Virus record (IMG/VR): IMGVR_UViG_3300044542_000107
Location: 1 to 64,000 of that record
Source of the DNA: a virus
Taxonomy: Duplodnaviria; Caudoviricetes
Direction: 5' to 3' (one strand)
DNA: 64,000 bases
A program made the position numbers and the translations under genes. The number at the start of each line of letters is the position of its first letter. The stretch's first letter is position 1. Below are positions 1 to 64,000 of this stretch, one piece after another. A model generated the notes under the pieces. The model searched no databases and was not told the DNA's origin. It saw only the letters and a program-made list of their open reading frames with translations.

Positions 1-118
1 CGCATCGCATGCCGCCGACGAGGTGCGGTGGTGGAGGACACGGCGCGGCATCGGAGCCACCCGCAGATGGCGCCACATCGAGCGCCGCACGGAACGAATC
101 CTGAGGAGAACCAAATGA
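1..118 (+). CDS. 3' part of small Arg/Trp-rich protein (full copy at 47299-47472)
   Basis: Identical to the B copy; stop overlaps next ATG (ATGA). Confidence 0.6.
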   Translation, partial: ASHAADEVRWWRTRRGIGATRRWRHIERRTERILRRTK

Positions 119-217
119 GTGACATCGACGACCTGTGCGCGATCATCCACCGGGGAATCGGCCTCAACTTCGAGGACCTGGCCGAGGAGATCATCGCCGC
201 CGGATTCCACCGTGACT
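1..217. repeat. Copy of 47355-47571 (homologous early regions of A and B)
   Basis: 1-126 identical to 47355-47480, scattered substitutions to about 217, then unrelated. Confidence 0.95.
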
Positions 218-480
218 GCACTGCCACCGACATCGCCGACGCTATCCTCGCCGCTGGCTGGCGGCCCCCGGCACGTGTCACCACCACGGCGGCCGAGCTC
301 GACAATCTGCCGGGCGGATCAGTGGTCATCGACAGCGACGGCTCAGCATGGCGCAAGGGCTCTGACTATCGCGACATCCCGCGATGGTGGCTGGCGGGCG
401 CGCCTGGTGGCGGGGTTGGCTCGTCAATCGTCATAAATCACGCTCCCGTGACCGTCGTCTACACCCCGGAGGAATCATGA
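115..480 (+). CDS. Phage hypothetical protein (N-terminus shared with 47469-47762)
   Basis: RBS GAGGAG, ATGA coupling, MSDIxDLCxIIHRGIGLNFEDLA in both phages. Confidence 0.75.
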   Translation: MSDIDDLCAIIHRGIGLNFEDLAEEIIAAGFHRDCTATDIADAILAAGWRPPARVTTTAAELDNLPGGSVVIDSDGSAWRKGSDYRDIPRWWLAGAPGGGVGSSIVINHAPVTVVYTPEES

Positions 481-689
481 GCGCTCGAATCTGGGGAGCG
501 GATGAGACCCATGAGATCACCGGGATCGTGTCCACTCTCGCCATGGATGGCCCCTATGTGGAGCTCCGCGTTGACGGGGACACCATGCCGAGCCACCTCG
601 GCATTCGTGCCACCATCACGTGGCACGACGAGGCAGTCACAATCCCGGGGGCGCCGATACAGGACCCACTCCCAGAGGGGGAATCATGA
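477..689 (+). CDS. Phage hypothetical protein
   Basis: GGAGG RBS, ATGA overlaps at both ends. Confidence 0.65.
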   Translation: MSARIWGADETHEITGIVSTLAMDGPYVELRVDGDTMPSHLGIRATITWHDEAVTIPGAPIQDPLPEGES

Positions 690-937
690 CCGACTCGATC
701 TATCCGGCCGACGCATACCGGCAGGCATGCGACACCGCCAACAAGGCCAAGGACCTCCTCGCGAAGGCCGAGGCAGCCATCGCCCGAGTACGAGAGATCC
801 ACCAGCCGGTCGACGCCCTCAACGTGGCCATCGGCAAGGTGCAGCAGGTATGTACCGGCTGCGGCAAGGACGACGGCAACTGGGAGACCTGGCCGTGCCC
901 CACCATCCGAGCGCTCGAAGAAGGAGGCCGACGATGA
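686..937 (+). CDS. Phage hypothetical protein with H/CxxC/WPC putative Zn site
   Basis: RVREIH...CTGC...WPCPTIRAL; coupled ATGA. Confidence 0.7.
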   Translation: MTDSIYPADAYRQACDTANKAKDLLAKAEAAIARVREIHQPVDALNVAIGKVQQVCTGCGKDDGNWETWPCPTIRALEEGGRR

Positions 938-1182
938 GTGGCTCTCTGGCCGAGGTGATCTGTCAGGCCGCATTCGACCGCCATGTCCTCATCGACCGCA
1001 CCAACTGTGAGGCCCTCGCCGCCGCCGCCCGCGCATTCATCGGCGACGAAATAGCGGCAGAGCATGAACGGCTCCACTACTCCACTGAGAACGTGAGCGA
1101 AACTCGCCAGCTCAGGGATGCCCAGTGGTGGCACAACGGGATGGTCAAGGCCGAATCAATCGCGAGAGGAGACACGAAATGA
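934..1182 (+). CDS. Phage hypothetical protein (partial homologue of 47755-48042)
   Basis: Shared AAAARAFIGDEI and AESIARGDT segments. Confidence 0.7.
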   Translation: MSGSLAEVICQAAFDRHVLIDRTNCEALAAAARAFIGDEIAAEHERLHYSTENVSETRQLRDAQWWHNGMVKAESIARGDTK

Positions 1183-1235
1183 ACCACCAGAACGAAGCCG
1201 CAAAGCTCATCGAGGCGCTGGGAGGACGACTGTGA
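1179..1235 (+). pseudogene. 18-aa internally deleted remnant of the gene at 48039-48302
   Basis: MNHQNEAAKLIEALGGRL vs MNHQKEAERL...EALGIEQP. Confidence 0.55.
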
Positions 1236-1462
1236 ACCGCGCACAGATCGAGACCGTCTCCAATCTCGCCGCCGAGGTCGTCGGGCTCTGCAAGCTCGCA
1301 CTCGACCAAATCGACCGCGAGCGACAGGAATATGCCGAGTGGCGCGGCCGCGAGATCGAGCCGAGACATCCCTGCGACCGTTCCAACGGGTCGCGTGAGA
1401 CCGGAGCTCTGCGGCGGCGATCCATGGACCTCACCCGAGCCCTCGCCGACCTCCGCCGCTGA
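1232..1462 (+). CDS. Phage hypothetical protein
   Basis: GGAGG RBS, GTGA overlap. Confidence 0.65.
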   Translation: MNRAQIETVSNLAAEVVGLCKLALDQIDRERQEYAEWRGREIEPRHPCDRSNGSRETGALRRRSMDLTRALADLRR

Positions 1463-1534
1463 CCGGCGCACCGTCCATCACCCCGGTGGTGGGCGGGACA
1501 CCAGCCAGCGACCACGAAAGGAAAAACCAATGAT
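1453..1534. repeat. Conserved intergenic linker, second copy at 48505-48584
   Basis: About 80 bp near-identical, flanked by different genes in A and B. Confidence 0.9.
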
Positions 1535-1751
1535 CACCGCCAGATTTGCCGCCACATGCCCCGCATGCGCACTCACCATCGCCGAGGGCGCGCCCATCGA
1601 GCAGGACCCAGCCTCACGCCAATGGGTCCACCTCGGATGCCTCGAAGAACTCCGCGACACCCGGCTGTCGGAGGCCCCGCGCACCGTCTGCCCCGACTGC
1701 CACACCGTCCGCACCGTCACCGGCGCATGCATGTGCGAGGAGGACGCATGA
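1530..1751 (+). CDS. Small Cys-rich (Zn-finger) phage protein, homologue of 48858-49073
   Basis: CPAC, HxxC, CPDC, CxC. Confidence 0.8.
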   Translation: MITARFAATCPACALTIAEGAPIEQDPASRQWVHLGCLEELRDTRLSEAPRTVCPDCHTVRTVTGACMCEEDA

Positions 1752-1957
1752 GCAACGTCAAGCAGGCGATCCGGTGCCGCGACATCAGCGCCGTCAGCTC
1801 CGGCGCACTTCTGCTGCTCGGCGGATTCGTCATCGGCACCATGCACCCGATCAGCGCGCCAGCAATGGCGGTCCTAGTCGCCGTCGAGCTCGTGCTCGTC
1901 GTCGTCTGCTGGGTCGCCGACAGCCGATTCAACAAAGCAATCAAGGAGGACGCATGA
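1748..1957 (+). CDS. Small two-TM membrane protein (absent from B)
   Basis: Two hydrophobic stretches; flanked by AGGAGGACGCATGA repeats. Confidence 0.65.
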   Translation: MSNVKQAIRCRDISAVSSGALLLLGGFVIGTMHPISAPAMAVLVAVELVLVVVCWVADSRFNKAIKEDA

Positions 1958-2442
1958 TGCTCTCACACTGGTCCCGAAGCTCCACGCTCACCCCGCATTC
2001 GGTCGACCAGTCACCGGAGGGACGCGGAGACAAGCCTCGCGGCCTGTGGGTGTCCGTCGACGGGGAGGACGACTGGCCGTCGTGGTGCCATAGTGAGGGA
2101 TTCTGCGAGGACCGCCTGGTCCACAGATTCCGCATCACGCTCGCCGACGACGCCAATATCCTCCAACTCGTCGGCGAGGGCGGAATCCGCTCGCTGACCC
2201 AGGAGTACGGCGTCACCCCGCAGGGAATCACCGGCCGATTCGGACTCCGTGACTCGCACTGGATCGACTGGCCGCGCATCGCCCAGCAGTACAAGGGCGT
2301 CATCATCTCCCCCTACTGCTGGGGGTCGAGGCTGGAGGTCGCCTGGTACTACGGCTGGGACTGCGCATCCGGGTGCATCTGGGACGCGTCAGCCATCGCC
2401 TCGGTCGCCGAGATCCCCGCCACCAGCGAGGTGTCGGCATGA
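1954..2442 (+). CDS. Conserved phage hypothetical protein, homologue of 49070-49558
   Basis: KPRGLWVS, IDW, WYYGWDxxSGCIWD conserved in both copies. Confidence 0.8.
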   Translation: MMLSHWSRSSTLTPHSVDQSPEGRGDKPRGLWVSVDGEDDWPSWCHSEGFCEDRLVHRFRITLADDANILQLVGEGGIRSLTQEYGVTPQGITGRFGLRDSHWIDWPRIAQQYKGVIISPYCWGSRLEVAWYYGWDCASGCIWDASAIASVAEIPATSEVSA

Positions 2443-2840
2443 GCGGCCAGCATCGCGTGAACCTCGGAATCACCGACGAGAAGATGCCCGCCTACCAGCG
2501 CCTGTGGGACGAGGGACTGTGCGACCTCGAATGGACCAGGAAGGACCTGGCGCACAAGATCGCCGTCTGCCACCAGTGCCCGGTCCGCGCACTCTGCGCC
2601 CAGGTAGGACGAGGCGAGGAGGCAGGTGTGTGGGGAGGCAGGATCCACGGCCAGGCCGACGGAGTCACCTGCAAACGCGGCCACCGGATAACCGGCGACA
2701 ACGTGGCATTCCGCAGCAAAGGTGGCACGAAGTATCGGGTCTGCCGCGAGTGCCGCCGAATCAAAGCCAGAGGCGAATATGCGGGCCGCAGCATCGACGA
2801 GCAGTGGATCCACGAAGCAACACAGGAGAAGGCCGCATGA
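2439..2840 (+). CDS. whiB: WhiB-family regulator fused to a C-terminal Zn-finger
   Basis: C...CHQCPVRALC...GVWGG, then CKRGH...N...RVCREC. Confidence 0.75.
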   Translation: MSGQHRVNLGITDEKMPAYQRLWDEGLCDLEWTRKDLAHKIAVCHQCPVRALCAQVGRGEEAGVWGGRIHGQADGVTCKRGHRITGDNVAFRSKGGTKYRVCRECRRIKARGEYAGRSIDEQWIHEATQEKAA

Positions 2841-4285
2841 GTCTCACCATCACTGACATGTTCTGTGGGGCCGGCTGATCCGCCACCGGCGCCGAGCTGG
2901 TGCCAGGGGTCGAGGTTGCCACCGCCATGAATCACTGGCAGCTGGCCATCGACACCCATCACGCCAACCACCAGCAGACCCGCCACATCTGCGCCGACAT
3001 CTCCCAGACCGACCCGAGGTACATCCCCACCACGGACCTGCTGTGGGCGTCACCTGAGTGCACGAATCACAGCGTGGCACGTGGCCGCAAGCGCGTCACC
3101 TGGCAGGATTCGTTGCTCGACGAGAAGCCGCTCCCGGACGAGGCCGCACAGCGCTCCCGGGCCACGATGTGGGATGTTCCCCGCTTCGCCGAGGTGCACC
3201 ACTACCGGGCCATCGTCACCGAGAATGTGGTCGACGCCCGCAAGTGGATCATGTTCGACGCATGGCTCCACGCCATGCACAGCCTCGGCTACGCCCACCG
3301 CATCGTCTACCTCAACTCGATGCACGCCCAGCTTGGCGGATTGCCGGCGCCTCAGTCCCGCGATCGCATGTACGTCGTGTTCTGGCGCAAGGGCGACAAG
3401 GCTCCCGAACTCGAGAAGGTCACCCGGCCGCGCGCCTGGTGCCCGGACTGCGGGTGCATGGTCGACGCCGTCCAGTCGTGGAAGAGGCCCGACCGGCCGT
3501 GGGGACGGTATCGCGCCCAGTACGTCTACCGGTGCCCGCACTTCGAGTGCCGCAACCGGATCGTCGAGCCCAGGTGGCTCCCCGCCGCCGCGGCCATCGA
3601 CTGGTCGATCCAGGGCGAACGGATCGGCGACCGCACCAAACCCCTCTCCCCCAAGACCCTCGCCCGCATCAAGGAAGGGCTCCGCCGATTCGGCGCGCAC
3701 TCGATGCACCTGGAGGCTGCTGGGAACACCTACGACATGGCGTCCGGCAAGCCCGGCTCCTACCTGCGGGCGTGGCCCACCGACCAGCCACTCAAGACCC
3801 TGTCGACCACCGCCACCAAGGCGCTCCTGGTGCCGGTGGAGGGCTGCGACGGCAAGCACGCCCGCCCGGCCACGGATCCGATGCGCACCAAGACCACGAG
3901 GTTGGAGACCGGACTCCTCACCCCCTACTACGGCGCCTCCGAGACGGCCCAGCCCACCGACAGGCCAATGGGCACGCTCACCACCGTGGACCGCTTCGCC
4001 CTGGTCACCCTGCGCGGCCACAACGCACCCAAGCCCGTCACAGAACCCATGGACACCGTGTGCGCCGGAGGGAATCATCACGGCCTGATGACCGTGACCG
4101 ACGACGACGTGAACGCCTGCAGATTCCGCATGCTCGAACCAGATGAGGTGAAACGCGGCATGGCCTTCCCGGCCGACTACGCCATGCTCGGCACCCGAAG
4201 GGAGCAGGTCAAAATGGCCGGGAACGCGGTCACCCCTCCGGCCGCCCGGGATCTCATCTCGACGGTCGCAGAAGCGCTCGCCTGA
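2837..4285 (+). pseudogene. C5-cytosine DNA methyltransferase with in-frame TGA at 2876-2878
   Basis: MSLTITDMFCGAG*SATG in frame with SPEC, ENV, QSRDR, GNAV motifs; intact homologue at 49555. Confidence 0.85.
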
Positions 4286-4303
4286 CCACCACAACGCATT
4301 CAC

Positions 4304-4329
4304 AAGCCGCCGAACCAGGCGGCTTTTTT
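4304..4329 (+). terminator. Intrinsic terminator
   Basis: AAGCCGCC-gaacca-GGCGGCTT followed by T run. Confidence 0.8.
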
Positions 4330-4349
4330 CATGCCCGAAAGGAGTAGCA

Positions 4350-5087
4350 ATGCCTAGACGATCTGAGCTGAGGAAGATGGTCGAATCGTGCGCCAGGACG
4401 CGGCGCATCGGCCAGGTGTGGGACGACTGGATCCACATGTGCGCGATCGCGCTTCGCCGAGGTCAACTCGACGGCGCCGAGCAGCGTGAGGCCGACTACC
4501 TGCGCATCGCAGGCAGGTACACCGACGCACAGGTGCAGACCATGGCTGAGGCGCTCGGCCAGCTGGTTTCAGACATGGATGCCGAGGTTGATGATCACCT
4601 CGGGAAGCTGTTCATGGAGTTGGAGATCTCGTCGGATCCGCAGGGGCAGTTCTTCACGCCGCTGCCTGTCGCCAGAATGATGGCCGATGTGTCCATGCCG
4701 GACATTATGAAGGCTGTCGAAGAGCGCGGGCATGCGACCGTCGATGACTGCGCCTGCGGGTCCGGTGTGATGCTGCTGGCCGCGTTTCAGCAGGCCCGCG
4801 CGGCCGGTTTGAATCCGCAGACTCAGCTGTGGTTTCACGGCACTGACAAGGATCCGACGTGTGCGCGGATGGCTTTCATTCAGCTGTCGTTGATCGGGGC
4901 TCCTGCTGTCATCGTGCACGGCGACACGCTGTCGCTCGACGAGTGGGATGTGATGCCGACGTTGTGGCACATCGCCGGTGGCTGGGGCTGGCGACTTCGA
5001 CGTCCTGCCGCCCCGACGGTTCAGGTGGAGCAGCCGGAGCCGGTCGACGTGCCGACGCAGGACGCGCTGTTCGAGGAGGCGTCGTGA
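4350..5087 (+). CDS. Short N6-adenine-methyltransferase-like SAM-binding protein
   Basis: GQFFTP and DCACGSGVML motifs; no NPPY/F motif IV. Confidence 0.75.
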   Translation: MPRRSELRKMVESCARTRRIGQVWDDWIHMCAIALRRGQLDGAEQREADYLRIAGRYTDAQVQTMAEALGQLVSDMDAEVDDHLGKLFMELEISSDPQGQFFTPLPVARMMADVSMPDIMKAVEERGHATVDDCACGSGVMLLAAFQQARAAGLNPQTQLWFHGTDKDPTCARMAFIQLSLIGAPAVIVHGDTLSLDEWDVMPTLWHIAGGWGWRLRRPAAPTVQVEQPEPVDVPTQDALFEEAS

Positions 5088-5242
5088 GGATCAGGTTCTG
5101 CTGTCCGACGTGCGGTCGGCCAGCTCAGCGGACCGTCGCGTATCTGCGCGACAGGGCCGTTCTGGAGCGATTCTGCTACTGCCGCGCCGGTCACTACTGG
5201 ATCGTGAAAGGAGGTGCTCGAGATGTGGTTCAAGGTCGATGA
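5084..5242 (+). CDS. Small Zn-ribbon protein
   Basis: GAGGAGG RBS; CPTC...CRAGH. Confidence 0.5.
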   Translation: MRIRFCCPTCGRPAQRTVAYLRDRAVLERFCYCRAGHYWIVKGGARDVVQGR

Positions 5243-5996
5243 CAAGGCCTACGGGCATCCGAAGTTCCTGATGTGCTCGACGCAGGCCATCGGGGTGTGG
5301 ATGCTGATGGGGTCCTGGTCGTCGGAGCAGCTGACCGACGGGTTCATCCCGAAGGGTGCGCTGGGGATGATCAGGGCCGCCGACGGGGATATCGCCGAGC
5401 TCATCGGGGCCGGTCTGCTCTCCGCGGTTGATGGTGGCTGGCAGATGCATGACTTCGGTGACTACAACCCGTCATCCGAGCAGGTGAGGGATGCGAGGGC
5501 CAAGGCGGCCGAGCGTCAGAGGAGGAAGCGCAGGGGTTCAGATGGTCGGTATGTCACGCGTGAGTCACGGCGTGACATACAGCGTGACTCACGCGTGAGT
5601 CACGCTGTGAGTAACGATGTGACTTCGCGCGATGTCACGTCCACCCCGACCCGACCCGTACCCAATAGATCTACATCACCGACTGACGTCGATGATGATG
5701 CGATTGATGCAGTCGATGGCATCGCCGATGACACGATCAGTGACACGTTCGAGTCATGGTGGAAGCACGTGCCGAAGAAGGTCGGCAAGGGTCAGGCCAG
5801 GAGGTCCTTCAAGCAGGCGCTCAAGAAGACCGACCTGTCGACGCTCACCTCGGCGATGGACCGCTACGCGAAGTCTGTCGAGGGATCCGATCCGAAGTTC
5901 GTGGCGCATCCTGCGACGTGGCTGAACGGCGAGCGCTGGGACGACGAGCCCGACATCCCCCAGGCCGACGTGATGCCCGAATGGTGGCAGCGATGA
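5223..5996 (+). CDS. Phage replication initiator (RepA-like)
   Basis: MWFKVDD...TDGFIP...HDFxDYNPS; C-terminal HPATWLNGERW; internal iterons. Confidence 0.8.
   Translation: MWFKVDDKAYGHPKFLMCSTQAIGVWMLMGSWSSEQLTDGFIPKGALGMIRAADGDIAELIGAGLLSAVDGGWQMHDFGDYNPSSEQVRDARAKAAERQRRKRRGSDGRYVTRESRRDIQRDSRVSHAVSNDVTSRDVTSTPTRPVPNRSTSPTDVDDDAIDAVDGIADDTISDTFESWWKHVPKKVGKGQARRSFKQALKKTDLSTLTSAMDRYAKSVEGSDPKFVAHPATWLNGERWDDEPDIPQADVMPEWWQR
5553..5640. repeat. Iteron-like GTCAC/GTGAC cluster, probable origin of phage A
   Basis: Dense inverted repeats, e.g. AGCGTGACTCACGCGTGAGTCACGCT, inside the rep gene. Confidence 0.65.
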
Positions 5997-7165
5997 ACCC
6001 CACCGAGCAGGAACTCATCGGGGCTGCCATCGTCGCTCCCGGCATCACCGCCGAGCAGCATCTGGCCGGCGCCCAGTTCGACGACATGCGGCTCGGTGAC
6101 ATGTGGGAGGCCATCAGGCGGATTCACCTGTCGGGTGCCACGCCGACCCCGGCGACGCTCGAGTCGGAGATCCCGGGAATGGATCCCGGTCTGCTGGTCG
6201 AGTGCACCGGGCTGGGGATCCCGGCGAACGCTGGCAGGTACGCCGACGAGATCAGGGACCATGCGTGGCGCCGGGATGTCCGCTCGGCGACGATGGTCGC
6301 CCAGCAGATGCTCGACGAGGGCGCGCCGGTCGATGATGCGATCGCCCGTGTCTCGTCGGTGCCGGCGCCGGTCGACAAGCCTGCGACGGCCGTGGACTTC
6401 ACCGACTTCGTGACGAGACAGCTGCCGCCGACCGAGTGGGTGATCGACGGGCTGATCGCCCGCGGGGACCGTCTTGTGCTGACCGGGACTGAGGGTCTGG
6501 GCAAGACGGTGCTGCTGCGGCAGCTCGCGGTGTGCGCCGCGGCCGGGGTGCAGCCGTTCACCGGCGACACCTCGCCTGTACGCCGCGTGCTGTTCGTGGA
6601 CTGCGAGAATCCGGAGCGGATCATGATCGGCTCGTTCAGGAAGCTGCGGGACGCGCTGCACATCGAGACCCGGATTCCGTTGCGGATCGCCCGGTTCCCG
6701 CAGGGGCTGGATCTGACCCGCACGTCCGATCGGCTCACTCTGCGGCAGCTGCTTGTCGACAACCGGCCCGATCTGCTGGTGATCGGCCCGGTCTACAAGT
6801 TGTACGTCGGCGGCGCGAACTCGCGCGAGGAGGACCTGGCGCGGGCTGTGACGGCATGCCTCGACGGACTGCGGGAGGAGTTCGGGTTCGCGCTGGCAAT
6901 GGAGCACCACGCCCCGCACAAGGAGTCCGGGCGGGCATTCCGTGACGTCCGGCCGATCGGGTCGTCGCTGTGGCTGCGATGGCCGGAGTTCGGGCTGGGC
7001 ATCGCGCCCGACGACGGCTACCGCGACGACAACCGGGTCGTGAAGGTCGTCCACTGGCGCGGCGACCGTGACTCCCGCCCCTGGCCTGCCCAGCTCGTCC
7101 AGGGCGCCGTGCTGCCCTGGATCGACTCGGGCGCCGATTCCCACCACATCCGTAGAACTGCATGA
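5993..7165 (+). CDS. Replicative helicase (DnaB-like N-domain + RecA-like/AAA_25 ATPase)
   Basis: Walker A GTEGLGKT; follows rep. Confidence 0.85.
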   Translation: MNPTEQELIGAAIVAPGITAEQHLAGAQFDDMRLGDMWEAIRRIHLSGATPTPATLESEIPGMDPGLLVECTGLGIPANAGRYADEIRDHAWRRDVRSATMVAQQMLDEGAPVDDAIARVSSVPAPVDKPATAVDFTDFVTRQLPPTEWVIDGLIARGDRLVLTGTEGLGKTVLLRQLAVCAAAGVQPFTGDTSPVRRVLFVDCENPERIMIGSFRKLRDALHIETRIPLRIARFPQGLDLTRTSDRLTLRQLLVDNRPDLLVIGPVYKLYVGGANSREEDLARAVTACLDGLREEFGFALAMEHHAPHKESGRAFRDVRPIGSSLWLRWPEFGLGIAPDDGYRDDNRVVKVVHWRGDRDSRPWPAQLVQGAVLPWIDSGADSHHIRRTA

Positions 7166-7185
7166 CCCCCCGGAAGGAACATCTC

Positions 7186-7266
7186 ATGACCGACACCGAT
7201 GCCCAGATGATCGAGGGCCTGGCCAGCGGGCTCGCCAGGCGCGAGCGATGCGAGGAGGACGCATGA
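7186..7266 (+). CDS. 26-aa mini-ORF or remnant ending in CEEDA
   Basis: GGAAGGA RBS; same 3' end as 1530-1751. Confidence 0.4.
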   Translation: MTDTDAQMIEGLASGLARRERCEEDA

Positions 7267-8030
7267 GCAACATCGAGTGGATCCCGCGCGCTGATCCGCT
7301 GGGCCGGGTTGAGCAGTTCCCGGAGATGGCGGCCATGTTCGCCGAGGGCAGCCGTTGCGGTGACGGGAGGGCTCCGGGTGGCCGTCACGCCGATTCGGAG
7401 CGCTGCCCCGCCGACCTGGATCGCATCGACATCGTTACCGGCAAACCGGTGCCCCCTCTGTTGCGGCAACTCATCGACGGAGTCTCACGTCCCCTGTGGG
7501 ACGTCGCGGACGCCGGGGCCAGACAATCCCACCCCCAGCCTCTGGAATCGCCACAGTGGGGAAAAGAATGCGTCTGGCTGGCATCCATGTGGCACGACGC
7601 GGTGGAAAATCTCGACGAGCCCGGGTGGAAGGCCGTGTGCCGGACGATCAATCAGGTGTGGTCTCGGCTCGCCCAGGCGATCGCGCTCACTCCGCCGGTC
7701 AGGGACGCGCCGTGTCCCAAGTGCGGGGGCCGTCTTCGCCCGGCCGGCGACATGCTGGTCTGCGTCGAAGGCCACGAGCAGCCGGGCCCGGAGAGGCTGG
7801 CCGAGCAGTGGCTGCACCATGCGCCAATGACGACCCGCGAACTGTGCGAGGCCCTGCCCGGGCTCACTTCGGCGCGGGTGAGGCAGTGGGCTCACCGTCG
7901 CAAGATCAGGCCTGATTCGACGATCAAGGGCGCCCCGCTGTGGTGGCCGTGGGATGCGATCAGGCTGCTGTGGCCGCAGCTCGCCGAGGAGGTCGAGACG
8001 TCTGCTGCGGAGACTCCTCAGGCGTGCTAA
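7263..8030 (+). CDS. Putative late-gene regulator (Zn-ribbon + HTH), homologue of 54110-54889
   Basis: CPKC...C..H and VRQWAHRRKI HTH; last early gene. Confidence 0.7.
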   Translation: MSNIEWIPRADPLGRVEQFPEMAAMFAEGSRCGDGRAPGGRHADSERCPADLDRIDIVTGKPVPPLLRQLIDGVSRPLWDVADAGARQSHPQPLESPQWGKECVWLASMWHDAVENLDEPGWKAVCRTINQVWSRLAQAIALTPPVRDAPCPKCGGRLRPAGDMLVCVEGHEQPGPERLAEQWLHHAPMTTRELCEALPGLTSARVRQWAHRRKIRPDSTIKGAPLWWPWDAIRLLWPQLAEEVETSAAETPQAC

Positions 8031-8033
8031 GGT
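8025..8033 (+). promoter_or_regulatory. Putative late promoter, extended -10
   Basis: TG-C-TAAGGT over the stop codon; equivalent TG-G-TATCCT at 54879. Confidence 0.5.
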
Positions 8034-8069
8034 GTGACACAGTTCCTAGGCGTAGTGCGCCCGGAGCCT

Positions 8070-8099
8070 AAACCCCGGCCACAGGGTCCGGGGTTTTCT
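8070..8099 (+). terminator. Terminator just downstream of the late promoter
   Basis: AAACCCCGG...CCGGGGTTTT. Confidence 0.7.
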
Positions 8100-8436
8100 G
8101 CTGTCCCGGGTCGAACGTCCAGGAGACCCCAGACAGCTGGTTGTCCAGTGAGCGCATGTGACTGGAAGACCGCCACCTCTGCGCAGTCCCCGTCAGTGTC
8201 AAAGCTGACGGGGGCACTTCATATCCGCCCCGCCTCTCCACGATGCGCACCTGGCGGATCTTCTCTTGATCCCGGACCAACGGAGGCTGGAACCCTCTGC
8301 CGGGATCACCCCGCCACCGAATCAGTCAACCGATCCGGGTCAGGCATGGCGGGGCACATCCACCCGGCAGGGCAGCGCCGATCCTCACAGGGATGCGGAC
8401 ACACTCAGGGGCTCCGGCGTCCCTGCCGGGAGGCAC

Positions 8437-8474
8437 GCGCTGCTGCTGGAATGGCAGACAGGCCCGCCTCAAAA
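8437..8474 (+). pseudogene. 5' half of a tRNA-Leu(CAA)
   Basis: GCGCTGC-TG-CTGG AATGGCAG ACAG-G-CCCGC-CT CAA AA; no 3' anticodon stem or T arm follows. Confidence 0.6.
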
Positions 8475-8667
8475 ATCTGGCACCCAGGAAAATATGGCAG
8501 CCCCTCGAGGAATGGGTGGCGTCCTTATCCTGGCGCCCCAGTCGTGGCGCGATCCGGCCTGTCCTTTCCGGGTCCTTTCAGCAGGCAGGATCGCCCAGGC
8601 TCGCCACCTGGAGCCGCGCCCGACGGCTGCCACCATTCGGGCACACACATCGAGGGGAGGGGTTGGC

Positions 8668-8979
8668 ATGGCTGCTGTGTGCAGCGAGCCCGGATGCCCG
8701 GCCATCGTGCCGCGTGCGGGCTACTGCCGACGTCATCGCCGCTACTCCCCGACCACCCGCCGCAGCGCCAGGGAGATCCGGCGTCGGGCCCAGGCGGTGG
8801 CCGACTGGGTGGCGGTCAACGGCTGGGTCTGTCCCGGCTGGCATCGCGATCCGCACGAGTCGCATGACCTGACCGCCGACCATGTGACGCCGGTCGCATG
8901 GGGTGGCGGCGACGGGCCGCTCACCTGTCTGTGCCGCTCGTGCAACAGTCGCCGCGGTGCCTCGATGGATCGGGGTTGA
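8668..8979 (+). CDS. HNH endonuclease (terminase-associated)
   Basis: ADHVTP...LCRSCNSRRG; precedes TerS. Confidence 0.85.
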   Translation: MAAVCSEPGCPAIVPRAGYCRRHRRYSPTTRRSAREIRRRAQAVADWVAVNGWVCPGWHRDPHESHDLTADHVTPVAWGGGDGPLTCLCRSCNSRRGASMDRG

Positions 8980-9043
8980 GCACCCGCCTCATGGCGTCGG
9001 ATCGGCCGCCTGGACGCCTCCGGACGTCCGCCGTGACCCGGTG

Positions 9044-9247
9044 CTGACTAGGCGTGATGCCGCGCCATCGTCCATGTCATCCTTGATATGAAGGGCACCC
9101 TAATGTGGTGCTGACTAGGGGTTTCTCTACCCCATGAGTTTCCTGTGAATCTTCGGTGACTCCGCGCGAAATCGCCCTGACTAGGGGTTTCGCCTTCCTG
9201 TGACCCACCTGTGAGGGGTGGGGGAGGGGGCTCTGACTAGGGGTTTT
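9044..9247 (+). repeat. Packaging (cos) region of A with CTGACTAGG(GGTTT) direct repeats
   Basis: Copies at 9044, 9111, 9177, 9233 plus G-tract, between HNH and TerS. Confidence 0.7.
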
Positions 9248-9356
9248 ACAGCGCTCGCGAGGTGTCTCGCTGTGCGGAGTGCTGAAAAGTCGTATTTTCG
9301 CCCCACTCGATGCCGCATGCGATATGCGGTCGGGGCCTGCTTGAGGAGGGGTCGCG

Positions 9357-9767
9357 ATGACCGCACCGAAGGGTCTCAACACCGGCGGCCGACGTCTGTG
9401 GCGCCAGATCACCGGGGAGCATGAGCTGGATGCGGTGCAGCGCGTGCAACTGCTGGAGGCGTGCCGGACGAAGGATCATCTGGACAAGCTCGACGAGCTG
9501 CTGCGCGGTGAGCTGGACGCGTGGGCGAGGATCACCGATGCGCCGAACGAGGCGGGTGAGGTGAAGGTGGTCGTCAATGCGGCTCTGGACAAGCAGATGG
9601 CCGCGGCGAACCTCCTCAAGCAGCTCCTGGCGGCTCTGAGGCTTCCGGATTCGAAGACCGGAAAGAAGCCTCAGCAAAGGTCCGCGCGCGGCGCCTATGC
9701 CCCGAAGAAGCCTACTGGCGGCAACGTGACGGCGATTGATCGGGCACGGAAGCGGCGTCAGGCATGA
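9357..9767 (+). CDS. terS: Terminase small subunit
   Basis: PKGLNTGGRRLW N-terminus; coupled to TerL. Confidence 0.8.
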   Translation: MTAPKGLNTGGRRLWRQITGEHELDAVQRVQLLEACRTKDHLDKLDELLRGELDAWARITDAPNEAGEVKVVVNAALDKQMAAANLLKQLLAALRLPDSKTGKKPQQRSARGAYAPKKPTGGNVTAIDRARKRRQA

Positions 9768-11356
9768 CCGGGTTCATCTCCGCCTTCGATGGCCAGGTGT
9801 GCAGCCTTGGCTACGCGGCGGTGGACTGGATAGAGCAGAACTGCTGCCACGGCCCGGGCGACGTGCAGGGCGAGCCTGTCTCGATCGATGATGAGATGTT
9901 CGACTTCCTGGTGGACGCCTACCGGATCGATCCGGAGACGGGCCGTCGGGTGTGGTCGGAGTGCATGCTGAGCCGGGCGAAGGGTCGTGCGAAGTCGGAG
10001 GTCGCCGGTTTCATCGTGTGCTTCGAGGCGTTCGGTCCGTGTCGGTTCGACCGGTGGGACAAGGACGGTCAGCCCGTTGGCCGGCCGGTCACCTCGCCGA
10101 TGATCCGTTGCCTGGCGACCGAGGAGTCGCAGGCCGGCAACACGTTCCAGGTGGTTGCCTACATCGTCTCGGACTGGGGCCCGGAGAACCGGCCGGACAT
10201 CTACTCCGGTGTGACCGGGTCGCGGCAGTACCAGAGTGCGTCGAGCATCTACCTTCCGCATGGTGGGGAGATCCGGGCGTGCACGTCGGGGTCGGCGTCG
10301 AAGGATGGCGGCAAGGAGACGTTCGCCGTGGCCGACGAGACGCACCTGTACGTGCTGCCTGAGTTGCGGAGCATGTATGCGACGGTGCGGCGCAACACGG
10401 GCAAGCGGAAGATCGCCCAGCCGTGGTTGCTGCAGACGACGACGGCTTACTGCCCGGGTGAGGAGTCCATTGCGGAGCAGACGTTGACGTTGTGGCGGAC
10501 CGATCAGCTTCCTCCTGGGATTCTGATCGACCACAAGGAGGCGAAGGGTCCGGTGAAGGTCCGGGACCGTGAGCACACGCTCAAGCAGCTTCACCAGGTG
10601 TATGGCGCCGCCCGGGATTGGATCGACTTCGACGGCATCTACGAGAAGATGGTCGACCCTCGCACCTGCCCGGATGATGCGACGGCTGCGCGGTACTACC
10701 TGAACCGTCCGATGTCGACGAATGCGGCGTGGATTGCGAAGGACATTCACGAGCGCCAGACTCGCGATGAGACGGTGGCGCCTGGTGAGCACATCACCAT
10801 CGGGTTCGACGGGTCGTTGAACGATGACACGACGGTCGTGCGCGGCTGCCGCATCAGTGACGGGTTCCTGTTTCGGATCGGTGCGTGGCCGAAGCCTGCC
10901 GGGCCTGAGGGTATGGGCTGGTCTGTTCCCCGCACGGAAGTTCTGGAGTGCATCCGGCAGGCGTTCCGGACGTGGGATGTGGTGCGGGCCTACTGCGACC
11001 CACACGAGTGGCGTTCGGATGTGGACCGGCTGGCTGAGGAGTTCGGCGAGGATCATGTGATCGCCTGGGCGACAACGCGGGCGACTCAGATGGGGTCGGC
11101 GCTGGACCGGTTGCACACGGACCTGATGAACGGCACCTGCTGGCATGACGCGGACATTCTGGCGGCGGAGCATTACGGCAACGTGTACGTGAAGATGAAG
11201 GGCCCGTACCGGCTGGTGCGCAAGGAGAACCCGAACAGCGCCCGCAAGATCGACTCCGTCGTCGGGGACGCGCTGGCCTACGAGGCTCGCGCTGATGTGC
11301 TGGCGAGCGGCTGGTCCCCTGAGGATGAGCTGGGTGGAATTCTGTGTTTCACGTGA
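9764..11356 (+). CDS. terL: Terminase large subunit
   Basis: RAKGRAKS Walker A variant, VADETH Walker B, GFDGS nuclease, KIDS. Confidence 0.92.
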   Translation: MTGFISAFDGQVCSLGYAAVDWIEQNCCHGPGDVQGEPVSIDDEMFDFLVDAYRIDPETGRRVWSECMLSRAKGRAKSEVAGFIVCFEAFGPCRFDRWDKDGQPVGRPVTSPMIRCLATEESQAGNTFQVVAYIVSDWGPENRPDIYSGVTGSRQYQSASSIYLPHGGEIRACTSGSASKDGGKETFAVADETHLYVLPELRSMYATVRRNTGKRKIAQPWLLQTTTAYCPGEESIAEQTLTLWRTDQLPPGILIDHKEAKGPVKVRDREHTLKQLHQVYGAARDWIDFDGIYEKMVDPRTCPDDATAARYYLNRPMSTNAAWIAKDIHERQTRDETVAPGEHITIGFDGSLNDDTTVVRGCRISDGFLFRIGAWPKPAGPEGMGWSVPRTEVLECIRQAFRTWDVVRAYCDPHEWRSDVDRLAEEFGEDHVIAWATTRATQMGSALDRLHTDLMNGTCWHDADILAAEHYGNVYVKMKGPYRLVRKENPNSARKIDSVVGDALAYEARADVLASGWSPEDELGGILCFT

Positions 11357-11373
11357 TCGAGGAGGGGTGACCT

Positions 11374-12762
11374 GTGGTGCTGTCTGATGATGAGTTGGCG
11401 ATGGTCGCCCGCCTGGACAGGAAGATCCGGGTGGCACGCAACGGCCGCCGTGGTAAGCACTGGTTCCGTGGGCTGGATCTGCTGGAGAGGTACTACGACG
11501 GGGAGCAGCGGCTGATCCAGATGGGTCTGGCCGTCCCGCCTGAGCTGCGGCAGTTTGAGACGGTCGTGGGGATCCCGGCGATGGCTGTGGATGAGACGGA
11601 GCGCCGCCAGTCCCTGAAGTCGTTTCAGCGGTCCGGCAACGAGGCGGACGACAAGGAGCTCCGGGAGGCGTGGGAGTTCAACAACCTGGACTCTCAGGCC
11701 AGTCTGACGCACAAGGACACGAGGATCTACGGCCGGGGGTTTGTGGCTGTCTCGACGAACGACGAGGACGCGGAGCATCCGCTGATCACTCCCCTGTCGC
11801 CGAAGGACGTCGGGGTGCAGATCGATCAGCGGCATCGTCGGATCGCCGCCGCCCTGAAGGTGTTCAAGCGGGACTCCTCCGACTCGGAGCGGTCGGCGAT
11901 GCTGTATCTGCCCGATGCGACGGTGGAGCTGGTGCAGCGGTCCGGGACGTGGTCCGAGGTGGATCGGGATGATCACCGCCTGGGCGCCGTGCCGATCGTC
12001 ATGTTCCTGAACAAGCCGAAGACCGGCGAGTTCCACGGGCATTCTGAGATGAACCCGGTCATCGGCCTGACGGATTCCATCTCGCGAATGGTCACCAACA
12101 TGCAGGTCGCCGGCGAGATTGCGGCGATTCCACAGCGGTGGATCACCGGAGCCTCGAAGGGCGACTTCATCGACAAGAACGGCAAGCAGCTCCCCGTCTG
12201 GGAGGCCTACTTCACGGCGATCAAGGCGATCTCGAACAAGGACGCGAAGCTCGGACAGTGGTCGGCCGCCGATTTGGCGAACTTCACCGGAGCCGTGAAC
12301 AACATGCTGTCCTGGTGTGCCGCGGTCCTGGGTCTGCCGACCCGGTATGCCGGGCAGCAGGCCGTGAACCCGGCGTCCGAGGGTGCGATCATCGCCGATG
12401 AGGCGCGGCTGATCAAGAACGTCGAGCGCATGAACTCGCTCGACGGCGACTGCTGGTCGTGGGTGATGGCCCTCTATGAGCGGTTCCGCACCGGGGCGTG
12501 GCCGATCCAGAACAGCATCCGGGCCCTGTGGCACGATCCGGCTACGCCGACCTATTCGCAGCGCGCCGATGCGGTGCTGAAGCTGCACTCCGGGAATTCC
12601 CCGATCCTGTCGCGTGAGGGCGCCTGGGATGAACTCGGCTGGTCGGAGGAGCGCAAGGCGACCGAGCGCCGGTACTTCGAGGCTGAGCGCTCCGACCCTG
12701 ACCTGCAAGCGTTCTACGAGGCGGTGAGCGGTCGTGGCCGCACCTCTGGCGACGGTCAGTGA
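11374..12762 (+). CDS. Portal protein (SPP1 gp6-like)
   Basis: RYYDGEQ, IYGRGF, VPIV, NPASEGAI; position after TerL. Confidence 0.9.
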   Translation: MVLSDDELAMVARLDRKIRVARNGRRGKHWFRGLDLLERYYDGEQRLIQMGLAVPPELRQFETVVGIPAMAVDETERRQSLKSFQRSGNEADDKELREAWEFNNLDSQASLTHKDTRIYGRGFVAVSTNDEDAEHPLITPLSPKDVGVQIDQRHRRIAAALKVFKRDSSDSERSAMLYLPDATVELVQRSGTWSEVDRDDHRLGAVPIVMFLNKPKTGEFHGHSEMNPVIGLTDSISRMVTNMQVAGEIAAIPQRWITGASKGDFIDKNGKQLPVWEAYFTAIKAISNKDAKLGQWSAADLANFTGAVNNMLSWCAAVLGLPTRYAGQQAVNPASEGAIIADEARLIKNVERMNSLDGDCWSWVMALYERFRTGAWPIQNSIRALWHDPATPTYSQRADAVLKLHSGNSPILSREGAWDELGWSEERKATERRYFEAERSDPDLQAFYEAVSGRGRTSGDGQ

Positions 12763-13651
12763 GCTGTACCGGCAGGTGCAGTTGCTGGCGGACGTGACGG
12801 AGGGGCTGGCGCGGTCTCGGTGGCGTCCGGGCGGCGGTGACTGGCTGGCTGGATGGCAGAAGCGGCTGCCCGAGGTGGCCGGTGCTGTCTCGATGGCCCA
12901 GTCGACGGCGGCAGGTCTGGCGAACGACGCCGCCGATGATGTGCTGTCGGGCTACGGCATTCCGCAGTCGCCGCGGGCGGATCCGTTGGGGTTCGCCGGG
13001 TGGATGCAGCCCGACGAGTCGCCGTGGGCGGTTCCGCTGGTCGACGCCATGGGCGATGCCCCGGTGATCGTGGCGCGTCGCACCGCGGGTGACGCCGGTC
13101 AGATGCTGTCGGCCGGCCGGGACATGGTGGGCGTCCTGGCGCGCACCGCTGTGGCGAATGCGGCCCGCATGGCCATGGAGGCCCGGATTGCGGGCACCAA
13201 GCATTGCTCCGGGGCGTTCTGGGAGCCAGCCCCGTACTGCCAGCGATGCGCTGTGATCATCGGTAAGAGCTTCGCGCTCGGCCATGAATGGCAGCGTCAT
13301 CCTCGCTGTGACGGTCAGGTGATCCCCGTGCCGGACGGACGCGATGTGCCGTGGCCGGGCGCCGACGAGTCCGACATCTCGGATCTGACGCTCGACCAGA
13401 AGAAGGCGATCGCCGATGGCGGCGACTTGAATCAAGTCATCAATGCCCATTCGGGGGCCCGCGGCGGCAAGCGCGACTACCGGTCACCGCTGTACGCCAG
13501 CGGCACGAAGACGTATGCCGGGGTGGGTCGTCGCCACAATGACGGCACCGCGAAGAGGGTGCGGCTCACCCCGAAGGGGATCTATCGCATGGCCGGCGAC
13601 GATCGGACCATGGCGAGGGATCTCCTCTCCAAGTACGGCTACATCCTGTAG
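12734..13651 (+). CDS. Minor capsid / head maturation protein
   Basis: CQRC...RHPRCD, RLTPKGIY; position. Confidence 0.75.
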   Translation: MAAPLATVSELYRQVQLLADVTEGLARSRWRPGGGDWLAGWQKRLPEVAGAVSMAQSTAAGLANDAADDVLSGYGIPQSPRADPLGFAGWMQPDESPWAVPLVDAMGDAPVIVARRTAGDAGQMLSAGRDMVGVLARTAVANAARMAMEARIAGTKHCSGAFWEPAPYCQRCAVIIGKSFALGHEWQRHPRCDGQVIPVPDGRDVPWPGADESDISDLTLDQKKAIADGGDLNQVINAHSGARGGKRDYRSPLYASGTKTYAGVGRRHNDGTAKRVRLTPKGIYRMAGDDRTMARDLLSKYGYIL

Positions 13652-13717
13652 CCCCATAGTTCTCCCGTGGCGGCGATTGCCCGGGGTATCCATCCGAGCG
13701 AATCGGAGAAACACACC

Positions 13718-14272
13718 ATGCCAAACCCTGCCAACAGTGCGCCCGCAGCCTCCCAACAGGAGGCCAACAAGACCCCCGAGTCGGCCGGCCAGAATCCCCC
13801 GCAGGAGCCCGACAAGGGCCCCGACGGGGGTGACGGTGACGAGCAGCTAGGCGAGTCGGGCCTCAAGGCTCTGCATTCGGAGCGTGACGCCCGTAAGGCC
13901 GCCGAGAAGCGCGCGAACGATCTGGCTGCGAAGGTCAAGGCGTTCGAGGACGCGAACCTGACGGACCAGGAGAAGCAGACCCGCGAGCTGACCGAGCTGC
14001 GGACCGAGGCCGCAGGGCTGCGCGATCAGATCGCCCGCCGTGACGCCTGCGAGGCCGCCGGGATTCCGGCGTCCTGGGCGAAGCGGCTCGCCGGATCGAA
14101 TCTCGAGGAGCTCACCGCGGACGCGAAGTCCATCGGCGGGCAGCTCGGCGCCGCGGCCCCGCGCACTCCGAAGCCTGACCCGTCGACCGGCCTCACCTCC
14201 CATGGGGACGCTGGGTCGTCGGTGAGCGCTGGCAGGGACCTGTTCAAGAACCGACATTCCAAGAAGGGATGA
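13718..14272 (+). CDS. Capsid scaffolding protein
   Basis: Acidic N-terminus, LGESGLKALxSER coiled coil, PKPDP. Confidence 0.8.
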   Translation: MPNPANSAPAASQQEANKTPESAGQNPPQEPDKGPDGGDGDEQLGESGLKALHSERDARKAAEKRANDLAAKVKAFEDANLTDQEKQTRELTELRTEAAGLRDQIARRDACEAAGIPASWAKRLAGSNLEELTADAKSIGGQLGAAAPRTPKPDPSTGLTSHGDAGSSVSAGRDLFKNRHSKKG

Positions 14273-14276
14273 AACA

Positions 14277-14651
14277 ATGCCTCGACTCAAGATTGAGTCC
14301 TTCGGCGGCGATGACTCGTCGTGGCTGGCCTCCGGGCACGGCATCCGCAATGCGCGGACCGGCACCATCGACATCTCGGCCTTCACGAAGGCGACTCACT
14401 ACCCGGACGGTTTCCTTCCGGCCGGGCTCCCCGTCAACACTGCCGACGAAGGGGCCGTCAAGCCCTGGACCGACGCCGTAGGTGAGCAGCTCGGCTTCGT
14501 GCTGTTCAACGTCGGCACTGACGGCGTGGAGGACATTCCCGCGCCGGTGCTGCGCCACGGCCTCGTGAAGACCGCCAAGCTCCCCGGTGGTGCGTTCACC
14601 CACGCCGCCGGAGACGCTTCCGGATTCACCTTCATCGGAGGGACTGACTGA
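14277..14651 (+). CDS. Head decoration protein
   Basis: HYPDGFLPAG; between scaffold and capsid. Confidence 0.7.
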   Translation: MPRLKIESFGGDDSSWLASGHGIRNARTGTIDISAFTKATHYPDGFLPAGLPVNTADEGAVKPWTDAVGEQLGFVLFNVGTDGVEDIPAPVLRHGLVKTAKLPGGAFTHAAGDASGFTFIGGTD

Positions 14652-14653
14652 TC

Positions 14654-15655
14654 ATGGCCCTGTGGACTGACATCATCGAGCCGGCCGAACTGACCGGCTA
14701 CATGCGCGCCTCCCTGGAGGACTACGAGATCTCGCAGGGGTCGCTGGCTCAGTGGCTGCCGAACGAGACCGTGCCGGACATCTCGGCCCGCTTCTGGAAG
14801 GGCGAGGCTGGGCTGGTGGATGAGGCTCGCTTCCGTTCCTACGATGCGGAGATCGAGATCGGCGGTGGCGCGAAGGAGGAGCGGGTCACCATCGACCTGC
14901 CCGCCGTCGGACTCAAGAACGTCGTCTCCGAGTACCGGCAGCTGAAGCTGCGAAACGCCCCCGAGGAGGCGATGCGCAACAGTATCCTCAAGGAGGCCGA
15001 CCGGATCGTGCACGGCGTCGCCGACCGCATCGAGCGGACCCGAGGCGTGGTGCTGAACACCGGCAGGGCGACCATCTCGCAGTCGAACTTCAAGATCGAC
15101 GACGACTTCGGGCGTGATTCCGCGCTGACTCTGACGGCTCCGGCTCTGTGGTCGGAGACCGACACCGACGCGCTGGGGCAGCTGGACACGTGGCGTCAGC
15201 TGTACGTCGACAAGAACGGCGAGGAGCCGGGGGCGATCCTCATGTCGCGCCGGGCCCTGTCGGCCCTGTCGCGGCTGGCACAGTTCAAGCCTGTCCTGTC
15301 GGGCACCGGTCAGCGTCCCGCCACCCAGGCGGACGTGCTGGCCCTGCTGGACGCCTACGGGCTGCCGCCGGTGTCGCTGTACAACCGGCGCACCAAGACC
15401 GGCCCGGTCCTGCCCGATGATCGGGTGCTGATGCTCCCGTCCGCCGGCGCGAACCAGCTGGGCGCCACCTACTGGGGTGAGACCCTCAGCTCGGCCGAGG
15501 AGACCTACGGCATCGCCGTGGAGGACGCCCCAGGCCTGGTGGCCGCTGTGTACCGCGGCGAGCAGCCCCCGCACATCGCCGAGGTGCTGTGCGACGCGAT
15601 CGCCCTGCCGGTGCTGGCCAACGCCAACCTGTCTCTGTCGGCGAAGGTGCTGTGA
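14654..15655 (+). CDS. Major capsid protein (gpE-like)
   Basis: ARFRSYDAE, DFGR, DAIALPVL; size and position. Confidence 0.85.
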   Translation: MALWTDIIEPAELTGYMRASLEDYEISQGSLAQWLPNETVPDISARFWKGEAGLVDEARFRSYDAEIEIGGGAKEERVTIDLPAVGLKNVVSEYRQLKLRNAPEEAMRNSILKEADRIVHGVADRIERTRGVVLNTGRATISQSNFKIDDDFGRDSALTLTAPALWSETDTDALGQLDTWRQLYVDKNGEEPGAILMSRRALSALSRLAQFKPVLSGTGQRPATQADVLALLDAYGLPPVSLYNRRTKTGPVLPDDRVLMLPSAGANQLGATYWGETLSSAEETYGIAVEDAPGLVAAVYRGEQPPHIAEVLCDAIALPVLANANLSLSAKVL

Positions 15656-15657
15656 TC

Positions 15658-15840
15658 ATGGCCGCCATCATCAAGGCGGCCACCGTGGTCACGCATCCCG
15701 TCACTGGGGAGCCGGTGGCCCTCATGGTTGGTGATGAGTGCCCGGACATCCTGTCCGGCCTGATCACCAACCCTGAGGTGCTCGACCAGCCGAAGGTGGC
15801 GCGGCGCCGCAAGCCGAAGGATGCCGACCGGGAGGGCTGA
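15658..15840 (+). CDS. Small head-associated protein
   Basis: GDECP...ITNPEV; position. Confidence 0.6.
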   Translation: MAAIIKAATVVTHPVTGEPVALMVGDECPDILSGLITNPEVLDQPKVARRRKPKDADREG

Positions 15841-15843
15841 CTC

Positions 15844-16224
15844 GTGCTGACCGTCACGGCCGATGACATCGGCGTCGAGCTCGGACGGACGCTCACCGAC
15901 GCCGAGACCCGGCAGGCCGATAAGTGGATCGCCCAGGCGCTTGCCATCATCACGAAGAAGGTCGGGGACATCGCCCGGCTAGATTCTGAGATGGTCGAGT
16001 ACGTCGTGGTGCAGATGGTAGCGGAGCGTTTCCGCCGCCCTGCCGACGGCGCCACCCAGGTGCAGGTGTCCGTCGATGACGCGTCGAGCCTGCGACGGTT
16101 CGACACGTCAGCGAAGGGGCTTGTGCTGCGTCCCGAGTGGATCGACCTGCTCACCCCGGACGAGGATGCCTCGCAGGCGTTCACGATCCGGCCAGGGGGA
16201 TGGGGGCCCAGTCATGCTCGGTGA
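15844..16224 (+). CDS. Head-tail adaptor
   Basis: Position; VQMVAERFRRP, AFTIRP. Confidence 0.7.
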   Translation: MLTVTADDIGVELGRTLTDAETRQADKWIAQALAIITKKVGDIARLDSEMVEYVVVQMVAERFRRPADGATQVQVSVDDASSLRRFDTSAKGLVLRPEWIDLLTPDEDASQAFTIRPGGWGPSHAR

Positions 16225-16624
16225 GGACCTGGCGGCCGAACTGCCACACCTGCGGGCTGAGGCTGAATCGGCGATGACCGACCACGGAGTGATCGGCACC
16301 CTGGAGAGTCACCTCGACCGCGAGACCGGGGAGATCGTCGAGACGGTCGTCCCGGCATACACGGGCCCCCTGGGTTGCCGTCAGTCAGAGGACAGGCAAC
16401 GCGTCGAGTCAGCCGGATCCGAGGTGACTGCAGCCCCGGTCACGGTCCGCGCCCCGTGGGACACGCCCGTGCAGCCCGGGATGGTGGTCGTGTTCGACGC
16501 CTCGGCGGATCCACGCCTGCTCGGCGTGCGTCTGCGCGTCTCGGCCGTCAAGGGCGGCACGTGGAGCGTGCAGCGCCGGATCATCTGCGAGGAGGTGCAG
16601 GGTGCCGATCAGGACCAACGCTGA
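16214..16624 (+). CDS. Head-tail stopper-like protein
   Basis: RAEAESAMTD, beta-rich; position. Confidence 0.65.
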   Translation: MLGEDLAAELPHLRAEAESAMTDHGVIGTLESHLDRETGEIVETVVPAYTGPLGCRQSEDRQRVESAGSEVTAAPVTVRAPWDTPVQPGMVVVFDASADPRLLGVRLRVSAVKGGTWSVQRRIICEEVQGADQDQR

Positions 16625-16970
16625 GGAGCTGGCCGCCAAGCTGGACACCGCGTCCGGCCGCGTCGGGCCAGTCGGGACGAGGGCCATCAGGCAGGCAGCG
16701 GACGAGGTGTTGAAGGTGCAGGAGGCGCATGTGCCCGTGCGCACCGGGCGCCTGAAGGGGTCCCTGAACGTGCAGGTCGAGGGTGACGGGCGATCCGGCA
16801 CCATCATCGCGCACGTGGGCCCCACCGGAGTGCGTTACGCCACCTTCCAGGAGCACGGCACGTCTCGCATGGCGGCGCATCCGTTCGCGGAGCCCGCCAC
16901 CGAGGAGGCTCGCCGGATCCTCCCCCAGCTGGTCGAGCATGCCGCCGAGGAGATCGCCCGCGATGTATGA
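16602..16970 (+). CDS. HK97 gp10-like neck protein
   Basis: PVRTGRLKGS, YATFQEHGTSRM, PFAEPA. Confidence 0.85.
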   Translation: MPIRTNAEELAAKLDTASGRVGPVGTRAIRQAADEVLKVQEAHVPVRTGRLKGSLNVQVEGDGRSGTIIAHVGPTGVRYATFQEHGTSRMAAHPFAEPATEEARRILPQLVEHAAEEIARDV

Positions 16971-17349
16971 GCGTCTCACTTTCGCCGACCTGCTCGACGC
17001 GCGCCTCCACGCCATCGCCACCATTGACGCCTACGTACTCGCCGATCCGCCAGACAGGCCCGCGAGGGGCTATGTCGTGGCGGACATCAGCGCCGGAGGC
17101 GAGTGGGACGCCCGTCTGTCCGACGAGGTGTCGGACGCGCAGGGGGCCTTCGTACTCCGTTGCTGCGGGTTCTCCCGTGAGCAGGCGCTGCGCACCACGG
17201 ATCTCGCGATGAGGTCCATGCGTGGATGGCGCCCCTTTCCCGATGGAACGGCGCTCAGGTTGACCGACACGTCCGAGGTGATCCGCGACGATTCAGTGGC
17301 CACAGACATCCGATATTCCATTTCACTGCATTACCGATTCGACATTTAG
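16963..17349 (+). CDS. Tail terminator-like protein
   Basis: Position and size. Confidence 0.65.
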   Translation: MYERLTFADLLDARLHAIATIDAYVLADPPDRPARGYVVADISAGGEWDARLSDEVSDAQGAFVLRCCGFSREQALRTTDLAMRSMRGWRPFPDGTALRLTDTSEVIRDDSVATDIRYSISLHYRFDI

Positions 17350-17358
17350 GAGCATCTC

Positions 17359-17562
17359 ATGGCGGATTACGTCCGCGTCGAGGTGACCGATGCCGACGGT
17401 GGCAGGTCCGAGCATTCCGTGCGTTTCCCCATGCCGGGGATGCGCGTGCTCGACAAGCCCGCCGTCGACGCTTACGGCCACCCGCTTCCCCGCAAGGAGC
17501 ACACCATCATTTCCAAGATCGCCGCCTCGAAGCCGGCGGCTGACAAGAAGGAGCAGTCATGA
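17359..17562 (+). CDS. Small hypothetical tail-region protein
   Basis: AGGAG RBS, coupled to major tail gene. Confidence 0.6.
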   Translation: MADYVRVEVTDADGGRSEHSVRFPMPGMRVLDKPAVDAYGHPLPRKEHTIISKIAASKPAADKKEQS

Positions 17563-18095
17563 CCGCACAGATGATGGAGGACATCTTCCCCACCGGCGTT
17601 CAGGCGCCCGGCAACAACCTGGCGATCTGGCTGAAGACCAGCCCCGCCGATCCGGCGAAGCCCACGCTGGCCGAGCTGTCGGACATCACCGCGCTGGACA
17701 TCTCCTGCTACCTCAAGAAGGACGCCCTGGACAGCCTCGATCTGGCGCAGGAGACCGAGGATGATTCGCGGTTCTGCGATGCGGCGAAGCGTGAGGCTTT
17801 CGGCGAGCAGAGCTTCGACCAGAAGTCGATCAGCCACATTGTGGACCCGCAGGGCAAGGGCGATCAGGCCGAGAAGGGCAACCTGGCCGCCAAGCAGATC
17901 GAGGCGAACTCGACCGGCTACATGTACCTCCGGATGGGTGTCCCGCAGAAGCAGGAGCTGGCCGCCGGGGATGTGGTGACCGGGTTCACCGTCACCACCG
18001 GCGCCGACTTCGTGAAGCCTGTCACCACCGGCAAGTACTACCGGACCGTGATGACGTCGTTCACGATGAACGCGAATCAGGTTGCGATCGCCTGA
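17559..18095 (+). CDS. Major tail (tube) protein
   Basis: PTLAEL...DISCYL...DSRFC. Confidence 0.85.
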   Translation: MTAQMMEDIFPTGVQAPGNNLAIWLKTSPADPAKPTLAELSDITALDISCYLKKDALDSLDLAQETEDDSRFCDAAKREAFGEQSFDQKSISHIVDPQGKGDQAEKGNLAAKQIEANSTGYMYLRMGVPQKQELAAGDVVTGFTVTTGADFVKPVTTGKYYRTVMTSFTMNANQVAIA

Positions 18096-18130
18096 GTGGG
18101 CGGAATCACAACTGGATAACAATCGAATAT

Positions 18131-18165
18131 GGAGGGGCGGACACCTGCGATAGTTCCGCCCCTCC
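18131..18165 (+). other. Intergenic stem-loop between major tail and chaperone genes
   Basis: GGAGGGGCGGA...TCCGCCCCTCC. Confidence 0.6.
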
Positions 18166-18198
18166 CTTGCGTCTTTGAGCGATGAGAAAGGGCCACTG

Positions 18199-18804
18199 AT
18201 GGCTGACGATGTGAAGACCGCGCCGGACCTGCGGGCGCTGCTGAGGAAGAGGCGTGAGCAGGATTCGTCGGCATCGACCGTGCGGATCTCTTACACGCTG
18301 GATGATTCGATCTCCGACGAGTATGAGGCCGTCAAGGCCGAGCTGGACGGGGTGCACTCCCCCTTCGATGCGGAGCGGCGGGCGCTCGAGAAGGCCGCCG
18401 AGGACACGATGGGCGCCGCCAATACCGCCGACGTTGATCGACGCGAGGCCGCCGCAATTGCCGACCTGGAGGCCAAGCTGGCCGAGGTGGAGGAGCGCGG
18501 TCGCGCGGTCACTGTGGATCTGGTGTTCCGGGCCTGTACGCCGGGCACATATCAGGACCTGGTGAATCAGCTCAAGCCCGATGAGGATGAGGAGCGGATG
18601 GGGGCCTTCCTCGACGCTCTGTGCCTGGCGTGCTATACGGGCGCCGAGCAGAACGGGAAGCCGGTCGACCTCGGCATGTGGCCTGAGATTGCCGAGTCCA
18701 TGAACTACGGGTTGCTGGATGCGGCCCACACGCTCGTGATGGCGATGAACCGGCGGACGGTGCAGACCCCTTTCTCGTCGAAGCCCTCCACAAGAACCCG
18801 CTGA
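18199..18804 (+). CDS. Tail assembly chaperone (gpG-like)
   Basis: Position before TMP; slippery site near its end. Confidence 0.8.
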   Translation: MADDVKTAPDLRALLRKRREQDSSASTVRISYTLDDSISDEYEAVKAELDGVHSPFDAERRALEKAAEDTMGAANTADVDRREAAAIADLEAKLAEVEERGRAVTVDLVFRACTPGTYQDLVNQLKPDEDEERMGAFLDALCLACYTGAEQNGKPVDLGMWPEIAESMNYGLLDAAHTLVMAMNRRTVQTPFSSKPSTRTR

Positions 18805-19238
18805 TCCTCGACGACGTGGAGACGGCCCACTCGCTGGGCCTGTCTCTGCGCCGCTTCCACGGGTGGGAGCCACGGGAGACGACGCGTGTCACGGCCCGGG
18901 ACGCAGAGGGCCGTCCCGCCGAGTGGATGACGACGCGTGAACCTGAGTGGGACGACGACGAGCGCGACATCATGCGCGCCCGCGCCCACATCGAGGCGCA
19001 TAGGTGCAGCCAGTGCGGCGGAGATCTGGACGAGTACCTGACCGATCAGCCGCCCATCGCCGACGATCCCGGCTACGGCTTCTCCGTGGGGCCGGTGTGG
19101 TGCCGCCGGTGCGTGGCGATGGCCCGCTGGAAGCGCGGCCACGAGAAGGCCGACAAGCAGGCCGAGGGCACCGATCTGGACGAGATGCCCGAGGTGCGTC
19201 GTCTCGTGGCGATCAAGAAGCCCAACCCTGACAACTGA
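18768..19238 (+). CDS. Tail assembly chaperone -1 frameshift extension (gpGT-like)
   Basis: In-frame C CCT TTC heptamer at 18768-18774; -1 frame open (PFLVEALHKNPLILDDVETAHS...) to 19238. Confidence 0.8.
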   Translation, partial: PFLVEALHKNPLILDDVETAHSLGLSLRRFHGWEPRETTRVTARDAEGRPAEWMTTREPEWDDDERDIMRARAHIEAHRCSQCGGDLDEYLTDQPPIADDPGYGFSVGPVWCRRCVAMARWKRGHEKADKQAEGTDLDEMPEVRRLVAIKKPNPDN

Positions 19239-19253
19239 AAGGTGCTGTGACCG

Positions 19254-22200
19254 ATGGCTCGCGTGCAGACAGTCATGTCCCTCGCCGGGGTGCAGCAGGT
19301 CGTCGACGGCTTCAAGCGGGCCGGATCCGCCGCCAGGCAGTTCGGGTCGGCGGCGAAGCTGTCCGGCGACTCCATGGATAAGGCGGGCAGCCGGATCCGC
19401 ACCGCCGGGGCGTATGTCACCCGGAACGCCGACCAGCTGGGGCATGCCGGGTCCACCTTCATGAAGGTGGGCGCGGTCATCGGGTCGACTGTGGTGGGTG
19501 CGGTGAAGGCCGCCGCCGACTGGGAGTCAGCCTGGGCCGGTGTCACGAAGACCGTGGACGGCAATGTGTCGCAGATGGCCGCCCTGGAGGGGCAGCTGCG
19601 CGGCCTCACGTCGATCCTGCCGGCGTCCCATGAGGAGATCGCCGGCGTTGCCGAAGCGGCCGGCCAGCTGGGCATCCAGCGGGAGAACGTGGCCGGGTTC
19701 ACGCAGGTCATGGTGGAGATGGGCGAGTCAACCAACCTGAGTGCGGATGAGGCGGCCACCTCTATCGCCCAGATGATGAACATCATGGGCACCGCCCAGG
19801 GGGACGCGTCGCGGATCGGCGCGACGATTGTCGCCCTGGGTAACGCCGGAGCGTCGACTGAGCGTGACATCACTCAGATGAGCATGAGGATCGCGGCGGC
19901 CGGCAAGCAGGTCGGCATGTCCGAGGCTGACGTGCTCGGTTTCGCGAACGCCCTGGCGTCGACGGGTGTGGAGGCTGAGGCTGGCGGCACCGCCATCTCT
20001 CAGACGTTCAAGCAGATCGATGCGGCAGTCCGTGAGGGGGGTTCCTCGCTGGATTCGATCGCCCGGACGTCGGGCATGTCGGCGGCGCAGTTCAAGCAGG
20101 CGTGGGGCAGGGATGCCGCAGGTGCGATGAACTCGTGGATCGTCGGGTTGGGGAAGGCGCAGGCGTCCGGGCAGGATGTCAACAAGACGCTGTCGGATCT
20201 GGGCATGACCGGGATCCGGCAGTCTGACTCCATTCTGAGGCTGGCGTCGTCGACGAAGGCGGCCGGGGCTCAGACTGATCTGTTGGCCGATTCGCTGAAG
20301 CTCGGCAGTCAGGCGTGGAATCAGAACATCGCCCTGACGAACGAGGCGGCGAAGCGGCATCAGACGCTCGCGTCCCAGGCCCAGATCGCGTGGAACACGA
20401 TGAAGGACTCCGCCATCAGCGCGGGCATGTCTCTGCTGCCGACGGTCGCCCAGATCGTGACGACGCTGGCAGGTCTGGCGTCGGCGTTCGGGAACCTGCC
20501 CGGTCCCGTGAAGCAGTTTGGGGCCGCGTTCACGGCGGTCTCGTCGGGGTCTCTGCTGGCCGCCGGCGGGCTGCTGAAGGTGGTGTCGCTGGCCGGCCGG
20601 GTGAAGACCGCCATGTCTGGGCTCGGCATCTCCATGAAGGCGGGGATGCTCGGCATGGGTGCCATCGGCGTGCTGATCACCGGTGCCGCGCTGGCGCTGA
20701 ACGCATGGATCTCGAAGCAGCAGAAGGCCAAGGAGACCACGGACTCCTACACGCAGGCTTTGCAGGGGCAGACGCAGGCCATCAATGAGGCGACGATCCA
20801 GACCGCGGCGAAGAACTTGCAGGATGCTGGCGCTTTCGATGCGGGGAAGAAGCTGGGTCTGTCGTCTGCGATCGTGACGAGGGCTGCGCTGAATCAGAAG
20901 GACGCCATGCAGCAGGTCGCGGCGGCGACTGCGAAGGCGCGCGCCGAAATGGCGGAGATCTCATCACGGGCCAATGACGCGGGCGGCATGGCGTCTTTGG
21001 AGAAGACCCCGGAGTACAAGCAGGCTCAGGCGAAGCTGGAGGCGGCGAAGAAACTCGAGGCCGCCATCAAGGTGCAGAACGATGCGTTCGGCACCGCTGT
21101 GGCTAAGCAGAAGGAGCTGCAGGATGCTGTCGACGCGGCGGGTCCGGCGGAGCAGCAGTCTGCCGAGCAGAAGAAGAAGGTGGCGCAGGCGTCCCAGGAG
21201 GCCGCGCAGGCGATGGATGCCCTGATCGAGGCCACCCAGTCCTACGGGAATCTGTTGCTGCAGATGTCCGGCAACGCGATCGGCGTGGAGTCGGCGATCG
21301 ATCAGGCCACCGCAGCCCTGGAGAAGAACGGCAAGACTCTCGACATCGACACCGAGGCTGGCCGGGCCAACATGCAGGCACTGAATGGGATCGCCCAGGC
21401 GTCGATGCAGCAGGTGAAGACGATGGCCGAGGCGGGCGCGTCGACGCAGGAGATGTCGGCTGCGACCGCCAAGGCGCGAAAGTCGTTCATCGACACGGCG
21501 CAGGCGATGGGGATGCCGGCGGCCGAGGCGAAGAAGTTGGCCGACGCCTATTTCGCAATTCCGAAGGAAGTCAACACCACCCTCAACACCCACATCAAGG
21601 GTGCCAATGAGAAGCAGGTCGCGGCGCTGCAGAAGGAGATCGACAAGCTTCCGGCGGAGAAGCGGTCTCAGGTGGTGGCGACTGCCAACACGAAGGGCTA
21701 TGCGGAGGCCAAGAAGCAGCTCGATGAGTTCCAGAAGCAGCTGCACACCCTGACGCACACCACGAAGGCCGGCGTCACCTTCAAGGTCAGCAGCAAGGTC
21801 GACCGCAAGGAATACGACAAGTTCGTCAAGGATGTCGAGAAACTGCCGAAGGAGCAGCAGCAGAAGCTCGTCCAGAAAGCGGAGACGAATTTCCCGGAGG
21901 CGCAGAAGCAGCTGCAGCAGTTCCTGGCCGCGATCCCGAAGGACAAGGAGAAGACCGTCAAGGTCCACGCTTCTCTGCAGGGCGCGGACAAGACGAAGAA
22001 GGATCTCGGCGACATCGAGGTGACCGCCCGGACGATCAACGGCAAGAAGTGCCTGATCCCGGTGAGCTCGCCGGGTGCTGACGGCACGAAGGTCGCCATC
22101 AAGGGCGTCACGTACGAGGTGAAGACGCTCGACGGGCATCAGGTTCTGGTGCCGGTCTCCGCGCCGGGTGCCTCACAGGCCCAGGGTGCGCTCATGGGTG

Positions 22201-23672
22201 TAAATGCGGCCGCGCAGGCCGCCAACGCCAGGAGTGTGACGATCCCGACCAGCACGCCGGGCACGTCTGCTTCGACCGGGCTGTTGAACGGTCTGCACGC
22301 GGCGTGGGCGCGGATCACCGGCAGGAGTGTGCGGATCGGCACGTCTGCGCCTGGCGCGTCGGCGGCGACGGGGCAGATCAACAGTCTCCGCGCCGCGGTG
22401 CAGCGCACCAACGGGGCACATGCCACCGTCACCGCGTCGGCCTCGACTGGGGCGGCGGAGTCGGCGCTCCGCGCTCTGGAGGCAACTCGGCACATGACCG
22501 TGGTGGCTCACGTGCAGACCGTGGAGACCGTCGGTAGGGCCAGCGGTGGACCGATTCCGAGATCGAGTCTCGCCTCCGGCGGCCGGGTGCCCGGGTGGTC
22601 TCCGACGACGACCGCCGACAATGTGCCGATCATGGCGACCGCCGGGGAGTGGATGCATCCCGTCTCAGCGGTGCGCAAGTACGGTCCGGGCTTCATGGAA
22701 GCTGTGCGCACCGGGAGGTTCCCCGTCGAGCGTGCGCAGGGGTTCGCTAACGGAGGTTCCATCGGCGGACAGCATCTGGCGACAGGCGGTTTCGTCGGCG
22801 CCCTGGCATCGTCGGCGTCGCGCACCATCGTGGTGAAGATGGCAGCCGCCGACGGCTCGTTCGCCGACCTGTCGAAGGCCCTTGCCGCGCAGACGAAGGC
22901 GCAGCAGGCAGCGACCCGCGCAGGCAACGCCTGGCGCCGGGCGCGCGGCAAAAACCGGGCCAAGGCCGGCGAGGCGTACAACAAGGCGAAGGACAACCTC
23001 AAGACGGCGACCGACAACGCTCAGCAGGCCATCGACGCGTTCGCACAGTCGGCGTCTCAGGCGGCCTCCACCATGTCGTCGGCCTTCCGGTCTGGCGGGT
23101 CTGCCGCCGACCTGATGGCCAACATGCGCGAGGGCACCAATCAGCTCGCACTGTTCGAGTCGCAGCTGTCTAAGCTGCGCACCATGGGCCTGTCGCAGTC
23201 GGCCATCGACTCGCTGACCGCCATGGGTGTCAATCAGGGGTCCGCGCTGGCCGGAGAGATCGTCTCCGGCGGCAAGGGCATGGTCGACTCGCTCAACCTG
23301 GCGGCCTACCGGTTGGATCAGATCGCCGACAAGCTGGGCCGTCAGACGCTGGCGAAGTTAGCCGCCGGCGGCACCGTCACGTCCCCGACCCGGGCACTGA
23401 TCGGTGAGGCCGGGACCGAGACCGTCGTGCCGCATGACGGGTCGGAGCGGTCGCGGCGGCTCTGGCTAACGGCCGGCCGTGAGCTCGGGATGCTGGGCGA
23501 TGGGTCGGCCTACCGGTCGCCGTCTTCGCAGCAGATCGTGGTGCGGGCGCCGGATGTAGTGATGCCGTCGACGGTGATGCTGAATGTCCCAGGTCTTGGC
23601 ACGGCGATCAGGGCGGAGATCGTGTCTGCGCAGACCACGACCGCACGCAACGTGGCAAGGAGCAGACGATGA
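19254..23672 (+). CDS. Tape measure protein (TP901-family core)
   Basis: 1472 aa, Ala-rich, WESAWAGVTKTV, EAEAGGTA, C-terminal AxGG repeats. Confidence 0.95.
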   Translation: MARVQTVMSLAGVQQVVDGFKRAGSAARQFGSAAKLSGDSMDKAGSRIRTAGAYVTRNADQLGHAGSTFMKVGAVIGSTVVGAVKAAADWESAWAGVTKTVDGNVSQMAALEGQLRGLTSILPASHEEIAGVAEAAGQLGIQRENVAGFTQVMVEMGESTNLSADEAATSIAQMMNIMGTAQGDASRIGATIVALGNAGASTERDITQMSMRIAAAGKQVGMSEADVLGFANALASTGVEAEAGGTAISQTFKQIDAAVREGGSSLDSIARTSGMSAAQFKQAWGRDAAGAMNSWIVGLGKAQASGQDVNKTLSDLGMTGIRQSDSILRLASSTKAAGAQTDLLADSLKLGSQAWNQNIALTNEAAKRHQTLASQAQIAWNTMKDSAISAGMSLLPTVAQIVTTLAGLASAFGNLPGPVKQFGAAFTAVSSGSLLAAGGLLKVVSLAGRVKTAMSGLGISMKAGMLGMGAIGVLITGAALALNAWISKQQKAKETTDSYTQALQGQTQAINEATIQTAAKNLQDAGAFDAGKKLGLSSAIVTRAALNQKDAMQQVAAATAKARAEMAEISSRANDAGGMASLEKTPEYKQAQAKLEAAKKLEAAIKVQNDAFGTAVAKQKELQDAVDAAGPAEQQSAEQKKKVAQASQEAAQAMDALIEATQSYGNLLLQMSGNAIGVESAIDQATAALEKNGKTLDIDTEAGRANMQALNGIAQASMQQVKTMAEAGASTQEMSAATAKARKSFIDTAQAMGMPAAEAKKLADAYFAIPKEVNTTLNTHIKGANEKQVAALQKEIDKLPAEKRSQVVATANTKGYAEAKKQLDEFQKQLHTLTHTTKAGVTFKVSSKVDRKEYDKFVKDVEKLPKEQQQKLVQKAETNFPEAQKQLQQFLAAIPKDKEKTVKVHASLQGADKTKKDLGDIEVTARTINGKKCLIPVSSPGADGTKVAIKGVTYEVKTLDGHQVLVPVSAPGASQAQGALMGVNAAAQAANARSVTIPTSTPGTSASTGLLNGLHAAWARITGRSVRIGTSAPGASAATGQINSLRAAVQRTNGAHATVTASASTGAAESALRALEATRHMTVVAHVQTVETVGRASGGPIPRSSLASGGRVPGWSPTTTADNVPIMATAGEWMHPVSAVRKYGPGFMEAVRTGRFPVERAQGFANGGSIGGQHLATGGFVGALASSASRTIVVKMAAADGSFADLSKALAAQTKAQQAATRAGNAWRRARGKNRAKAGEAYNKAKDNLKTATDNAQQAIDAFAQSASQAASTMSSAFRSGGSAADLMANMREGTNQLALFESQLSKLRTMGLSQSAIDSLTAMGVNQGSALAGEIVSGGKGMVDSLNLAAYRLDQIADKLGRQTLAKLAAGGTVTSPTRALIGEAGTETVVPHDGSERSRRLWLTAGRELGMLGDGSAYRSPSSQQIVVRAPDVVMPSTVMLNVPGLGTAIRAEIVSAQTTTARNVARSRR

Positions 23673-24901
23673 TCACGTGCAACTATGTTCCGGATCCTCC
23701 GCGTGTCACCCTCGACGTCACCTCCATGCCCGCCGGGACGGCGCGCGTGGAGGTGGTGCGCATCGACTCCAACGGGGCCGAGTCACCGGTGCGCGGGGCC
23801 GCCGACGTTCCGGTGCAGGACACGGCCGCGTGGACCGTCATCGACTGGGACGTGCCCATCGGCCGAGCACCCGTCTGGCGGGCCACCTACCGGAATGCCG
23901 CCGGCGGACTGCTCGGGACCGAGACGGGTTCACTGGTACGTGACGGTGTCGGCCCGGAGCTGCTGGCCAATGGCGGTTTCGATGATGGGCTGACAGGATG
24001 GGCGACGACTGGGACGGTGCAGCAGCTCTTCTCAGGTCCGACGCCTCCTCATGCGGTGATCCGTGGCGCCGGGTCGCTGTCGCAGTCCGTCGTCCTGGAC
24101 CCCGGCGCCGGCACGACGGTGACAGTGTCCCACCAGAACGATCCCGGCATCGGCTCGACGGTGACGGTGACCCCCGATGTGGGGAATCCTGTGATGGCGG
24201 TCATGTCTGACTCGGGCAATGACTGGGTGACCACGACGGTGAATCTACCGGCCGGGGCGTCATCGGCGATCATGACCATCGCGGGAACAACGGGCTCGAC
24301 ACGGGTCGACAACGTCACGGCGCGGGCGGTCTACCACTCCGATGGCACAGTCCCCGCCCCCGACTGCGACCTGGCGTGGATCTCCAACCCCTACGATCCC
24401 GACAGCGCCATGATGGTCACCCTCATGGCGGGCACCGACGATGAGACCGGCCACGATATGACGACCTCCCTGTCGCTGCCGGGACGCCGCACACACCTCC
24501 CCTCGGCGGTCGTCGGGGTGCGCGGGATCGGCGGATCGCGCACTCTGGTGGTGCGCTGCTGGAGCCTGGAGGAGGCCCAGCAGCTGGAGGACCTGCTGGC
24601 CACCACCACCACACTGCTGGTTCGCTCCCCTGCCATCCGCCACCGCACCGGATGCCTGTATGTCGTGATTGGTGAGGCTCGAGAGATGTCCCACCACAAC
24701 AGACCTGCCACACCGGAGGCGACCACGTGGACCTTGTCGGCCGACGAGGTGGATCCCGGAGCTCTCGGCATCCTCGTGCCGCCGTGGACCTACGCCGACC
24801 TGTGGGCATACCTGGTCGCCCAAACCGGCAAGACGGCGCCCACCTACACCGATCTCCAGTCGGTGTTCCCGCTGTACCTCGACGTCACCAAGGGGGTCTG
24901 A
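23669..24901 (+). CDS. Distal tail-like protein with inserted carbohydrate-binding-like module
   Basis: Follows TMP; ELLANGGFDDGLTGW...VDNV insert. Confidence 0.65.
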   Translation: MITCNYVPDPPRVTLDVTSMPAGTARVEVVRIDSNGAESPVRGAADVPVQDTAAWTVIDWDVPIGRAPVWRATYRNAAGGLLGTETGSLVRDGVGPELLANGGFDDGLTGWATTGTVQQLFSGPTPPHAVIRGAGSLSQSVVLDPGAGTTVTVSHQNDPGIGSTVTVTPDVGNPVMAVMSDSGNDWVTTTVNLPAGASSAIMTIAGTTGSTRVDNVTARAVYHSDGTVPAPDCDLAWISNPYDPDSAMMVTLMAGTDDETGHDMTTSLSLPGRRTHLPSAVVGVRGIGGSRTLVVRCWSLEEAQQLEDLLATTTTLLVRSPAIRHRTGCLYVVIGEAREMSHHNRPATPEATTWTLSADEVDPGALGILVPPWTYADLWAYLVAQTGKTAPTYTDLQSVFPLYLDVTKGV

Positions 24902-24902
24902 G

Positions 24903-26030
24903 ATGGGTTGGCCTGTCGATGATACGTGGCGCGACAGTCTCACCTCCCCCCACTCGTCGGACTGGACGATGGCCGCCATCCGCTCCGGTGCCGTGCTGGC
25001 CGACGGCATGGAGGCGTCCAGTGTCACCCTGGTGGAGTCTGTCGACGACCGGCAGATCACCCGCGAGCTGCGCGCCACCATCACCGACCCCGACGGCACA
25101 CTCCTCGGGGACGACACCGGCGCCCCCCTCGCCCCGTTCGGGCAGCAGATCCGGGCCCGCCACGGGCTGGGCGTCGGCGCTGCGTGGTCGCAGTCCATCC
25201 CCGCCGGAGACTTCCGCATCGAGGAGTCGGAGCGCACCGGCGGCACGTCCACGCTGCTGAGGAACGGGACGTGGCTTCCCGGCGGGCAGAGTGTCGCGGT
25301 CATCTGCCGCGACATGCTCCAGCAGCTCGCAGGCGAGACATGGGAGACCGTGGCCGCCCCCAAATCAGGGGCCACCGTCGCCGCCGAGCTGGCCCGCGTC
25401 ATCGCCGGGACCGGGGTGAGGCTCGCATCGTCGGTCACCTCGACCGTCAAGGTGACGGCGGAGGCCGACTACGGCGCCTGCCGTCTCGACGCCGTGCTCA
25501 CGCTGGCGGGGCTCGCCGGGGCTGTCGTCTGGTGCGACCGCGCCGGAGCCCTGGCACTCATCGACGCCACCGCCGGAACCGGCACCTCGTGGAGCTTCAC
25601 ACCCGGCGAGGACGTGGGGGTCGACCGCTCCCCCAAAATGTCGCGCGACGGACTCCACAATGGCGTGATCGTGAAGGGATCCGACGGCGACGATCGTTAC
25701 GGCGTCCGAGGGTCTGCCGCCATCACCTCCGGTCCACTGCGATGGGGAGGACCTTTCGGCCGCGTGCCCACCACCATCACAGACCAGACGATCCACTCAA
25801 ACGCCGCCGCGACCGCTCGCGCCCAGCGTGAGCGGGACGCGCTGGCCTCTTCACAGACCGTCACCGTCACCATCACCGCCCCCGACAATCCGGCCGTCGA
25901 CTGCCTCGACCGGGCCGTAATCCCCACCGATGCGGGGACCATGTCGGGGCTCATCCGATCCATCGACCGCGACGGCGACGGCATGAAATTGTCTGTCGCT
26001 GTGCCGTGGCAGGAGGTCTGGCATGTCTGA
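24903..26030 (+). CDS. Minor tail / baseplate hub protein
   Basis: LAPFGQQI, HNGVIV, PLRWGGPFGRVP. Confidence 0.75.
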   Translation: MGWPVDDTWRDSLTSPHSSDWTMAAIRSGAVLADGMEASSVTLVESVDDRQITRELRATITDPDGTLLGDDTGAPLAPFGQQIRARHGLGVGAAWSQSIPAGDFRIEESERTGGTSTLLRNGTWLPGGQSVAVICRDMLQQLAGETWETVAAPKSGATVAAELARVIAGTGVRLASSVTSTVKVTAEADYGACRLDAVLTLAGLAGAVVWCDRAGALALIDATAGTGTSWSFTPGEDVGVDRSPKMSRDGLHNGVIVKGSDGDDRYGVRGSAAITSGPLRWGGPFGRVPTTITDQTIHSNAAATARAQRERDALASSQTVTVTITAPDNPAVDCLDRAVIPTDAGTMSGLIRSIDRDGDGMKLSVAVPWQEVWHV

Positions 26031-26982
26031 TCTGCTCGCCGCAGCCATCACCGCACGCCCGCCGACGCAGACCCGCGCCGTCGTCGCCGAGGTCGCCCCC
26101 ATGGTGGGGCGCAACTACGGGGCCGCCACCGCTGTCACCATCGGGTCGCAGACACTCTCATGCACCGACGAGTGCCACGGATGGGTGCACGAGCCAGGCG
26201 ACGCCGTGGCAGTCCAGATCTCCGACGGCGTGGTCCGCGTCACCGGATCGCTAGAGGATCGCCCGTCGGTGGGCACCGTGACATCGGTAGCCTCGGGATT
26301 CGCCCGCGTGGCCGACGATGACGGAGCCCTGTGGTGGGCGGCCGTCCTGCCCGGGCAGACCGTGACGGCAGGCGACCAGGTGACCGTCATGTGGACCGGC
26401 GCTGGCGGCGTCATCCTGCCAGCACTGGTCCCGGTGGCGATCCGCGCCTCAGCCCGCCCCCAGCCCGACCCGGCCTCCGAGCTTCCCGGAATCATCCCCG
26501 ACGGCCCCGACCCGTGGGCCGACGTCACCGTGGCGGCCGTCGAGTCCGGAAGCCACGCATCAGGGGCATGGGTCAGATCCGGGGACTCGTCCCGCGTCGA
26601 GCAGGGATCACCCACCGGAGGCGCACCGGCAGCCGGGGCATGGCTGTACGGCGACGCGCTCGACTTCCTGGTCGGCCGCAGCGTCACAGCGGCCAGCATC
26701 ACTGTGCGACGCTCCACCGATCCGGGAATCGCAGCATCCCCGGTGCTCATGTGCCACACGGCACGCACCACCGCCGACACCCCCGACTGGGTGGGGACGG
26801 CGCTCACCGGGCAGCCACTGCTGCCAGGGCAGACCGCCACCATCGACCTGACCCCCGAACTGCTCGCACCGCTGGTCGCGGGCACCGCTCACGGGCTCGG
26901 GATCGTCGGCGCCGACTGGTGCCGCCTCGACGGGATCACCACCACCGCCCTGTCCGGGCAACTCCACCTCACCACCGTCTGA
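26023..26982 (+). CDS. Minor tail protein
   Basis: Position; GAWLYG, beta-rich. Confidence 0.7.
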   Translation: MSDLLAAAITARPPTQTRAVVAEVAPMVGRNYGAATAVTIGSQTLSCTDECHGWVHEPGDAVAVQISDGVVRVTGSLEDRPSVGTVTSVASGFARVADDDGALWWAAVLPGQTVTAGDQVTVMWTGAGGVILPALVPVAIRASARPQPDPASELPGIIPDGPDPWADVTVAAVESGSHASGAWVRSGDSSRVEQGSPTGGAPAAGAWLYGDALDFLVGRSVTAASITVRRSTDPGIAASPVLMCHTARTTADTPDWVGTALTGQPLLPGQTATIDLTPELLAPLVAGTAHGLGIVGADWCRLDGITTTALSGQLHLTTV

Positions 26983-26994
26983 CAGGAGACCATC

Positions 26995-27435
26995 GTGGCC
27001 AGCACCACCACCAATTTTCAGATCCCGTTCCCCGGCCAGGGGGACGCCGCCAATGTGCCCGCCGACCTCCAGGCGATGGCCGCGCGCGTCGATGCCGTCC
27101 TCAAATCGGTCTCCGACACCGCCACCGCCACACAGGCGCTGGTGAACGCCCGGTTGGGGAACTTGAGGGTCTTCGCGAAGCGCGACACCATCACCGCCGG
27201 GCCGTCCTACTCTTACGTCAGGTCCTACAGCTTCCCCAGCGACGTCACCTTCTCGGCGGTCCCCATCGTCGGCTGCCAGCTCGCCACCGCCGCCGGAGGG
27301 ACCACCAAGATCGAGTGCCGACCGTCCGCCACCACCACCACCGGATTCACCGTGTGGATTCACACGTGGGACAACAGCGTGATGGGCGACCTCGGCGCTC
27401 TGCCGCTCATCTGGTGGGCGCTGGGGGCCGCCTGA
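26995..27435 (+). CDS. Small tail fibre-like protein
   Basis: TTNFQIPFP N-terminus; FSAVP...TTTGFTV...WWALG C-domain. Confidence 0.7.
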   Translation: MASTTTNFQIPFPGQGDAANVPADLQAMAARVDAVLKSVSDTATATQALVNARLGNLRVFAKRDTITAGPSYSYVRSYSFPSDVTFSAVPIVGCQLATAAGGTTKIECRPSATTTTGFTVWIHTWDNSVMGDLGALPLIWWALGAA

Positions 27436-29192
27436 TGTCCGGCATCGCAGGCGTCATCTCCGCCGTCGACGCTGTGACCGTCACCCTCGACGTTCCCGCC
27501 GGCGACCCCATCACCGCCACCCTCGGATCAGATCTGGCAGATGCCGCCGCAGTTGGTGTGCAGGCAGTCGCCGATTGGATCCCCGGCACCCCCGGCGAGA
27601 CGGCCGAGGACGACCAGCCGGGACACTGGCAGATTGTCAGCGTCGGCGGGGTGCCGGGGACCATCGGCATGTCCGGGCTCGCCCCCGAAGTGGTCCAGGC
27701 CATCGAGTCCGCCGGTGCGGGTGGCATGACCCGCTGGGATGCTGTCACCGAGCCGTCACAGGACGGTCACGCCGCAGGTGACATGTGGTGGCAGCATGAC
27801 GGCACCGTGTCCGGGGCTGTGATCGCGCAGTGGCATTGGGACGGATCGGCGTGGATCGCCGACACGCTCGACGGCGCCGTGCTCGCCAACCTCGACGCCG
27901 GTACCATCACCACCGGGGCGATGAGTGGCATCACGTACTACTCGCCGTCTGCCACCGCCCTCCCGCGTGCTGAGATCACCGGGCCGCAGGTACGCATCGT
28001 CCGCGACGTCGTCGGCGACGGGACTGGCCAGGTCACGATGGCGCTGGGCGGAGACGACGGCGACAGCCTCACCTTCTATGACGCCGACCAGCAGCCGCAG
28101 GGAGGGGTCGCCTCCGACGGAACCGTCACCGCGTCATCGGTGCTCACCGACTCCCTGTCAATCGCGGGCACCGACGTCCTCGACGTCGCCCAGCAGGGAC
28201 AGCAGGGCTACAGCGCCGCACACATCTTCGTCAAAGACCACGGACCCGTCTCCCAGACGGAAACCGTGATCGTCGACCTGCAGTTTGTCGCAGTGCCAGG
28301 CCGCTCCTACAAGATCGTGTTCAACGCCTCCTGCGACATCCCCCCGACCGGACGACTGATCCCATACTTCCGCATGGTCATCGGCGCCGACGGAGCCGCC
28401 ACGGCGGCACAACCCACCACATCGTCACAGGCACTCGGCAACGGAATCTTCCCAGCCGGCGACTACTATTCGACCAACTACGCCGCCCCCGTCTCCTACT
28501 CGATGCCGTGGGCGCCGCCCGCCACCATCACCCAGCCCACCGCCTGCAGGGTCGCCCTGTCGCTCCTATTCCAAGGCTCGGGACAGACGGTGATCCACAA
28601 GAACACCGGCTTCTTCTCCGTCGAAGACATGGGGTCGGCTTACACGGGCACCTTCGCCGACGGGAACTTCTCCGAGATCCCCGTCGTCACACACGAGCAA
28701 ACATTCAACGCCGCATGGGTCAAGGCGTGGATCACCGGCACCGGCGCAACGACAGCCGGATGGATTCAGCAGGGCACCATGTTCGGGGCGACCGGGCAGG
28801 GTATGCTCGGCTTCCCGGCGGCCCTGCAATCGGCGTTGAACGGCGCCCAGTCCATCGCCTGGGTGGCCGTCCTGCTGCCTGTCCAATACGCCTTGGACTC
28901 GGGTGGCCTGGCCCCGCGCATCGGATATCACACCGCATCGTCTGCGCCCTCGACATTCTCCGCGTCGGGCACCTACACGGCGTCCCCGAAGGTCAAGACC
29001 GGAGGGTCGGCCTGGTTCCGGTTCCCCGCATCCTGGCTGCCGAAGATCGCCGACGGCACCTATAAGGGCATATCTTTGGGCGGCGATACGGGTACCGGAG
29101 CTCAATTCGCCGGGAATATCGGCAAGAATACGGGCACCACTCAGCTCCCGAACTGGCAACCGTTTCAGTTCAAGGCCCGGTGGACGAAATGA
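27435..29192 (+). CDS. Minor tail / receptor-binding protein
   Basis: GDMWW...WDGSAW, LDAGTITTG; position. Confidence 0.7.
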   Translation: MSGIAGVISAVDAVTVTLDVPAGDPITATLGSDLADAAAVGVQAVADWIPGTPGETAEDDQPGHWQIVSVGGVPGTIGMSGLAPEVVQAIESAGAGGMTRWDAVTEPSQDGHAAGDMWWQHDGTVSGAVIAQWHWDGSAWIADTLDGAVLANLDAGTITTGAMSGITYYSPSATALPRAEITGPQVRIVRDVVGDGTGQVTMALGGDDGDSLTFYDADQQPQGGVASDGTVTASSVLTDSLSIAGTDVLDVAQQGQQGYSAAHIFVKDHGPVSQTETVIVDLQFVAVPGRSYKIVFNASCDIPPTGRLIPYFRMVIGADGAATAAQPTTSSQALGNGIFPAGDYYSTNYAAPVSYSMPWAPPATITQPTACRVALSLLFQGSGQTVIHKNTGFFSVEDMGSAYTGTFADGNFSEIPVVTHEQTFNAAWVKAWITGTGATTAGWIQQGTMFGATGQGMLGFPAALQSALNGAQSIAWVAVLLPVQYALDSGGLAPRIGYHTASSAPSTFSASGTYTASPKVKTGGSAWFRFPASWLPKIADGTYKGISLGGDTGTGAQFAGNIGKNTGTTQLPNWQPFQFKARWTK

Positions 29193-29596
29193 CCACCCAT
29201 GAGCGCCGCCTCCGTGACCTCACGTGGGTGCTGATCGTCGCGCAGGCCGTCATGCTGGGGCTCCAGTGGATCGGACGCGCCGCACCGTCCCGGCCACCGG
29301 TCCACGCATGGTGGCCCGCTCCGATGGCCGACGACTGGTGGTGGATCGGCTGCCATGCCGTCGCCGTCGTGCTTCTCCTGTGGGGGCTGGCACGGCGCCG
29401 GCGGTGGTTGCCCGGGGTCATCGGATCGTGGCTGAGTGCGGCTGCGTGGCTGATCTGGGGGGCGTCGGATCTGGCATGGTCCATCGACACCCGCCCGCCC
29501 GTCTCGCTCGTGGCCCCGCTGCTGGCACTGGCGGTGTGCGTGCCGCTGTCGGTGATCGTGGCGCACATGTGGAGCGACCGCGGACTCACCGACTGA
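29189..29596 (+). CDS. Four-TM membrane protein (lysis cassette, holin-like)
   Basis: Four hydrophobic segments. Confidence 0.6.
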   Translation: MTTHERRLRDLTWVLIVAQAVMLGLQWIGRAAPSRPPVHAWWPAPMADDWWWIGCHAVAVVLLLWGLARRRRWLPGVIGSWLSAAAWLIWGASDLAWSIDTRPPVSLVAPLLALAVCVPLSVIVAHMWSDRGLTD

Positions 29597-29608
29597 CAGG
29601 GGGACGGC

Positions 29609-29878
29609 ATGACGCCGGAATGGTCCACCGTCCTCGTCGCAGCCATCACCGCCGTGGTGACGCTCGTGGGGACTCTCGTGGGGGCGGGGGGCAGGAGCCG
29701 ACGCGAGGAACGCAGGGCGTCCGCACGGGTCGACTCGCTCGAATCGTGGGTCTACCACGCGCGCCACCAGCTGCGCCTCTGGAATGACTCACAGCCGCCC
29801 GATACGCCAGTCTTCCACCTCCCCCCACTCCCGGATTGGATGATCAATGCCTCAGACGACGAACCTCCTGGAAACTGA
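29609..29878 (+). CDS. Single-TM small protein
   Basis: N-terminal TM, basic stretch, coiled coil, Pro-rich tail. Confidence 0.7.
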   Translation: MTPEWSTVLVAAITAVVTLVGTLVGAGGRSRREERRASARVDSLESWVYHARHQLRLWNDSQPPDTPVFHLPPLPDWMINASDDEPPGN

Positions 29879-30557
29879 ACGGAAGCAACGCCGCCGGGCC
29901 GAGCGGCTGAGCTTCTGGCAGACCGTCGTCCTCATCGCCCTGGTCGTCGTCGTGGGGGTCGGCGGCATGTGGTCCGGGACGGTCGTCGGGCAGCGCAATC
30001 ACGCCACGGGTGAGGCATCCAAGAACGCCGAGGTGGCGCAGGGATTGGCCGCCCGCGTGCAGGCCGCCTGCCGACTCGACACCGACGAAGGCCGGTCGCT
30101 GCGGAAAGCGGGATTGTGCGCGGCTGCCAGCTCAGCATCCGCGCAGGTCACCGCCGCCGGGAAAGCCGGGGGCCAGCCCGGCCCGGCGGGTCCGGCGGGC
30201 GCGTCCGGCCAGCCGGGACGAGACGCGACCGGTAAAGCGGGGGCGGCAGGCAGTGCGGGCAGGGATGCGACTGGGGCACCCGGCAGTCCCGGACGTGACG
30301 CCACAGGTGAGGCCGGGGCCTCGGGTGCACCCGGCGCCGACTCCACCGTCGCCGGACCGGCAGGCCCCAGCGGACCGGCGGGAGCCGATGGACGCGACGG
30401 CAAGGACGGGGCCGCCGGACAGGACGGCCGGGGCATCGCCTCGCTCGCCTGCACGGATGGGCAGCTGGTCGTCACCTGGACCGACGGCACCACCTCCACC
30501 GTGACCGGCGCCACCGTCTGCCAGCCCACCGCCGAGCCCACCACGGACCCGACATGA
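29847..30557 (+). CDS. Membrane-anchored collagen-like (G-X-Y) protein
   Basis: TM helix, Cys pair, long G-X-Y tract, C-terminal Cys pair. Confidence 0.8.
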   Translation: MPQTTNLLETERKQRRRAERLSFWQTVVLIALVVVVGVGGMWSGTVVGQRNHATGEASKNAEVAQGLAARVQAACRLDTDEGRSLRKAGLCAAASSASAQVTAAGKAGGQPGPAGPAGASGQPGRDATGKAGAAGSAGRDATGAPGSPGRDATGEAGASGAPGADSTVAGPAGPSGPAGADGRDGKDGAAGQDGRGIASLACTDGQLVVTWTDGTTSTVTGATVCQPTAEPTTDPT

Positions 30558-30643
30558 CCCCCCACGGGCACTGCACCGGACGGGTGTGGGTGTGCGGATG
30601 GGACGACCACGAATGCATCACACACACGACGAGGAGACATGAC

Positions 30644-31729
30644 ATGACAGACATTGATGTGCAGGCACTTCAGGTGCCTGACGACCAGGTGCTCGACCCG
30701 GTGGACGACGGCCTGACCGACGAGGACATCGACGCCCTGATCACCCTGCAGCAGGAGGGCGACGCCGACGAATTCGCCCACGCCGAACCCACCGAGCAGG
30801 TGGAGGGTACCGAGGGGGACGACAGCATCGACGCGACTGATGCGACCGCGTTCCTGGCCACCCCCTCGGCCCTCATCTCCGTCCCCAAGCCCTCCGGTAC
30901 CGTGGCGCAAATGGCCGCCCGAGCCGTCTCCTGGTTCGTGTCCAAGGCGGGGACCAAGGAGTCCCCGCGCTACAGCAATCACATCTTCATCTGGCTCGAC
31001 GTGAAGCCCGACTGGAATGGTGAGCCGTACTGCGCGGCCGGGGTCACCGACGCGTGGGCACGCCAGGGCGTCGACCTCCGCCGCGTCATCTCCAACCCCT
31101 ACTACTGCCCGAATCTGGAGGCCATGGCCAAGTCCTACGGGGCGTGGCAGCCCAACAACGGAAAGTACAGCCCGCGTCCGGGTGACATCTCGCTGATGGG
31201 CCGCTCTGGCTACGCGTCCCACACCGGTCTTGCAGCCCCCACGTCCGGCAGCTACAGCGGCTACCGGCAGATCGAGGCCAATACCAGCGCGGGAAACTCC
31301 GGCAGCCAGACCAACGGCGACGGCATCTACATCCGTTTCCGTGACTCCGGCTTCATCCGCGGCTGGATCAACATGGCAGCCCTCATTCCGGCACTACGGA
31401 AGGCCGGGCTGGTCGGCAAGCCTTCCACCTCCAAGCCGAAGCCCACCCCGAGCAAGCCCGCCATCAGCTTCGCCACCACGATGAAGTTCGTCACCGGGTC
31501 GAAGCGCGGCTTGAAGAACGGCAACGTGGCGATCATGCAGAGGGCATTGAACGCGCAGTCCAGCATCAGGCCGTGCCCGCTCGACAGCAAGTGGTCCGGC
31601 GCCATGCAGGCCCCCTACGCCCGCTACCAGCGCGCCTGCGGTTACCAGGGCGCCGACGCCGACGGAATCCCCGGCTACTCCACATGGGCACGGCTCATGT
31701 CCTGGGCCGGATACACCCCCACCAAGTGA
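30644..31729 (+). CDS. Endolysin (CHAP domain + C-terminal wall-binding-like domain)
   Basis: PYCAAGV, PRPGDI, HTG, IEANT; YQRACG...ADGIPG..TW. Confidence 0.85.
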   Translation: MTDIDVQALQVPDDQVLDPVDDGLTDEDIDALITLQQEGDADEFAHAEPTEQVEGTEGDDSIDATDATAFLATPSALISVPKPSGTVAQMAARAVSWFVSKAGTKESPRYSNHIFIWLDVKPDWNGEPYCAAGVTDAWARQGVDLRRVISNPYYCPNLEAMAKSYGAWQPNNGKYSPRPGDISLMGRSGYASHTGLAAPTSGSYSGYRQIEANTSAGNSGSQTNGDGIYIRFRDSGFIRGWINMAALIPALRKAGLVGKPSTSKPKPTPSKPAISFATTMKFVTGSKRGLKNGNVAIMQRALNAQSSIRPCPLDSKWSGAMQAPYARYQRACGYQGADADGIPGYSTWARLMSWAGYTPTK

Positions 31730-31743
31730 AAGAAGCATCCAGC

Positions 31744-32130
31744 ATGGACATCACAGCAGCACTGTCGGTCGTCGCGGCGGCCGTCCTCTCCGTCCTCACC
31801 GCCGCTCTGGCGAATCGGCCCGGCTGGTCGGCCGGCCGCAAGCGGGCCGTGTCGACCGGCACCGCCGTGGTCCTCGGTGTGGTCGCGGCGATCGCGACCG
31901 GCGCCATTGACGGGATCCCTGCGTCGTGGACGTCGTGGCTGGCCTCGGCCATCGTGTCGGTGGCGGTGGTCATCGGTCTGGCGCAGGGCTTCCATCGTCA
32001 GTGGGCGGGGGCTCTGGGCAGGCTCGAATCAGCCACCAGCCCCACCGCCACCACGCAGGCGGAGCCCGTGCCTGCACCGGAGCCGGAGCCCTCCGTCATC
32101 CCTGACGGCGAGGGTGTCGCCACCAACTGA
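31744..32130 (+). CDS. Holin
   Basis: Three TM segments, directly after lysin. Confidence 0.75.
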   Translation: MDITAALSVVAAAVLSVLTAALANRPGWSAGRKRAVSTGTAVVLGVVAAIATGAIDGIPASWTSWLASAIVSVAVVIGLAQGFHRQWAGALGRLESATSPTATTQAEPVPAPEPEPSVIPDGEGVATN

Positions 32131-32144
32131 CCCCCGCACACGCT

Positions 32145-32181
32145 GCCGCCCCACCCTCATTGCGAGGGTGGGGCGGCTTTC
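32145..32181 (+). terminator. Late operon terminator
   Basis: 14-bp stem GCCGCCCCACCCTC/GAGGGTGGGGCGGC + TTT. Confidence 0.85.
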
Positions 32182-32350
32182 GTGCGTCTCAGCGGCCCTC
32201 GTCTGCCAGCCGGTCCAGTGCCCGCGCCAGCACCGGGTTCAGCTGCCGGATCGTCTCCTCCACATCGTCCGCCCACCCCGGCGAGAGCCAGCTAACCCTG
32301 ACGCTGTAGCCAGGAGGGGATCCGGGGCGCTGCGCCCCTCAACGACGCAG

Positions 32351-32571
32351 TGACTCACACATTGACTCACTAACAGACCCCACAATCGTGCTCTGACCCG
32401 CTCTGCTGGCTGATTCGACAGGTGCCGTCCCGAAATCCAGGTGATCAGCGGCTAGACTCGACAGCATGAGCAGGGGCACCGCCAAACCGCATCTGGCTAG
32501 GGGGAAGCTTCGATTATCGCCGTACCGCTGGGGCGCTGCACCCGCAACGCTAGACTCACTGAATGACTCAC
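32351..32571. other. attP-like site with paired integrase arm-type repeats
   Basis: (T/A)GACTCAC at 32351+32363 and 32552+32564 (12-bp period), directly upstream of int. Confidence 0.7.
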
Positions 32572-32587
32572 CAGAGAGGACGGGACC

Positions 32588-33853
32588 ATGGCACGACGCG
32601 ACCAGGGCACCGGATCGGTCTACCGGCGCGGTAGTGACGGGCGATGGATCGCGCAGATCGAGAACGGATGGACACCGAGCGGCCGGCGCCGGTACACCCG
32701 CCGGACGGCGGGCAGCGAGACGGCGGCACGACGCATCCTCAAGGACCTGATCGCCGAGCAGGCGGCAGGCCAGACCTCCATCGACCCCCGCACCACCGTG
32801 CGCACCTGGTGCGAGGAGTGGCTCGGCGGCGTCGAGAAGCGCGCCAAGCCGACCACCCTCGACGCATACCGCAGCGCGGCAAGGGTGTGGATCGTCCCCA
32901 CCCTCGGCAGGAGGCGACTGTCAGCGCTGACCGTCGCCGACCTCGACAAGCTCACCGCAGCGGTCCGCGCCTCGGGGTCCGCCACCCATGCCCTCGGCGT
33001 TGCGAAGATCCTGCGCACCTGCCTCAAGTCCGCCGTCGTCGCAGGCCACAATGTGCCCCGCCCTGTCATGGCCGCACCACTCCCCCGCCACGGCCTGACC
33101 GACCGGCAGGCCATCCCCACCGAGGCGGCGGCGCGGATGCTCGCAGCGGCAGCCCACAAGGAGACGTGGCCGCCACTGGGTGAGCGCCCGCCCACCGACT
33201 GGACGTCGCGCGAGTCCATCGAGGCAAAGCGACGATGGGACGGCGACCAGCTGGCACGCGAGGAGGACATCTCCCGCATCATGGCAGCCCTCCTCCAGGG
33301 CATCAGGCCACAGGAGGCACTCGGCCTCACATGGGACTGTGTCGATCTCGACCGCGACCTCATGGATGTCAGCTGGCAGCTCCAGGACATCAAGCCCGAC
33401 GCGACTCTTCCCGACGACTTCGAGATGCGTCGCCTCGTCGGCTCCAAGGCCCTGGTCCGGCCCAAGTCGCGCTCAGGCGTCCGGACTCTGCCCATCGTCC
33501 CGTGGATGGCCGCAGCGCTCGCCGACTGGCGCGGCCGGCAAGGGCCGAATCCTCACGGGCTGGTGTGGACGCGCGCAGACGGGCGACCCATCGAGGGACG
33601 CACCGACCTGGAGGCATGGAAGGCACTGGAGCGGCACGCCGGAGTAGCCAAGGGCGACGGCCACTACGTCCGCCATGAGGCCCGCCACACCACGGCGTCA
33701 CTGCTGGCCGAGCTGGAGGTGCCAGTGCCGGTCATCATCGCCATCGTCGGGCACTCCTCCTACGCGACGACGATGCGGTACACGCATGTCGGGATCGAGC
33801 AGGCACGCCAGGCACTCCAGCAGGTCGCAGAACGATTGCAGATCACCGACTGA
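32588..33853 (+). CDS. int: Tyrosine integrase
   Basis: Arm-binding N-domain; catalytic R (GIRPQE), K (PKS), HEARH, GHS, Y (MRYTH). Confidence 0.95.
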   Translation: MARRDQGTGSVYRRGSDGRWIAQIENGWTPSGRRRYTRRTAGSETAARRILKDLIAEQAAGQTSIDPRTTVRTWCEEWLGGVEKRAKPTTLDAYRSAARVWIVPTLGRRRLSALTVADLDKLTAAVRASGSATHALGVAKILRTCLKSAVVAGHNVPRPVMAAPLPRHGLTDRQAIPTEAAARMLAAAAHKETWPPLGERPPTDWTSRESIEAKRRWDGDQLAREEDISRIMAALLQGIRPQEALGLTWDCVDLDRDLMDVSWQLQDIKPDATLPDDFEMRRLVGSKALVRPKSRSGVRTLPIVPWMAAALADWRGRQGPNPHGLVWTRADGRPIEGRTDLEAWKALERHAGVAKGDGHYVRHEARHTTASLLAELEVPVPVIIAIVGHSSYATTMRYTHVGIEQARQALQQVAERLQITD

Positions 33854-33865
33854 GCAAGACCATGC

Positions 33866-33897
33866 CCCCGTGAGCGCTGAGGCTCACGGGGCGGTTT
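33866..33897. terminator. Terminator between convergent int and nuclease genes
   Basis: CCCCGTGAGC/GCTCACGGGG stem. Confidence 0.75.
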
Positions 33898-33918
33898 CGT
33901 CGTCTCACGGCCGGGGTA

Positions 33919-35235
33919 TCACTTCTTCCACCTCAGTCGCCCATCCTTGGCCACCTTGCATGTGAGCGTGTTCCCCGATGAGCTCGTACCCGTCGCCCCC
34001 TCCACTGAGCAGTAGGAGCCGCCATGCACCGTCCCCTCGTCACGGGATTCGTGTGTCGTCTCCGGGGCGGCCGGGGCCTGTGTGGTGTGCTGCCTGGTCG
34101 GAGCCGCCTTCCTCGGCGCGGCAGCCTTCTTGGTCGCCCGGTGAGTCCGGGCAGGTGCTGTCTTCGTCGGCGCCGGCGCCGCCTTAGGCTGCCAGTTCAC
34201 ATCGGGTGACGCGGCGGCCGGAATCTTCTGCCCCTTGCAGCTGGCCAGGATCCCCGCGATCGCGTCATGCTCAGCCTGGGTCACCCACAGCCGATAATCG
34301 TGCTTGACCGCCACCTGACGAGCCACATACTGACAGCGGAATGGCTTGTTGGCGGGCAGCCAGGTGGCAGCGTCCCCGTCGGACTTCTGCTGATTTGTCG
34401 GCCCGTCGACGGCCAGCAGATTCAAGGGATCGTTCGCTAGACGTCGACGCTGCTCATCGCCAATCTGCTGCGCCCCCTTCTGCCACGCATCAGACAGGGC
34501 CACCACATGATCAATCTGAATCTCGGATGACGTCGTCTGCCCCCGCTTGAAGGCGATATCGCGGCCCGTGTACGGGTCGTGCAGCGTCCCGGTCAGGATC
34601 ACGCACTCCTTCGTGCCGTCCTTGAACGTCTCACCCTCGAGATCCCGCTGGAGAATGTCGTTGCGGGTGTCACAGCCGTTGTGGTCCGTGTCCGCCCACG
34701 CCTGGCCGAACAGGGCCCGGTCGTATCCGGTCTTCGGCGCCCGGCCCTTGACGGGGAGAGTGGCCAGAATCGCGAGCGCAGTGTCCTGCCCGGCCTTCGC
34801 CGACGTCAGCGACGGTGTGGGGGTCGGGGTGACGCTTGGCGTCCGGCTCGGGGTGACCGAAGGCGTGTCTGGGGCGCTGGCGGATGCGGTGGTGGCGTTG
34901 CTCGCAGGCTCGGCCGCCGTCGTCGCCTGGGGTGGCAGCAGCAGACCGCCCGTGGTCATCACCGCGAGGGCGACCGGGATCCCGATGATCGCCTGCTTCC
35001 TCGACGCCGGAATGAGAGGCGTCACCCACGACCTGCCGCGGATCATGTGCCAGACCGCGGTGATGCCGATGTAGACGCTGGCCAACGACAGCGCACCGCC
35101 GAGCCCTCCCCCATCGGAGGCGCCGCCGATAGCGATGACGATGAGACCTCCCGCACCGATCCAGAACGCGGGGCCGAATCTCCGGCCTCTCTGCCCGTCC
35201 TGCTGCCCCCACTGCTGCTGACTCACCTTGACCAT
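33919..35235 (-). CDS. Membrane-anchored HNH-type nuclease (DUF1524/GmrSD C-terminal family)
   Basis: Three TM, Pro/Thr linker, CDTRNDIL, IDHVVAL, NDPLNLLAVDGPTNQQKSD. Confidence 0.85.
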   Translation of the reverse strand: MVKVSQQQWGQQDGQRGRRFGPAFWIGAGGLIVIAIGGASDGGGLGGALSLASVYIGITAVWHMIRGRSWVTPLIPASRKQAIIGIPVALAVMTTGGLLLPPQATTAAEPASNATTASASAPDTPSVTPSRTPSVTPTPTPSLTSAKAGQDTALAILATLPVKGRAPKTGYDRALFGQAWADTDHNGCDTRNDILQRDLEGETFKDGTKECVILTGTLHDPYTGRDIAFKRGQTTSSEIQIDHVVALSDAWQKGAQQIGDEQRRRLANDPLNLLAVDGPTNQQKSDGDAATWLPANKPFRCQYVARQVAVKHDYRLWVTQAEHDAIAGILASCKGQKIPAAASPDVNWQPKAAPAPTKTAPARTHRATKKAAAPRKAAPTRQHTTQAPAAPETTHESRDEGTVHGGSYCSVEGATGTSSSGNTLTCKVAKDGRLRWKK

Positions 35236-35306
35236 TCTTTCCGGCGCGCGTCACGGACGGCCCGCCCCGCCTGTCGATGGATGCCGCCCACATTGTGCGG
35301 CTGCTG

Positions 35307-35318
35307 TGATTGTCTCAC
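35307..35318 (-). promoter_or_regulatory. Repeated moron promoter motif, copy 1 (GTGAGACAATCA)
   Basis: One of four copies, each upstream of a leftward unit. Confidence 0.55.
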
Positions 35319-35366
35319 GGAAGGTTGAGCCCAGCCGGGATATCGGCGATCTCGCCCGCGGGGTGG

Positions 35367-36017
35367 TCAGTCACCAAGAGTGAGCGCGATGTCACCCGTA
35401 TCCAGGTCGTCCTCGTGGAAGCTGGGGCCACCGCGGTCACCGATCTTGAAGTTGTAGATGCTCTCGCCGCGTGGGATCTCACTGATGAGGAACTGGAATA
35501 CGCACGCTCCACCTGTCACTTTCGACTGGATGAGCGGACCGAACGCGATCTGCTTGGAGGAACCGTCGTAGACACTGACCTGCGCCCCGGTGTCGATGTC
35601 GGAGTACCAGTCGGCCCCAGAGCATGACCCGTCCGAACTGACCGTGAAGTTGTCACTCCCCTTCAACGTGAGAGATCCGGTCACCATGATCTCGTCAGAG
35701 CTCGGCGTCGGAGATGGTGTCTGGGTCCTGGAATGCGTGGCTGCCGGGGCCACGCCCGCGCCTCCTCCGCCGATACCCCGGGAGACGGCCAGTGTGGAGG
35801 TCACCCCCACCACCAGCCCGAGCCCACCGCACAGAAGCCCGACCGCCACCTTGGAAAGGCCTTTACCCCTTGGCTGCTCGGTGGGCTGAAAGTAGTCCCG
35901 GGGGTCGTAGCTCCCTGGTGAGGATTGGTAGTAGTGGTCGGGGGTCTGATACGAATCCGGCGGCTGATAGCCGTCCGGCTGCCCCTGGTCCCGCCTGGGC
36001 GTCAGATAGTCCGACAT
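35367..36017 (-). CDS. Single-TM protein with extracytoplasmic beta domain
   Basis: Pro/Tyr/Gln N-tail, TM, linker, Cys pair. Confidence 0.8.
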   Translation of the reverse strand: MSDYLTPRRDQGQPDGYQPPDSYQTPDHYYQSSPGSYDPRDYFQPTEQPRGKGLSKVAVGLLCGGLGLVVGVTSTLAVSRGIGGGGAGVAPAATHSRTQTPSPTPSSDEIMVTGSLTLKGSDNFTVSSDGSCSGADWYSDIDTGAQVSVYDGSSKQIAFGPLIQSKVTGGACVFQFLISEIPRGESIYNFKIGDRGGPSFHEDDLDTGDIALTLGD

Positions 36018-36037
36018 CTTGAGTTGTCTCCTTGGGA

Positions 36038-36079
36038 TGGATGGGCGCCGCCGTGGCGTCCATATGGTGATGGTCTCAC
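36038..36079 (-). promoter_or_regulatory. Repeated promoter + leader, copy 2 (GTGAGACCATCA)
   Basis: Near-identical to 36652-36690. Confidence 0.65.
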
Positions 36080-36174
36080 AGCCCGCCTACAATTCACGCG
36101 CCGGAGCCACGGTGATGAGCGGTGGCAGCCCGCAGTCTGGCGTGTTCCGCGACGTCTAGCTGTACTTCCTCGGG

Positions 36175-36633
36175 TCACCCCAGCGATGTCACCCGCGCGG
36201 AGATTGTTCCGTCATCGCCGGGCGGGATCGTCGCCGTGCACTCCCACTGATGAGACACCATCCCGCCGAACTCATTCTCGGATTCGACAGTCCCCCAGGT
36301 GCGCACCGTGTAGCCCCCGGCGCCGTCATCGCTGGCCACTCCTCCGACGCCCGACCACACAGCTGTAGACGGCGCCTTGAGCCCCTTCTTCACTGCACCC
36401 TTGCAGGTCTCTTGCGCAGCGACGACGGCCTCATTGGATGTCATCTCGGCGGACCGGCCACCATCGCCCCTCCCGAGCGTCACGGTCGCCGTGATCGCCA
36501 GAATCACGGCGCAGAGAATCGCCAGACAGAGGATGAAGATCCTGGTGTTGCGGGCGCCGACTTGGTTCCCACTGGATTTACTGCGGCCGTCTGTCTCTTG
36601 ACCAACGTCGTGTACGCCGGCAGGCTCTGGCAT
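36175..36633 (-). CDS. Single-TM protein with extracytoplasmic domain
   Basis: TM then C..AVKKGLKAPSTA...VESENEFGG...WEC. Confidence 0.8.
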   Translation of the reverse strand: MPEPAGVHDVGQETDGRSKSSGNQVGARNTRIFILCLAILCAVILAITATVTLGRGDGGRSAEMTSNEAVVAAQETCKGAVKKGLKAPSTAVWSGVGGVASDDGAGGYTVRTWGTVESENEFGGMVSHQWECTATIPPGDDGTISARVTSLG

Positions 36634-36651
36634 GTCGCCTCTCCTTGGTGT

Positions 36652-36690
36652 GGATGGTCGCCGCCATGGCGTCCACGATGATGGTCTCAC
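36652..36690 (-). promoter_or_regulatory. Repeated promoter + leader, copy 3 (GTGAGACCATCA)
   Basis: Near-identical to 36038-36079. Confidence 0.65.
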
Positions 36691-36703
36691 GGGCTGGCGA
36701 CAC

Positions 36704-37027
36704 TCAGTGCCCATCGAGACCGCTGGGATCCTGGCTTTCCTCGCCGAGCTCATCCCAGAATCGTCTCCGCTTCTCGTGCTCGGCCTGCTGGCGCGGTGAC
36801 ACGTAGCACGCGGTCACCGCGCCGCGTGCGATCCTCTCCTCGAGGTCGGGCAGGTGTGAATCCGGACGACCGTTGCGCGCATCGGCGCGGGCCGTCTCGC
36901 GCACCATGGCGATGTCATCGCACACGTCCAGAATCGTCTTCTCGTCCTGACTGAGCCGCCGGCCCTTCAACTCATCGTGCGCGAGCTCGATCGCCGCCGA
37001 CATGATCCTTCGTGTGGGCTCAAGCAT
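36704..37027 (-). CDS. Hypothetical protein
   Basis: TAATG coupling to upstream gene. Confidence 0.6.
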   Translation of the reverse strand: MLEPTRRIMSAAIELAHDELKGRRLSQDEKTILDVCDDIAMVRETARADARNGRPDSHLPDLEERIARGAVTACYVSPRQQAEHEKRRRFWDELGEESQDPSGLDGH

Positions 37028-37275
37028 TACTCACCGACACTTTCCAGCATCGCGAGGACGCCGTCGATTCGATTGGTGGATCCGGTGGAACTGTGATGAC
37101 TCTCCTCGTACACGTCGACGCGATATCGGCCGTCATCTTCATAGATGAGGGCGTACCGGTCGCCCTGGCCACCCAAGTCGATCCGCACGACCGGCTCACC
37201 GCCCCCGTCGATGATGGTCTGCGTCGCATAACCGGCCTCAGACAGTGCCAGTTCAATGTTCAGCCAAGCGGCCAC
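37027..37275 (-). CDS. Small acidic hypothetical protein
   Basis: GAGGAG RBS, GTG start. Confidence 0.6.
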   Translation of the reverse strand: MAAWLNIELALSEAGYATQTIIDGGGEPVVRIDLGGQGDRYALIYEDDGRYRVDVYEESHHSSTGSTNRIDGVLAMLESVGE

Positions 37276-37394
37276 GATGCTCTCTCCTCACCAACGCGAC
37301 TGGTCCGCAACGATCTTCGCCTGCACGACCTGCGGGTTGTCGCTTGTACTCCCGACGGTGCAAGTCACCATTGCCAGCACCTTTCCGCCCGATG

Positions 37395-37406
37395 TGATGA
37401 TCTCAC
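37395..37406 (-). promoter_or_regulatory. Repeated promoter motif, copy 4 (GTGAGATCATCA)
   Basis: Same motif and orientation, intergenic. Confidence 0.5.
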
Positions 37407-37473
37407 ACCTGTGAGGACCGTGAGACGGCGGCCTCAATCTGGGACTGCTCGGTCCGGGGATGCCGCCGACAGG

Positions 37474-37887
37474 TCATGCGCTGTCCCTGTGGTGGGCTGT
37501 GACCGCCCACAGCCTGGCGCGCTCGGCGACGTGGAGCCCGTCGAGCCGGGCCTCGATCAGGTCGCGGGTGACGCCGAGGTCGAAGGCGATCACCCGCGGA
37601 TCCGGCGACCATGCGAGTTCGGCGGCCAGCACGTCGGGGGCGATGAGCATCCGGGCCGCCAGCGCGTGGACCGTCTGCTCCTCGCCCGCCCGCGCCCAGC
37701 CGGGGCACGGACCCCTTGATGCGTGCACCATCTCGTGGGCCAGCGTGGCGTCCCGCTCAGCCGGCGTGAGTCGCCGATCCACTGCGACCGCCCGCGACGC
37801 CCACCTGCACCTGCCCCGCCCCGACGCCAGCATCTCCGCGCTCAGCCGCCAACCGGCCGGCCACACCACATCACCCATGATGTCCAT
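37474..37887 (-). CDS. ImmA/IrrE-family metallopeptidase
   Basis: ERDATLAHEMVH...EE...AARMLI, then HTH-like tail. Confidence 0.85.
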   Translation of the reverse strand: MDIMGDVVWPAGWRLSAEMLASGRGRCRWASRAVAVDRRLTPAERDATLAHEMVHASRGPCPGWARAGEEQTVHALAARMLIAPDVLAAELAWSPDPRVIAFDLGVTRDLIEARLDGLHVAERARLWAVTAHHRDSA

Positions 37888-37893
37888 GGGCTG

Positions 37894-37915
37894 ATGGTGG
37901 CAGCGGCCACCGACA
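37894..37915 (-). promoter_or_regulatory. RecA-NDp (PafBC-type) leaderless promoter
   Basis: TGTCGG-tggccgctgc-CACCAT-6 nt-ATG; no SD. Confidence 0.65.
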
Positions 37916-37917
37916 GA

Positions 37918-38529
37918 TCAGGACGGGTCATCCTCCGGCGGCTGTTTCTTGCCGTGAGCTGGGATGAACGACCCGATCAGCATCACGGCCGGCACACCGA
38001 GCATGATTCCAGCCATCCCGGTCTGCCCTCTGAACCCGAAGACGATCGCCGCAATGACGCACACCAGCGACAGGAACATGGCCCACCCTTGGCCGTTGGA
38101 GTCGCGCTCTGTCTGCGCCGCGGTAATCCTGTCCTCGCGGTCGGAGACCTGCACCGTCTGCGACTCGTAGACCTTCAGGATCCGGTCTCCCGCCCCCGGG
38201 ACGACGTCCTCGTACGACTGGAGGGTGTCGGGATCCGGCAGCGGGGCGGACCACAGGGCTGTGGTCTCGCGATGGATCAGCGCGCGGAGCTGCTGGACTT
38301 CTTCGACGTTGTCGACTTCGGGGAGAGGCGGCTGAGCCTCCGCAGGCTCTCTGCCTGGCGCTGCCTCGACTCGCGAATGATCTGATCCGCCCTGCCCGGC
38401 CTGAACAGCCGGAACGTGCCGAACCCCTTCATCACGGGCCGCATCAGGTTCGTTGTGCTCATGAGTCAACCGTACGTCCTCATCGGTCTCGTGGTGGTCG
38501 GTGGGGCCCGGATTCGCAGATTCAGTCAT
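37918..38529 (-). CDS. DUF2335-like two-TM membrane protein
   Basis: WSAPLPDP..L..YE.VVPGAGDRI plus two C-terminal TM. Confidence 0.8.
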   Translation of the reverse strand: MTESANPGPTDHHETDEDVRLTHEHNEPDAARDEGVRHVPAVQAGQGGSDHSRVEAAPGREPAEAQPPLPEVDNVEEVQQLRALIHRETTALWSAPLPDPDTLQSYEDVVPGAGDRILKVYESQTVQVSDREDRITAAQTERDSNGQGWAMFLSLVCVIAAIVFGFRGQTGMAGIMLGVPAVMLIGSFIPAHGKKQPPEDDPS

Positions 38530-38864
38530 CTCCGGCTCCTCGCCTTCGCCAGCCTCGCCGCGATCGAGTCATAGTGTGAGCCGCGATGCCCAGCCGGGCA
38601 CTCGGCCAGGTAGCGCTCCAGACAGGCGATCTCCTCAGCGTGCTGGCCGGTCTTGCGGTAGATGATCGCCGCCTGCTCGAAGTACCACGGCGCAGGCTCT
38701 CGGTCCTGGCGCGTTCTGATCGTCGCTTCCTGGCACTCGCCGAGGAGCTCGAGTGCCGCCTCGAACTCGCCGTCGCGCTTCATCTGCTTGATCGTCTCCA
38801 CCCACTCCGAGTAGTGGCGGTCGCGCACCATCTCCAGATCGCGCATCCATGGCAGTTCAGTCAT
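38526..38864 (-). CDS. Small TPR-like helical protein
   Basis: PWYFEQAAIIYRK...EEIACLERY. Confidence 0.7.
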   Translation of the reverse strand: MTELPWMRDLEMVRDRHYSEWVETIKQMKRDGEFEAALELLGECQEATIRTRQDREPAPWYFEQAAIIYRKTGQHAEEIACLERYLAECPAGHRGSHYDSIAARLAKARSRR

Positions 38865-39444
38865 TCCAGGGCCCCTCGTCGCGATCTCCCCAGTCGTCGG
38901 GGTCCTGGGAGATGTCCTCGTCAGCGACCTCGTAGTCGGCCTGGCGGGGATGCTCGTCGGCGGCCTCGGCCACGTTCTGCGCTTGGTCAATCATCCGCTG
39001 CCGGCGCCGCTCCTGCCAGGTCAGTGGACGGTCGACCTCCACGTCCCTGTCGGTGTGGACGACGTCGAGCCGCCCCTCGTCGCCACTCTTCTCAGCATCT
39101 GGCTGCCGGCCATCACTGGACCTCCGCTCCCTCAGCCGCTCAGCGAGGATGCCGAGCAGCGCTTCATCGGACAGGCTGCTGAGATCAGGGTCGACCGTCT
39201 CCAGTCGATCCACCGGAACCCCGAGAGCCTCGGCCGCCTTCGTGATGAAGACGCCCTCCGGTATCTCAGGGAAGGCCCGGTGGAGGCCAGCGATCGTCTC
39301 GTCGGCGACCATGCGTCCCAGGTGGTCCTTGACCAGGAGCCTGGACACCGTGGCCGGGGTGATCCCAGATGCTCGGGCCAGATCCGCCTGGCGCCACCCA
39401 TGACCGTCCATCAGGTCCTGGATGAAGCGTCCTAGCTCGTGCAT
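38857..39444 (-). CDS. Immunity repressor (XRE HTH, no S24 peptidase domain)
   Basis: WRQADLARASGITPATVSRL; divergent from Cro-like gene. Confidence 0.85.
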   Translation of the reverse strand: MHELGRFIQDLMDGHGWRQADLARASGITPATVSRLLVKDHLGRMVADETIAGLHRAFPEIPEGVFITKAAEALGVPVDRLETVDPDLSSLSDEALLGILAERLRERRSSDGRQPDAEKSGDEGRLDVVHTDRDVEVDRPLTWQERRRQRMIDQAQNVAEAADEHPRQADYEVADEDISQDPDDWGDRDEGPWND

Positions 39445-39497
39445 GGCTCAACCATCCTCGCGATCGGGGGCATCCGCGACCCCCGGCAGACGCGGGC

Positions 39498-39660
39498 GTC
39501 AAGTGGACTACGACACGCCAACACTAACTTTTCGTCAAGCAACACGCGACAGTGGCAGGCCTGTCATGGCGCGGTCACGCGAAGATTTCCGGTATTCCCC
39601 CTTGACGTGATGTCAAGCAACATGCAATGATCTCTTGCGTACCGCTTGACAAGTGACAAG
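39498..39660. promoter_or_regulatory. Genetic switch: operators and rightward promoter
   Basis: CTTGAC-n5-GTCAAG palindrome 39601-39617, further GTCAAG/CTTGAC half sites, TTGACG-n18-AATGAT. Confidence 0.7.
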
Positions 39661-39672
39661 GAGGCGCGGACG

Positions 39673-39981
39673 ATGAGAACCACCCGATACCAGACCAGAA
39701 CCGCAAGGAGGCGCTGGATGCAGCTCCGCGACCCGGCCCTGCTGAAGACCTACATGGAAGCCCGAGACTTCTCCTACGCGAGACTCGGCCGCTACGCCGG
39801 CGTGAGCCGCCAGTTCATCTGGCAGCTCGTCAACGACCGCACGCAGCGGACCTGCTCGCGAGAGGTCGGCCGACTCATCGAGGAGGCCCTCTCGGTCCTC
39901 CCCGGAACTCTTTTCATGCCTCGACTCTCAAGCGAGGCGCCCGAAACCCACTCATCACACAAGAAGGAGCGCGTCGCATGA
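39673..39981 (+). CDS. Cro-like HTH protein
   Basis: FSYARLGRYAGVSRQFIWQL. Confidence 0.85.
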   Translation: MRTTRYQTRTARRRWMQLRDPALLKTYMEARDFSYARLGRYAGVSRQFIWQLVNDRTQRTCSREVGRLIEEALSVLPGTLFMPRLSSEAPETHSSHKKERVA

Positions 39982-40286
39982 GCCTCATCCAGGGGTGCCT
40001 GTCCCGCACCGCCACCACCGCCTCCGATCTCCAGTCGGCCCGCGCCGAGCATCAGCAGGCCGACCCGGCCCGCATCGACGCCGACACCATCCGCACCATC
40101 ACCCGGGCCGACGAGGCATGCCGGGCCGCCCAGCTGGTCGTCGACCGGCTGCATGAGGTCATCGACTCACTGCCCCGCAACCGTGTCGACAAGCGCGACG
40201 CCCGCTTCGCCGTCACGCAGGCCGCCTACTACCTGGACGACTGCCTCCGGGCCATTGACCAGCTCACCGAGGAGGCCGGATCGTGA
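39978..40286 (+). CDS. Hypothetical protein
   Basis: AAGGAG RBS, ATGA coupling. Confidence 0.65.
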   Translation: MSLIQGCLSRTATTASDLQSARAEHQQADPARIDADTIRTITRADEACRAAQLVVDRLHEVIDSLPRNRVDKRDARFAVTQAAYYLDDCLRAIDQLTEEAGS

Positions 40287-40678
40287 GCGTCACAGCCCCA
40301 CCGATGGGGATTCCCAATACACAGCCTCATATGCGCCACATGGACCTCGGTTCTCGTGAGAAGGAAAGCATCGGTGACGCGCGCCTTCTCACGATGACCG
40401 AGTGGAAGCGGCGCATCACTGCCCATGCCGAGCGCATCGGGGTGCAGCGCTCCGCGTCGGCAATCAAGCGCATGGCCCAGAAGGTGGCCCGCGACGCCCA
40501 GCCAGGAACCGACCCCGACCGCGTCGTCGCCGGCCTCTTCGAGCAGCGTGACGAGCCCGACCCGGCGTCGCGACTCGACCACCTCGACCCCACCGATCCA
40601 CGCGTCCGGATCATCAACTACGCCGACCCCACCGGCGAGGAAGCATCCGCCAAGGTCGACAGGGAGCGTGCAGCATGA
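40283..40678 (+). CDS. Hypothetical protein
   Basis: Coupled; YADPTGEEA. Confidence 0.65.
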   Translation: MSVTAPPMGIPNTQPHMRHMDLGSREKESIGDARLLTMTEWKRRITAHAERIGVQRSASAIKRMAQKVARDAQPGTDPDRVVAGLFEQRDEPDPASRLDHLDPTDPRVRIINYADPTGEEASAKVDRERAA

Positions 40679-41190
40679 CCCCGGCAGCGCGGAGGTGTCA
40701 TGAGCGGCTGGAGGCGATGGGTTTCGTCCGTGACGTGGACAGGTCGAATCGTGAGCGGTCGGTGTGGTCGCATCCGAATGATCCCGGCCAGCAGATCCGC
40801 GTGTACGTCGGCATCAAGGAGGACGCGGCGACCCTGAAGCTGCGCCGCGCCGAGCAGATCGCCGGCCTCGCAAAGACTGGGGACGGCAGCGACACGATCA
40901 AGGATCGGGCGCGGATCAGACGGCAGGCCGATGCACGTAAGCGTGTCGCCGAGATCGCCGCGCACGAGAAACAGCTGGCCCCCTACCAGGCGGAGGCCGA
41001 CGCGCGGGCCGCCGAGAAAGCCCGCCGCAGCCGGGCGGACGAGAAGCACCGGCTCATGTCGGCTGTCGAGGATGCCCGCGAGCAGCTGTCCCGGGTGAAC
41101 CAGCGCGGCCAGGACCCGCGCAAGGCCCTAGTGCAGCTCCAGATCGCCCGCGACCGGCTGCACGAATTCACCTCAGGCGGATGCAGATGA
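40675..41190 (+). CDS. Hypothetical coiled-coil protein
   Basis: Coupled ATGA. Confidence 0.6.
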   Translation: MTPAARRCHERLEAMGFVRDVDRSNRERSVWSHPNDPGQQIRVYVGIKEDAATLKLRRAEQIAGLAKTGDGSDTIKDRARIRRQADARKRVAEIAAHEKQLAPYQAEADARAAEKARRSRADEKHRLMSAVEDAREQLSRVNQRGQDPRKALVQLQIARDRLHEFTSGGCR

Positions 41191-41216
41191 CGGTCCGCAA
41201 ACGCAGAGGAAACACG

Positions 41217-41250
41217 GAGCCCCAGCCGACGCAACCGGCTGGGGCTCTTC
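41217..41250 (+). terminator. Early-operon hairpin / terminator
   Basis: GAGCCCCAGCCG...CGGCTGGGGCTC-TTC. Confidence 0.6.
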
Positions 41251-41267
41251 ACATCCCAAGGAGAGAT

Positions 41268-42101
41268 ATGTCCATCATCCCACAGGACGGCCAGTCGCCC
41301 TTCGACAAGATCCGGCGCACCAGACCTGACGGCTCGGAGTACTGGTCGGCCCGAGACCTCATGCCCCTCATGGGCTACGGCGCCGACTGGCGCAACCTCA
41401 TCACTGCCATCGACCGGGCAGAGATGGCGGCAGAGAACATCGGCGAGGACATCGGGCACCTTTTCGGTGACGTCACCGAAAAGTCGGGAGGTCGGCCCCG
41501 GCAGGACTTCCACCTCACTCGCTATGCCGCCTATCTCGTCGCGATGAACGGCGACCCCCGCAAGCCAGAAACGGCCTCGGCGCAGGCGTACTTCGCGGTC
41601 CGCACCCGAGAGGCCGAGACGGCGCTGCCGGACCTCTCCACCATCGACGGCCAGCTTGCCGTCGCCCAGCAGCTCGTCGCACAGACCCTCGCCCGCAAGG
41701 AGGCCGAGGAGCGGGCCCTCAAATCCGAGGGCACCGTCAAGGCCATCGAGGCCGCCAACGGCATCACACTCCGCGAATTCCACAAGCAGTACTTCCCCGA
41801 AGTGCCGGAGCGGGCCTTCTTCCAGAAGCTCTACGACCTCGGAATCCTCATCGACCAGCGCGGCAGTCGCGGCCGCGATGACCGAACCGGCCGGATCAAG
41901 AACGGATACCAGCACCGCCACCCCGGCTACAAGGGCAAGCCGTACATCTACCTGCACGGCTCGCTCGACCCCAAAGGCGTGCGCCGCGAATCCCCGAAGG
42001 TCCGCCCGGGCCAGCCCGAGATCGACCTCGCTCGGCTCCTCAATACCAAGGGCCTATCCCTCAACCCCACCATCACCCTCCCGAAGGAGATCGCAGCATG
42101 A
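41268..42101 (+). CDS. Antirepressor-like protein (DinD/BRO-type N-domain)
   Basis: SPFDKIR...EYWSARDLMPLMGY...LTRYAAYLVAMNGDPRK...AQAYFA. Confidence 0.8.
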   Translation: MSIIPQDGQSPFDKIRRTRPDGSEYWSARDLMPLMGYGADWRNLITAIDRAEMAAENIGEDIGHLFGDVTEKSGGRPRQDFHLTRYAAYLVAMNGDPRKPETASAQAYFAVRTREAETALPDLSTIDGQLAVAQQLVAQTLARKEAEERALKSEGTVKAIEAANGITLREFHKQYFPEVPERAFFQKLYDLGILIDQRGSRGRDDRTGRIKNGYQHRHPGYKGKPYIYLHGSLDPKGVRRESPKVRPGQPEIDLARLLNTKGLSLNPTITLPKEIAA

Positions 42102-42520
42102 GGCTCTACAAGGCCCAGGACGTCACCCCTGAGTGCGCGGCGGACGAATACGAAGACGAAGACGGCATCTTCGACGCGATCGCATGGGACGAGCGGAAGT
42201 CCCCGACTACGGAGGCTGAGGGCGCCCCGGCGGGTTGGGACCAGCACTGCCTGGACGTGTGGGGGGAGCCGCACGAGTTCTTCATCCCCTCCGACAGGCG
42301 CATCTACCGCTCCCGCTCCTCCGCGCAGGAGCGTGTCGACCTCATCAACCGATGGGGCGGGCACGCCGTCCTCGTCGAGGCCGATGTCGACTGGGTGCCC
42401 GTCACAGAGGCGAACAGAAGACGCAAGCGGGCGAGGCTCAAGGCGAAAGCGCAGCGGCTCATTGGCCAGGCGCAGGCCGTCGCTGACCAGCTCGCTGCCC
42501 TCGATGGGGAGGCTCTCTGA
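42098..42520 (+). CDS. Hypothetical protein
   Basis: AAGGAG RBS, coupled. Confidence 0.65.
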   Translation: MRLYKAQDVTPECAADEYEDEDGIFDAIAWDERKSPTTEAEGAPAGWDQHCLDVWGEPHEFFIPSDRRIYRSRSSAQERVDLINRWGGHAVLVEADVDWVPVTEANRRRKRARLKAKAQRLIGQAQAVADQLAALDGEAL

Positions 42521-42816
42521 TGCCCCGCAGGAAGCCCGAGCAGGACGCCGACTCCGCCGCGTGGATGGAGCGGCGCGCACTGATCGCCATGGCAGGCGAG
42601 ATCGCGCGCACCGCCGGCGGCCATTGGCTCCTCACCTCCGACGAAGTTGGAGCGGTCATCGGCCGATCCAAGGACGTGGTCGAGCACCTCCGTAAGGCCA
42701 CCAAACCGATCCCCGCCGGACCACCGATGACCGGCTGGGTCAAGGACGGCACCGCATTCAAGCTCCACACACTCCGCCTTGCGGAATGGCTCACCTCACT
42801 GGAAGAGGTTGCATGA
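42520..42816 (+). CDS. Putative HTH DNA-binding protein
   Basis: LLTSDEVGAVIGRS...LAEWL. Confidence 0.6.
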   Translation: MPRRKPEQDADSAAWMERRALIAMAGEIARTAGGHWLLTSDEVGAVIGRSKDVVEHLRKATKPIPAGPPMTGWVKDGTAFKLHTLRLAEWLTSLEEVA

Positions 42817-42938
42817 AACCCGCAATTATCGCCGCCACCATCCTCGGCGCCATCGTTCTGTCAGGTGTGGCCGGGCTGGCATGGGTGTGCTGGCAGCTCA
42901 ACCAGGCCGACCCCGACGAGTGGGGCGGTGCACGATGA
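42813..42938 (+). CDS. Small membrane peptide
   Basis: ATGA coupling at both ends; one TM. Confidence 0.5.
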   Translation: MKPAIIAATILGAIVLSGVAGLAWVCWQLNQADPDEWGGAR

Positions 42939-43105
42939 CCGCACTCACCCTCCCCACCCTCACCAACGGCGGCCTCATCCTCCTGCTACTGCTGCTGGGC
43001 GCTATCACCGTGGTCGGCCTCATCCTCGCCGACGAGCACCGCATCGACGAGCGGCTGTGGCTCGACATGACCCTCGGCCCTGACGACGACCAGGAGGACC
43101 GATGA
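42935..43105 (+). CDS. Small membrane peptide
   Basis: One TM, acidic tail; coupled. Confidence 0.55.
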   Translation: MTALTLPTLTNGGLILLLLLLGAITVVGLILADEHRIDERLWLDMTLGPDDDQEDR

Positions 43106-43287
43106 CCATCGAGCGCGGCATGACACCCAGCGAGGCCGCCGAGCTCACCAGCCTCGGCGCCCAGACTATCCGCGCCGCCATCACCCGCGGCGAGATCGCC
43201 TCCTACGGGCGCGGCCGCATCCTCCGCGTCCGCCTCGACGACGTCTCCAAGACACTCCTCCCCCATAGAAAGCAGGGCCAGCCATGA
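43102..43287 (+). CDS. Excisionase-like HTH protein
   Basis: MTPSEAAE...TIRAAITRGEI...GRILRVRLDDV. Confidence 0.75.
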   Translation: MTIERGMTPSEAAELTSLGAQTIRAAITRGEIASYGRGRILRVRLDDVSKTLLPHRKQGQP

Positions 43288-43688
43288 CCTCCATCAGACT
43301 CGACCGCGGCGACATGCAGAGCATCCGGTTCGCTCTGCGCCGCACCGCCCGCAGCACGACCGAATGCGATGGCCTGATTCCGCTGGCCGACCAGCTGTCC
43401 GCTGTCGGCCAGGGCACCCTCACCGACGACCGGGTCACCACGGTCACCGTGCCGGAGGCGGCATGGGAAGCCCTGGTGGACCTCCACCGCGAAGTCGGCA
43501 CCCTCCTCGCCATCGAGGACTCCCGCCGCCGCTACTCCACCCTGGAGATGCCGCCGAAGGCCATCAAGGCCGGCGAGCAGCTGTACGACCACCTCACCGC
43601 GATGATGCGCGAGCACGCATGGTGCGCCCAGCGCATCGCCGGCGTGATCCCCGACACGGTCGTGGATGCCGAGGTGGCCGACCGATGA
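43284..43688 (+). CDS. Hypothetical protein
   Basis: Coupled ATGA. Confidence 0.6.
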   Translation: MTSIRLDRGDMQSIRFALRRTARSTTECDGLIPLADQLSAVGQGTLTDDRVTTVTVPEAAWEALVDLHREVGTLLAIEDSRRRYSTLEMPPKAIKAGEQLYDHLTAMMREHAWCAQRIAGVIPDTVVDAEVADR

Positions 43689-44620
43689 GAACCTCAGGAA
43701 CAGCCGTCGCGCTCGGATCATTCCCGGATGGCTCGCCAGCCTGGCACATGGCCCGCAAGACGCGGATCGGTGGATCCGACATCGCACAGATCCTCGGCCT
43801 GTCGCCGTGGGGAGACCGCTACAGCCTGTGGTGCGAGAAGGTCGACCCCAAGCCGGCCGAGGACAACGCGAGCCCGCTGATGGAGGCAGGCCACTACATC
43901 GAGCAGGCCGCTGCGCAGTGGTACGCCGACCACCGCCTGCCCGAGGGGCTGCACGTCCGCAACGCCGGCACCTGGGTTCACAAGGATCGCGGCTGGCAGC
44001 TCGCCAACCCTGACCGACTCATCGTCCCCAACGTGCGCTCCGACGCCGACCCGGCCGGGATCCTCGAGATCAAGTTCGCCCCCAACTCGGCGGACAGGTT
44101 CGGCGACGACGGCAGCGACGTCGTGCCGGTCAACTACTGGTGCCAGGTGCAGTGGTACATGGCCGTCTTCGGGGTGCCGTGGGCTGACATGGTTGTGCTG
44201 TCGCGTTGGGGATTCCGCTGCTACCGGATCGCCTCTGATCCGGACTGGCAGGCGATTGCCGCAATTGAGGGTGAGCGGTTCGCTGACGCTGTCGCTCTGG
44301 GAATCGAGCCCGACTGGGCGCCCACCGAATGGGCCTACGAGGCCGACCGGAACCGGCACCCCGAGATCACCTCAGACGAGATCACCGTCCGCGACGACCG
44401 TCTTCTCGACCTTCTCGCCTCCGTGGGGCAGCTCAAGGACGCCGAGAAGGAGGCCAAGGCCGCCCTCAAAGATCCCGAGACTGAGGCGAAGGCCGCCCTC
44501 GCCCACCTGATGGGCACCGCCGGAGCCGCCTTCGACCCGACCGGCAGGAAGCTCGCCGTCCGGCGGGCACGCAACACCAAGGCCGGAGACCCCGGCCGCC
44601 CCTACGTCGTCATCAACTGA
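43685..44620 (+). CDS. YqaJ/RecE-like exonuclease
   Basis: IGGSD, ANPDR, ILEIK, QVQWYM. Confidence 0.9.
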   Translation: MRTSGTAVALGSFPDGSPAWHMARKTRIGGSDIAQILGLSPWGDRYSLWCEKVDPKPAEDNASPLMEAGHYIEQAAAQWYADHRLPEGLHVRNAGTWVHKDRGWQLANPDRLIVPNVRSDADPAGILEIKFAPNSADRFGDDGSDVVPVNYWCQVQWYMAVFGVPWADMVVLSRWGFRCYRIASDPDWQAIAAIEGERFADAVALGIEPDWAPTEWAYEADRNRHPEITSDEITVRDDRLLDLLASVGQLKDAEKEAKAALKDPETEAKAALAHLMGTAGAAFDPTGRKLAVRRARNTKAGDPGRPYVVIN

Positions 44621-44631
44621 AAGGAACATCC

Positions 44632-45444
44632 ATGTCAAACGACATCGTCCGTCACGGTGGGTCAGCGCTCACCATCACCGCCGACCAGCAGGGCTTCAAC
44701 GACACCCAGTTGGCTGCGCTTCGACAGCTCGGCGTCGACAAGGCTTCACAGGCCGACATCGCCGTCTTCTTCCACCAGGCGCAGGCCACCGGCCTCGACC
44801 CCTTCAAGCGGGAGATCTACATGATCGCCCGCGGCGGGAAGCCCACCATCCAGACCGGCATCGACGGCTTCTACAAGATCGCCAACCGGGTCGCCGGAGG
44901 CACTTGGGGCATCGACTCCACCATGTGGTGCGGTCAGGATGGCCAGTGGGTCGACGTGTGGCTGTCCAACCAGCCCCCGTCTGCTGCGAAGGTGACCGTC
45001 CGCCGCGGCAACGCCACCTTCACCGCCGTCGCCGTCACCAAGGAGTACAGGGCCCAGGGCCCCATGTGGGACAAGATGCCCTCCCGGATGATCGCCAAGT
45101 GCGCCACCGCCCTGGCGATCCGGCAGGCGTTCCCCGACGACCTGGCCGGCATCTACACCACCGAGGAGATGCCCGAACACGAGGCGCAGACTAGACCCGC
45201 TTCTGCTGCCGCGCAGCAGCAGAAGCCGGCCGTCGACTGGCATCCCATCGTCGACGTCATGCGGCAGCTCGGATGGGACTCCGACGTCACCAAGGAATTC
45301 GTGCAGCAGCATGTCGGCCACGAGTTCGCCGCCATGTCCGACCTCACCCAGAATGAGATCGACGGCGCCCGAAAGGCCATGGAACAGTTCCTGACCGTGG
45401 ACGCCGAGGTCGTCGACGAGGCTACCGGCGAGGTGATCGCATGA
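44632..45444 (+). CDS. bet: Single-strand annealing recombinase (Bet/RecT family)
   Basis: [24 protein letters not shown]...RQAFP...GIY. Confidence 0.9.
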
Positions 45445-45980
45445 GCGGCGAGACCACCATCACCATCATCGGATCGCTCGGCGCCGACCCGGAACTGCGC
45501 TTCACCCCCAACGGTGCACCGGTCGCCAACTTCGACGTCGCATCCACCCCGCGCACCTTCGACAAGCAGCGCAACGAATGGGTCGACGGGGAGGCGCTGT
45601 GGCTGCGCTGCACCGTGTGGAAGGACGCCGCCGAGCATGTCGCCGAGTCCCTCAAGAAGGGGGACCGGGTCATCGTGCAGGGCAACCTTCGCGCCCGAAA
45701 GTTCACCGACCGCGACGGCAACAACCGAGTGTCCCACGAGCTCGATGTGCTTGATGTCGGGCCGTCGCTGCGCTTCGCCACCGCGCAGGTGCAGCGCGCC
45801 ACCAAGGGCGGACAGGGCTGGTCGTCGCAGGGATTCCAGCAGGGCAACAGCGCCTGGAACTCCGCGGCGCCGGCTCAGCCGGGCGGGGACGGTCATCTGC
45901 CGCGCTCCCAGCACCAGCCTGCCCAGCAGGAGCTCGCTGATCCGTGGGCGCAGGGCCAGTCGGATGCCGCGCCCTTCTGA
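45441..45980 (+). CDS. ssb: Single-stranded DNA-binding protein
   Basis: [10 protein letters not shown]...; C-terminal APF. Confidence 0.95.
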
Positions 45981-46053
45981 TCCATCCACCATCCATCCGG
46001 GGCCGGGGCGCACACGTTGCGCCCCGGCCCCTCGCATTGAAGGGACCACCACC

Positions 46054-46260
46054 ATGCCATTCCCCACCAAGCAGATCGACCTGTCCGAGGTGCACTGGCT
46101 GCTCGACGCCGGCGAATCAGTCCACCAGATCGCCAGGACCATGCACGTCACCGTCGGCGGAATCCTGCGTGCCGCCGAACGCGCACGAGACCCGCGCATC
46201 ATTCTCGCCTGTCGCATCGGCCTCCACCAGTGGGGCGAGGGCCAGGAGATCGCAGCATGA
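46054..46260 (+). CDS. Small HTH protein
   Basis: LLDAGESVHQIARTMHVT. Confidence 0.6.
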   Translation: MPFPTKQIDLSEVHWLLDAGESVHQIARTMHVTVGGILRAAERARDPRIILACRIGLHQWGEGQEIAA

Positions 46261-46499
46261 CCGCCCACGACCACGGCCGCACCCGCATCCACCCGTCACA
46301 GTCGGATCCTGGCGTGCTGGGCATCACCGAGGATCAGCGGCGCGACGCCACCAAGGCACTGCTGCGCATGGGCGCCCTCGACCTGCGCCAGATCCTCGGC
46401 CTCGACCAGCCCGTCGCCGAACTGGATACCCAGCCCGAGCGCATCAGGCCGCTGCACCACACCGGCGACCTGCATTCGGGCGCCAGGAGGATCGCATGA
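46257..46499 (+). CDS. Hypothetical protein
   Basis: AGGAG RBS, coupled. Confidence 0.55.
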   Translation: MTAHDHGRTRIHPSQSDPGVLGITEDQRRDATKALLRMGALDLRQILGLDQPVAELDTQPERIRPLHHTGDLHSGARRIA

Positions 46500-46870
46500 G
46501 CCGCAACCTGGCATCCGCCAAGGCCGCCGGACGCAGCTTCGAGACGCTGATCGCCACCTACTTGCACGATCACGTCGACGACCGCATCGAGCGGCGCCGC
46601 CAGGGAGGATCCCATGACCGCGGGGACATCTCGGGGCTGCGCCACATGGGCGGCCGGATCGTCATCGAATGCAAGAACACCGCCCGCATCGACCTGGCTG
46701 GGTGGGCCTCAGAGGCCGAGACGGAGCGCGGCAACGATGACGCCATCGCCGCAGTGATCGCCCACAAGCGGCGCGGTCACGGCCGCGCCGATCACCAGTG
46801 GGTGACCATGACGCTCGGCGATTTCGTCAGCCTCATCAATGGGAACCGAGATCACCTGGAGGACCTGTGA
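46496..46870 (+). CDS. Holliday junction resolvase (PD-(D/E)XK)
   Basis: GRSFE...DRGDI...IECKN. Confidence 0.8.
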   Translation: MSRNLASAKAAGRSFETLIATYLHDHVDDRIERRRQGGSHDRGDISGLRHMGGRIVIECKNTARIDLAGWASEAETERGNDDAIAAVIAHKRRGHGRADHQWVTMTLGDFVSLINGNRDHLEDL

Positions 46871-47145
46871 TCAGAGACGACTACGACCCCATGGCCGAGG
46901 CCCCCTACGACGACCCCGTCGAGCACCCGGTCCACTACGACCGGGGCGAATGCCCCCACTGCGGAAACCCCATCGAGACCCGATTCGTCATCGAGGACAT
47001 GCCCTATTTTCGTGGCGCCGCCGTGAAGTACGCCATCAGGGCGGGAAGGAAGAATCCGGACAAGGAACTCGAGGACATCCGGAAGGCGATTCAGTGCCTG
47101 CAATTTGAGGCCGAGCGGATTGAGAGGCTCACCGATGACGCATGA
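46867..47145 (+). CDS. DUF3310-like protein
   Basis: DPVEHPVHY...GAAVKYAIRAGRK...EDIRKA. Confidence 0.8.
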   Translation: MIRDDYDPMAEAPYDDPVEHPVHYDRGECPHCGNPIETRFVIEDMPYFRGAAVKYAIRAGRKNPDKELEDIRKAIQCLQFEAERIERLTDDA

Positions 47146-47302
47146 GCTGACCGTCACCGTCGCCTCCCGTCGCGGGGGCCGCACCTGGTGGGACGTGCGC
47201 TGCGAGTGCGGATGGCACGGACGCCAGACCACCATCTACCGAATGGCCGTCATGGAGCACGCCAAGCACGTCGCACACGAGGACGAAAGGACGAGGAAAT
47301 GA
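47135..47302 (+). CDS. Small Zn-finger protein
   Basis: H...CECGW...H..H. Confidence 0.6.
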   Translation: MTHELTVTVASRRGGRTWWDVRCECGWHGRQTTIYRMAVMEHAKHVAHEDERTRK

Positions 47303-47472
47303 CTCTCTGGCAGCCGTCATCCAAGCGCAGCGCCCGCCAGCTCTACGGCTCGGACGCATCGCATGCCGCCGACGAGGTGCGGTGGTGGAGGACACGGCGC
47401 GGCATCGGAGCCACCCGCAGATGGCGCCACATCGAGCGCCGCACGGAACGAATCCTGAGGAGAACCAAATGA
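47299..47472 (+). CDS. 57-aa Arg/Trp-rich basic protein
   Basis: Coupled at both ends; identical in phage A where visible. Confidence 0.6.
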   Translation: MTLWQPSSKRSARQLYGSDASHAADEVRWWRTRRGIGATRRWRHIERRTERILRRTK

Positions 47473-47762
47473 GTGACATCACCGACCTGTGCCAGATCAT
47501 CCACCGTGGCATCGGCCTCAACTTCGAGGACCTGGCCGACGAGATCATCGCCGCTGGATTCCACCGTGACCGCACCATCACCACCGCCGAGGAACTCGAC
47601 AAGTGCCCGCCCGGAACAGCCGTCATCGACAGTACCGGGCTGTATGCACTGGTCACGGTCGGACATCAGGTCACGTCATTCGGTGTCGTGGAGCTGTGGC
47701 CATACGAGGAGCTTCTCACATTCCCCGTCACCGTCCTGAACGAGGGGGTCCGTGATGAGTGA
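47469..47762 (+). CDS. Hypothetical protein (chimeric relative to 115-480)
   Basis: Shared N-terminus. Confidence 0.7.
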   Translation: MSDITDLCQIIHRGIGLNFEDLADEIIAAGFHRDRTITTAEELDKCPPGTAVIDSTGLYALVTVGHQVTSFGVVELWPYEELLTFPVTVLNEGVRDE

Positions 47763-48042
47763 GCCGCTGGCCGAGCGTATCAAATCCGTGATCGAGACAG
47801 AGCACAGGTGGAGGTCGGCTCCCCTGATGCTCGGCGTCGAATCGCGCACCTGCACCTGTGGCATCACATTCGCCACGACCGCCGAGCATCACATCCACGT
47901 GTACGAGCAGGCCGCCGCCGCCGCCCGCGCATTCATCGGGGATGAGATCCACGAGGAGCTGAGGCGATCCCCCGGCGGTGGAGCCCTATGGCAGACCGGA
48001 ATGTACGGCGCCGAATCAATCGCACGAGGAGACACAGAATGA
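47755..48042 (+). CDS. Hypothetical protein
   Basis: Partial homologue of 934-1182; CTCG...H..H. Confidence 0.7.
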   Translation: MSEPLAERIKSVIETEHRWRSAPLMLGVESRTCTCGITFATTAEHHIHVYEQAAAAARAFIGDEIHEELRRSPGGGALWQTGMYGAESIARGDTE

Positions 48043-48302
48043 ACCATCAGAAAGAAGCTGAGAGGCTGTATGACGAGGTGTATAGGCCCCGCGATCCGGA
48101 CGCGATGGAACTCCTGGCAGCCATCCAGGCAAAGGCCACCCTGGCCATCGCTGAGCAGCTGAGGCTGGCCAATGTGATCGCGCTGGCGACACGGGCACCG
48201 ATGAGCGGAGACGGTGACGGGATTCGGGCCATCTACGTGGACGAGTACGAATACGCCATCCGTCCGGAGGTCGCCGAGGCGCTGGGAATCGAGCAGCCAT
48301 GA
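48039..48302 (+). CDS. Hypothetical protein
   Basis: GAGGAG RBS; ATLAIAEQLRLANVIAL. Confidence 0.7.
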   Translation: MNHQKEAERLYDEVYRPRDPDAMELLAAIQAKATLAIAEQLRLANVIALATRAPMSGDGDGIRAIYVDEYEYAIRPEVAEALGIEQP

Positions 48303-48514
48303 CCGCCACCCAGGACGCGCTCCCCATCGACGTGCACCAGCTCGACCGGAGCGCCATTCGGGACGCCAATCGGGGAATGTGCACCCGCTCCGATGGATGC
48401 CGTGAGGAATGGGTCGACACCCTCTCATGGCTCCAGAACGACATCTGGCTCCGATACCCCGACGTCAAGGCCGAATGGTCGCGCCGCCGGGACGCCGAAC
48501 GCTACCGCCGCTGA
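48299..48514 (+). CDS. Hypothetical protein
   Basis: Coupled ATGA. Confidence 0.55.
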   Translation: MTATQDALPIDVHQLDRSAIRDANRGMCTRSDGCREEWVDTLSWLQNDIWLRYPDVKAEWSRRRDAERYRR

Positions 48515-48579
48515 CCTGCGCACCGTCCATCACCCCGGTGGTGGGCGGGACACCAGCCAGCGACCACGAAAGGAAACCA

Positions 48580-48861
48580 ATGATTATCAGATTCGGGAAT
48601 CTCACCCCCCGCGAATTCGCCCAGCGCGTCGGCGCTGAATTCACAACCGAGGAGCTTCGCCACCTCACCGCCCTCAGGTCCGGAAATGCGAAGCTCACCG
48701 GGCCGCAGGACTTCCACATCTTCGAAGACCCGCTGTGCATCACTGTGGGATCGGTCGACTCGCACGCAATGGAGATCTTCACCGCCGCGAATGCGCGCCA
48801 CGGATTCGAGAAGCGCGTCCCCGTGGCGCTTGATCAGGAATGGAAGGAGGCCACCAAGTGA
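48580..48861 (+). CDS. Hypothetical protein (absent from A)
   Basis: AAAGGA RBS after conserved linker. Confidence 0.65.
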   Translation: MIIRFGNLTPREFAQRVGAEFTTEELRHLTALRSGNAKLTGPQDFHIFEDPLCITVGSVDSHAMEIFTAANARHGFEKRVPVALDQEWKEATK

Positions 48862-49073
48862 TCATCGCCAGATTTACCACCCTGTGCCCAGCCTGCGCAC
48901 TCACCATCGCCGAGGGCTCCCCAATCGAGCAGGATCCCGAGACCCGTCGCTGGGTGCACCTCGGATGCCTCGACGAGCTGCACGACACCCCGCGCGAGAC
49001 CCGCACCGTCTGCCCCGACTGCCACACCGTCCGCACCGTCACCGGCGCATGCATGTGCGAGGAGGACGCATGA
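48858..49073 (+). CDS. Small Cys-rich protein, homologue of 1530-1751
   Basis: Direct similarity. Confidence 0.8.
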   Translation: MIIARFTTLCPACALTIAEGSPIEQDPETRRWVHLGCLDELHDTPRETRTVCPDCHTVRTVTGACMCEEDA

Positions 49074-49558
49074 GACTCTCACACTGGAGCCGCAGCTCCA
49101 CCCTCGCCCCGCATTCGGTCGACCAGTCACCGGAGGGACGCGGCGACAAGCCTCGCGGCCTGTGGGTGTCCGTCGACGGCGAGGACGACTGGCCGTCGTG
49201 GTGCCACCGTGAGGGATTCGCGGAGGACCGCCTGGTCCACCGATTCCGTGTCACCCTGGCCGACGACGCCGACATCCTCCACCTGGACTGCGACTGGGAC
49301 ATCCACCAGTTCACCCGCGACTACGGCGTCGCCCTGGCAGACATCACCGGCCGATTCGGGCTCCGGGACTCGCACTGGATCGACTGGCCGCGCATCGCCC
49401 AGAAATGGCAGGGCATCATCATCGCCCCCTACTGCTGGGGATCACGACTTGAGATCGGCTGGTACTACGGCTGGGACGTCTCCAGCGGGTGCATCTGGGA
49501 CGCCTCGGCCATCTCATCAGTCGCCGAGATCCCCACCACAAGAGAGGTGGCGGCATGA
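49070..49558 (+). CDS. Conserved hypothetical protein, homologue of 1954-2442
   Basis: Direct similarity. Confidence 0.8.
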   Translation: MRLSHWSRSSTLAPHSVDQSPEGRGDKPRGLWVSVDGEDDWPSWCHREGFAEDRLVHRFRVTLADDADILHLDCDWDIHQFTRDYGVALADITGRFGLRDSHWIDWPRIAQKWQGIIIAPYCWGSRLEIGWYYGWDVSSGCIWDASAISSVAEIPTTREVAA

Positions 49559-50877
49559 GCATCACGTTCACCGATCTGTTCGCCGGGGCCGGCGGGTCGT
49601 CTACCGGGGCCGAGCAGGCAGGGGCACGCGGCATCATCGCCGCCAACCACTGGGACCTGGCAGTCTCCACACACCAGGAGAACCACCCCGGAATGGCGCA
49701 CGACCTGGCCGACCTGTCACAGGTCGACCCCCGCCGCTACCCCCACACGGACATGCTGCTGGCGAGCCCTGAGTGCACGCACCACAGCAATGCGGCGGGA
49801 AAGGCCCGAGACGGGGACGCCCAGCAGGCCCAGTTGTTCGGGGAGAAGCCGTTGCCGGTGGAGGCATACGAGCGCTCGCGGGCAACAATGTGGGACGTCG
49901 TCAGATTCTCCGAGTATCACCGCTACCCGGTCGTCGTTGTCGAGAACGTTGTGGAAGCGACACGGTGGGCTCCATTCAGGGCGTGGATTCAGGCCATGGA
50001 GAGCCTCGGATATCAGCACGAGATCGTGTGCCACAATGCGATGCACGCCCAGGCATTGGGCGCCCCCGCGCCGCAGTCGAGAGATCGCTTGTTCGTGACG
50101 TTCTGGGATAGAAAGATGCCCCGGCCGGATTGGGATAGGGTGCAGCGCCCGAAGGCTTGGTGCCCTCGATGCGACCGGACGGTCGAGTCCGCGAAGGCAT
50201 GGAAGCGCATCGGAAACACGATCGGCAAATACCGCAGTCAGTACATCTACGTCTGCCAGCGGTGCGGCCGCCAGGTTGAGCCGGGGTGGCTTCCAGCAGC
50301 ATCGGCCATCGACTGGTCTGACCTCGGCACCCCGATTGGTGAGCGGAAACGCCCCCTGTCGGAGAAGACGCTGGCCCGCATCCGGGAGGGCTTGTCCCGT
50401 TGGCGTGAGGCCATGCTCATTCCGGTGGAGGGACGCCCCGGCAAGAAGGCACAGCCCGCCTCGAATGTGATGAGAACCCTGACATGCAGGAACGAAACCG
50501 GGCTGTTGATGCCCTACTACGGCTCTTCAGAAGGGTGCACCACGACTGACAAGCCGATGGGCACACTCACCACCAGGGACAGGTACGCGTTGGTGACTCT
50601 CCGGGGCCACAATGCCCCGAAACCTGTGACGTCGGTGATGGACACCATCTCGGCCGGCGGCAACCATAATGCGCTCGCCGACGTGTCGGTGAAGGACATC
50701 AACGAGTGCCGGTTCCGCATGATGACCCCAGAAGAAGACGCCCGAGGAATGGCCTTCCCGGAGTCGTACATCTGGCATGGGACGAAGAGGGAACGTGTCA
50801 AGTTGGCGGGCAATGCGGTCTGTCCGCCGATCGAGCGTGATCTTGTGTCGGTCGCCATGGATGCGCTGGCCGCCTGA
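49555..50877 (+). CDS. C5-cytosine DNA methyltransferase (intact)
   Basis: DLFAGAGG, SPEC, ENV, QSRDR, GNAV. Confidence 0.92.
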   Translation: MSITFTDLFAGAGGSSTGAEQAGARGIIAANHWDLAVSTHQENHPGMAHDLADLSQVDPRRYPHTDMLLASPECTHHSNAAGKARDGDAQQAQLFGEKPLPVEAYERSRATMWDVVRFSEYHRYPVVVVENVVEATRWAPFRAWIQAMESLGYQHEIVCHNAMHAQALGAPAPQSRDRLFVTFWDRKMPRPDWDRVQRPKAWCPRCDRTVESAKAWKRIGNTIGKYRSQYIYVCQRCGRQVEPGWLPAASAIDWSDLGTPIGERKRPLSEKTLARIREGLSRWREAMLIPVEGRPGKKAQPASNVMRTLTCRNETGLLMPYYGSSEGCTTTDKPMGTLTTRDRYALVTLRGHNAPKPVTSVMDTISAGGNHNALADVSVKDINECRFRMMTPEEDARGMAFPESYIWHGTKRERVKLAGNAVCPPIERDLVSVAMDALAA

Positions 50878-50955
50878 ACGCTGCCGGTGGGAGCGCCGCC
50901 CATCACGGTCTGTGGTGGGCGGTCCCCTCATATGCAACGGGACTGAGGAGCAGAT

Positions 50956-51846
50956 ATGAGAATCAGGAGTATCAAGCCGGAGTTCTGGGGTTCTCCGGAT
51001 GTGGCAGACATGTCGTTGGCGACCAGGCTTGTGTTCATCGGACTGTGGTCGCTGGCCGACGATGAGGGACGGTTCTTGGCTGACCCGAGGTGGATCAGGT
51101 CGGAGCTGTTCCCCCTGGACGAGCACCACGGGGACGATTCAGTGATCATTCACGGAGGACTCACTGAGGCCTCAGTGAGTCTTCATGATGCCCTCACGCA
51201 GCTCTCAAACGGGGGTCAGATCGTCCTTTTCAGGGGTGAGAACGGCCGAATCTACGGCGAAGTCGTCCACTGGAGCCATCAGAAGATCAACCGGCCTTCC
51301 AAGTCGAAGATTCCCGCTCCCACTAGGGAAAACACCATCCTCACTGAGGGCTCAGTGAACACTCACGGAGGGCTCACTGAGGACTCATCCCCGGATCAGG
51401 GATCAGGGATCAGGGATCAGGGATCAGGGAATAACACTCCCCCTCTCCTTTCGGAAGACCGGTCGGCGCTCGTCCCGGTTGGGGCCGTCGCTGACGCTCC
51501 TGAGACATCGAAGAGAGCAAAGGCACCAACGGAGCCGGACGGGTTCGATGAGTTCTACGAGGCCTATCCGAGGCGCACAGGTCGCCGGAAGGCTGCCCAG
51601 GAGTTCGCGAAGGCGACCAAGGAGGCCACGCCGGCTGAACTTGTCACTGCTGCGATCGCGTTCAGGCAGGCATGCCAGCACAACCGGACGGAGCAGAAGT
51701 TCATCCCGCATCCGGCGACGTGGCTTCATCAGGGCCGGTGGGCGGAGGCCCCGGAGGTTCTGGAGGACCGCCCTGCCAGCGGGCCGGACTGGGACGCGAT
51801 GATGGCGGACGCTGCCGCCGAGGATGCTGCGAGGGGGCTGGCGTGA
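50956..51846 (+). CDS. Phage replication initiator / replisome organiser
   Basis: MRIRSIKPEFW...ADDEGR...HQKINRPS; C-terminal HPATWLHQGRW. Confidence 0.8.
   Translation: MRIRSIKPEFWGSPDVADMSLATRLVFIGLWSLADDEGRFLADPRWIRSELFPLDEHHGDDSVIIHGGLTEASVSLHDALTQLSNGGQIVLFRGENGRIYGEVVHWSHQKINRPSKSKIPAPTRENTILTEGSVNTHGGLTEDSSPDQGSGIRDQGSGNNTPPLLSEDRSALVPVGAVADAPETSKRAKAPTEPDGFDEFYEAYPRRTGRRKAAQEFAKATKEATPAELVTAAIAFRQACQHNRTEQKFIPHPATWLHQGRWAEAPEVLEDRPASGPDWDAMMADAAAEDAARGLA
51138..51430. repeat. Iterons (CTCACTGAG/CTCAGTGA) and 5 x GGATCAG tandem repeat; probable origin of B
   Basis: Palindromic iterons 51151-51179 and 51340-51387; heptamers 51393-51427. Confidence 0.75.
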
Positions 51847-52247
51847 ACGCGAAGGAGACCACGGCGCTGCTGCGGATGGTGACGGCCTACTGCCCGGCGA
51901 TGTCCGGCCAGCTGCGGGGCGAGGACTCGGACATGCGGAAGGCGTGGACGCAGGCGCTCGGACCGATCGGCTTCACGGACGCTCAGCAGGCGGTGAACGC
52001 TCTGGCGGCCCGTCCGTTGGAGCCGGGCGAGACGCTCTGGATTCAGCCGGGGCATGTGATCGCCGAGGTGCGTCGGATCAGGCACAAGCGGATCGAGCAG
52101 ACGGAGGGCAAGCTCACCGGCGCCCCACGGGAGCCGGGCGAGTACCTGGAATGGCTGCGCCAGTCACGGCACCAGCTCGGGGACGGGGTTTACGAGCCGC
52201 CGGAGATCCGATCGACTGGGCACACGATCCGCGAATTGGGGAACTGA
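51843..52247 (+). CDS. Putative helicase loader/inhibitor-like protein
   Basis: Coupled to rep; AW...L...DA..AV...IQPGHV. Confidence 0.55.
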   Translation: MNAKETTALLRMVTAYCPAMSGQLRGEDSDMRKAWTQALGPIGFTDAQQAVNALAARPLEPGETLWIQPGHVIAEVRRIRHKRIEQTEGKLTGAPREPGEYLEWLRQSRHQLGDGVYEPPEIRSTGHTIRELGN

Positions 52248-52306
52248 CCCACTCAACCGGGCTTTCGTAGGATGGTGAGCATCGGCTGACGGAACGGACG
52301 GGAACC

Positions 52307-52516
52307 ATGGCTGACAGCAACATTCAGAACTACCTGGACAGTGTGACGAAGATGTCCACGGCGCCGGACCTTGAAGCACGCGCCTCCAACATGGATGCAG
52401 CCCGTGAGATGTTCGACATGTTCAGCCAGTACCAAGCGGCCGGGTTCAGCGAGCAGCAGGCCTTCGAACTGGTGCGCACGATTCTGAATGCCGCAATCGA
52501 CGGCCAGGGGAAGTGA
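52307..52516 (+). CDS. Hypothetical protein
   Basis: AGFSEQQAFEL. Confidence 0.65.
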   Translation: MADSNIQNYLDSVTKMSTAPDLEARASNMDAAREMFDMFSQYQAAGFSEQQAFELVRTILNAAIDGQGK

Positions 52517-52523
52517 GGGGACG

Positions 52524-53090
52524 ATGGCATGCAGCAACCCGGACAAGGGTGAGGTCTTCATGAGCGACGATCGCGGCGGATACACCCACATCGGATACGT
52601 CAAAGACTTCAAGGTGGGCAAGCCCCATAGGGAGTTCCAGCACGAGAAGCGGGGCCACGGATACATGGATGCCAAGGGAACCGAGTACCCGCCCGTGTTC
52701 AAGGACTTCACGTGGCATGAGGAGTACGGCGGCAAGGTCGGCCGCCTGTACTACTCATTCGACGGCGGGGAGATGTGGCGCGAGTTCGGAGCCGGCAACA
52801 TTTCGACCGTCGAGGAAGAAGCTGAAGTTGACGACGAGATCCGCCCTTGGGATTTCGAATCGTTCTACGAGCCTTCGACGACCAGAACCGTGACTGTTCG
52901 CGGCAAGAACGGCCAGTGGTTCACGATGGAGGACCCTCAGATCACCTACTACCTGGGTGACGGATGCTCCATCAACGTTGACAAGCCCACAGAGAAGGGC
53001 ACCAAGATCGTCGGGGAGATCGACAAGCATTCTGGCCTCGGATGGCCCGACGGTACCCGGATCTGCTGGTGCTACGGGGTGAAGCCGTGA
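52524..53090 (+). CDS. Hypothetical protein
   Basis: GAGGGG RBS, phage-like codon use. Confidence 0.6.
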   Translation: MACSNPDKGEVFMSDDRGGYTHIGYVKDFKVGKPHREFQHEKRGHGYMDAKGTEYPPVFKDFTWHEEYGGKVGRLYYSFDGGEMWREFGAGNISTVEEEAEVDDEIRPWDFESFYEPSTTRTVTVRGKNGQWFTMEDPQITYYLGDGCSINVDKPTEKGTKIVGEIDKHSGLGWPDGTRICWCYGVKP

Positions 53091-53518
53091 GCCGCATGGT
53101 CATCAAATCGTGGGGTTGCGATGTCATCTGGGAGGGCGATGTCACTACACCAGCTCGCACGAGCGTTCCCCGTGTCGAGGTGGGTTACAACGCCTACGTC
53201 GGGGGAAACACTTACAGCACGGGCGGGCTCACCGGTGTGTGGGGGCGCACACGTGCAGAGTTCATCGCCGTTCTGAAGGGCAGGCTCAAGTTCATGTCGG
53301 CCCACAGGAAGAAGCAGGTGATGCAGGCCACCGAGATCGCAGACGGCCTGAGGGTAGGCGCGGAACGGTACGGGGACCTCGACAAGTTCGACTCCTTCCA
53401 CGCCGGCGCTCATTGGGGTGCGGCCATCATGTTGTGCCTCATCCAGGACGGCAACGGCAGCGTTCCGAACAACTTCAGGCTCCCGGACGTTGATGGGCCG
53501 GAGAACAACTGTGAGTGA
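53087..53518 (+). CDS. Hypothetical protein
   Basis: GTGA coupling. Confidence 0.55.
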   Translation: MSRMVIKSWGCDVIWEGDVTTPARTSVPRVEVGYNAYVGGNTYSTGGLTGVWGRTRAEFIAVLKGRLKFMSAHRKKQVMQATEIADGLRVGAERYGDLDKFDSFHAGAHWGAAIMLCLIQDGNGSVPNNFRLPDVDGPENNCE

Positions 53519-53687
53519 AGTCGAGATCGGCAAAGTCACGGTCACAAGGACTTTCAACGCTGACGGTGAGGATTGCATCGACGTGCATACAGAGCCGGAG
53601 GGGATGACCCAGGTGGAGATTGCTGGCCTGCTCATGTTCGCCATCATCAAGACCGTGGCGTCGGACGAGGACGAAGAGGACTCGTGA
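53511..53687 (+). CDS. Small hypothetical protein
   Basis: GGAG RBS, overlap. Confidence 0.5.
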   Translation: MSEVEIGKVTVTRTFNADGEDCIDVHTEPEGMTQVEIAGLLMFAIIKTVASDEDEEDS

Positions 53688-53932
53688 GACGACGTCGGGG
53701 CGGATTCATCCCCAGACAGTCGCTGATTCGCCGTGTGCTCGCGATCCTTCGCCGTGAGAAGGGCGCCGCCTGGGGCCGCATCGGACATTCCCAGTTCATC
53801 GTCCCGTCCAGACTCGGCTCAAGCTACGTGGATGTGTACGAGGACGGGCAGTACGTCGGAACTTTCGACCCCGAGGAGGATCAATGGCTGACTCTGAAGC
53901 AGCCGCCACGCTCGAATCGGTCTTCTCGCTGA
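53684..53932 (+). CDS. Small hypothetical protein
   Basis: GAGG RBS, GTGA coupling. Confidence 0.45.
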   Translation: MRRRRGGFIPRQSLIRRVLAILRREKGAAWGRIGHSQFIVPSRLGSSYVDVYEDGQYVGTFDPEEDQWLTLKQPPRSNRSSR

Positions 53933-54108
53933 TCTGCTGGGGTCTGGTGTTCTGGATCGTCATCGACGCCGATTCAGTCTCCACGGTGGTGCTCGGCATC
54001 ACCCTGTTCTGCGCCGGCATGTTCCACACGGCCGCCGGTGAACTCAAGTGCGAATACCAGGAGAAGGAGCGCCTCGCCATCCTCCGCAAGTACAAGAAGG
54101 ACCGCTGA
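53884..54108 (+). CDS. Small two-TM protein
   Basis: GAGGAGG RBS; hydrophobic segments. Confidence 0.55.
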   Translation: MADSEAAATLESVFSLICWGLVFWIVIDADSVSTVVLGITLFCAGMFHTAAGELKCEYQEKERLAILRKYKKDR

Positions 54109-54109
54109 C

Positions 54110-54889
54110 GTGCTTCCCGAACTGGAATGGCAGGACACGACCGCCGGCAAGATCCGGCAGATACCGGACATCATCCGCGAACTGGCGGCCCTCGACGGCA
54201 CCAGGAATCCGGATACCCAGCAGGGCGCCATGCAGCGCCACACCCAGGCCGGCTCGAAGCCACCGGTCAACGAGACCGTCGTGTTTCTCGTCGACGATCG
54301 GGAGGACTCGCCGTGGGGCGGCCTGTCCCGTTTGCAGAACGTGTCCAGGGCCGTGTGGGGCAGCATTCCGGACGGGGAGAAGTTCAACCATCCTCAGCCG
54401 CAGGAATCCTCGTGGGACGCCGAGTGCGCATGGCTCGCTACCCTGTGGGCGGACGCCAGATGGCTACTCCCCCAGCCTGTTCTGGAGGCCTGCATCTCCC
54501 AGATTGAAGGCCTGTACAGTGCGCTCGCCCACGCGATCGGCCTGTACGAACCGGTTCCGGCGTCCTGCCCGCAATGCGCCGGGGTGTTGACGGATCGGGG
54601 CTCCGTGATGGTCTGCCAGCGGTGCGGCAAGGAATACCCGTCGCCCACCACGCTGAGACGGCACTGGAAACACCATGAGCCGATGGTCACGAAGGATCTT
54701 GTCGGCGCCCTTCCCGGGCTTACCTCGGCCATGCTGTGGCAGTGGAAGAAGCGCGGCAAGGTCAAGCCGGCTGCCACGGTCGGAAAGGCGAACGCGTGGG
54801 TTCCGTGGGATGTCATCTCGGTTCTGTGGCCCGACATTGTGTCGGCCATCGACGAGGGTTCGGTCTCCGACTCTTCCGTGGTATCCTGA
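54110..54889 (+). CDS. Putative late-gene regulator (Zn-ribbon + HTH), homologue of 7263-8030
   Basis: HPQP..W..EC.WLA, CPQC..CQRC, LPGLTSA...QW. Confidence 0.75.
   Translation: MLPELEWQDTTAGKIRQIPDIIRELAALDGTRNPDTQQGAMQRHTQAGSKPPVNETVVFLVDDREDSPWGGLSRLQNVSRAVWGSIPDGEKFNHPQPQESSWDAECAWLATLWADARWLLPQPVLEACISQIEGLYSALAHAIGLYEPVPASCPQCAGVLTDRGSVMVCQRCGKEYPSPTTLRRHWKHHEPMVTKDLVGALPGLTSAMLWQWKKRGKVKPAATVGKANAWVPWDVISVLWPDIVSAIDEGSVSDSSVVS
54879..54887 (+). promoter_or_regulatory. Putative late promoter, extended -10
   Basis: TG-G-TATCCT at the end of the regulator gene, as in A. Confidence 0.5.
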
Positions 54890-54939
54890 CATCCGTTGGA
54901 CGAAGTGTGTTCAATCATCGTGGGATTGGTGCACGGGAT

Positions 54940-54972
54940 GGCCGGCAGGACTTGAAATCCTGCCGGCCTTCT
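54940..54972 (+). terminator. Hairpin/terminator after the late promoter
   Basis: GGCCGGCAGGA...TCCTGCCGGCC-TTCT. Confidence 0.6.
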
Positions 54973-55118
54973 CCGTCCCGCCACGGAAACTCCTATATGG
55001 GCCTCGCCTCTCCAGGGACGCGCACCTGGCCCATCTTCAACTTCCCCCGGGCGGCAGTGGTTCGCGACCGCAACGTCACAGGCGGATGGTCTGGGCGGGC
55101 CGTGTCGGGGGGGCGCGC

Positions 55119-55191
55119 AGCGACGTGGAGCAGTTGGTAGCTCGCGGGATTCATGCTCCCGAGGTCGCCGGTTCGAATCCGGCCGTCGCCA
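55119..55191 (+). tRNA. tRNA with CAU anticodon, initiator (fMet)-like
   Basis: Full cloverleaf: AGCGACG/CGTCGCC, GAGC/GCTC, CGGGA-TTCATGC-TCCCG, GCCGG-TTCGAAT-CCGGC; CCA not encoded. Confidence 0.9.
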
Positions 55192-55223
55192 CGAAGAGGT
55201 TCGGTGAGCCGATCCTCTGCACG

Positions 55224-55331
55224 GTAGGGCACCTGTAGGAACCCGGGCCCCTACCTGCAAACCCCTACCCCTTCACTGCTCCGGGAGTAGGGGCCTCAAC
55301 GTAGGGGGCCGGCTGTAGGGGCCACCAGGGG
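55224..55331. repeat. GTAGGGG/CCCCTAC periodic repeats
   Basis: CCCCTAC at 55248, 55262; GTAGGGG at 55287, 55301, 55315 (14-bp period). Confidence 0.7.
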
Positions 55332-55447
55332 CTGGGCATAGAAGCCCCCTTATAGAGACCCCGCCACGAAGGGCCGCTATATGGGCCCGCATATAAGGCC
55401 CCTGTGCAGTAACCCCCACAACAACCCCCACAAGGAAGGCGCACGTC

Positions 55448-55615
55448 ATGGCACGCAGGAAGCCCCGCATCCCATCATTCGACACCATGAAGTCGCCCCT
55501 ACAGCGCACCCGAGCCCGCCGTGCAGTCGACATCATCGCAGGCACACAGAACAGTGGATCTCGTCGCAGTCGCCGTGCAGGTTCGGCCCGCGGCTCCCGA
55601 TCAAGCGACAGCTGA
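55448..55615 (+). CDS. 55-aa Arg/Ser/Gly-rich basic peptide
   Basis: AAGGAAGG RBS; MARRKPRIPSFDTMKSPLQRTRARRAVDIIAGTQNSGSRRSRRAGSARGSRSSDS. Confidence 0.6.
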   Translation: MARRKPRIPSFDTMKSPLQRTRARRAVDIIAGTQNSGSRRSRRAGSARGSRSSDS

Positions 55616-55637
55616 CACACAACAGCATCGAGTCACC

Positions 55638-55931
55638 ATGTCAACATCGCGGACAGGAACAGCACAACACAAGCGTTGGAGAACAGCAGTCCTCAAGCGT
55701 GACCGAGACAATGGCGTCGAGCGCTGTCCCTTATGTGGTGTCGCACTCGACTTCGAGCATGGCAAACAGCCCAACAGTGCCGAAGCCGACCACATCATCC
55801 CCCACAAGTGGGGCGGACAATCCACACTCGACAACGGGCGCACCATCTGCCGCCACTGCAACCAGTCCAGGGGCGCCAAACTCACCCCCAGGGACCCCCC
55901 AACGCACACCACCACCCTCATCAACTGGTGA
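55638..55931 (+). CDS. HNH endonuclease (terminase-associated)
   Basis: CPLC...EADHIIP...GG...N...CRHCNQSRG. Confidence 0.9.
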   Translation: MSTSRTGTAQHKRWRTAVLKRDRDNGVERCPLCGVALDFEHGKQPNSAEADHIIPHKWGGQSTLDNGRTICRHCNQSRGAKLTPRDPPTHTTTLINW

Positions 55932-55984
55932 GGCCACCCCATTCCACCACGCGAAACACCACGCCAACATCTCACCTGTGAGAT

Positions 55985-56100
55985 ACCGGGGGGGTATCCC
56001 CTCCCCCCTCACCCTTGCTTCGCCCCCGAAGGCATAGCGAAATACCCCCGAGGGGTTCCGACCCCACGGGTTCCCACGTTACCCCGAGGGGCCTGAGGTT
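55985..56100. other. Probable cos / genome-end region of B
   Basis: G/C tracts (GGGGGGTATCCCCTCCCCCC) and CCCCGAGGGG repeats after HNH; exact cut site not determinable. Confidence 0.5.
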
Positions 56101-56231
56101 CGATTCTGCGGGGGTTTCGGGGCCCCGGGCGTGGTTTTCGGCTTTGGCGTGACTTGACGCCGGCATTGCCCCCCACCCCCAGAGTTTCGTGACTCGCCCC
56201 TTGTCAGGGCGTTTTGCTGTAGACTGTCCTT

Positions 56232-56741
56232 ATGGACACGATGACCGGGTGCGCATGGTGCGGGCGTGAGTTCAGGCGAGCCTCAACTGGCCGGCCTCGC
56301 CGCTTCTGCTCCACGCGCTGCCGCAAGGCCTCCTCACGGCATCCCCTGCCTGCGTCGATGCTGGCCGCCGCTCGGTGGACGCGCGCCGATGGTAAACGGC
56401 CCTGCCTACCGGATGGGCGTCTGGCTTCTTCGCGGGACCCGTCGACCTGGGCGCGGTTCTCCGAGGTGCAGCGTGGCGCCGGTGACGGCTTCGGGTTCAT
56501 GTTGGGAGGCGGGTTCGGCTGCTATGACCTTGACCATTGGCCTGATGATCGGGCGCGGCGTTTCGTCGCGGCTGTGCGTGAGCCTGTGTTGTGGGTTGAG
56601 CGTTCGGTGTCGGGTGAGGGCGTGCATGTGTTCTTCCAGGGGCCGGAGGTGCGGGGCCGGCGGTCCATGGTGGGTGGTCGTCCGGTGGAGCGGTACAGCT
56701 GGGCAAGGTTTATCCGGGTGACTGGCGTCGCGTTCCGGTGA
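56232..56741 (+). CDS. Zn-finger + stand-alone primase-polymerase (AEP)-like domain
   Basis: CAWC...FCSTRC; GFGFML...DLDH, ERSVSGEGVH, ERY...RFIRVTG; TAGACT -10 six nt before ATG. Confidence 0.75.
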   Translation: MDTMTGCAWCGREFRRASTGRPRRFCSTRCRKASSRHPLPASMLAAARWTRADGKRPCLPDGRLASSRDPSTWARFSEVQRGAGDGFGFMLGGGFGCYDLDHWPDDRARRFVAAVREPVLWVERSVSGEGVHVFFQGPEVRGRRSMVGGRPVERYSWARFIRVTGVAFR

Positions 56742-56788
56742 GCGCTCCTGTGTGCCTGCCTGGCGCGTCCTGCCTGGGCAGACAGTTG

Positions 56789-56822
56789 GGCCCCGGGAGC
56801 CATCGGCTCCCGGGGCCTGTTC
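56789..56822. terminator. Terminator between convergent genes
   Basis: 13-bp stem GGCCCCGGGAGCC/GGCTCCCGGGGCC. Confidence 0.8.
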
Positions 56823-56830
56823 TGTGCCGG

Positions 56831-57163
56831 TCAGATGATGTCCCGCATGTCTGACAGGATCTCCGTAGCGGCTTCGTCGGCGTCCAAGCCGGTGATGCGC
56901 TGGTACTCCTCGTATTCGTGCCGGCGATCGAGCGGCCCCCGGAATGCGACTTCCAGGTAGACCGGGACTGGCCGCTGCTGCTCGTCGTAGTCGTATGCGG
57001 CGACATCGGCGTAGCACTCGTCCCCTGCCGTGTTGGTGTATGGCCCGGCCGTCATGATGGCCCGTGATGCCCACCGGGAGAGTTTTGGCGCCCTCCCGTC
57101 GCTTCTCAGCATGTTCTCCAAGCTGTCGAGCAGTTCCCGCTTGCCATCGGTCATTGCCTGCAT
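56831..57163 (-). CDS. Hypothetical protein
   Basis: GGGAGGG RBS. Confidence 0.65.
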   Translation of the reverse strand: MQAMTDGKRELLDSLENMLRSDGRAPKLSRWASRAIMTAGPYTNTAGDECYADVAAYDYDEQQRPVPVYLEVAFRGPLDRRHEYEEYQRITGLDADEAATEILSDMRDII

Positions 57164-57219
57164 GATTCCCTCCCGTGGTTGGTTACCCCGGGCCTTTCGG
57201 CCCGGGGCGGATGATCAGT

Positions 57220-57456
57220 TCAGAAGGTGGCTCCAAGATCGAAGGGGCTCATGCCGGTCCCTCGCAGGTTCTCTTCGAGGATGGCCTTGTTATGGAGGAA
57301 CTCGGCCTGATCCAGGGTGAGGGTGTCGGTGACATGCTCGATGACCCGATGCACCAGGCCGTCGACCGCCGGGTCTCTCAGCTCGCCGGCGTAGCAGTCG
57401 GCGGCGAAGCTGGCGTAGAGGTCCCGGTTGATGGCTTCGAAGGTTTCGCGGTTCAT
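57220..57456 (-). CDS. Hypothetical acidic protein
   Basis: AAGGAG RBS. Confidence 0.7.
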   Translation of the reverse strand: MNRETFEAINRDLYASFAADCYAGELRDPAVDGLVHRVIEHVTDTLTLDQAEFLHNKAILEENLRGTGMSPFDLGATF

Positions 57457-57481
57457 GTCTTGCTCCTTGGTTGGGTGACCC

Positions 57482-57524
57482 GTTGACATGAACTAGTAAA
57501 CCCTGCTGCCTATTCTCTGTCAAC
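57482..57524. promoter_or_regulatory. Inverted repeat GTTGACA...TGTCAAC, probable promoter/operator
   Basis: AT-rich, consensus -35 hexamers on both strands, next to small HTH gene. Confidence 0.55.
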
Positions 57525-57677
57525 CTTCGCCGCGAGCTTGAAGACTTGCGCGCGAGACAGTCCCGAAGCCTCCGCGATCTCCTCCCAGGTGTGCCCGGCT
57601 TCCCGGGCCGCCCGGATCAGCTCCGGCCGGCGCTCCCTGAGGTCTCGGTACCAGCGAAGTTCAGTCAGTGGAGTCAA
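57510..57677 (-). CDS. 55-aa HTH protein (not in ORF track)
   Basis: TTG start with AGGGG RBS; IRAAREAGHTWEEIAEASGLSRAQV. Confidence 0.75.
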   Translation of the reverse strand: MTPLTELRWYRDLRERRPELIRAAREAGHTWEEIAEASGLSRAQVFKLAAKVDRE

Positions 57678-58026
57678 GGTCGATCCCCTGCCGGCGCGCG
57701 AGCTGGTGCCCGTCGATGTACTTGTCCCCGATGTCGATAGCGTCGATGGCCCGCAGATAGGCCTCCTTGGCCTCCCTGCTGCGGAAGCACACCGCCACCC
57801 AGTATTCGGAGTCGGTGGCGTCGTATACCCGCTTCTCTTCGTTCTTGGCGCGCTTCCGGTAGGCCTTCTCCATGGCCGTCAGCTCCCGGCCGGCGTCCTC
57901 TTCCCGGTTGCCGGTGTAGTCGACACCGGCAAGCGGGTCGGGCGCTTGCGCACCGATCGGCGACCCCCCGAAGTTGATGTGCCCCCCGAGTGCGGGCCCG
58001 TTGCCTCCGAACTTGATGCGTGGCAT
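57661..58026 (-). CDS. Uncharacterised partner of the PP-loop enzyme
   Basis: GAGGAG RBS directly after the enzyme; DSEYWVAVCFRSRE...GDKYIDG. Confidence 0.8.
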   Translation of the reverse strand: MPRIKFGGNGPALGGHINFGGSPIGAQAPDPLAGVDYTGNREEDAGRELTAMEKAYRKRAKNEEKRVYDATDSEYWVAVCFRSREAKEAYLRAIDAIDIGDKYIDGHQLARRQGIDLDSTD

Positions 58027-58027
58027 G

Positions 58028-58795
58028 TCAGTTGCTCCTCTCGATGATGTGTTCGTGCCTGAAGATCTCCAGCTCGGCGAGCGGGAACCACTCCAACAGT
58101 TGCGCGTAGTCGCGTGGCGCGTTGCGCTTCAAGGGCTCGATGAACCGGTAGTCCAGGCCGTCGAAGCTCCGCCCGAACCACTTGTAGTCGATCGGAAGCG
58201 GCACCCCGTGCTTGTCCTTCCAGGGCAGCGGTAGGTCGGCGTCCCGTAGCCGGTCGCGTAGCTCGGCGATCACCCAATCGGCGACCGGCGACACCTTGTG
58301 GTTGCCGGCCTTCATGATCCCGTGCCTCGACAGGCTGGCGCGTCGCGGAATGGAGTCGGCGGCCCGGACCCCGTCAGCCACCCAGGTGTCCGAAGGCAGC
58401 CCGAGGTCTTCCTTGATCAGCTCCCAGGTTTCGTTGTATCCCAGTTCGGGCATCCGTGCCGCCTCGATGATTGCGCACCGTTCCGGCGGCTGGAAGATGA
58501 AGTTGTTCAACCACCGCCACAAGCTCGGGTGCGGGTAGCGGTGAATCGGCTGTCCGAATCCGTCCTCTAGGCGCGTGATGGTGTCCTCGATGAAGTCCAG
58601 GCACTTCCCAGGCTTTCGGCCTGGCACTAGATACATGTAGGCGAGTTCGGTGTGGATGCCGGCGTCCTTGAGTGCGAGGTTCGCCGCGATCGCGTCCTTG
58701 CCGAGACTCATCGCCACAAGGACCGTCCGGTTCTCGTCTTTCAGTCGTTGCCGGATCTCCTCTGTCGGCGGTTGATTCTTGATGTAGGTTGTCAT
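58028..58795 (-). CDS. PAPS-reductase-like PP-loop (adenine nucleotide alpha-hydrolase) protein
   Basis: VLVAMSLGKDA PP-loop; GVRAADSIPRR; SPVADW. Confidence 0.8.
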   Translation of the reverse strand: MTTYIKNQPPTEEIRQRLKDENRTVLVAMSLGKDAIAANLALKDAGIHTELAYMYLVPGRKPGKCLDFIEDTITRLEDGFGQPIHRYPHPSLWRWLNNFIFQPPERCAIIEAARMPELGYNETWELIKEDLGLPSDTWVADGVRAADSIPRRASLSRHGIMKAGNHKVSPVADWVIAELRDRLRDADLPLPWKDKHGVPLPIDYKWFGRSFDGLDYRFIEPLKRNAPRDYAQLLEWFPLAELEIFRHEHIIERSN

Positions 58796-58802
58796 GCTCG
58801 GC

Positions 58803-58831
58803 AGTCTACTTCTGAGACTCTTGTAAGGCAA
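58803..58831 (-). promoter_or_regulatory. SigA-type leaderless promoter of the PP-loop operon
   Basis: TTGCCT-17 nt-TAGACT-7 nt-ATG. Confidence 0.75.
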
Positions 58832-58852
58832 TTCGCGGGAGGAGGTGATCAC

Positions 58853-58954
58853 ATGCGTCCCAACTCCAGGGGAAGGGTTCCCAGCGCCTCCGGGCGAGGT
58901 ACCTCCCGGGGAGCCGGGCGGCTCCCGCGACGCGCTTCCAGCGCGAGCGGCTGA
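58853..58954 (+). CDS. 33-aa Arg/Gly/Ser-rich peptide
   Basis: Very strong RBS GGAGGAGGTGATC; MRPNSRGRVPSASGRGTSRGAGRLPRRASSASG. Confidence 0.7.
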   Translation: MRPNSRGRVPSASGRGTSRGAGRLPRRASSASG

Positions 58955-58989
58955 CGGTCCAGCGGCTCCTGACAGACGGAGGTGCAATT

Positions 58990-59307
58990 ATGGCTCAGCC
59001 TGAGCTTCCCGGCGACATCGAGTGGCCTGATTCCACACGGGAATGGTGGAGCGCATGGGGCGACGATCCCCGCACTGAAAAGTGCGCAGACGTCGACTGG
59101 CTCTATCTCCTCGACGGTGCGCTCCTCCACGCCGCCATCTGGAGTAACGGCGACTTCGCGTCGATCGGGAATCTTCGCTCTCACGTGAAGCTGTTCGAGC
59201 AGCGCTTGAAGGAACTCAATGGAGACCAGGCCGGCAGCGGGGAACAGACCCCGACGGCCGCCCTCGCCATGATGGAGAAGTACCGGAAGCGCCGCAAGAC
59301 CGGCTGA
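58990..59307 (+). CDS. terS: Terminase small subunit
   Basis: QPELP...W...TREWWSAW...W.YLLD.ALLH; precedes TerL. Confidence 0.8.
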   Translation: MAQPELPGDIEWPDSTREWWSAWGDDPRTEKCADVDWLYLLDGALLHAAIWSNGDFASIGNLRSHVKLFEQRLKELNGDQAGSGEQTPTAALAMMEKYRKRRKTG

Positions 59308-59324
59308 CAGGAAGGGGATGGCAC

Positions 59325-60821
59325 GTGATCGGGAATCAGGTTCCACGGTTGCGTGTCGCCCCCTCCTACAAGCAGACCGCCGGCACGGATGCCGGCCTCC
59401 TGGGGAACGCGTACGGGTTGAAGCCCGACCCGTGGCAGCAGTCGACGCTTGATGACTGGCTGGCCGAGACGAAGCAGGGCAAACTACTTTCAGGTGTGGG
59501 CGCCTTGATGGTGCCGAGGCAGAACGGCAAGAACGCCGTTCTGGAGGTTGTCGAACTGTTCAAGATGACGATCCTCGGCAGGCACATCCTCCACACCGCC
59601 CACGAGGTGAAGACGGCCCGCAAGGCCTTCACCAGGCTGCGTTCCTTCTTCGAGAACGAGCGCGAATATCCGGATCTGGCCCGCATGTTGAAGACGGTCA
59701 GGTCGACCAACGGGCAGGAGGCGATCATCCTCCACGCCGCCGACTGCGAGACGATGGCGCCCGGTTGTAGCTGCAAGGGCGGCGGATCGGTCGAGTTCGT
59801 GGCCCGTTCGCGCGGTTCCGCGCGAGGCTTCACTGTTGACGATCTGGTCTGCGATGAGGTGCAGGAGTTGACCGACGAGCAGCTTGAGGCGCTTCTGCCG
59901 ACGATCTCGGCGGCACCGTCCGGGAACCCGCAGCAGTTGTACACGGGCACCCCGCCCGGTCCGACGGCCTCCGGCGAGGTCATTATGCGGGTCCGCGAGC
60001 AGGCGTTGGCCGGCAAGTCGAAGCGGATCGCGTGGACAGAGTTCTCGATCCCTGACGACGCTGACCCTGACGATGCGGTGGCGCACTGGCGGGACAACGC
60101 GGTGCAGGTGAATCCGGCGCTCGGCATCAGACTGTCGATCCAAACAATTGAGGACGAGCTGGCCGGCATGTCCCCGGAAGGATTCTGCCGGGAAAGACTC
60201 GGACGTTGGGATCGCGCGGCCGGGGTGCAGCAGGCGATCCCGAAGGCCAAGTGGGCGGCCACGGCGGTCAGCAGGGCGCCGGATGGTGTGCGGAGTTTCG
60301 GTGTGGCGTTTTCGGCCGACGGCTCCAAGCAGACGATCGCCGGTGCCGTGAAGGCGTCCGGGGTGATCCATGTGGAGGTGATCGCCGCCCAGTCCGGCAA
60401 CACGGACGCCGGCATCAAGTCGCTGGCCGATTGGCTGGCGGAACGGTGGCACACCACGGCACAGATCGCAATCTCCGGCCGTGCCGGGGGTTCGGTGCTG
60501 TACAGGGCTCTTCGGGACCGTGGGGTTCCGGAGAAGGTCATCTGGACGGCGTCGACCGGCGAGTACTTGGAATCGTGCTCGCTGCTGATGGATGCGGTGC
60601 AGTCCGGGAATGTGACTCACCCGGCCGCCGACGACCCACAGCATGACGTACTTGAGCAGTCCGTGGCTGTGTGTGTGAAACGTCAGCGTGGCGGCGCGTG
60701 GGGCTGGGAGGCGGCCACCGCGAACGGCGACGAGACGCCCCTCGAAGCCATCTCCTTGGCGTACCGGGCGGCCAAGATGACCAGACGAAGACCCGGGACA
60801 AGACAGAAAGCGTTGGTGTGA
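59325..60821 (+). CDS. terL: Terminase large subunit
   Basis: PRQNGKN Walker A, LVCDEVQE Walker B, GTPP, NPALG. Confidence 0.95.
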   Translation: MIGNQVPRLRVAPSYKQTAGTDAGLLGNAYGLKPDPWQQSTLDDWLAETKQGKLLSGVGALMVPRQNGKNAVLEVVELFKMTILGRHILHTAHEVKTARKAFTRLRSFFENEREYPDLARMLKTVRSTNGQEAIILHAADCETMAPGCSCKGGGSVEFVARSRGSARGFTVDDLVCDEVQELTDEQLEALLPTISAAPSGNPQQLYTGTPPGPTASGEVIMRVREQALAGKSKRIAWTEFSIPDDADPDDAVAHWRDNAVQVNPALGIRLSIQTIEDELAGMSPEGFCRERLGRWDRAAGVQQAIPKAKWAATAVSRAPDGVRSFGVAFSADGSKQTIAGAVKASGVIHVEVIAAQSGNTDAGIKSLADWLAERWHTTAQIAISGRAGGSVLYRALRDRGVPEKVIWTASTGEYLESCSLLMDAVQSGNVTHPAADDPQHDVLEQSVAVCVKRQRGGAWGWEAATANGDETPLEAISLAYRAAKMTRRRPGTRQKALV

Positions 60822-60822
60822 G

Positions 60823-62313
60823 ATGCGTGCTTATCCAGCTCCCGCGCCGCTGTTCACGGCGGCCCCCCAAGTGGTGGGGCTGGACGAGTACACCCAGAAC
60901 CGGCTCGATGATCTTGTCACGGTGTGGTCCAAGCGGCGGTGGAGGAACCAGGTCAGGCAACAGTATCTTGACCTGAAGCGTCCTGTGGAGAGTCTGGGCA
61001 TCTCGGTCCCTGAAGAGATCGCGGAGGGCCTGGAGATCGTCGTCGACTGGCCCGAGAAGGCCGTCTACAGTCTGGCGAACCTGTGCCAGTGGGACGGCGT
61101 CATATCGGCTGACGGGAAGGACGACCCGTTCGACCTGGATGGGGTCCTCACCCAGAACAGGTTCGATGTTGAGATCCCGCAGACGATCGCCTCTGAGTTG
61201 ACTGATTCGTGTGCGTTCATCTCGACTCTGCACGGCCGCCCGGGGACTGACGACCCTGAGGTTGTCATCATGTCCCACTCGGCCGCGTGGGCCACGGGAA
61301 TCTGGGATCGCAGGACCCGGAGCCTGTCATCGGCGCTGACCATTGATGAAGTGGACGATCTCGAACGGCCCACCCAGATGACGATCTACCTTCCCGACGA
61401 GTGGGTGGTCATCGAGGCGCCGAACGGTAACGCATCAGGGACGTGGGCGATCATCGACCATCGGCTACACGGCCTTAACCGTGTGCCCGTGGAACTGCTG
61501 CCATTCCGGCCCACCTTGGACCGCCCGTTCGGCCGCTCCCGCATCAACCGGCGTGTCATGACGATCACCGACCGGGCTGTGCGTGCCGCACTCCGCATGG
61601 ATGTCTCCTCCGAGATCTACACCGCCCCAGGGCTGCTGCTGCGCGGGATCTCCGAAGAGGCGTGGCAGGACATTGCCAAGTCGTGGACGTGGAAACTTGG
61701 CACGGTGAAGGCCGTCACCCGAGATGAGGACGGCACCTACCCTGAGGCCACCCAGCTCCCCCAGCAGACCATGCAGCCATTCATCGACCAGATGAGGGAA
61801 CTGGCCGCCGAATTCTCCGGGGCCTCAAACGTTCCCCTGTCGGATCTCGGCATCGTGCAGGACAACCCTTCATCGGCGGAGGCCATGGCCACCGCCAAGG
61901 AGAACCTGGTCATCGAGGCCACGAACGCCAACAAGATCAACGGCTACGCTCTGGCCCGCGTCTACCAGAACATTGTGATGCTGCGAGACGGTGCTGGTGA
62001 GGTGTCTGACGAGCTGTCCGGTGTGTCAACCCGATGGCGGAACCCGTCGATGCCGTCCATCGTGTCGCAGTCCGACGCGATGGTGAAGCAGATCTCTGCC
62101 ATTCCGGATCTCGCGAAGACGGATGTCGCCCTGGAGCAGATGGGCTACACGTCGGAGGACATCGTGCGTATCAAGGCTCAGATCAAGACCGCGAAGGCCC
62201 GAGAGGCGCTCGACGCACTGGTGTCGGGCGTCAACCAGAACGCCCAGCAGCCTCCGCAACAGCCTCCCCAGGCCCAGCAGCAGGCCGCCCAGACGCCCGC
62301 CGAGGAGGAGTGA
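60823..62313 (+). CDS. Portal protein
   Basis: WPEKAV, RPFGRSRI, DNPSSAEA. Confidence 0.92.
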   Translation: MRAYPAPAPLFTAAPQVVGLDEYTQNRLDDLVTVWSKRRWRNQVRQQYLDLKRPVESLGISVPEEIAEGLEIVVDWPEKAVYSLANLCQWDGVISADGKDDPFDLDGVLTQNRFDVEIPQTIASELTDSCAFISTLHGRPGTDDPEVVIMSHSAAWATGIWDRRTRSLSSALTIDEVDDLERPTQMTIYLPDEWVVIEAPNGNASGTWAIIDHRLHGLNRVPVELLPFRPTLDRPFGRSRINRRVMTITDRAVRAALRMDVSSEIYTAPGLLLRGISEEAWQDIAKSWTWKLGTVKAVTRDEDGTYPEATQLPQQTMQPFIDQMRELAAEFSGASNVPLSDLGIVQDNPSSAEAMATAKENLVIEATNANKINGYALARVYQNIVMLRDGAGEVSDELSGVSTRWRNPSMPSIVSQSDAMVKQISAIPDLAKTDVALEQMGYTSEDIVRIKAQIKTAKAREALDALVSGVNQNAQQPPQQPPQAQQQAAQTPAEEE

Positions 62314-62316
62314 CCC

Positions 62317-63075
62317 ATGGCCTCCGCAGAGCAGGAGCGGAAAGTCATGGCCACCCTCAACCTTCTTGTGGAGCATGCCCGCACGGATTGGCGGCGCATC
62401 TGGGACGGCCTGTCCGCCGTCGACCGGGCGGAGGTGGAGGGTGCCATCCGGGACGGCTGGGTGGCTGTTATCGAGAAGTACGGCGACATCGCCCAGACGC
62501 TCGCAGTCGACCTGTTCACCGACGAGGCGGAACGTCTCGGCATCCAGCCTGAGGTGAAACCCGCCGGCACGGTGCCGCCCGACAAGGCGACAGCACGTCT
62601 GGGATGGGCCATGGTGTCCGGGCAGGTTCTCGGGAACATGGACATCCTGTTGGACGAGTTCATCAAGCAGCCGTACAGGGACACGTTCCAGGACTCGGCT
62701 GTCGCCTCAGGTGCGGCGTGGGCCCGCGTCCCGAAGGGACCGGAGACGTGCAAGTTCTGTCTGCTCCTGGCCTCGCGCGGTGCCGTCTACGGATCGAAGT
62801 CCAAGGGCCTGTGGGCTGACGGGAAGATCGGACACCGCTATCACGGCTCCTGTGACTGCGCCGTGGTCCTTGTCCGTGGCCCCGAGGATTACCCGGCAGG
62901 CTACGACCCGGACGCCATGTACGACGTCTACGACGTGGCCGCCCAGCAAGTGTTCGGCGACGGCCCCCGGTATTCAGGCCCCAAGACGGGGCCGAACAAG
63001 AACTCCGGCTTGAAGGCCGTCCTCGCACAGATGCGATCGAACGCGATCGCCAACGGCGAGCACAACGTTCACTGA
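62317..63075 (+). CDS. Minor capsid / head maturation protein
   Basis: WARVP...TCKFCLLLASRGAVY...YHGSCDC. Confidence 0.8.
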   Translation: MASAEQERKVMATLNLLVEHARTDWRRIWDGLSAVDRAEVEGAIRDGWVAVIEKYGDIAQTLAVDLFTDEAERLGIQPEVKPAGTVPPDKATARLGWAMVSGQVLGNMDILLDEFIKQPYRDTFQDSAVASGAAWARVPKGPETCKFCLLLASRGAVYGSKSKGLWADGKIGHRYHGSCDCAVVLVRGPEDYPAGYDPDAMYDVYDVAAQQVFGDGPRYSGPKTGPNKNSGLKAVLAQMRSNAIANGEHNVH

Positions 63076-63191
63076 ATCTTCTGCCGCAAGGCAGTAGCAA
63101 CCCGTTGCCGGAACGGCAACACACCCCCTGATGGTCGAATGCGCCCGCACAGGCGCTCGAACCAATCTGATAACGAAGGGAACACCTGAAA

Positions 63192-63767
63192 ATGCCGAAG
63201 GACGAGATCCGCCTGGACGCCACCAGCGACGACGACAAGGGCCCCGACACAGTCGACGACCCGAACGACAACCCTCCCGCACAGGAGGACGACTCGGACG
63301 ACGAGAAGGACTGGAAGGCCCTGGCCCGCAAGTGGGAGTCCCGCGCCCGCAAGAACAAGGTTGCCGCCGACAAGAATCGGACGGCCGCCGAGAAGCTCGC
63401 GGAGATCGAGGAGTCCCAGAAGACCGAGTCTGAGAAGCAGGCCGAGAAGATCGCCGAACTGGAGAAGAAGGCGGCCCGGGCCGAGGCGCTCGAAACCCGG
63501 TACAACGTGGCCACCAAGAAGGGAGTTCCTGCCGAACTCCTGGCCGGCCCCGGAGACGACGTCGAGGCGTTCGCCGACGCGCTGCTGAAGTGGCGAGGCA
63601 CCGCCCCGGCCGAGAAGAAGGGCAGCCCTTCCCCTACCCAGGGGAAGCAGCCCGGGCGTACGGGGAACATGTCTCTGGATGAGCAGATCACGGCCGCCCA
63701 TGAGGCTGGCGACAAGGATCTCGAAAAGCAGCTCAAGGTGATGAAGCTGGCCTATAAGGGCCAGTGA
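63192..63767 (+). CDS. Capsid scaffolding protein
   Basis: Acidic N-terminus, DWKALARKWESRARKN coiled coil. Confidence 0.85.
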   Translation: MPKDEIRLDATSDDDKGPDTVDDPNDNPPAQEDDSDDEKDWKALARKWESRARKNKVAADKNRTAAEKLAEIEESQKTESEKQAEKIAELEKKAARAEALETRYNVATKKGVPAELLAGPGDDVEAFADALLKWRGTAPAEKKGSPSPTQGKQPGRTGNMSLDEQITAAHEAGDKDLEKQLKVMKLAYKGQ

Positions 63768-63796
63768 CCCAACTATCGAACGAAAGGGCATCGGAT

Positions 63797-64000
63797 ATGC
63801 CTGGCATTACTGGGCAGGGTACAACTTTCAACCTGCCGAACTACGTCGGGGAACTTTTCGAAGCATCCCCTGAGGACACCCCACTCCTGTCTGCCATCGG
63901 AGGTCTGACCGGCGGTCGACCTGCCACCACTCGATCTTTCGAGTGGCAGGGTTACGACCTGCGCGACCCTGAGGAGAACCGTCAGCGCCGTGAGGGCGCC
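63797..64000 (+). CDS. Major capsid protein, 5' part (not similar to A's capsid)
   Basis: MPGITGQGTTFNLPNYVGELF...DTPLLSAIGGLTGG...FEWQ after scaffold. Confidence 0.8.
   Translation, partial: MPGITGQGTTFNLPNYVGELFEASPEDTPLLSAIGGLTGGRPATTRSFEWQGYDLRDPEENRQRREGA

What the first reader, a model, noticed from the sequence alone, without database searches (positions are those of the whole stretch)
57510..58954. Uncharacterised PP-loop enzyme + partner + basic peptide module beside the terminase (best candidate novel system)
Seen: immediately upstream of terS, a TTGCCT-17-TAGACT leaderless promoter drives, antisense to the late genes, a 255-aa PP-loop protein (SLGKDA; GVRAADS..RR), a tightly linked 121-aa protein and an HTH. 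Back-to-back, a very strong RBS drives a 33-aa R/G/S peptide in the late direction. No sulfur-assimilation genes are present. Established: this fold adenylates substrates in DndC, IbrA, tRNA thiolases and QueC-like proteins, and QueC-family defence enzymes modify partner proteins; phage DNA-modification genes often cluster by the terminase. Inference: an ATP-dependent modification system, either (a) modifying or ligating the peptide (RiPP-like, or peptide-DNA coupling at packaging), (b) modifying phage DNA against restriction, or (c) a lysogen-expressed defence whose late-expressed peptide provides self-immunity. The opposite orientation of enzyme and peptide favours temporal separation.
Basis: partly seen in the sequence, partly recalled or inferred. 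Interest (0 to 1): 0.8.

Follow-up and report, generated by a model that had tools for sequence, protein, structure and literature searches.

The report
Phage enzyme pair with C-terminally tagged proteins
Next to the DNA-packaging genes this phage carries an ATP-using enzyme, its partner protein and a small basic protein with a conserved tail tag, a trio that recurs in many phages and whose function is unknown.

Summary

The main result is about the small ORF. It belongs to a family of small basic phage proteins that share only a C-terminal tag ending R-[S/T]-S-G-S-stop.
- In 84 related loci the partner follows the enzyme in 81. Of the other three, two carry it fused to the enzyme and one locus is cut short.
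- The strict tag occurs 38 times in the 36.6 kb next to terS and once in 591 kb elsewhere.
- The tag codons vary synonymously, so selection acts on the protein.
- None of 79 terL-related loci lacking the enzyme has the tag.
- In the window the tag (58955-58972) lies behind an in-frame TGA. Four of four near-identical public contigs read G for T at 58952, so relatives keep the tag.

The enzyme has an intact ATP loop and no conserved cysteine, so it is not a PAPS reductase or DndC. My best reading (about 0.45) is that enzyme plus partner act on the tag with ATP. This chemistry is inferred, not shown.

The argument from opposite gene orientation fails: 58 of 61 loci are co-directional.

First-stage notes of this scan saw the same module on other DNA (e1-6316074 and three others). 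I found no paper describing it.

The parts
58028..58795 (-). PP-loop ATP pyrophosphatase, a divergent member of the PAPS-reductase superfamily (255 aa, P0001)
   Evidence: Translation. phrog_2302 at 5.8e-20. No Pfam hit at E<=0.1, but 14 of 27 relatives hit PF01507 weakly, best 2.8e-5. S30-x-G32-K33-D34 and D141-G-V-R-A-x-D-S-x-x-R-R are invariant and no cysteine is invariant. Model pLDDT 92. Fold matches only to generic PP-loop enzymes, TM 0.37-0.45.
57661..58026 (-). Partner protein (121 aa, P0002): disordered Gly-rich N-terminal tail plus a conserved C-terminal domain of about 90 aa
   Evidence: Relative directly downstream of the enzyme in 81 of 84 loci. Start and stop overlap or abut (gaps of -23 to +9 nt in 78 of the 81 loci). 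Fused to the enzyme in L047 and L068 (hhalign probability 95%, E 3.9e-8). No Pfam, NCBIfam or PADLOC family. Model pLDDT 77, residues 1-21 below 50. No PDB fold match.
57510..57677 (-). Small HTH protein (55 aa, TTG start), last gene of the tight trio. It is lineage-specific and not a core part.
   Evidence: phrog_686 at 2.2e-11. HTH_23 at 5.8e-5, below the Pfam cut-off. Downstream on the same strand only in L005 and L009 of 84 loci.
58796..58852 (.). Divergent intergenic region. On the minus strand: -35 TTGCCT (58831..58826), 17-nt spacer, -10 TAGACT (58808..58803), 7 nt before the enzyme's ATG. On the plus strand: GGGAGGAGG (58837-58845), 7 nt before the small ORF's ATG.
   Evidence: Read. 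Equivalent hexamers in L005, L009 and L001. Not listed by the consensus scanner.
58853..58972 (+). Tagged small basic protein gene, type A. It has 33 codons, an in-frame TGA (58952-58954), then R-S-S-G-S and a stop (58955-58972). It is the first gene of the packaging operon.
   Evidence: It aligns with 23 type-A peptides and lacks exactly their last 6 residues. Tag positions -14 to -1 match the family consensus. At 58952 the base is G instead of T in 4 of 4 near-identical contigs from 4 studies.
58990..59307 (+). terS (context)
   Evidence: PF25673 at 3.2e-7, above the cut-off. phrog_1897 at 1.1e-26.
59325..60821 (+). terL (context)
   Evidence: phrog_9 at 2.8e-55.
56831..57489 (-). Two further minus-strand ORFs (89 aa at 57489..57220, 110 aa at 57163..56831) that complete the block lying antisense to its neighbours (context, function unknown)
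   Evidence: No family. An orf110 relative is present in L005.

Best explanation
The region is one copy of a widespread phage module with three parts.
1. A divergent PAPS-reductase-superfamily PP-loop ATP pyrophosphatase with an intact ATP loop and no conserved cysteine.
2. A small partner protein that is translationally coupled to the enzyme and fused to it in some phages.
3. One to five small, very basic proteins encoded between the partner and terS. They share only a C-terminal tag of about 14 residues, [R/K]-x-[A/S]-x-S-x-x-x-x-R-[S/T]-S-G-S-COOH.

The window's 33-codon ORF is this phage's tagged protein, cut by a TGA at tag position -6.

Proposed mechanism: the enzyme-partner pair binds the tag and spends ATP to activate the C-terminus, or a residue of the tag, by adenylation. 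An amine or hydroxyl then attacks, giving amidation, cyclisation or ligation. This would happen together with expression of the packaging genes.

Shown: the module, the tag, its protein-level conservation, its co-occurrence with the enzyme, and the enzyme-partner fusion. Inferred: that the tag is the enzyme's substrate, the chemistry, and the biological purpose.
For: Module:
- A partner relative lies directly downstream of the enzyme in 81 of 84 loci. The three misses are two fusions (L047, L068) and one locus that ends 364 nt after the enzyme gene (L049).
- Starts and stops overlap or abut in 78 of the 81 loci.
- An Atlas cluster of 409-aa proteins (53 members) matches the enzyme model at TM 0.89, consistent with recurrent fused forms.

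Tag:
- After clustering at 90% enzyme identity (40 clusters), strict R-[STM]-S-G-S-stop occurs 38 times in the 36.6 kb between partner and terS on the terS strand. It occurs once in 591 kb elsewhere, and that one lies between enzyme and partner.
- 24 of 40 clusters have the strict tag and 30 of 40 a loose form.
- In 58 distinct 24-nt tails the three Ser positions use both AGY and TCN codons, Gly uses all four codons, and stops are TGA 44, TAA 8, TAG 6. Selection is therefore on the protein, not on a DNA site.
- In 69 distinct tagged proteins (26-131 aa, net charge +2 to +19), 63 have a 4- or 5-base Shine-Dalgarno core. Positions -14, -12 and -10 are also conserved.

Co-occurrence:
- 0 of 79 terL-related loci without the enzyme (712 kb; 44 of them with at least 1 kb upstream of terL) carry the strict tag.
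- The tag appears with at least three terminase contexts that do not match each other: the window type, Pasteurella phage Pm86 (L003) and the L041/L053 type.
- It also appears in prophages of Arthrobacter, Brachybacterium, Microbacterium, Kingella, Eikenella and Neisseria.

Window copy:
- It aligns to the peptide family up to tag position -7.
- 4 of 4 near-identical contigs read G at 58952, giving Gly rather than stop.

Enzyme:
- S-x-G-K-D is invariant and no cysteine is invariant.
- It has the PP-loop fold.

Complex prediction (L009 enzyme + partner + 30-aa tagged peptide + ATP, peptide scored):
- The verdict was weak support: score 0.54 against a best control of 0.01.
- The mark was reached by 58 of 80 solved complexes and 2 of 110 mismatched pairs. 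At 0.60 or under, only 7 of those 80 reached it, as did both mismatches that passed.
- The runs agree in at least 47% of contacts and peptide pLDDT is at least 47.
- My own alignments and a riding ATP make the calibration only rough.
Against: - No experiment and no solved relative links this enzyme family to a protein substrate.
- The complex prediction is only a weak pass and no contacts were given.
- 10 of 40 clusters lack even the loose tag. Their small ORFs end differently, for example with extra residues after an internal S-G-S in L001, L002 and L031, while their enzymes look intact. A free R-S-S-G-S end is therefore not indispensable, or those copies are decaying.
- The window's own record has the tag cut off while enzyme and partner are intact.
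- The co-occurrence counts are phylogenetically non-independent. The enzyme-bearing loci were also selected through the enzyme.
- The constant position next to terS would equally fit a role in DNA packaging or DNA modification.
Confidence: 0.45

Rival explanations
1. The enzyme modifies nucleic acid, either phage DNA around packaging or a tRNA. The tagged basic proteins are nucleic-acid-binding helpers or co-packaged cargo that dock on the enzyme-partner pair through the tag. On this reading the tag is a docking signal and not a substrate.
For: - The module has a constant position beside terS/terL in several terminase contexts.
- The nearest folds are tRNA-modifying PP-loop enzymes (TilS, MnmA, TtuA, ThiI), at TM 0.37-0.45.
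- The tagged proteins are strongly basic.
- The superfamily includes DndC (recalled).
Against: - No conserved cysteine, so sulfur insertion is unlikely.
- No DNA- or RNA-binding domain was recognised in the enzyme or the partner.
- No Dnd or Ssp model hit.
- It does not explain why up to five unrelated proteins in one phage carry the same tag.
Confidence: 0.25
2. The tag is a targeting peptide read by structural or packaging proteins (capsid interior, portal or terminase), like encapsulin cargo-loading peptides or the T4 capsid-targeting sequence (both recalled). The enzyme-partner pair does something unrelated and merely shares the neighbourhood.
For: - Several different cargo-like proteins carry one C-terminal tag behind a flexible Ser/Ala/Gly linker.
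- The genes sit at the head of the packaging and head operon.
Against: - The tag stays the same across terminase contexts that share no detectable similarity, while the enzyme stays 44-62% identical.
- 0 of 79 terL-related loci without the enzyme have the tag.
- In the complex prediction, replacing the enzyme with an unrelated protein dropped the score to 0.00. This is only a weak pass.
Confidence: 0.1
3. A lysogen-expressed defence or exclusion module. The enzyme, partner and HTH are made from their own leaderless promoter in the prophage, and the late-expressed peptide protects the phage itself.
For: In the window and in 3 relatives the enzyme operon has its own conserved promoter-like hexamers and reads antisense to the late genes.
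Against: - 58 of 61 loci are co-directional with terS, with no room for separate control.
- No PADLOC hit at E<=1.
- The module occurs in a phage isolated from sewage (CA1NRNZ) and in Gordonia phages isolated as free phages.
Confidence: 0.05
4. An ordinary auxiliary metabolic gene: a PAPS/APS reductase that supplies sulfite, as database names and some papers assume.
For: - Database names such as phrog_2302 and NCBI product names.
- A preprint on Bifidobacterium prophages argues this, while calling the gene's presence puzzling (10.64898/2026.02.18.706556, passages read).
Against: - No invariant cysteine in 27 sequences, whereas the catalytic C-terminal Cys motif defines these reductases (motif recalled).
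- The window protein has no PF01507 hit at E<=0.1. The NCBIfam reductase models score 13-14 bits against cut-offs of 154-235.
- The PP-loop is intact and ATP-type.
- There are no sulfur-assimilation neighbours.
- The gene is always paired with the partner.
Confidence: 0.02

Closest known systems
QueC-family PP-loop enzymes that act on a partner protein's flexible terminus (Cap9-Cap10 deazaguanylation in type IV CBASS; QatC-QatB)
   Same: A PP-loop enzyme forms a specific pair with a small partner that has an unstructured tail, and a short terminal motif of a protein is the proposed site of action. Sources: abstract of PMC13279940; listing and start of the abstract of 10.1101/2025.04.06.647259.
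   Different: - Different PP-loop family: no QueC/PF06508 hit.
- Those systems act on an N-terminal glycine motif of the partner. Here the conserved motif is a C-terminal tag on separate proteins.
- Those are bacterial defence systems. This module is phage-encoded beside the terminase.
- No 7-deazaguanine genes were seen.
RiPP logic: one enzyme plus a recognition protein acting on many precursors that share a recognition sequence. The lasso-peptide cyclase is an Asn-synthetase-like PP-loop enzyme (recalled).
   Same: Diverse 'cores' share one conserved recognition sequence. A small adaptor-like partner sits beside an ATP-using PP-loop enzyme. The genes are clustered.
   Different: - The recognition sequence is at the extreme C-terminus.
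- The substrates range up to 131 aa.
- No protease, exporter or immunity gene is present.
- No sequence or fold match of the partner to known recognition elements.
TtuA-TtuB (a tRNA 2-thiolation PP-loop enzyme that binds the C-terminal tail of a small ubiquitin-like sulfur carrier)
   Same: A PP-loop enzyme takes the extended C-terminus of a small protein into its active site. TtuA and the TtuA-TtuB complex 5gha are among the fold matches. How TtuB binds is recalled.
   Different: - TtuA needs an Fe-S cluster held by cysteines and TtuB ends in Gly-Gly thiocarboxylate (recalled).
- Here no cysteine is conserved.
- The tail ends in Ser and there are several unrelated tail-bearing proteins.
PAPS/APS reductase (CysH) and DndC/SspD of DNA phosphorothioation
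   Same: Same superfamily: weak PF01507 hits in 14 of 27 relatives, and a shared D-G-x-R-x-x-[DE]-S...R motif region.
   Different: - No catalytic or cluster cysteines.
- No Dnd/Ssp partners and no PADLOC hit.
- The PP-loop is ATP-type.
- The gene is always paired with a partner of no known family.
Encapsulin cargo-loading peptides and the T4 capsid-targeting sequence (recalled)
   Same: Unrelated proteins share a short terminal tag behind a flexible linker, in an HK97-type capsid setting.
   Different: - Those tags are read by the shell protein without ATP chemistry.
- Here the tag follows the enzyme-partner pair across different packaging modules.

Membership tests
PP-loop ATP pyrophosphatase (adenine nucleotide alpha hydrolase) superfamily | S-G-G-x-D-S-type PP-loop after the first strand | tested here: met
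   S30, G32, K33 and D34 are invariant in 27 sequences (SLGKDA in the window).
PP-loop ATP pyrophosphatase (adenine nucleotide alpha hydrolase) superfamily | Rossmann-like alpha/beta fold shared with TilS, MnmA, TtuA and GMP synthetase | tested here: met
   Model pLDDT 92. There are 41 PDB matches at E<=0.001 and every listed match is a PP-loop enzyme, with TM 0.37-0.45.
Assimilatory PAPS/APS reductase (CysH) | Match to PF01507 or the NCBIfam reductase models above their cut-offs | tested here: not met
   No PF01507 hit for the window protein at E<=0.1. TIGR02055 scores 13.8 bits against a cut-off of 235 and NF002537 scores 13.2 against 154. 14 of 27 relatives give weak PF01507 hits, best 2.8e-5.
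Assimilatory PAPS/APS reductase (CysH) | Conserved catalytic cysteine near the C-terminus (motif recalled) | tested here: not met
   No cysteine is among the invariant or nearly invariant columns of A1.
DndC / SspD (DNA phosphorothioation) | Match to Dnd/Ssp models, plus neighbouring DndA/B/D/E or SspA-C genes | tested here: not met
   No PADLOC family at E<=1 for the enzyme, partner, HTH or peptide. The neighbours are primase-polymerase, HNH, terS and terL.
DndC / SspD (DNA phosphorothioation) | Cysteines for the Fe-S cluster or persulfide chemistry (recalled) | tested here: not met
   No conserved cysteine.
QueC-family protein-conjugating enzymes (Cap9, QatC) | QueC (PF06508) homology | tested here: not met
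   No such Pfam hit.
QueC-family protein-conjugating enzymes (Cap9, QatC) | Partner with a flexible N-terminal tail bearing an essential N-terminal glycine motif | tested here: inconclusive
   Residues 1-21 of the partner are disordered and Gly-rich, but the partner does not start with glycine and no modification was tested.
The module described here (PP-loop enzyme + partner + R-[S/T]-S-G-S-tagged proteins beside terS) | Enzyme of the A1 family with the partner gene directly downstream | tested here: met
The module described here (PP-loop enzyme + partner + R-[S/T]-S-G-S-tagged proteins beside terS) | At least one small basic ORF before terS that ends in the tag | tested here: inconclusive
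   In the window the ORF and the tag are both present but separated by an in-frame TGA. In 4 of 4 near-identical contigs that codon starts with G.

The most novel reading that the evidence does not exclude
This is a phage-encoded protein-tagging system. The PP-loop enzyme, with its partner as adaptor, plays the role that E1 enzymes or PafA play for ubiquitin and Pup. It adenylates the shared C-terminal tag of a set of basic cargo proteins and ligates them to a common acceptor: phage DNA, the capsid interior, the partner's Gly/Lys-rich tail, or a host protein. The cargo would then be packaged with the genome and delivered into the next cell. It would be the first conjugation system driven by a PAPS-reductase-type enzyme and the first built around a C-terminal R-S-S-G-S tag.
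Probability: 0.15. Interest if true: 0.95.

Novelty: categorically new. Interest (0 to 1): 0.78.

Why it matters
Phage 'PAPS reductases' are widely listed as auxiliary metabolic genes, and their role is openly called puzzling (10.64898/2026.02.18.706556, passages read; PMC6145125, passages read).

For one large branch of these genes the name is wrong. The branch includes prophages of Bifidobacterium-like gut contigs, Propionibacteriaceae, Micrococcales, Neisseriaceae and Pasteurellaceae. Here the gene is half of an enzyme-partner pair tied to a previously unannotated class of small proteins with a common C-terminal tag.

This turns a vague annotation into a directly testable hypothesis, because there is a defined 14-residue tag, a defined enzyme and a defined partner. 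It could reveal a new ATP-dependent protein modification used by phages at the time of DNA packaging.

It also shows that dozens of real small genes in deposited phage genomes are unannotated, for example two in Pasteurella phage Pm86.

Tried and rejected
- Sequence search of the enzyme against the PDB, alone and as a profile: nothing below E 0.16.
- Fold search of the partner model: nothing (best E 7.4).
- PADLOC: no hit at E<=1 for any of the four proteins.
- NCBIfam: only sub-threshold hits.
- PHROGs for ten tagged proteins: no family at E<=0.01.
- Rfam on 57400-59400 at E<=1: no match, so no known RNA element explains the small ORF.
- Search for longer fused forms of the partner: none at E<=0.001 among 8000 candidates of 385-2000 aa, which is weak evidence. 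The fusions were found by reading L047 and L068 instead.
- Lambda NinC, also named a PAPS reductase (one table row read in PMC10695390), is not a close relative. Only the PP-loop aligns (hhalign probability 5.5%), and the NinD that I translated has no tag.
- Lactobacillus phage LR1 has a 25%-identical enzyme. It shows no partner relative and no tag, so I do not extend the module to it.
- The promoter/terminator scanner listed no promoter in 56700-59400.
- No RNA holder was listed among the sequencing runs, so nothing can be said about expression.
- A DNA-level reading of the tag as a repeated terS binding site or pac motif is rejected because the codons vary synonymously.
- A second tag-like end in the record (32239-32451, minus strand...R-R-R-S-G-S) is probably chance. 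It has no RBS evidence and lies out of context.
- Literature: six searches found no paper describing the tag or the three-part module. The 76 hits for the tag letters were listed 15 at a time and those seen were unrelated.
- Supplementary files were not consulted and could hold gene tables that bear on this.
- PMC10853773 was searched for 'PAPS reductase' (0 occurrences) and added nothing.
Full report
THE REGION

The window is part of a 93,359-base virus record. Around the finding the plus strand carries, in order:
- tRNA-Met (55119-55192)
- an HNH endonuclease (55521-55931)
- a primase-polymerase-like gene (56232-56741)
- terS (58990-59307), terL (59325-60821), portal, head protease and scaffold

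Between them lies a minus-strand block:
- the PP-loop enzyme (58795..58028, 255 aa)
- the partner (58026..57661, 121 aa)
- a 55-aa HTH (57677..57510)
- two ORFs of 89 and 110 aa

The promoter scanner did not list the hexamers, but the three relatives with the same layout have better versions at the same distance from the ATG.

THE ENZYME

The protein matches phrog_2302, named 'PAPS reductase', at 5.8e-20. Other searches gave little:
- No Pfam family at E<=0.1.
- Only 13-14 bits on NCBIfam reductase models whose cut-offs are 154-235 bits.
- No PADLOC model.
- No PDB sequence relative.

It has many relatives: 850 proteins at E<=0.001 among 1572 candidates, about 60% identical, mostly unnamed. 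In an alignment of 27 of them, S-x-G-K-D, Y-P-H-P, D-G-V-R-A-x-D-S-x-x-R-R and a long C-terminal block are invariant, and no cysteine is conserved.

The AlphaFold model is confident (pLDDT 92). It matches only generic PP-loop enzymes at TM 0.37-0.45: YcfA, TilS, MnmA, TtuA and GMP synthetase.

So the protein is an ATP-using PP-loop enzyme of the PAPS-reductase superfamily; 14 of 27 relatives touch PF01507 weakly. It fails the defining cysteine tests for CysH and for DndC. The motifs used for those tests are recalled from memory.

THE PARTNER

tblastn found a relative of the 121-aa protein directly after the enzyme gene in 81 of 84 loci. The loci were 4 deposited phages and 80 viral contigs.

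The three misses are explained. L049 ends 364 nt after the enzyme gene. In L047 and L068 the partner domain is fused to the enzyme in ORFs of 407 aa and about 407 aa (hhalign probability 95%, E 3.9e-8). An Atlas cluster of 409-aa proteins with 53 members matches the enzyme at TM 0.89.

Gene starts overlap or abut the enzyme's stop.

The partner has a disordered Gly-rich N-terminal tail and a conserved motif D-P-L-x-x-V-x-Y-T-G followed by a small domain. In the roughly 205-aa forms that domain is duplicated. It has no family and no fold match.

THE SMALL ORF AND THE TAG

An earlier first-stage note of this scan on another genome (e1-6316074) prompted me to list the short ORFs between partner and terS in all loci. 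Nearly every locus has one to five of them. Most sit behind GGAGG-type ribosome sites. They are very basic and unrelated in length and sequence, yet end in R-[S/T]-S-G-S-stop.

After clustering the 84 loci at 90% enzyme identity (40 clusters):
- The strict tag occurs 38 times in the 36.6 kb zone next to terS and once in 591 kb elsewhere. That one lies between enzyme and partner in L023.
- 24 of 40 clusters have the strict tag and 30 of 40 a loose form.

In 58 distinct tails all three serines use both codon families, glycine uses all four codons, and all three stop codons occur. The conservation is therefore in the protein and not in a DNA site.

Over 69 distinct tagged proteins (26-131 aa, net charge +2 to +19) the conservation reaches back to position -14: R or K in 67, Ala or Ser at -12 in 67, and Ser at -10 in 56.

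Recurrent types include:
- a peptide of about 30-38 aa beginning M-R-N
- a type of about 50 aa
- a type of about 95 aa
- in the Bifidobacterium-like contigs, 27-, 46-, 96- and 131-aa proteins

None has a PHROG family. Pasteurella phage Pm86 has two such ORFs that its record does not annotate.

THE WINDOW'S COPY

The 33-codon ORF aligns with 23 peptides of the 30-38-aa type and lacks exactly their last six residues. Behind its TGA the frame continues with R-S-S-G-S and a stop (58955-58972), and positions -14 to -7 fit the consensus.

I laid Logan contigs of four runs from four studies on 58000-59400. Each gave one contig covering the whole stretch with 19-22 differences. All four read G for T at 58952, which makes the codon Gly. 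The window's stop is therefore a private nonsense change or an error, and the lineage keeps the tag.

The record has no other convincing tagged ORF.

DOES THE TAG GO WITH THE ENZYME OR WITH THE PACKAGING GENES?

I fetched 80 loci through the window's terL. Only one has the enzyme (L118, the same contig as L005). The other 79 total 712 kb, and 44 of them have at least 1 kb upstream of terL. None has a strict tag anywhere.

Conversely, the tag is found with terminases that share no detectable similarity with the window's, in Pm86 and the L041/L053 type. It is also found in prophages of Arthrobacter, Brachybacterium, Microbacterium, Kingella, Eikenella and Neisseria.

These counts are not phylogenetically independent. 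Even so, they argue that the tag is read by the enzyme-partner pair rather than by the capsid or terminase.

A three-chain complex prediction used the L009 enzyme, partner and 30-aa peptide with ATP. It gave weak support: 0.54 against a best control of 0.01.
- The mark was reached by 58 of 80 solved complexes and 2 of 110 mismatched pairs. At 0.60 or under, only 7 of those 80 reached it, as did both mismatches that passed.
- Contact agreement was at least 47% and peptide pLDDT at least 47.
- The calibration is only rough here.

I count this as a hint only.

LAYOUT

In 58 of 61 loci with a terS relative the order is enzyme, partner, tagged ORFs, terS, all on one strand. In 42 of the 43 loci with a primase-polymerase hit, that gene lies directly upstream. 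Only L001 (Cutibacterium phage CA1NRNZ), L005 and L009 share the window's divergent layout. The HTH follows the partner only in L005 and L009.

MECHANISM

Shown:
- an ATP-type PP-loop enzyme without cysteines
- an obligatory partner that is sometimes fused to it
- a protein-level conserved C-terminal tag on otherwise unrelated basic proteins
- their co-occurrence, always next to the packaging genes

Inferred: the pair binds the tag and adenylates its C-terminal carboxylate, or a tag residue, for attack by an amine or hydroxyl.

Precedents exist in the superfamily at large. Those I recall without having tested them here are diphthine-ammonia ligase acting on a protein carboxylate, the lasso-peptide cyclase, beta-lactam synthetase, and TtuA binding the tail of TtuB. 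The QueC-family enzymes that act on a partner's terminus I took from the abstract of PMC13279940.

I put this reading at 0.45. The rivals are:
- a nucleic-acid substrate, with the tag as a docking signal (0.25)
- a capsid or portal targeting tag (0.10)
- lysogen defence (0.05)
- a true reductase (0.02)

Against my reading: a quarter of the clusters have divergent peptide ends with apparently intact enzymes, and nothing biochemical is known.

NOVELTY

Papers I could search treat these genes as sulfur-metabolism AMGs or leave them unexplained. Six searches found no description of the tag or the three-part module. Supplements were not seen.

The scan's own first-stage notes saw the module on other DNA. 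I tested their core claims here on independent loci.

Noticed in passing
L047:4001-5224 and L068 (frame of 3875-5224): The enzyme and two copies of the partner domain are fused in one ORF of about 407 aa, followed by a tagged peptide. An Atlas cluster of 409-aa proteins (53 members) matches the enzyme at TM 0.89.
   Followed up: yes
L027, L030, L036, L038, L046, L050 (partner genes of 189-219 aa): In these contigs the partner carries a second, N-terminal copy of its conserved domain (A-T-D-[ST]-E-x-W...C-F), which is an internal duplication.
   Followed up: partly
L003:5131-5247 and L003:5260-5358 (Pasteurella phage Pm86, MH238467): Two tagged small ORFs between ORF52 and ORF53 are not annotated in the deposited record. 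The small ORFs in Bifidobacterium phage BigBern1 (L002:2219-2320) are likewise unannotated.
   Followed up: partly
L001, L002, L027, L031, L041/L045/L053/L054, L004: Variant peptide ends occur. Some have an internal S-G-S followed by extra basic residues, some end in S-x-H-[RK], some end R-S-S-G-T, and Gordonia phage Morgana gp173 ends S-A-S-G-D-S. It is unclear whether these are decayed tags or altered specificities.
   Followed up: partly
window 55119-55192: A tRNA-Met (CAT) gene sits inside the phage region, between a phrog_8013 gene and the HNH endonuclease.
   Followed up: no
window 1-50000 versus 50001-93359 of the record: G+C is 0.65-0.69 in the first 50 kb and 0.63-0.66 from 50 kb on. 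The 93-kb 'virus record' may be a prophage with host flank or a composite.
   Followed up: no
window 58850 and 58852: In all four related contigs the two C bases just before the small ORF's ATG are T. These differences lie in the spacer between the ribosome site and the start codon.
   Followed up: no
L168 and L169 (Acidipropionibacterium timonense NZ_LR027558.1): Two copies of the module lie about 41 kb apart in one genome, both with the window's divergent layout and without a regex-detectable tag.
   Followed up: no
L023:4567-4869 and L024: A roughly 100-aa tagged ORF lies between the enzyme and the partner instead of after the partner.
   Followed up: no
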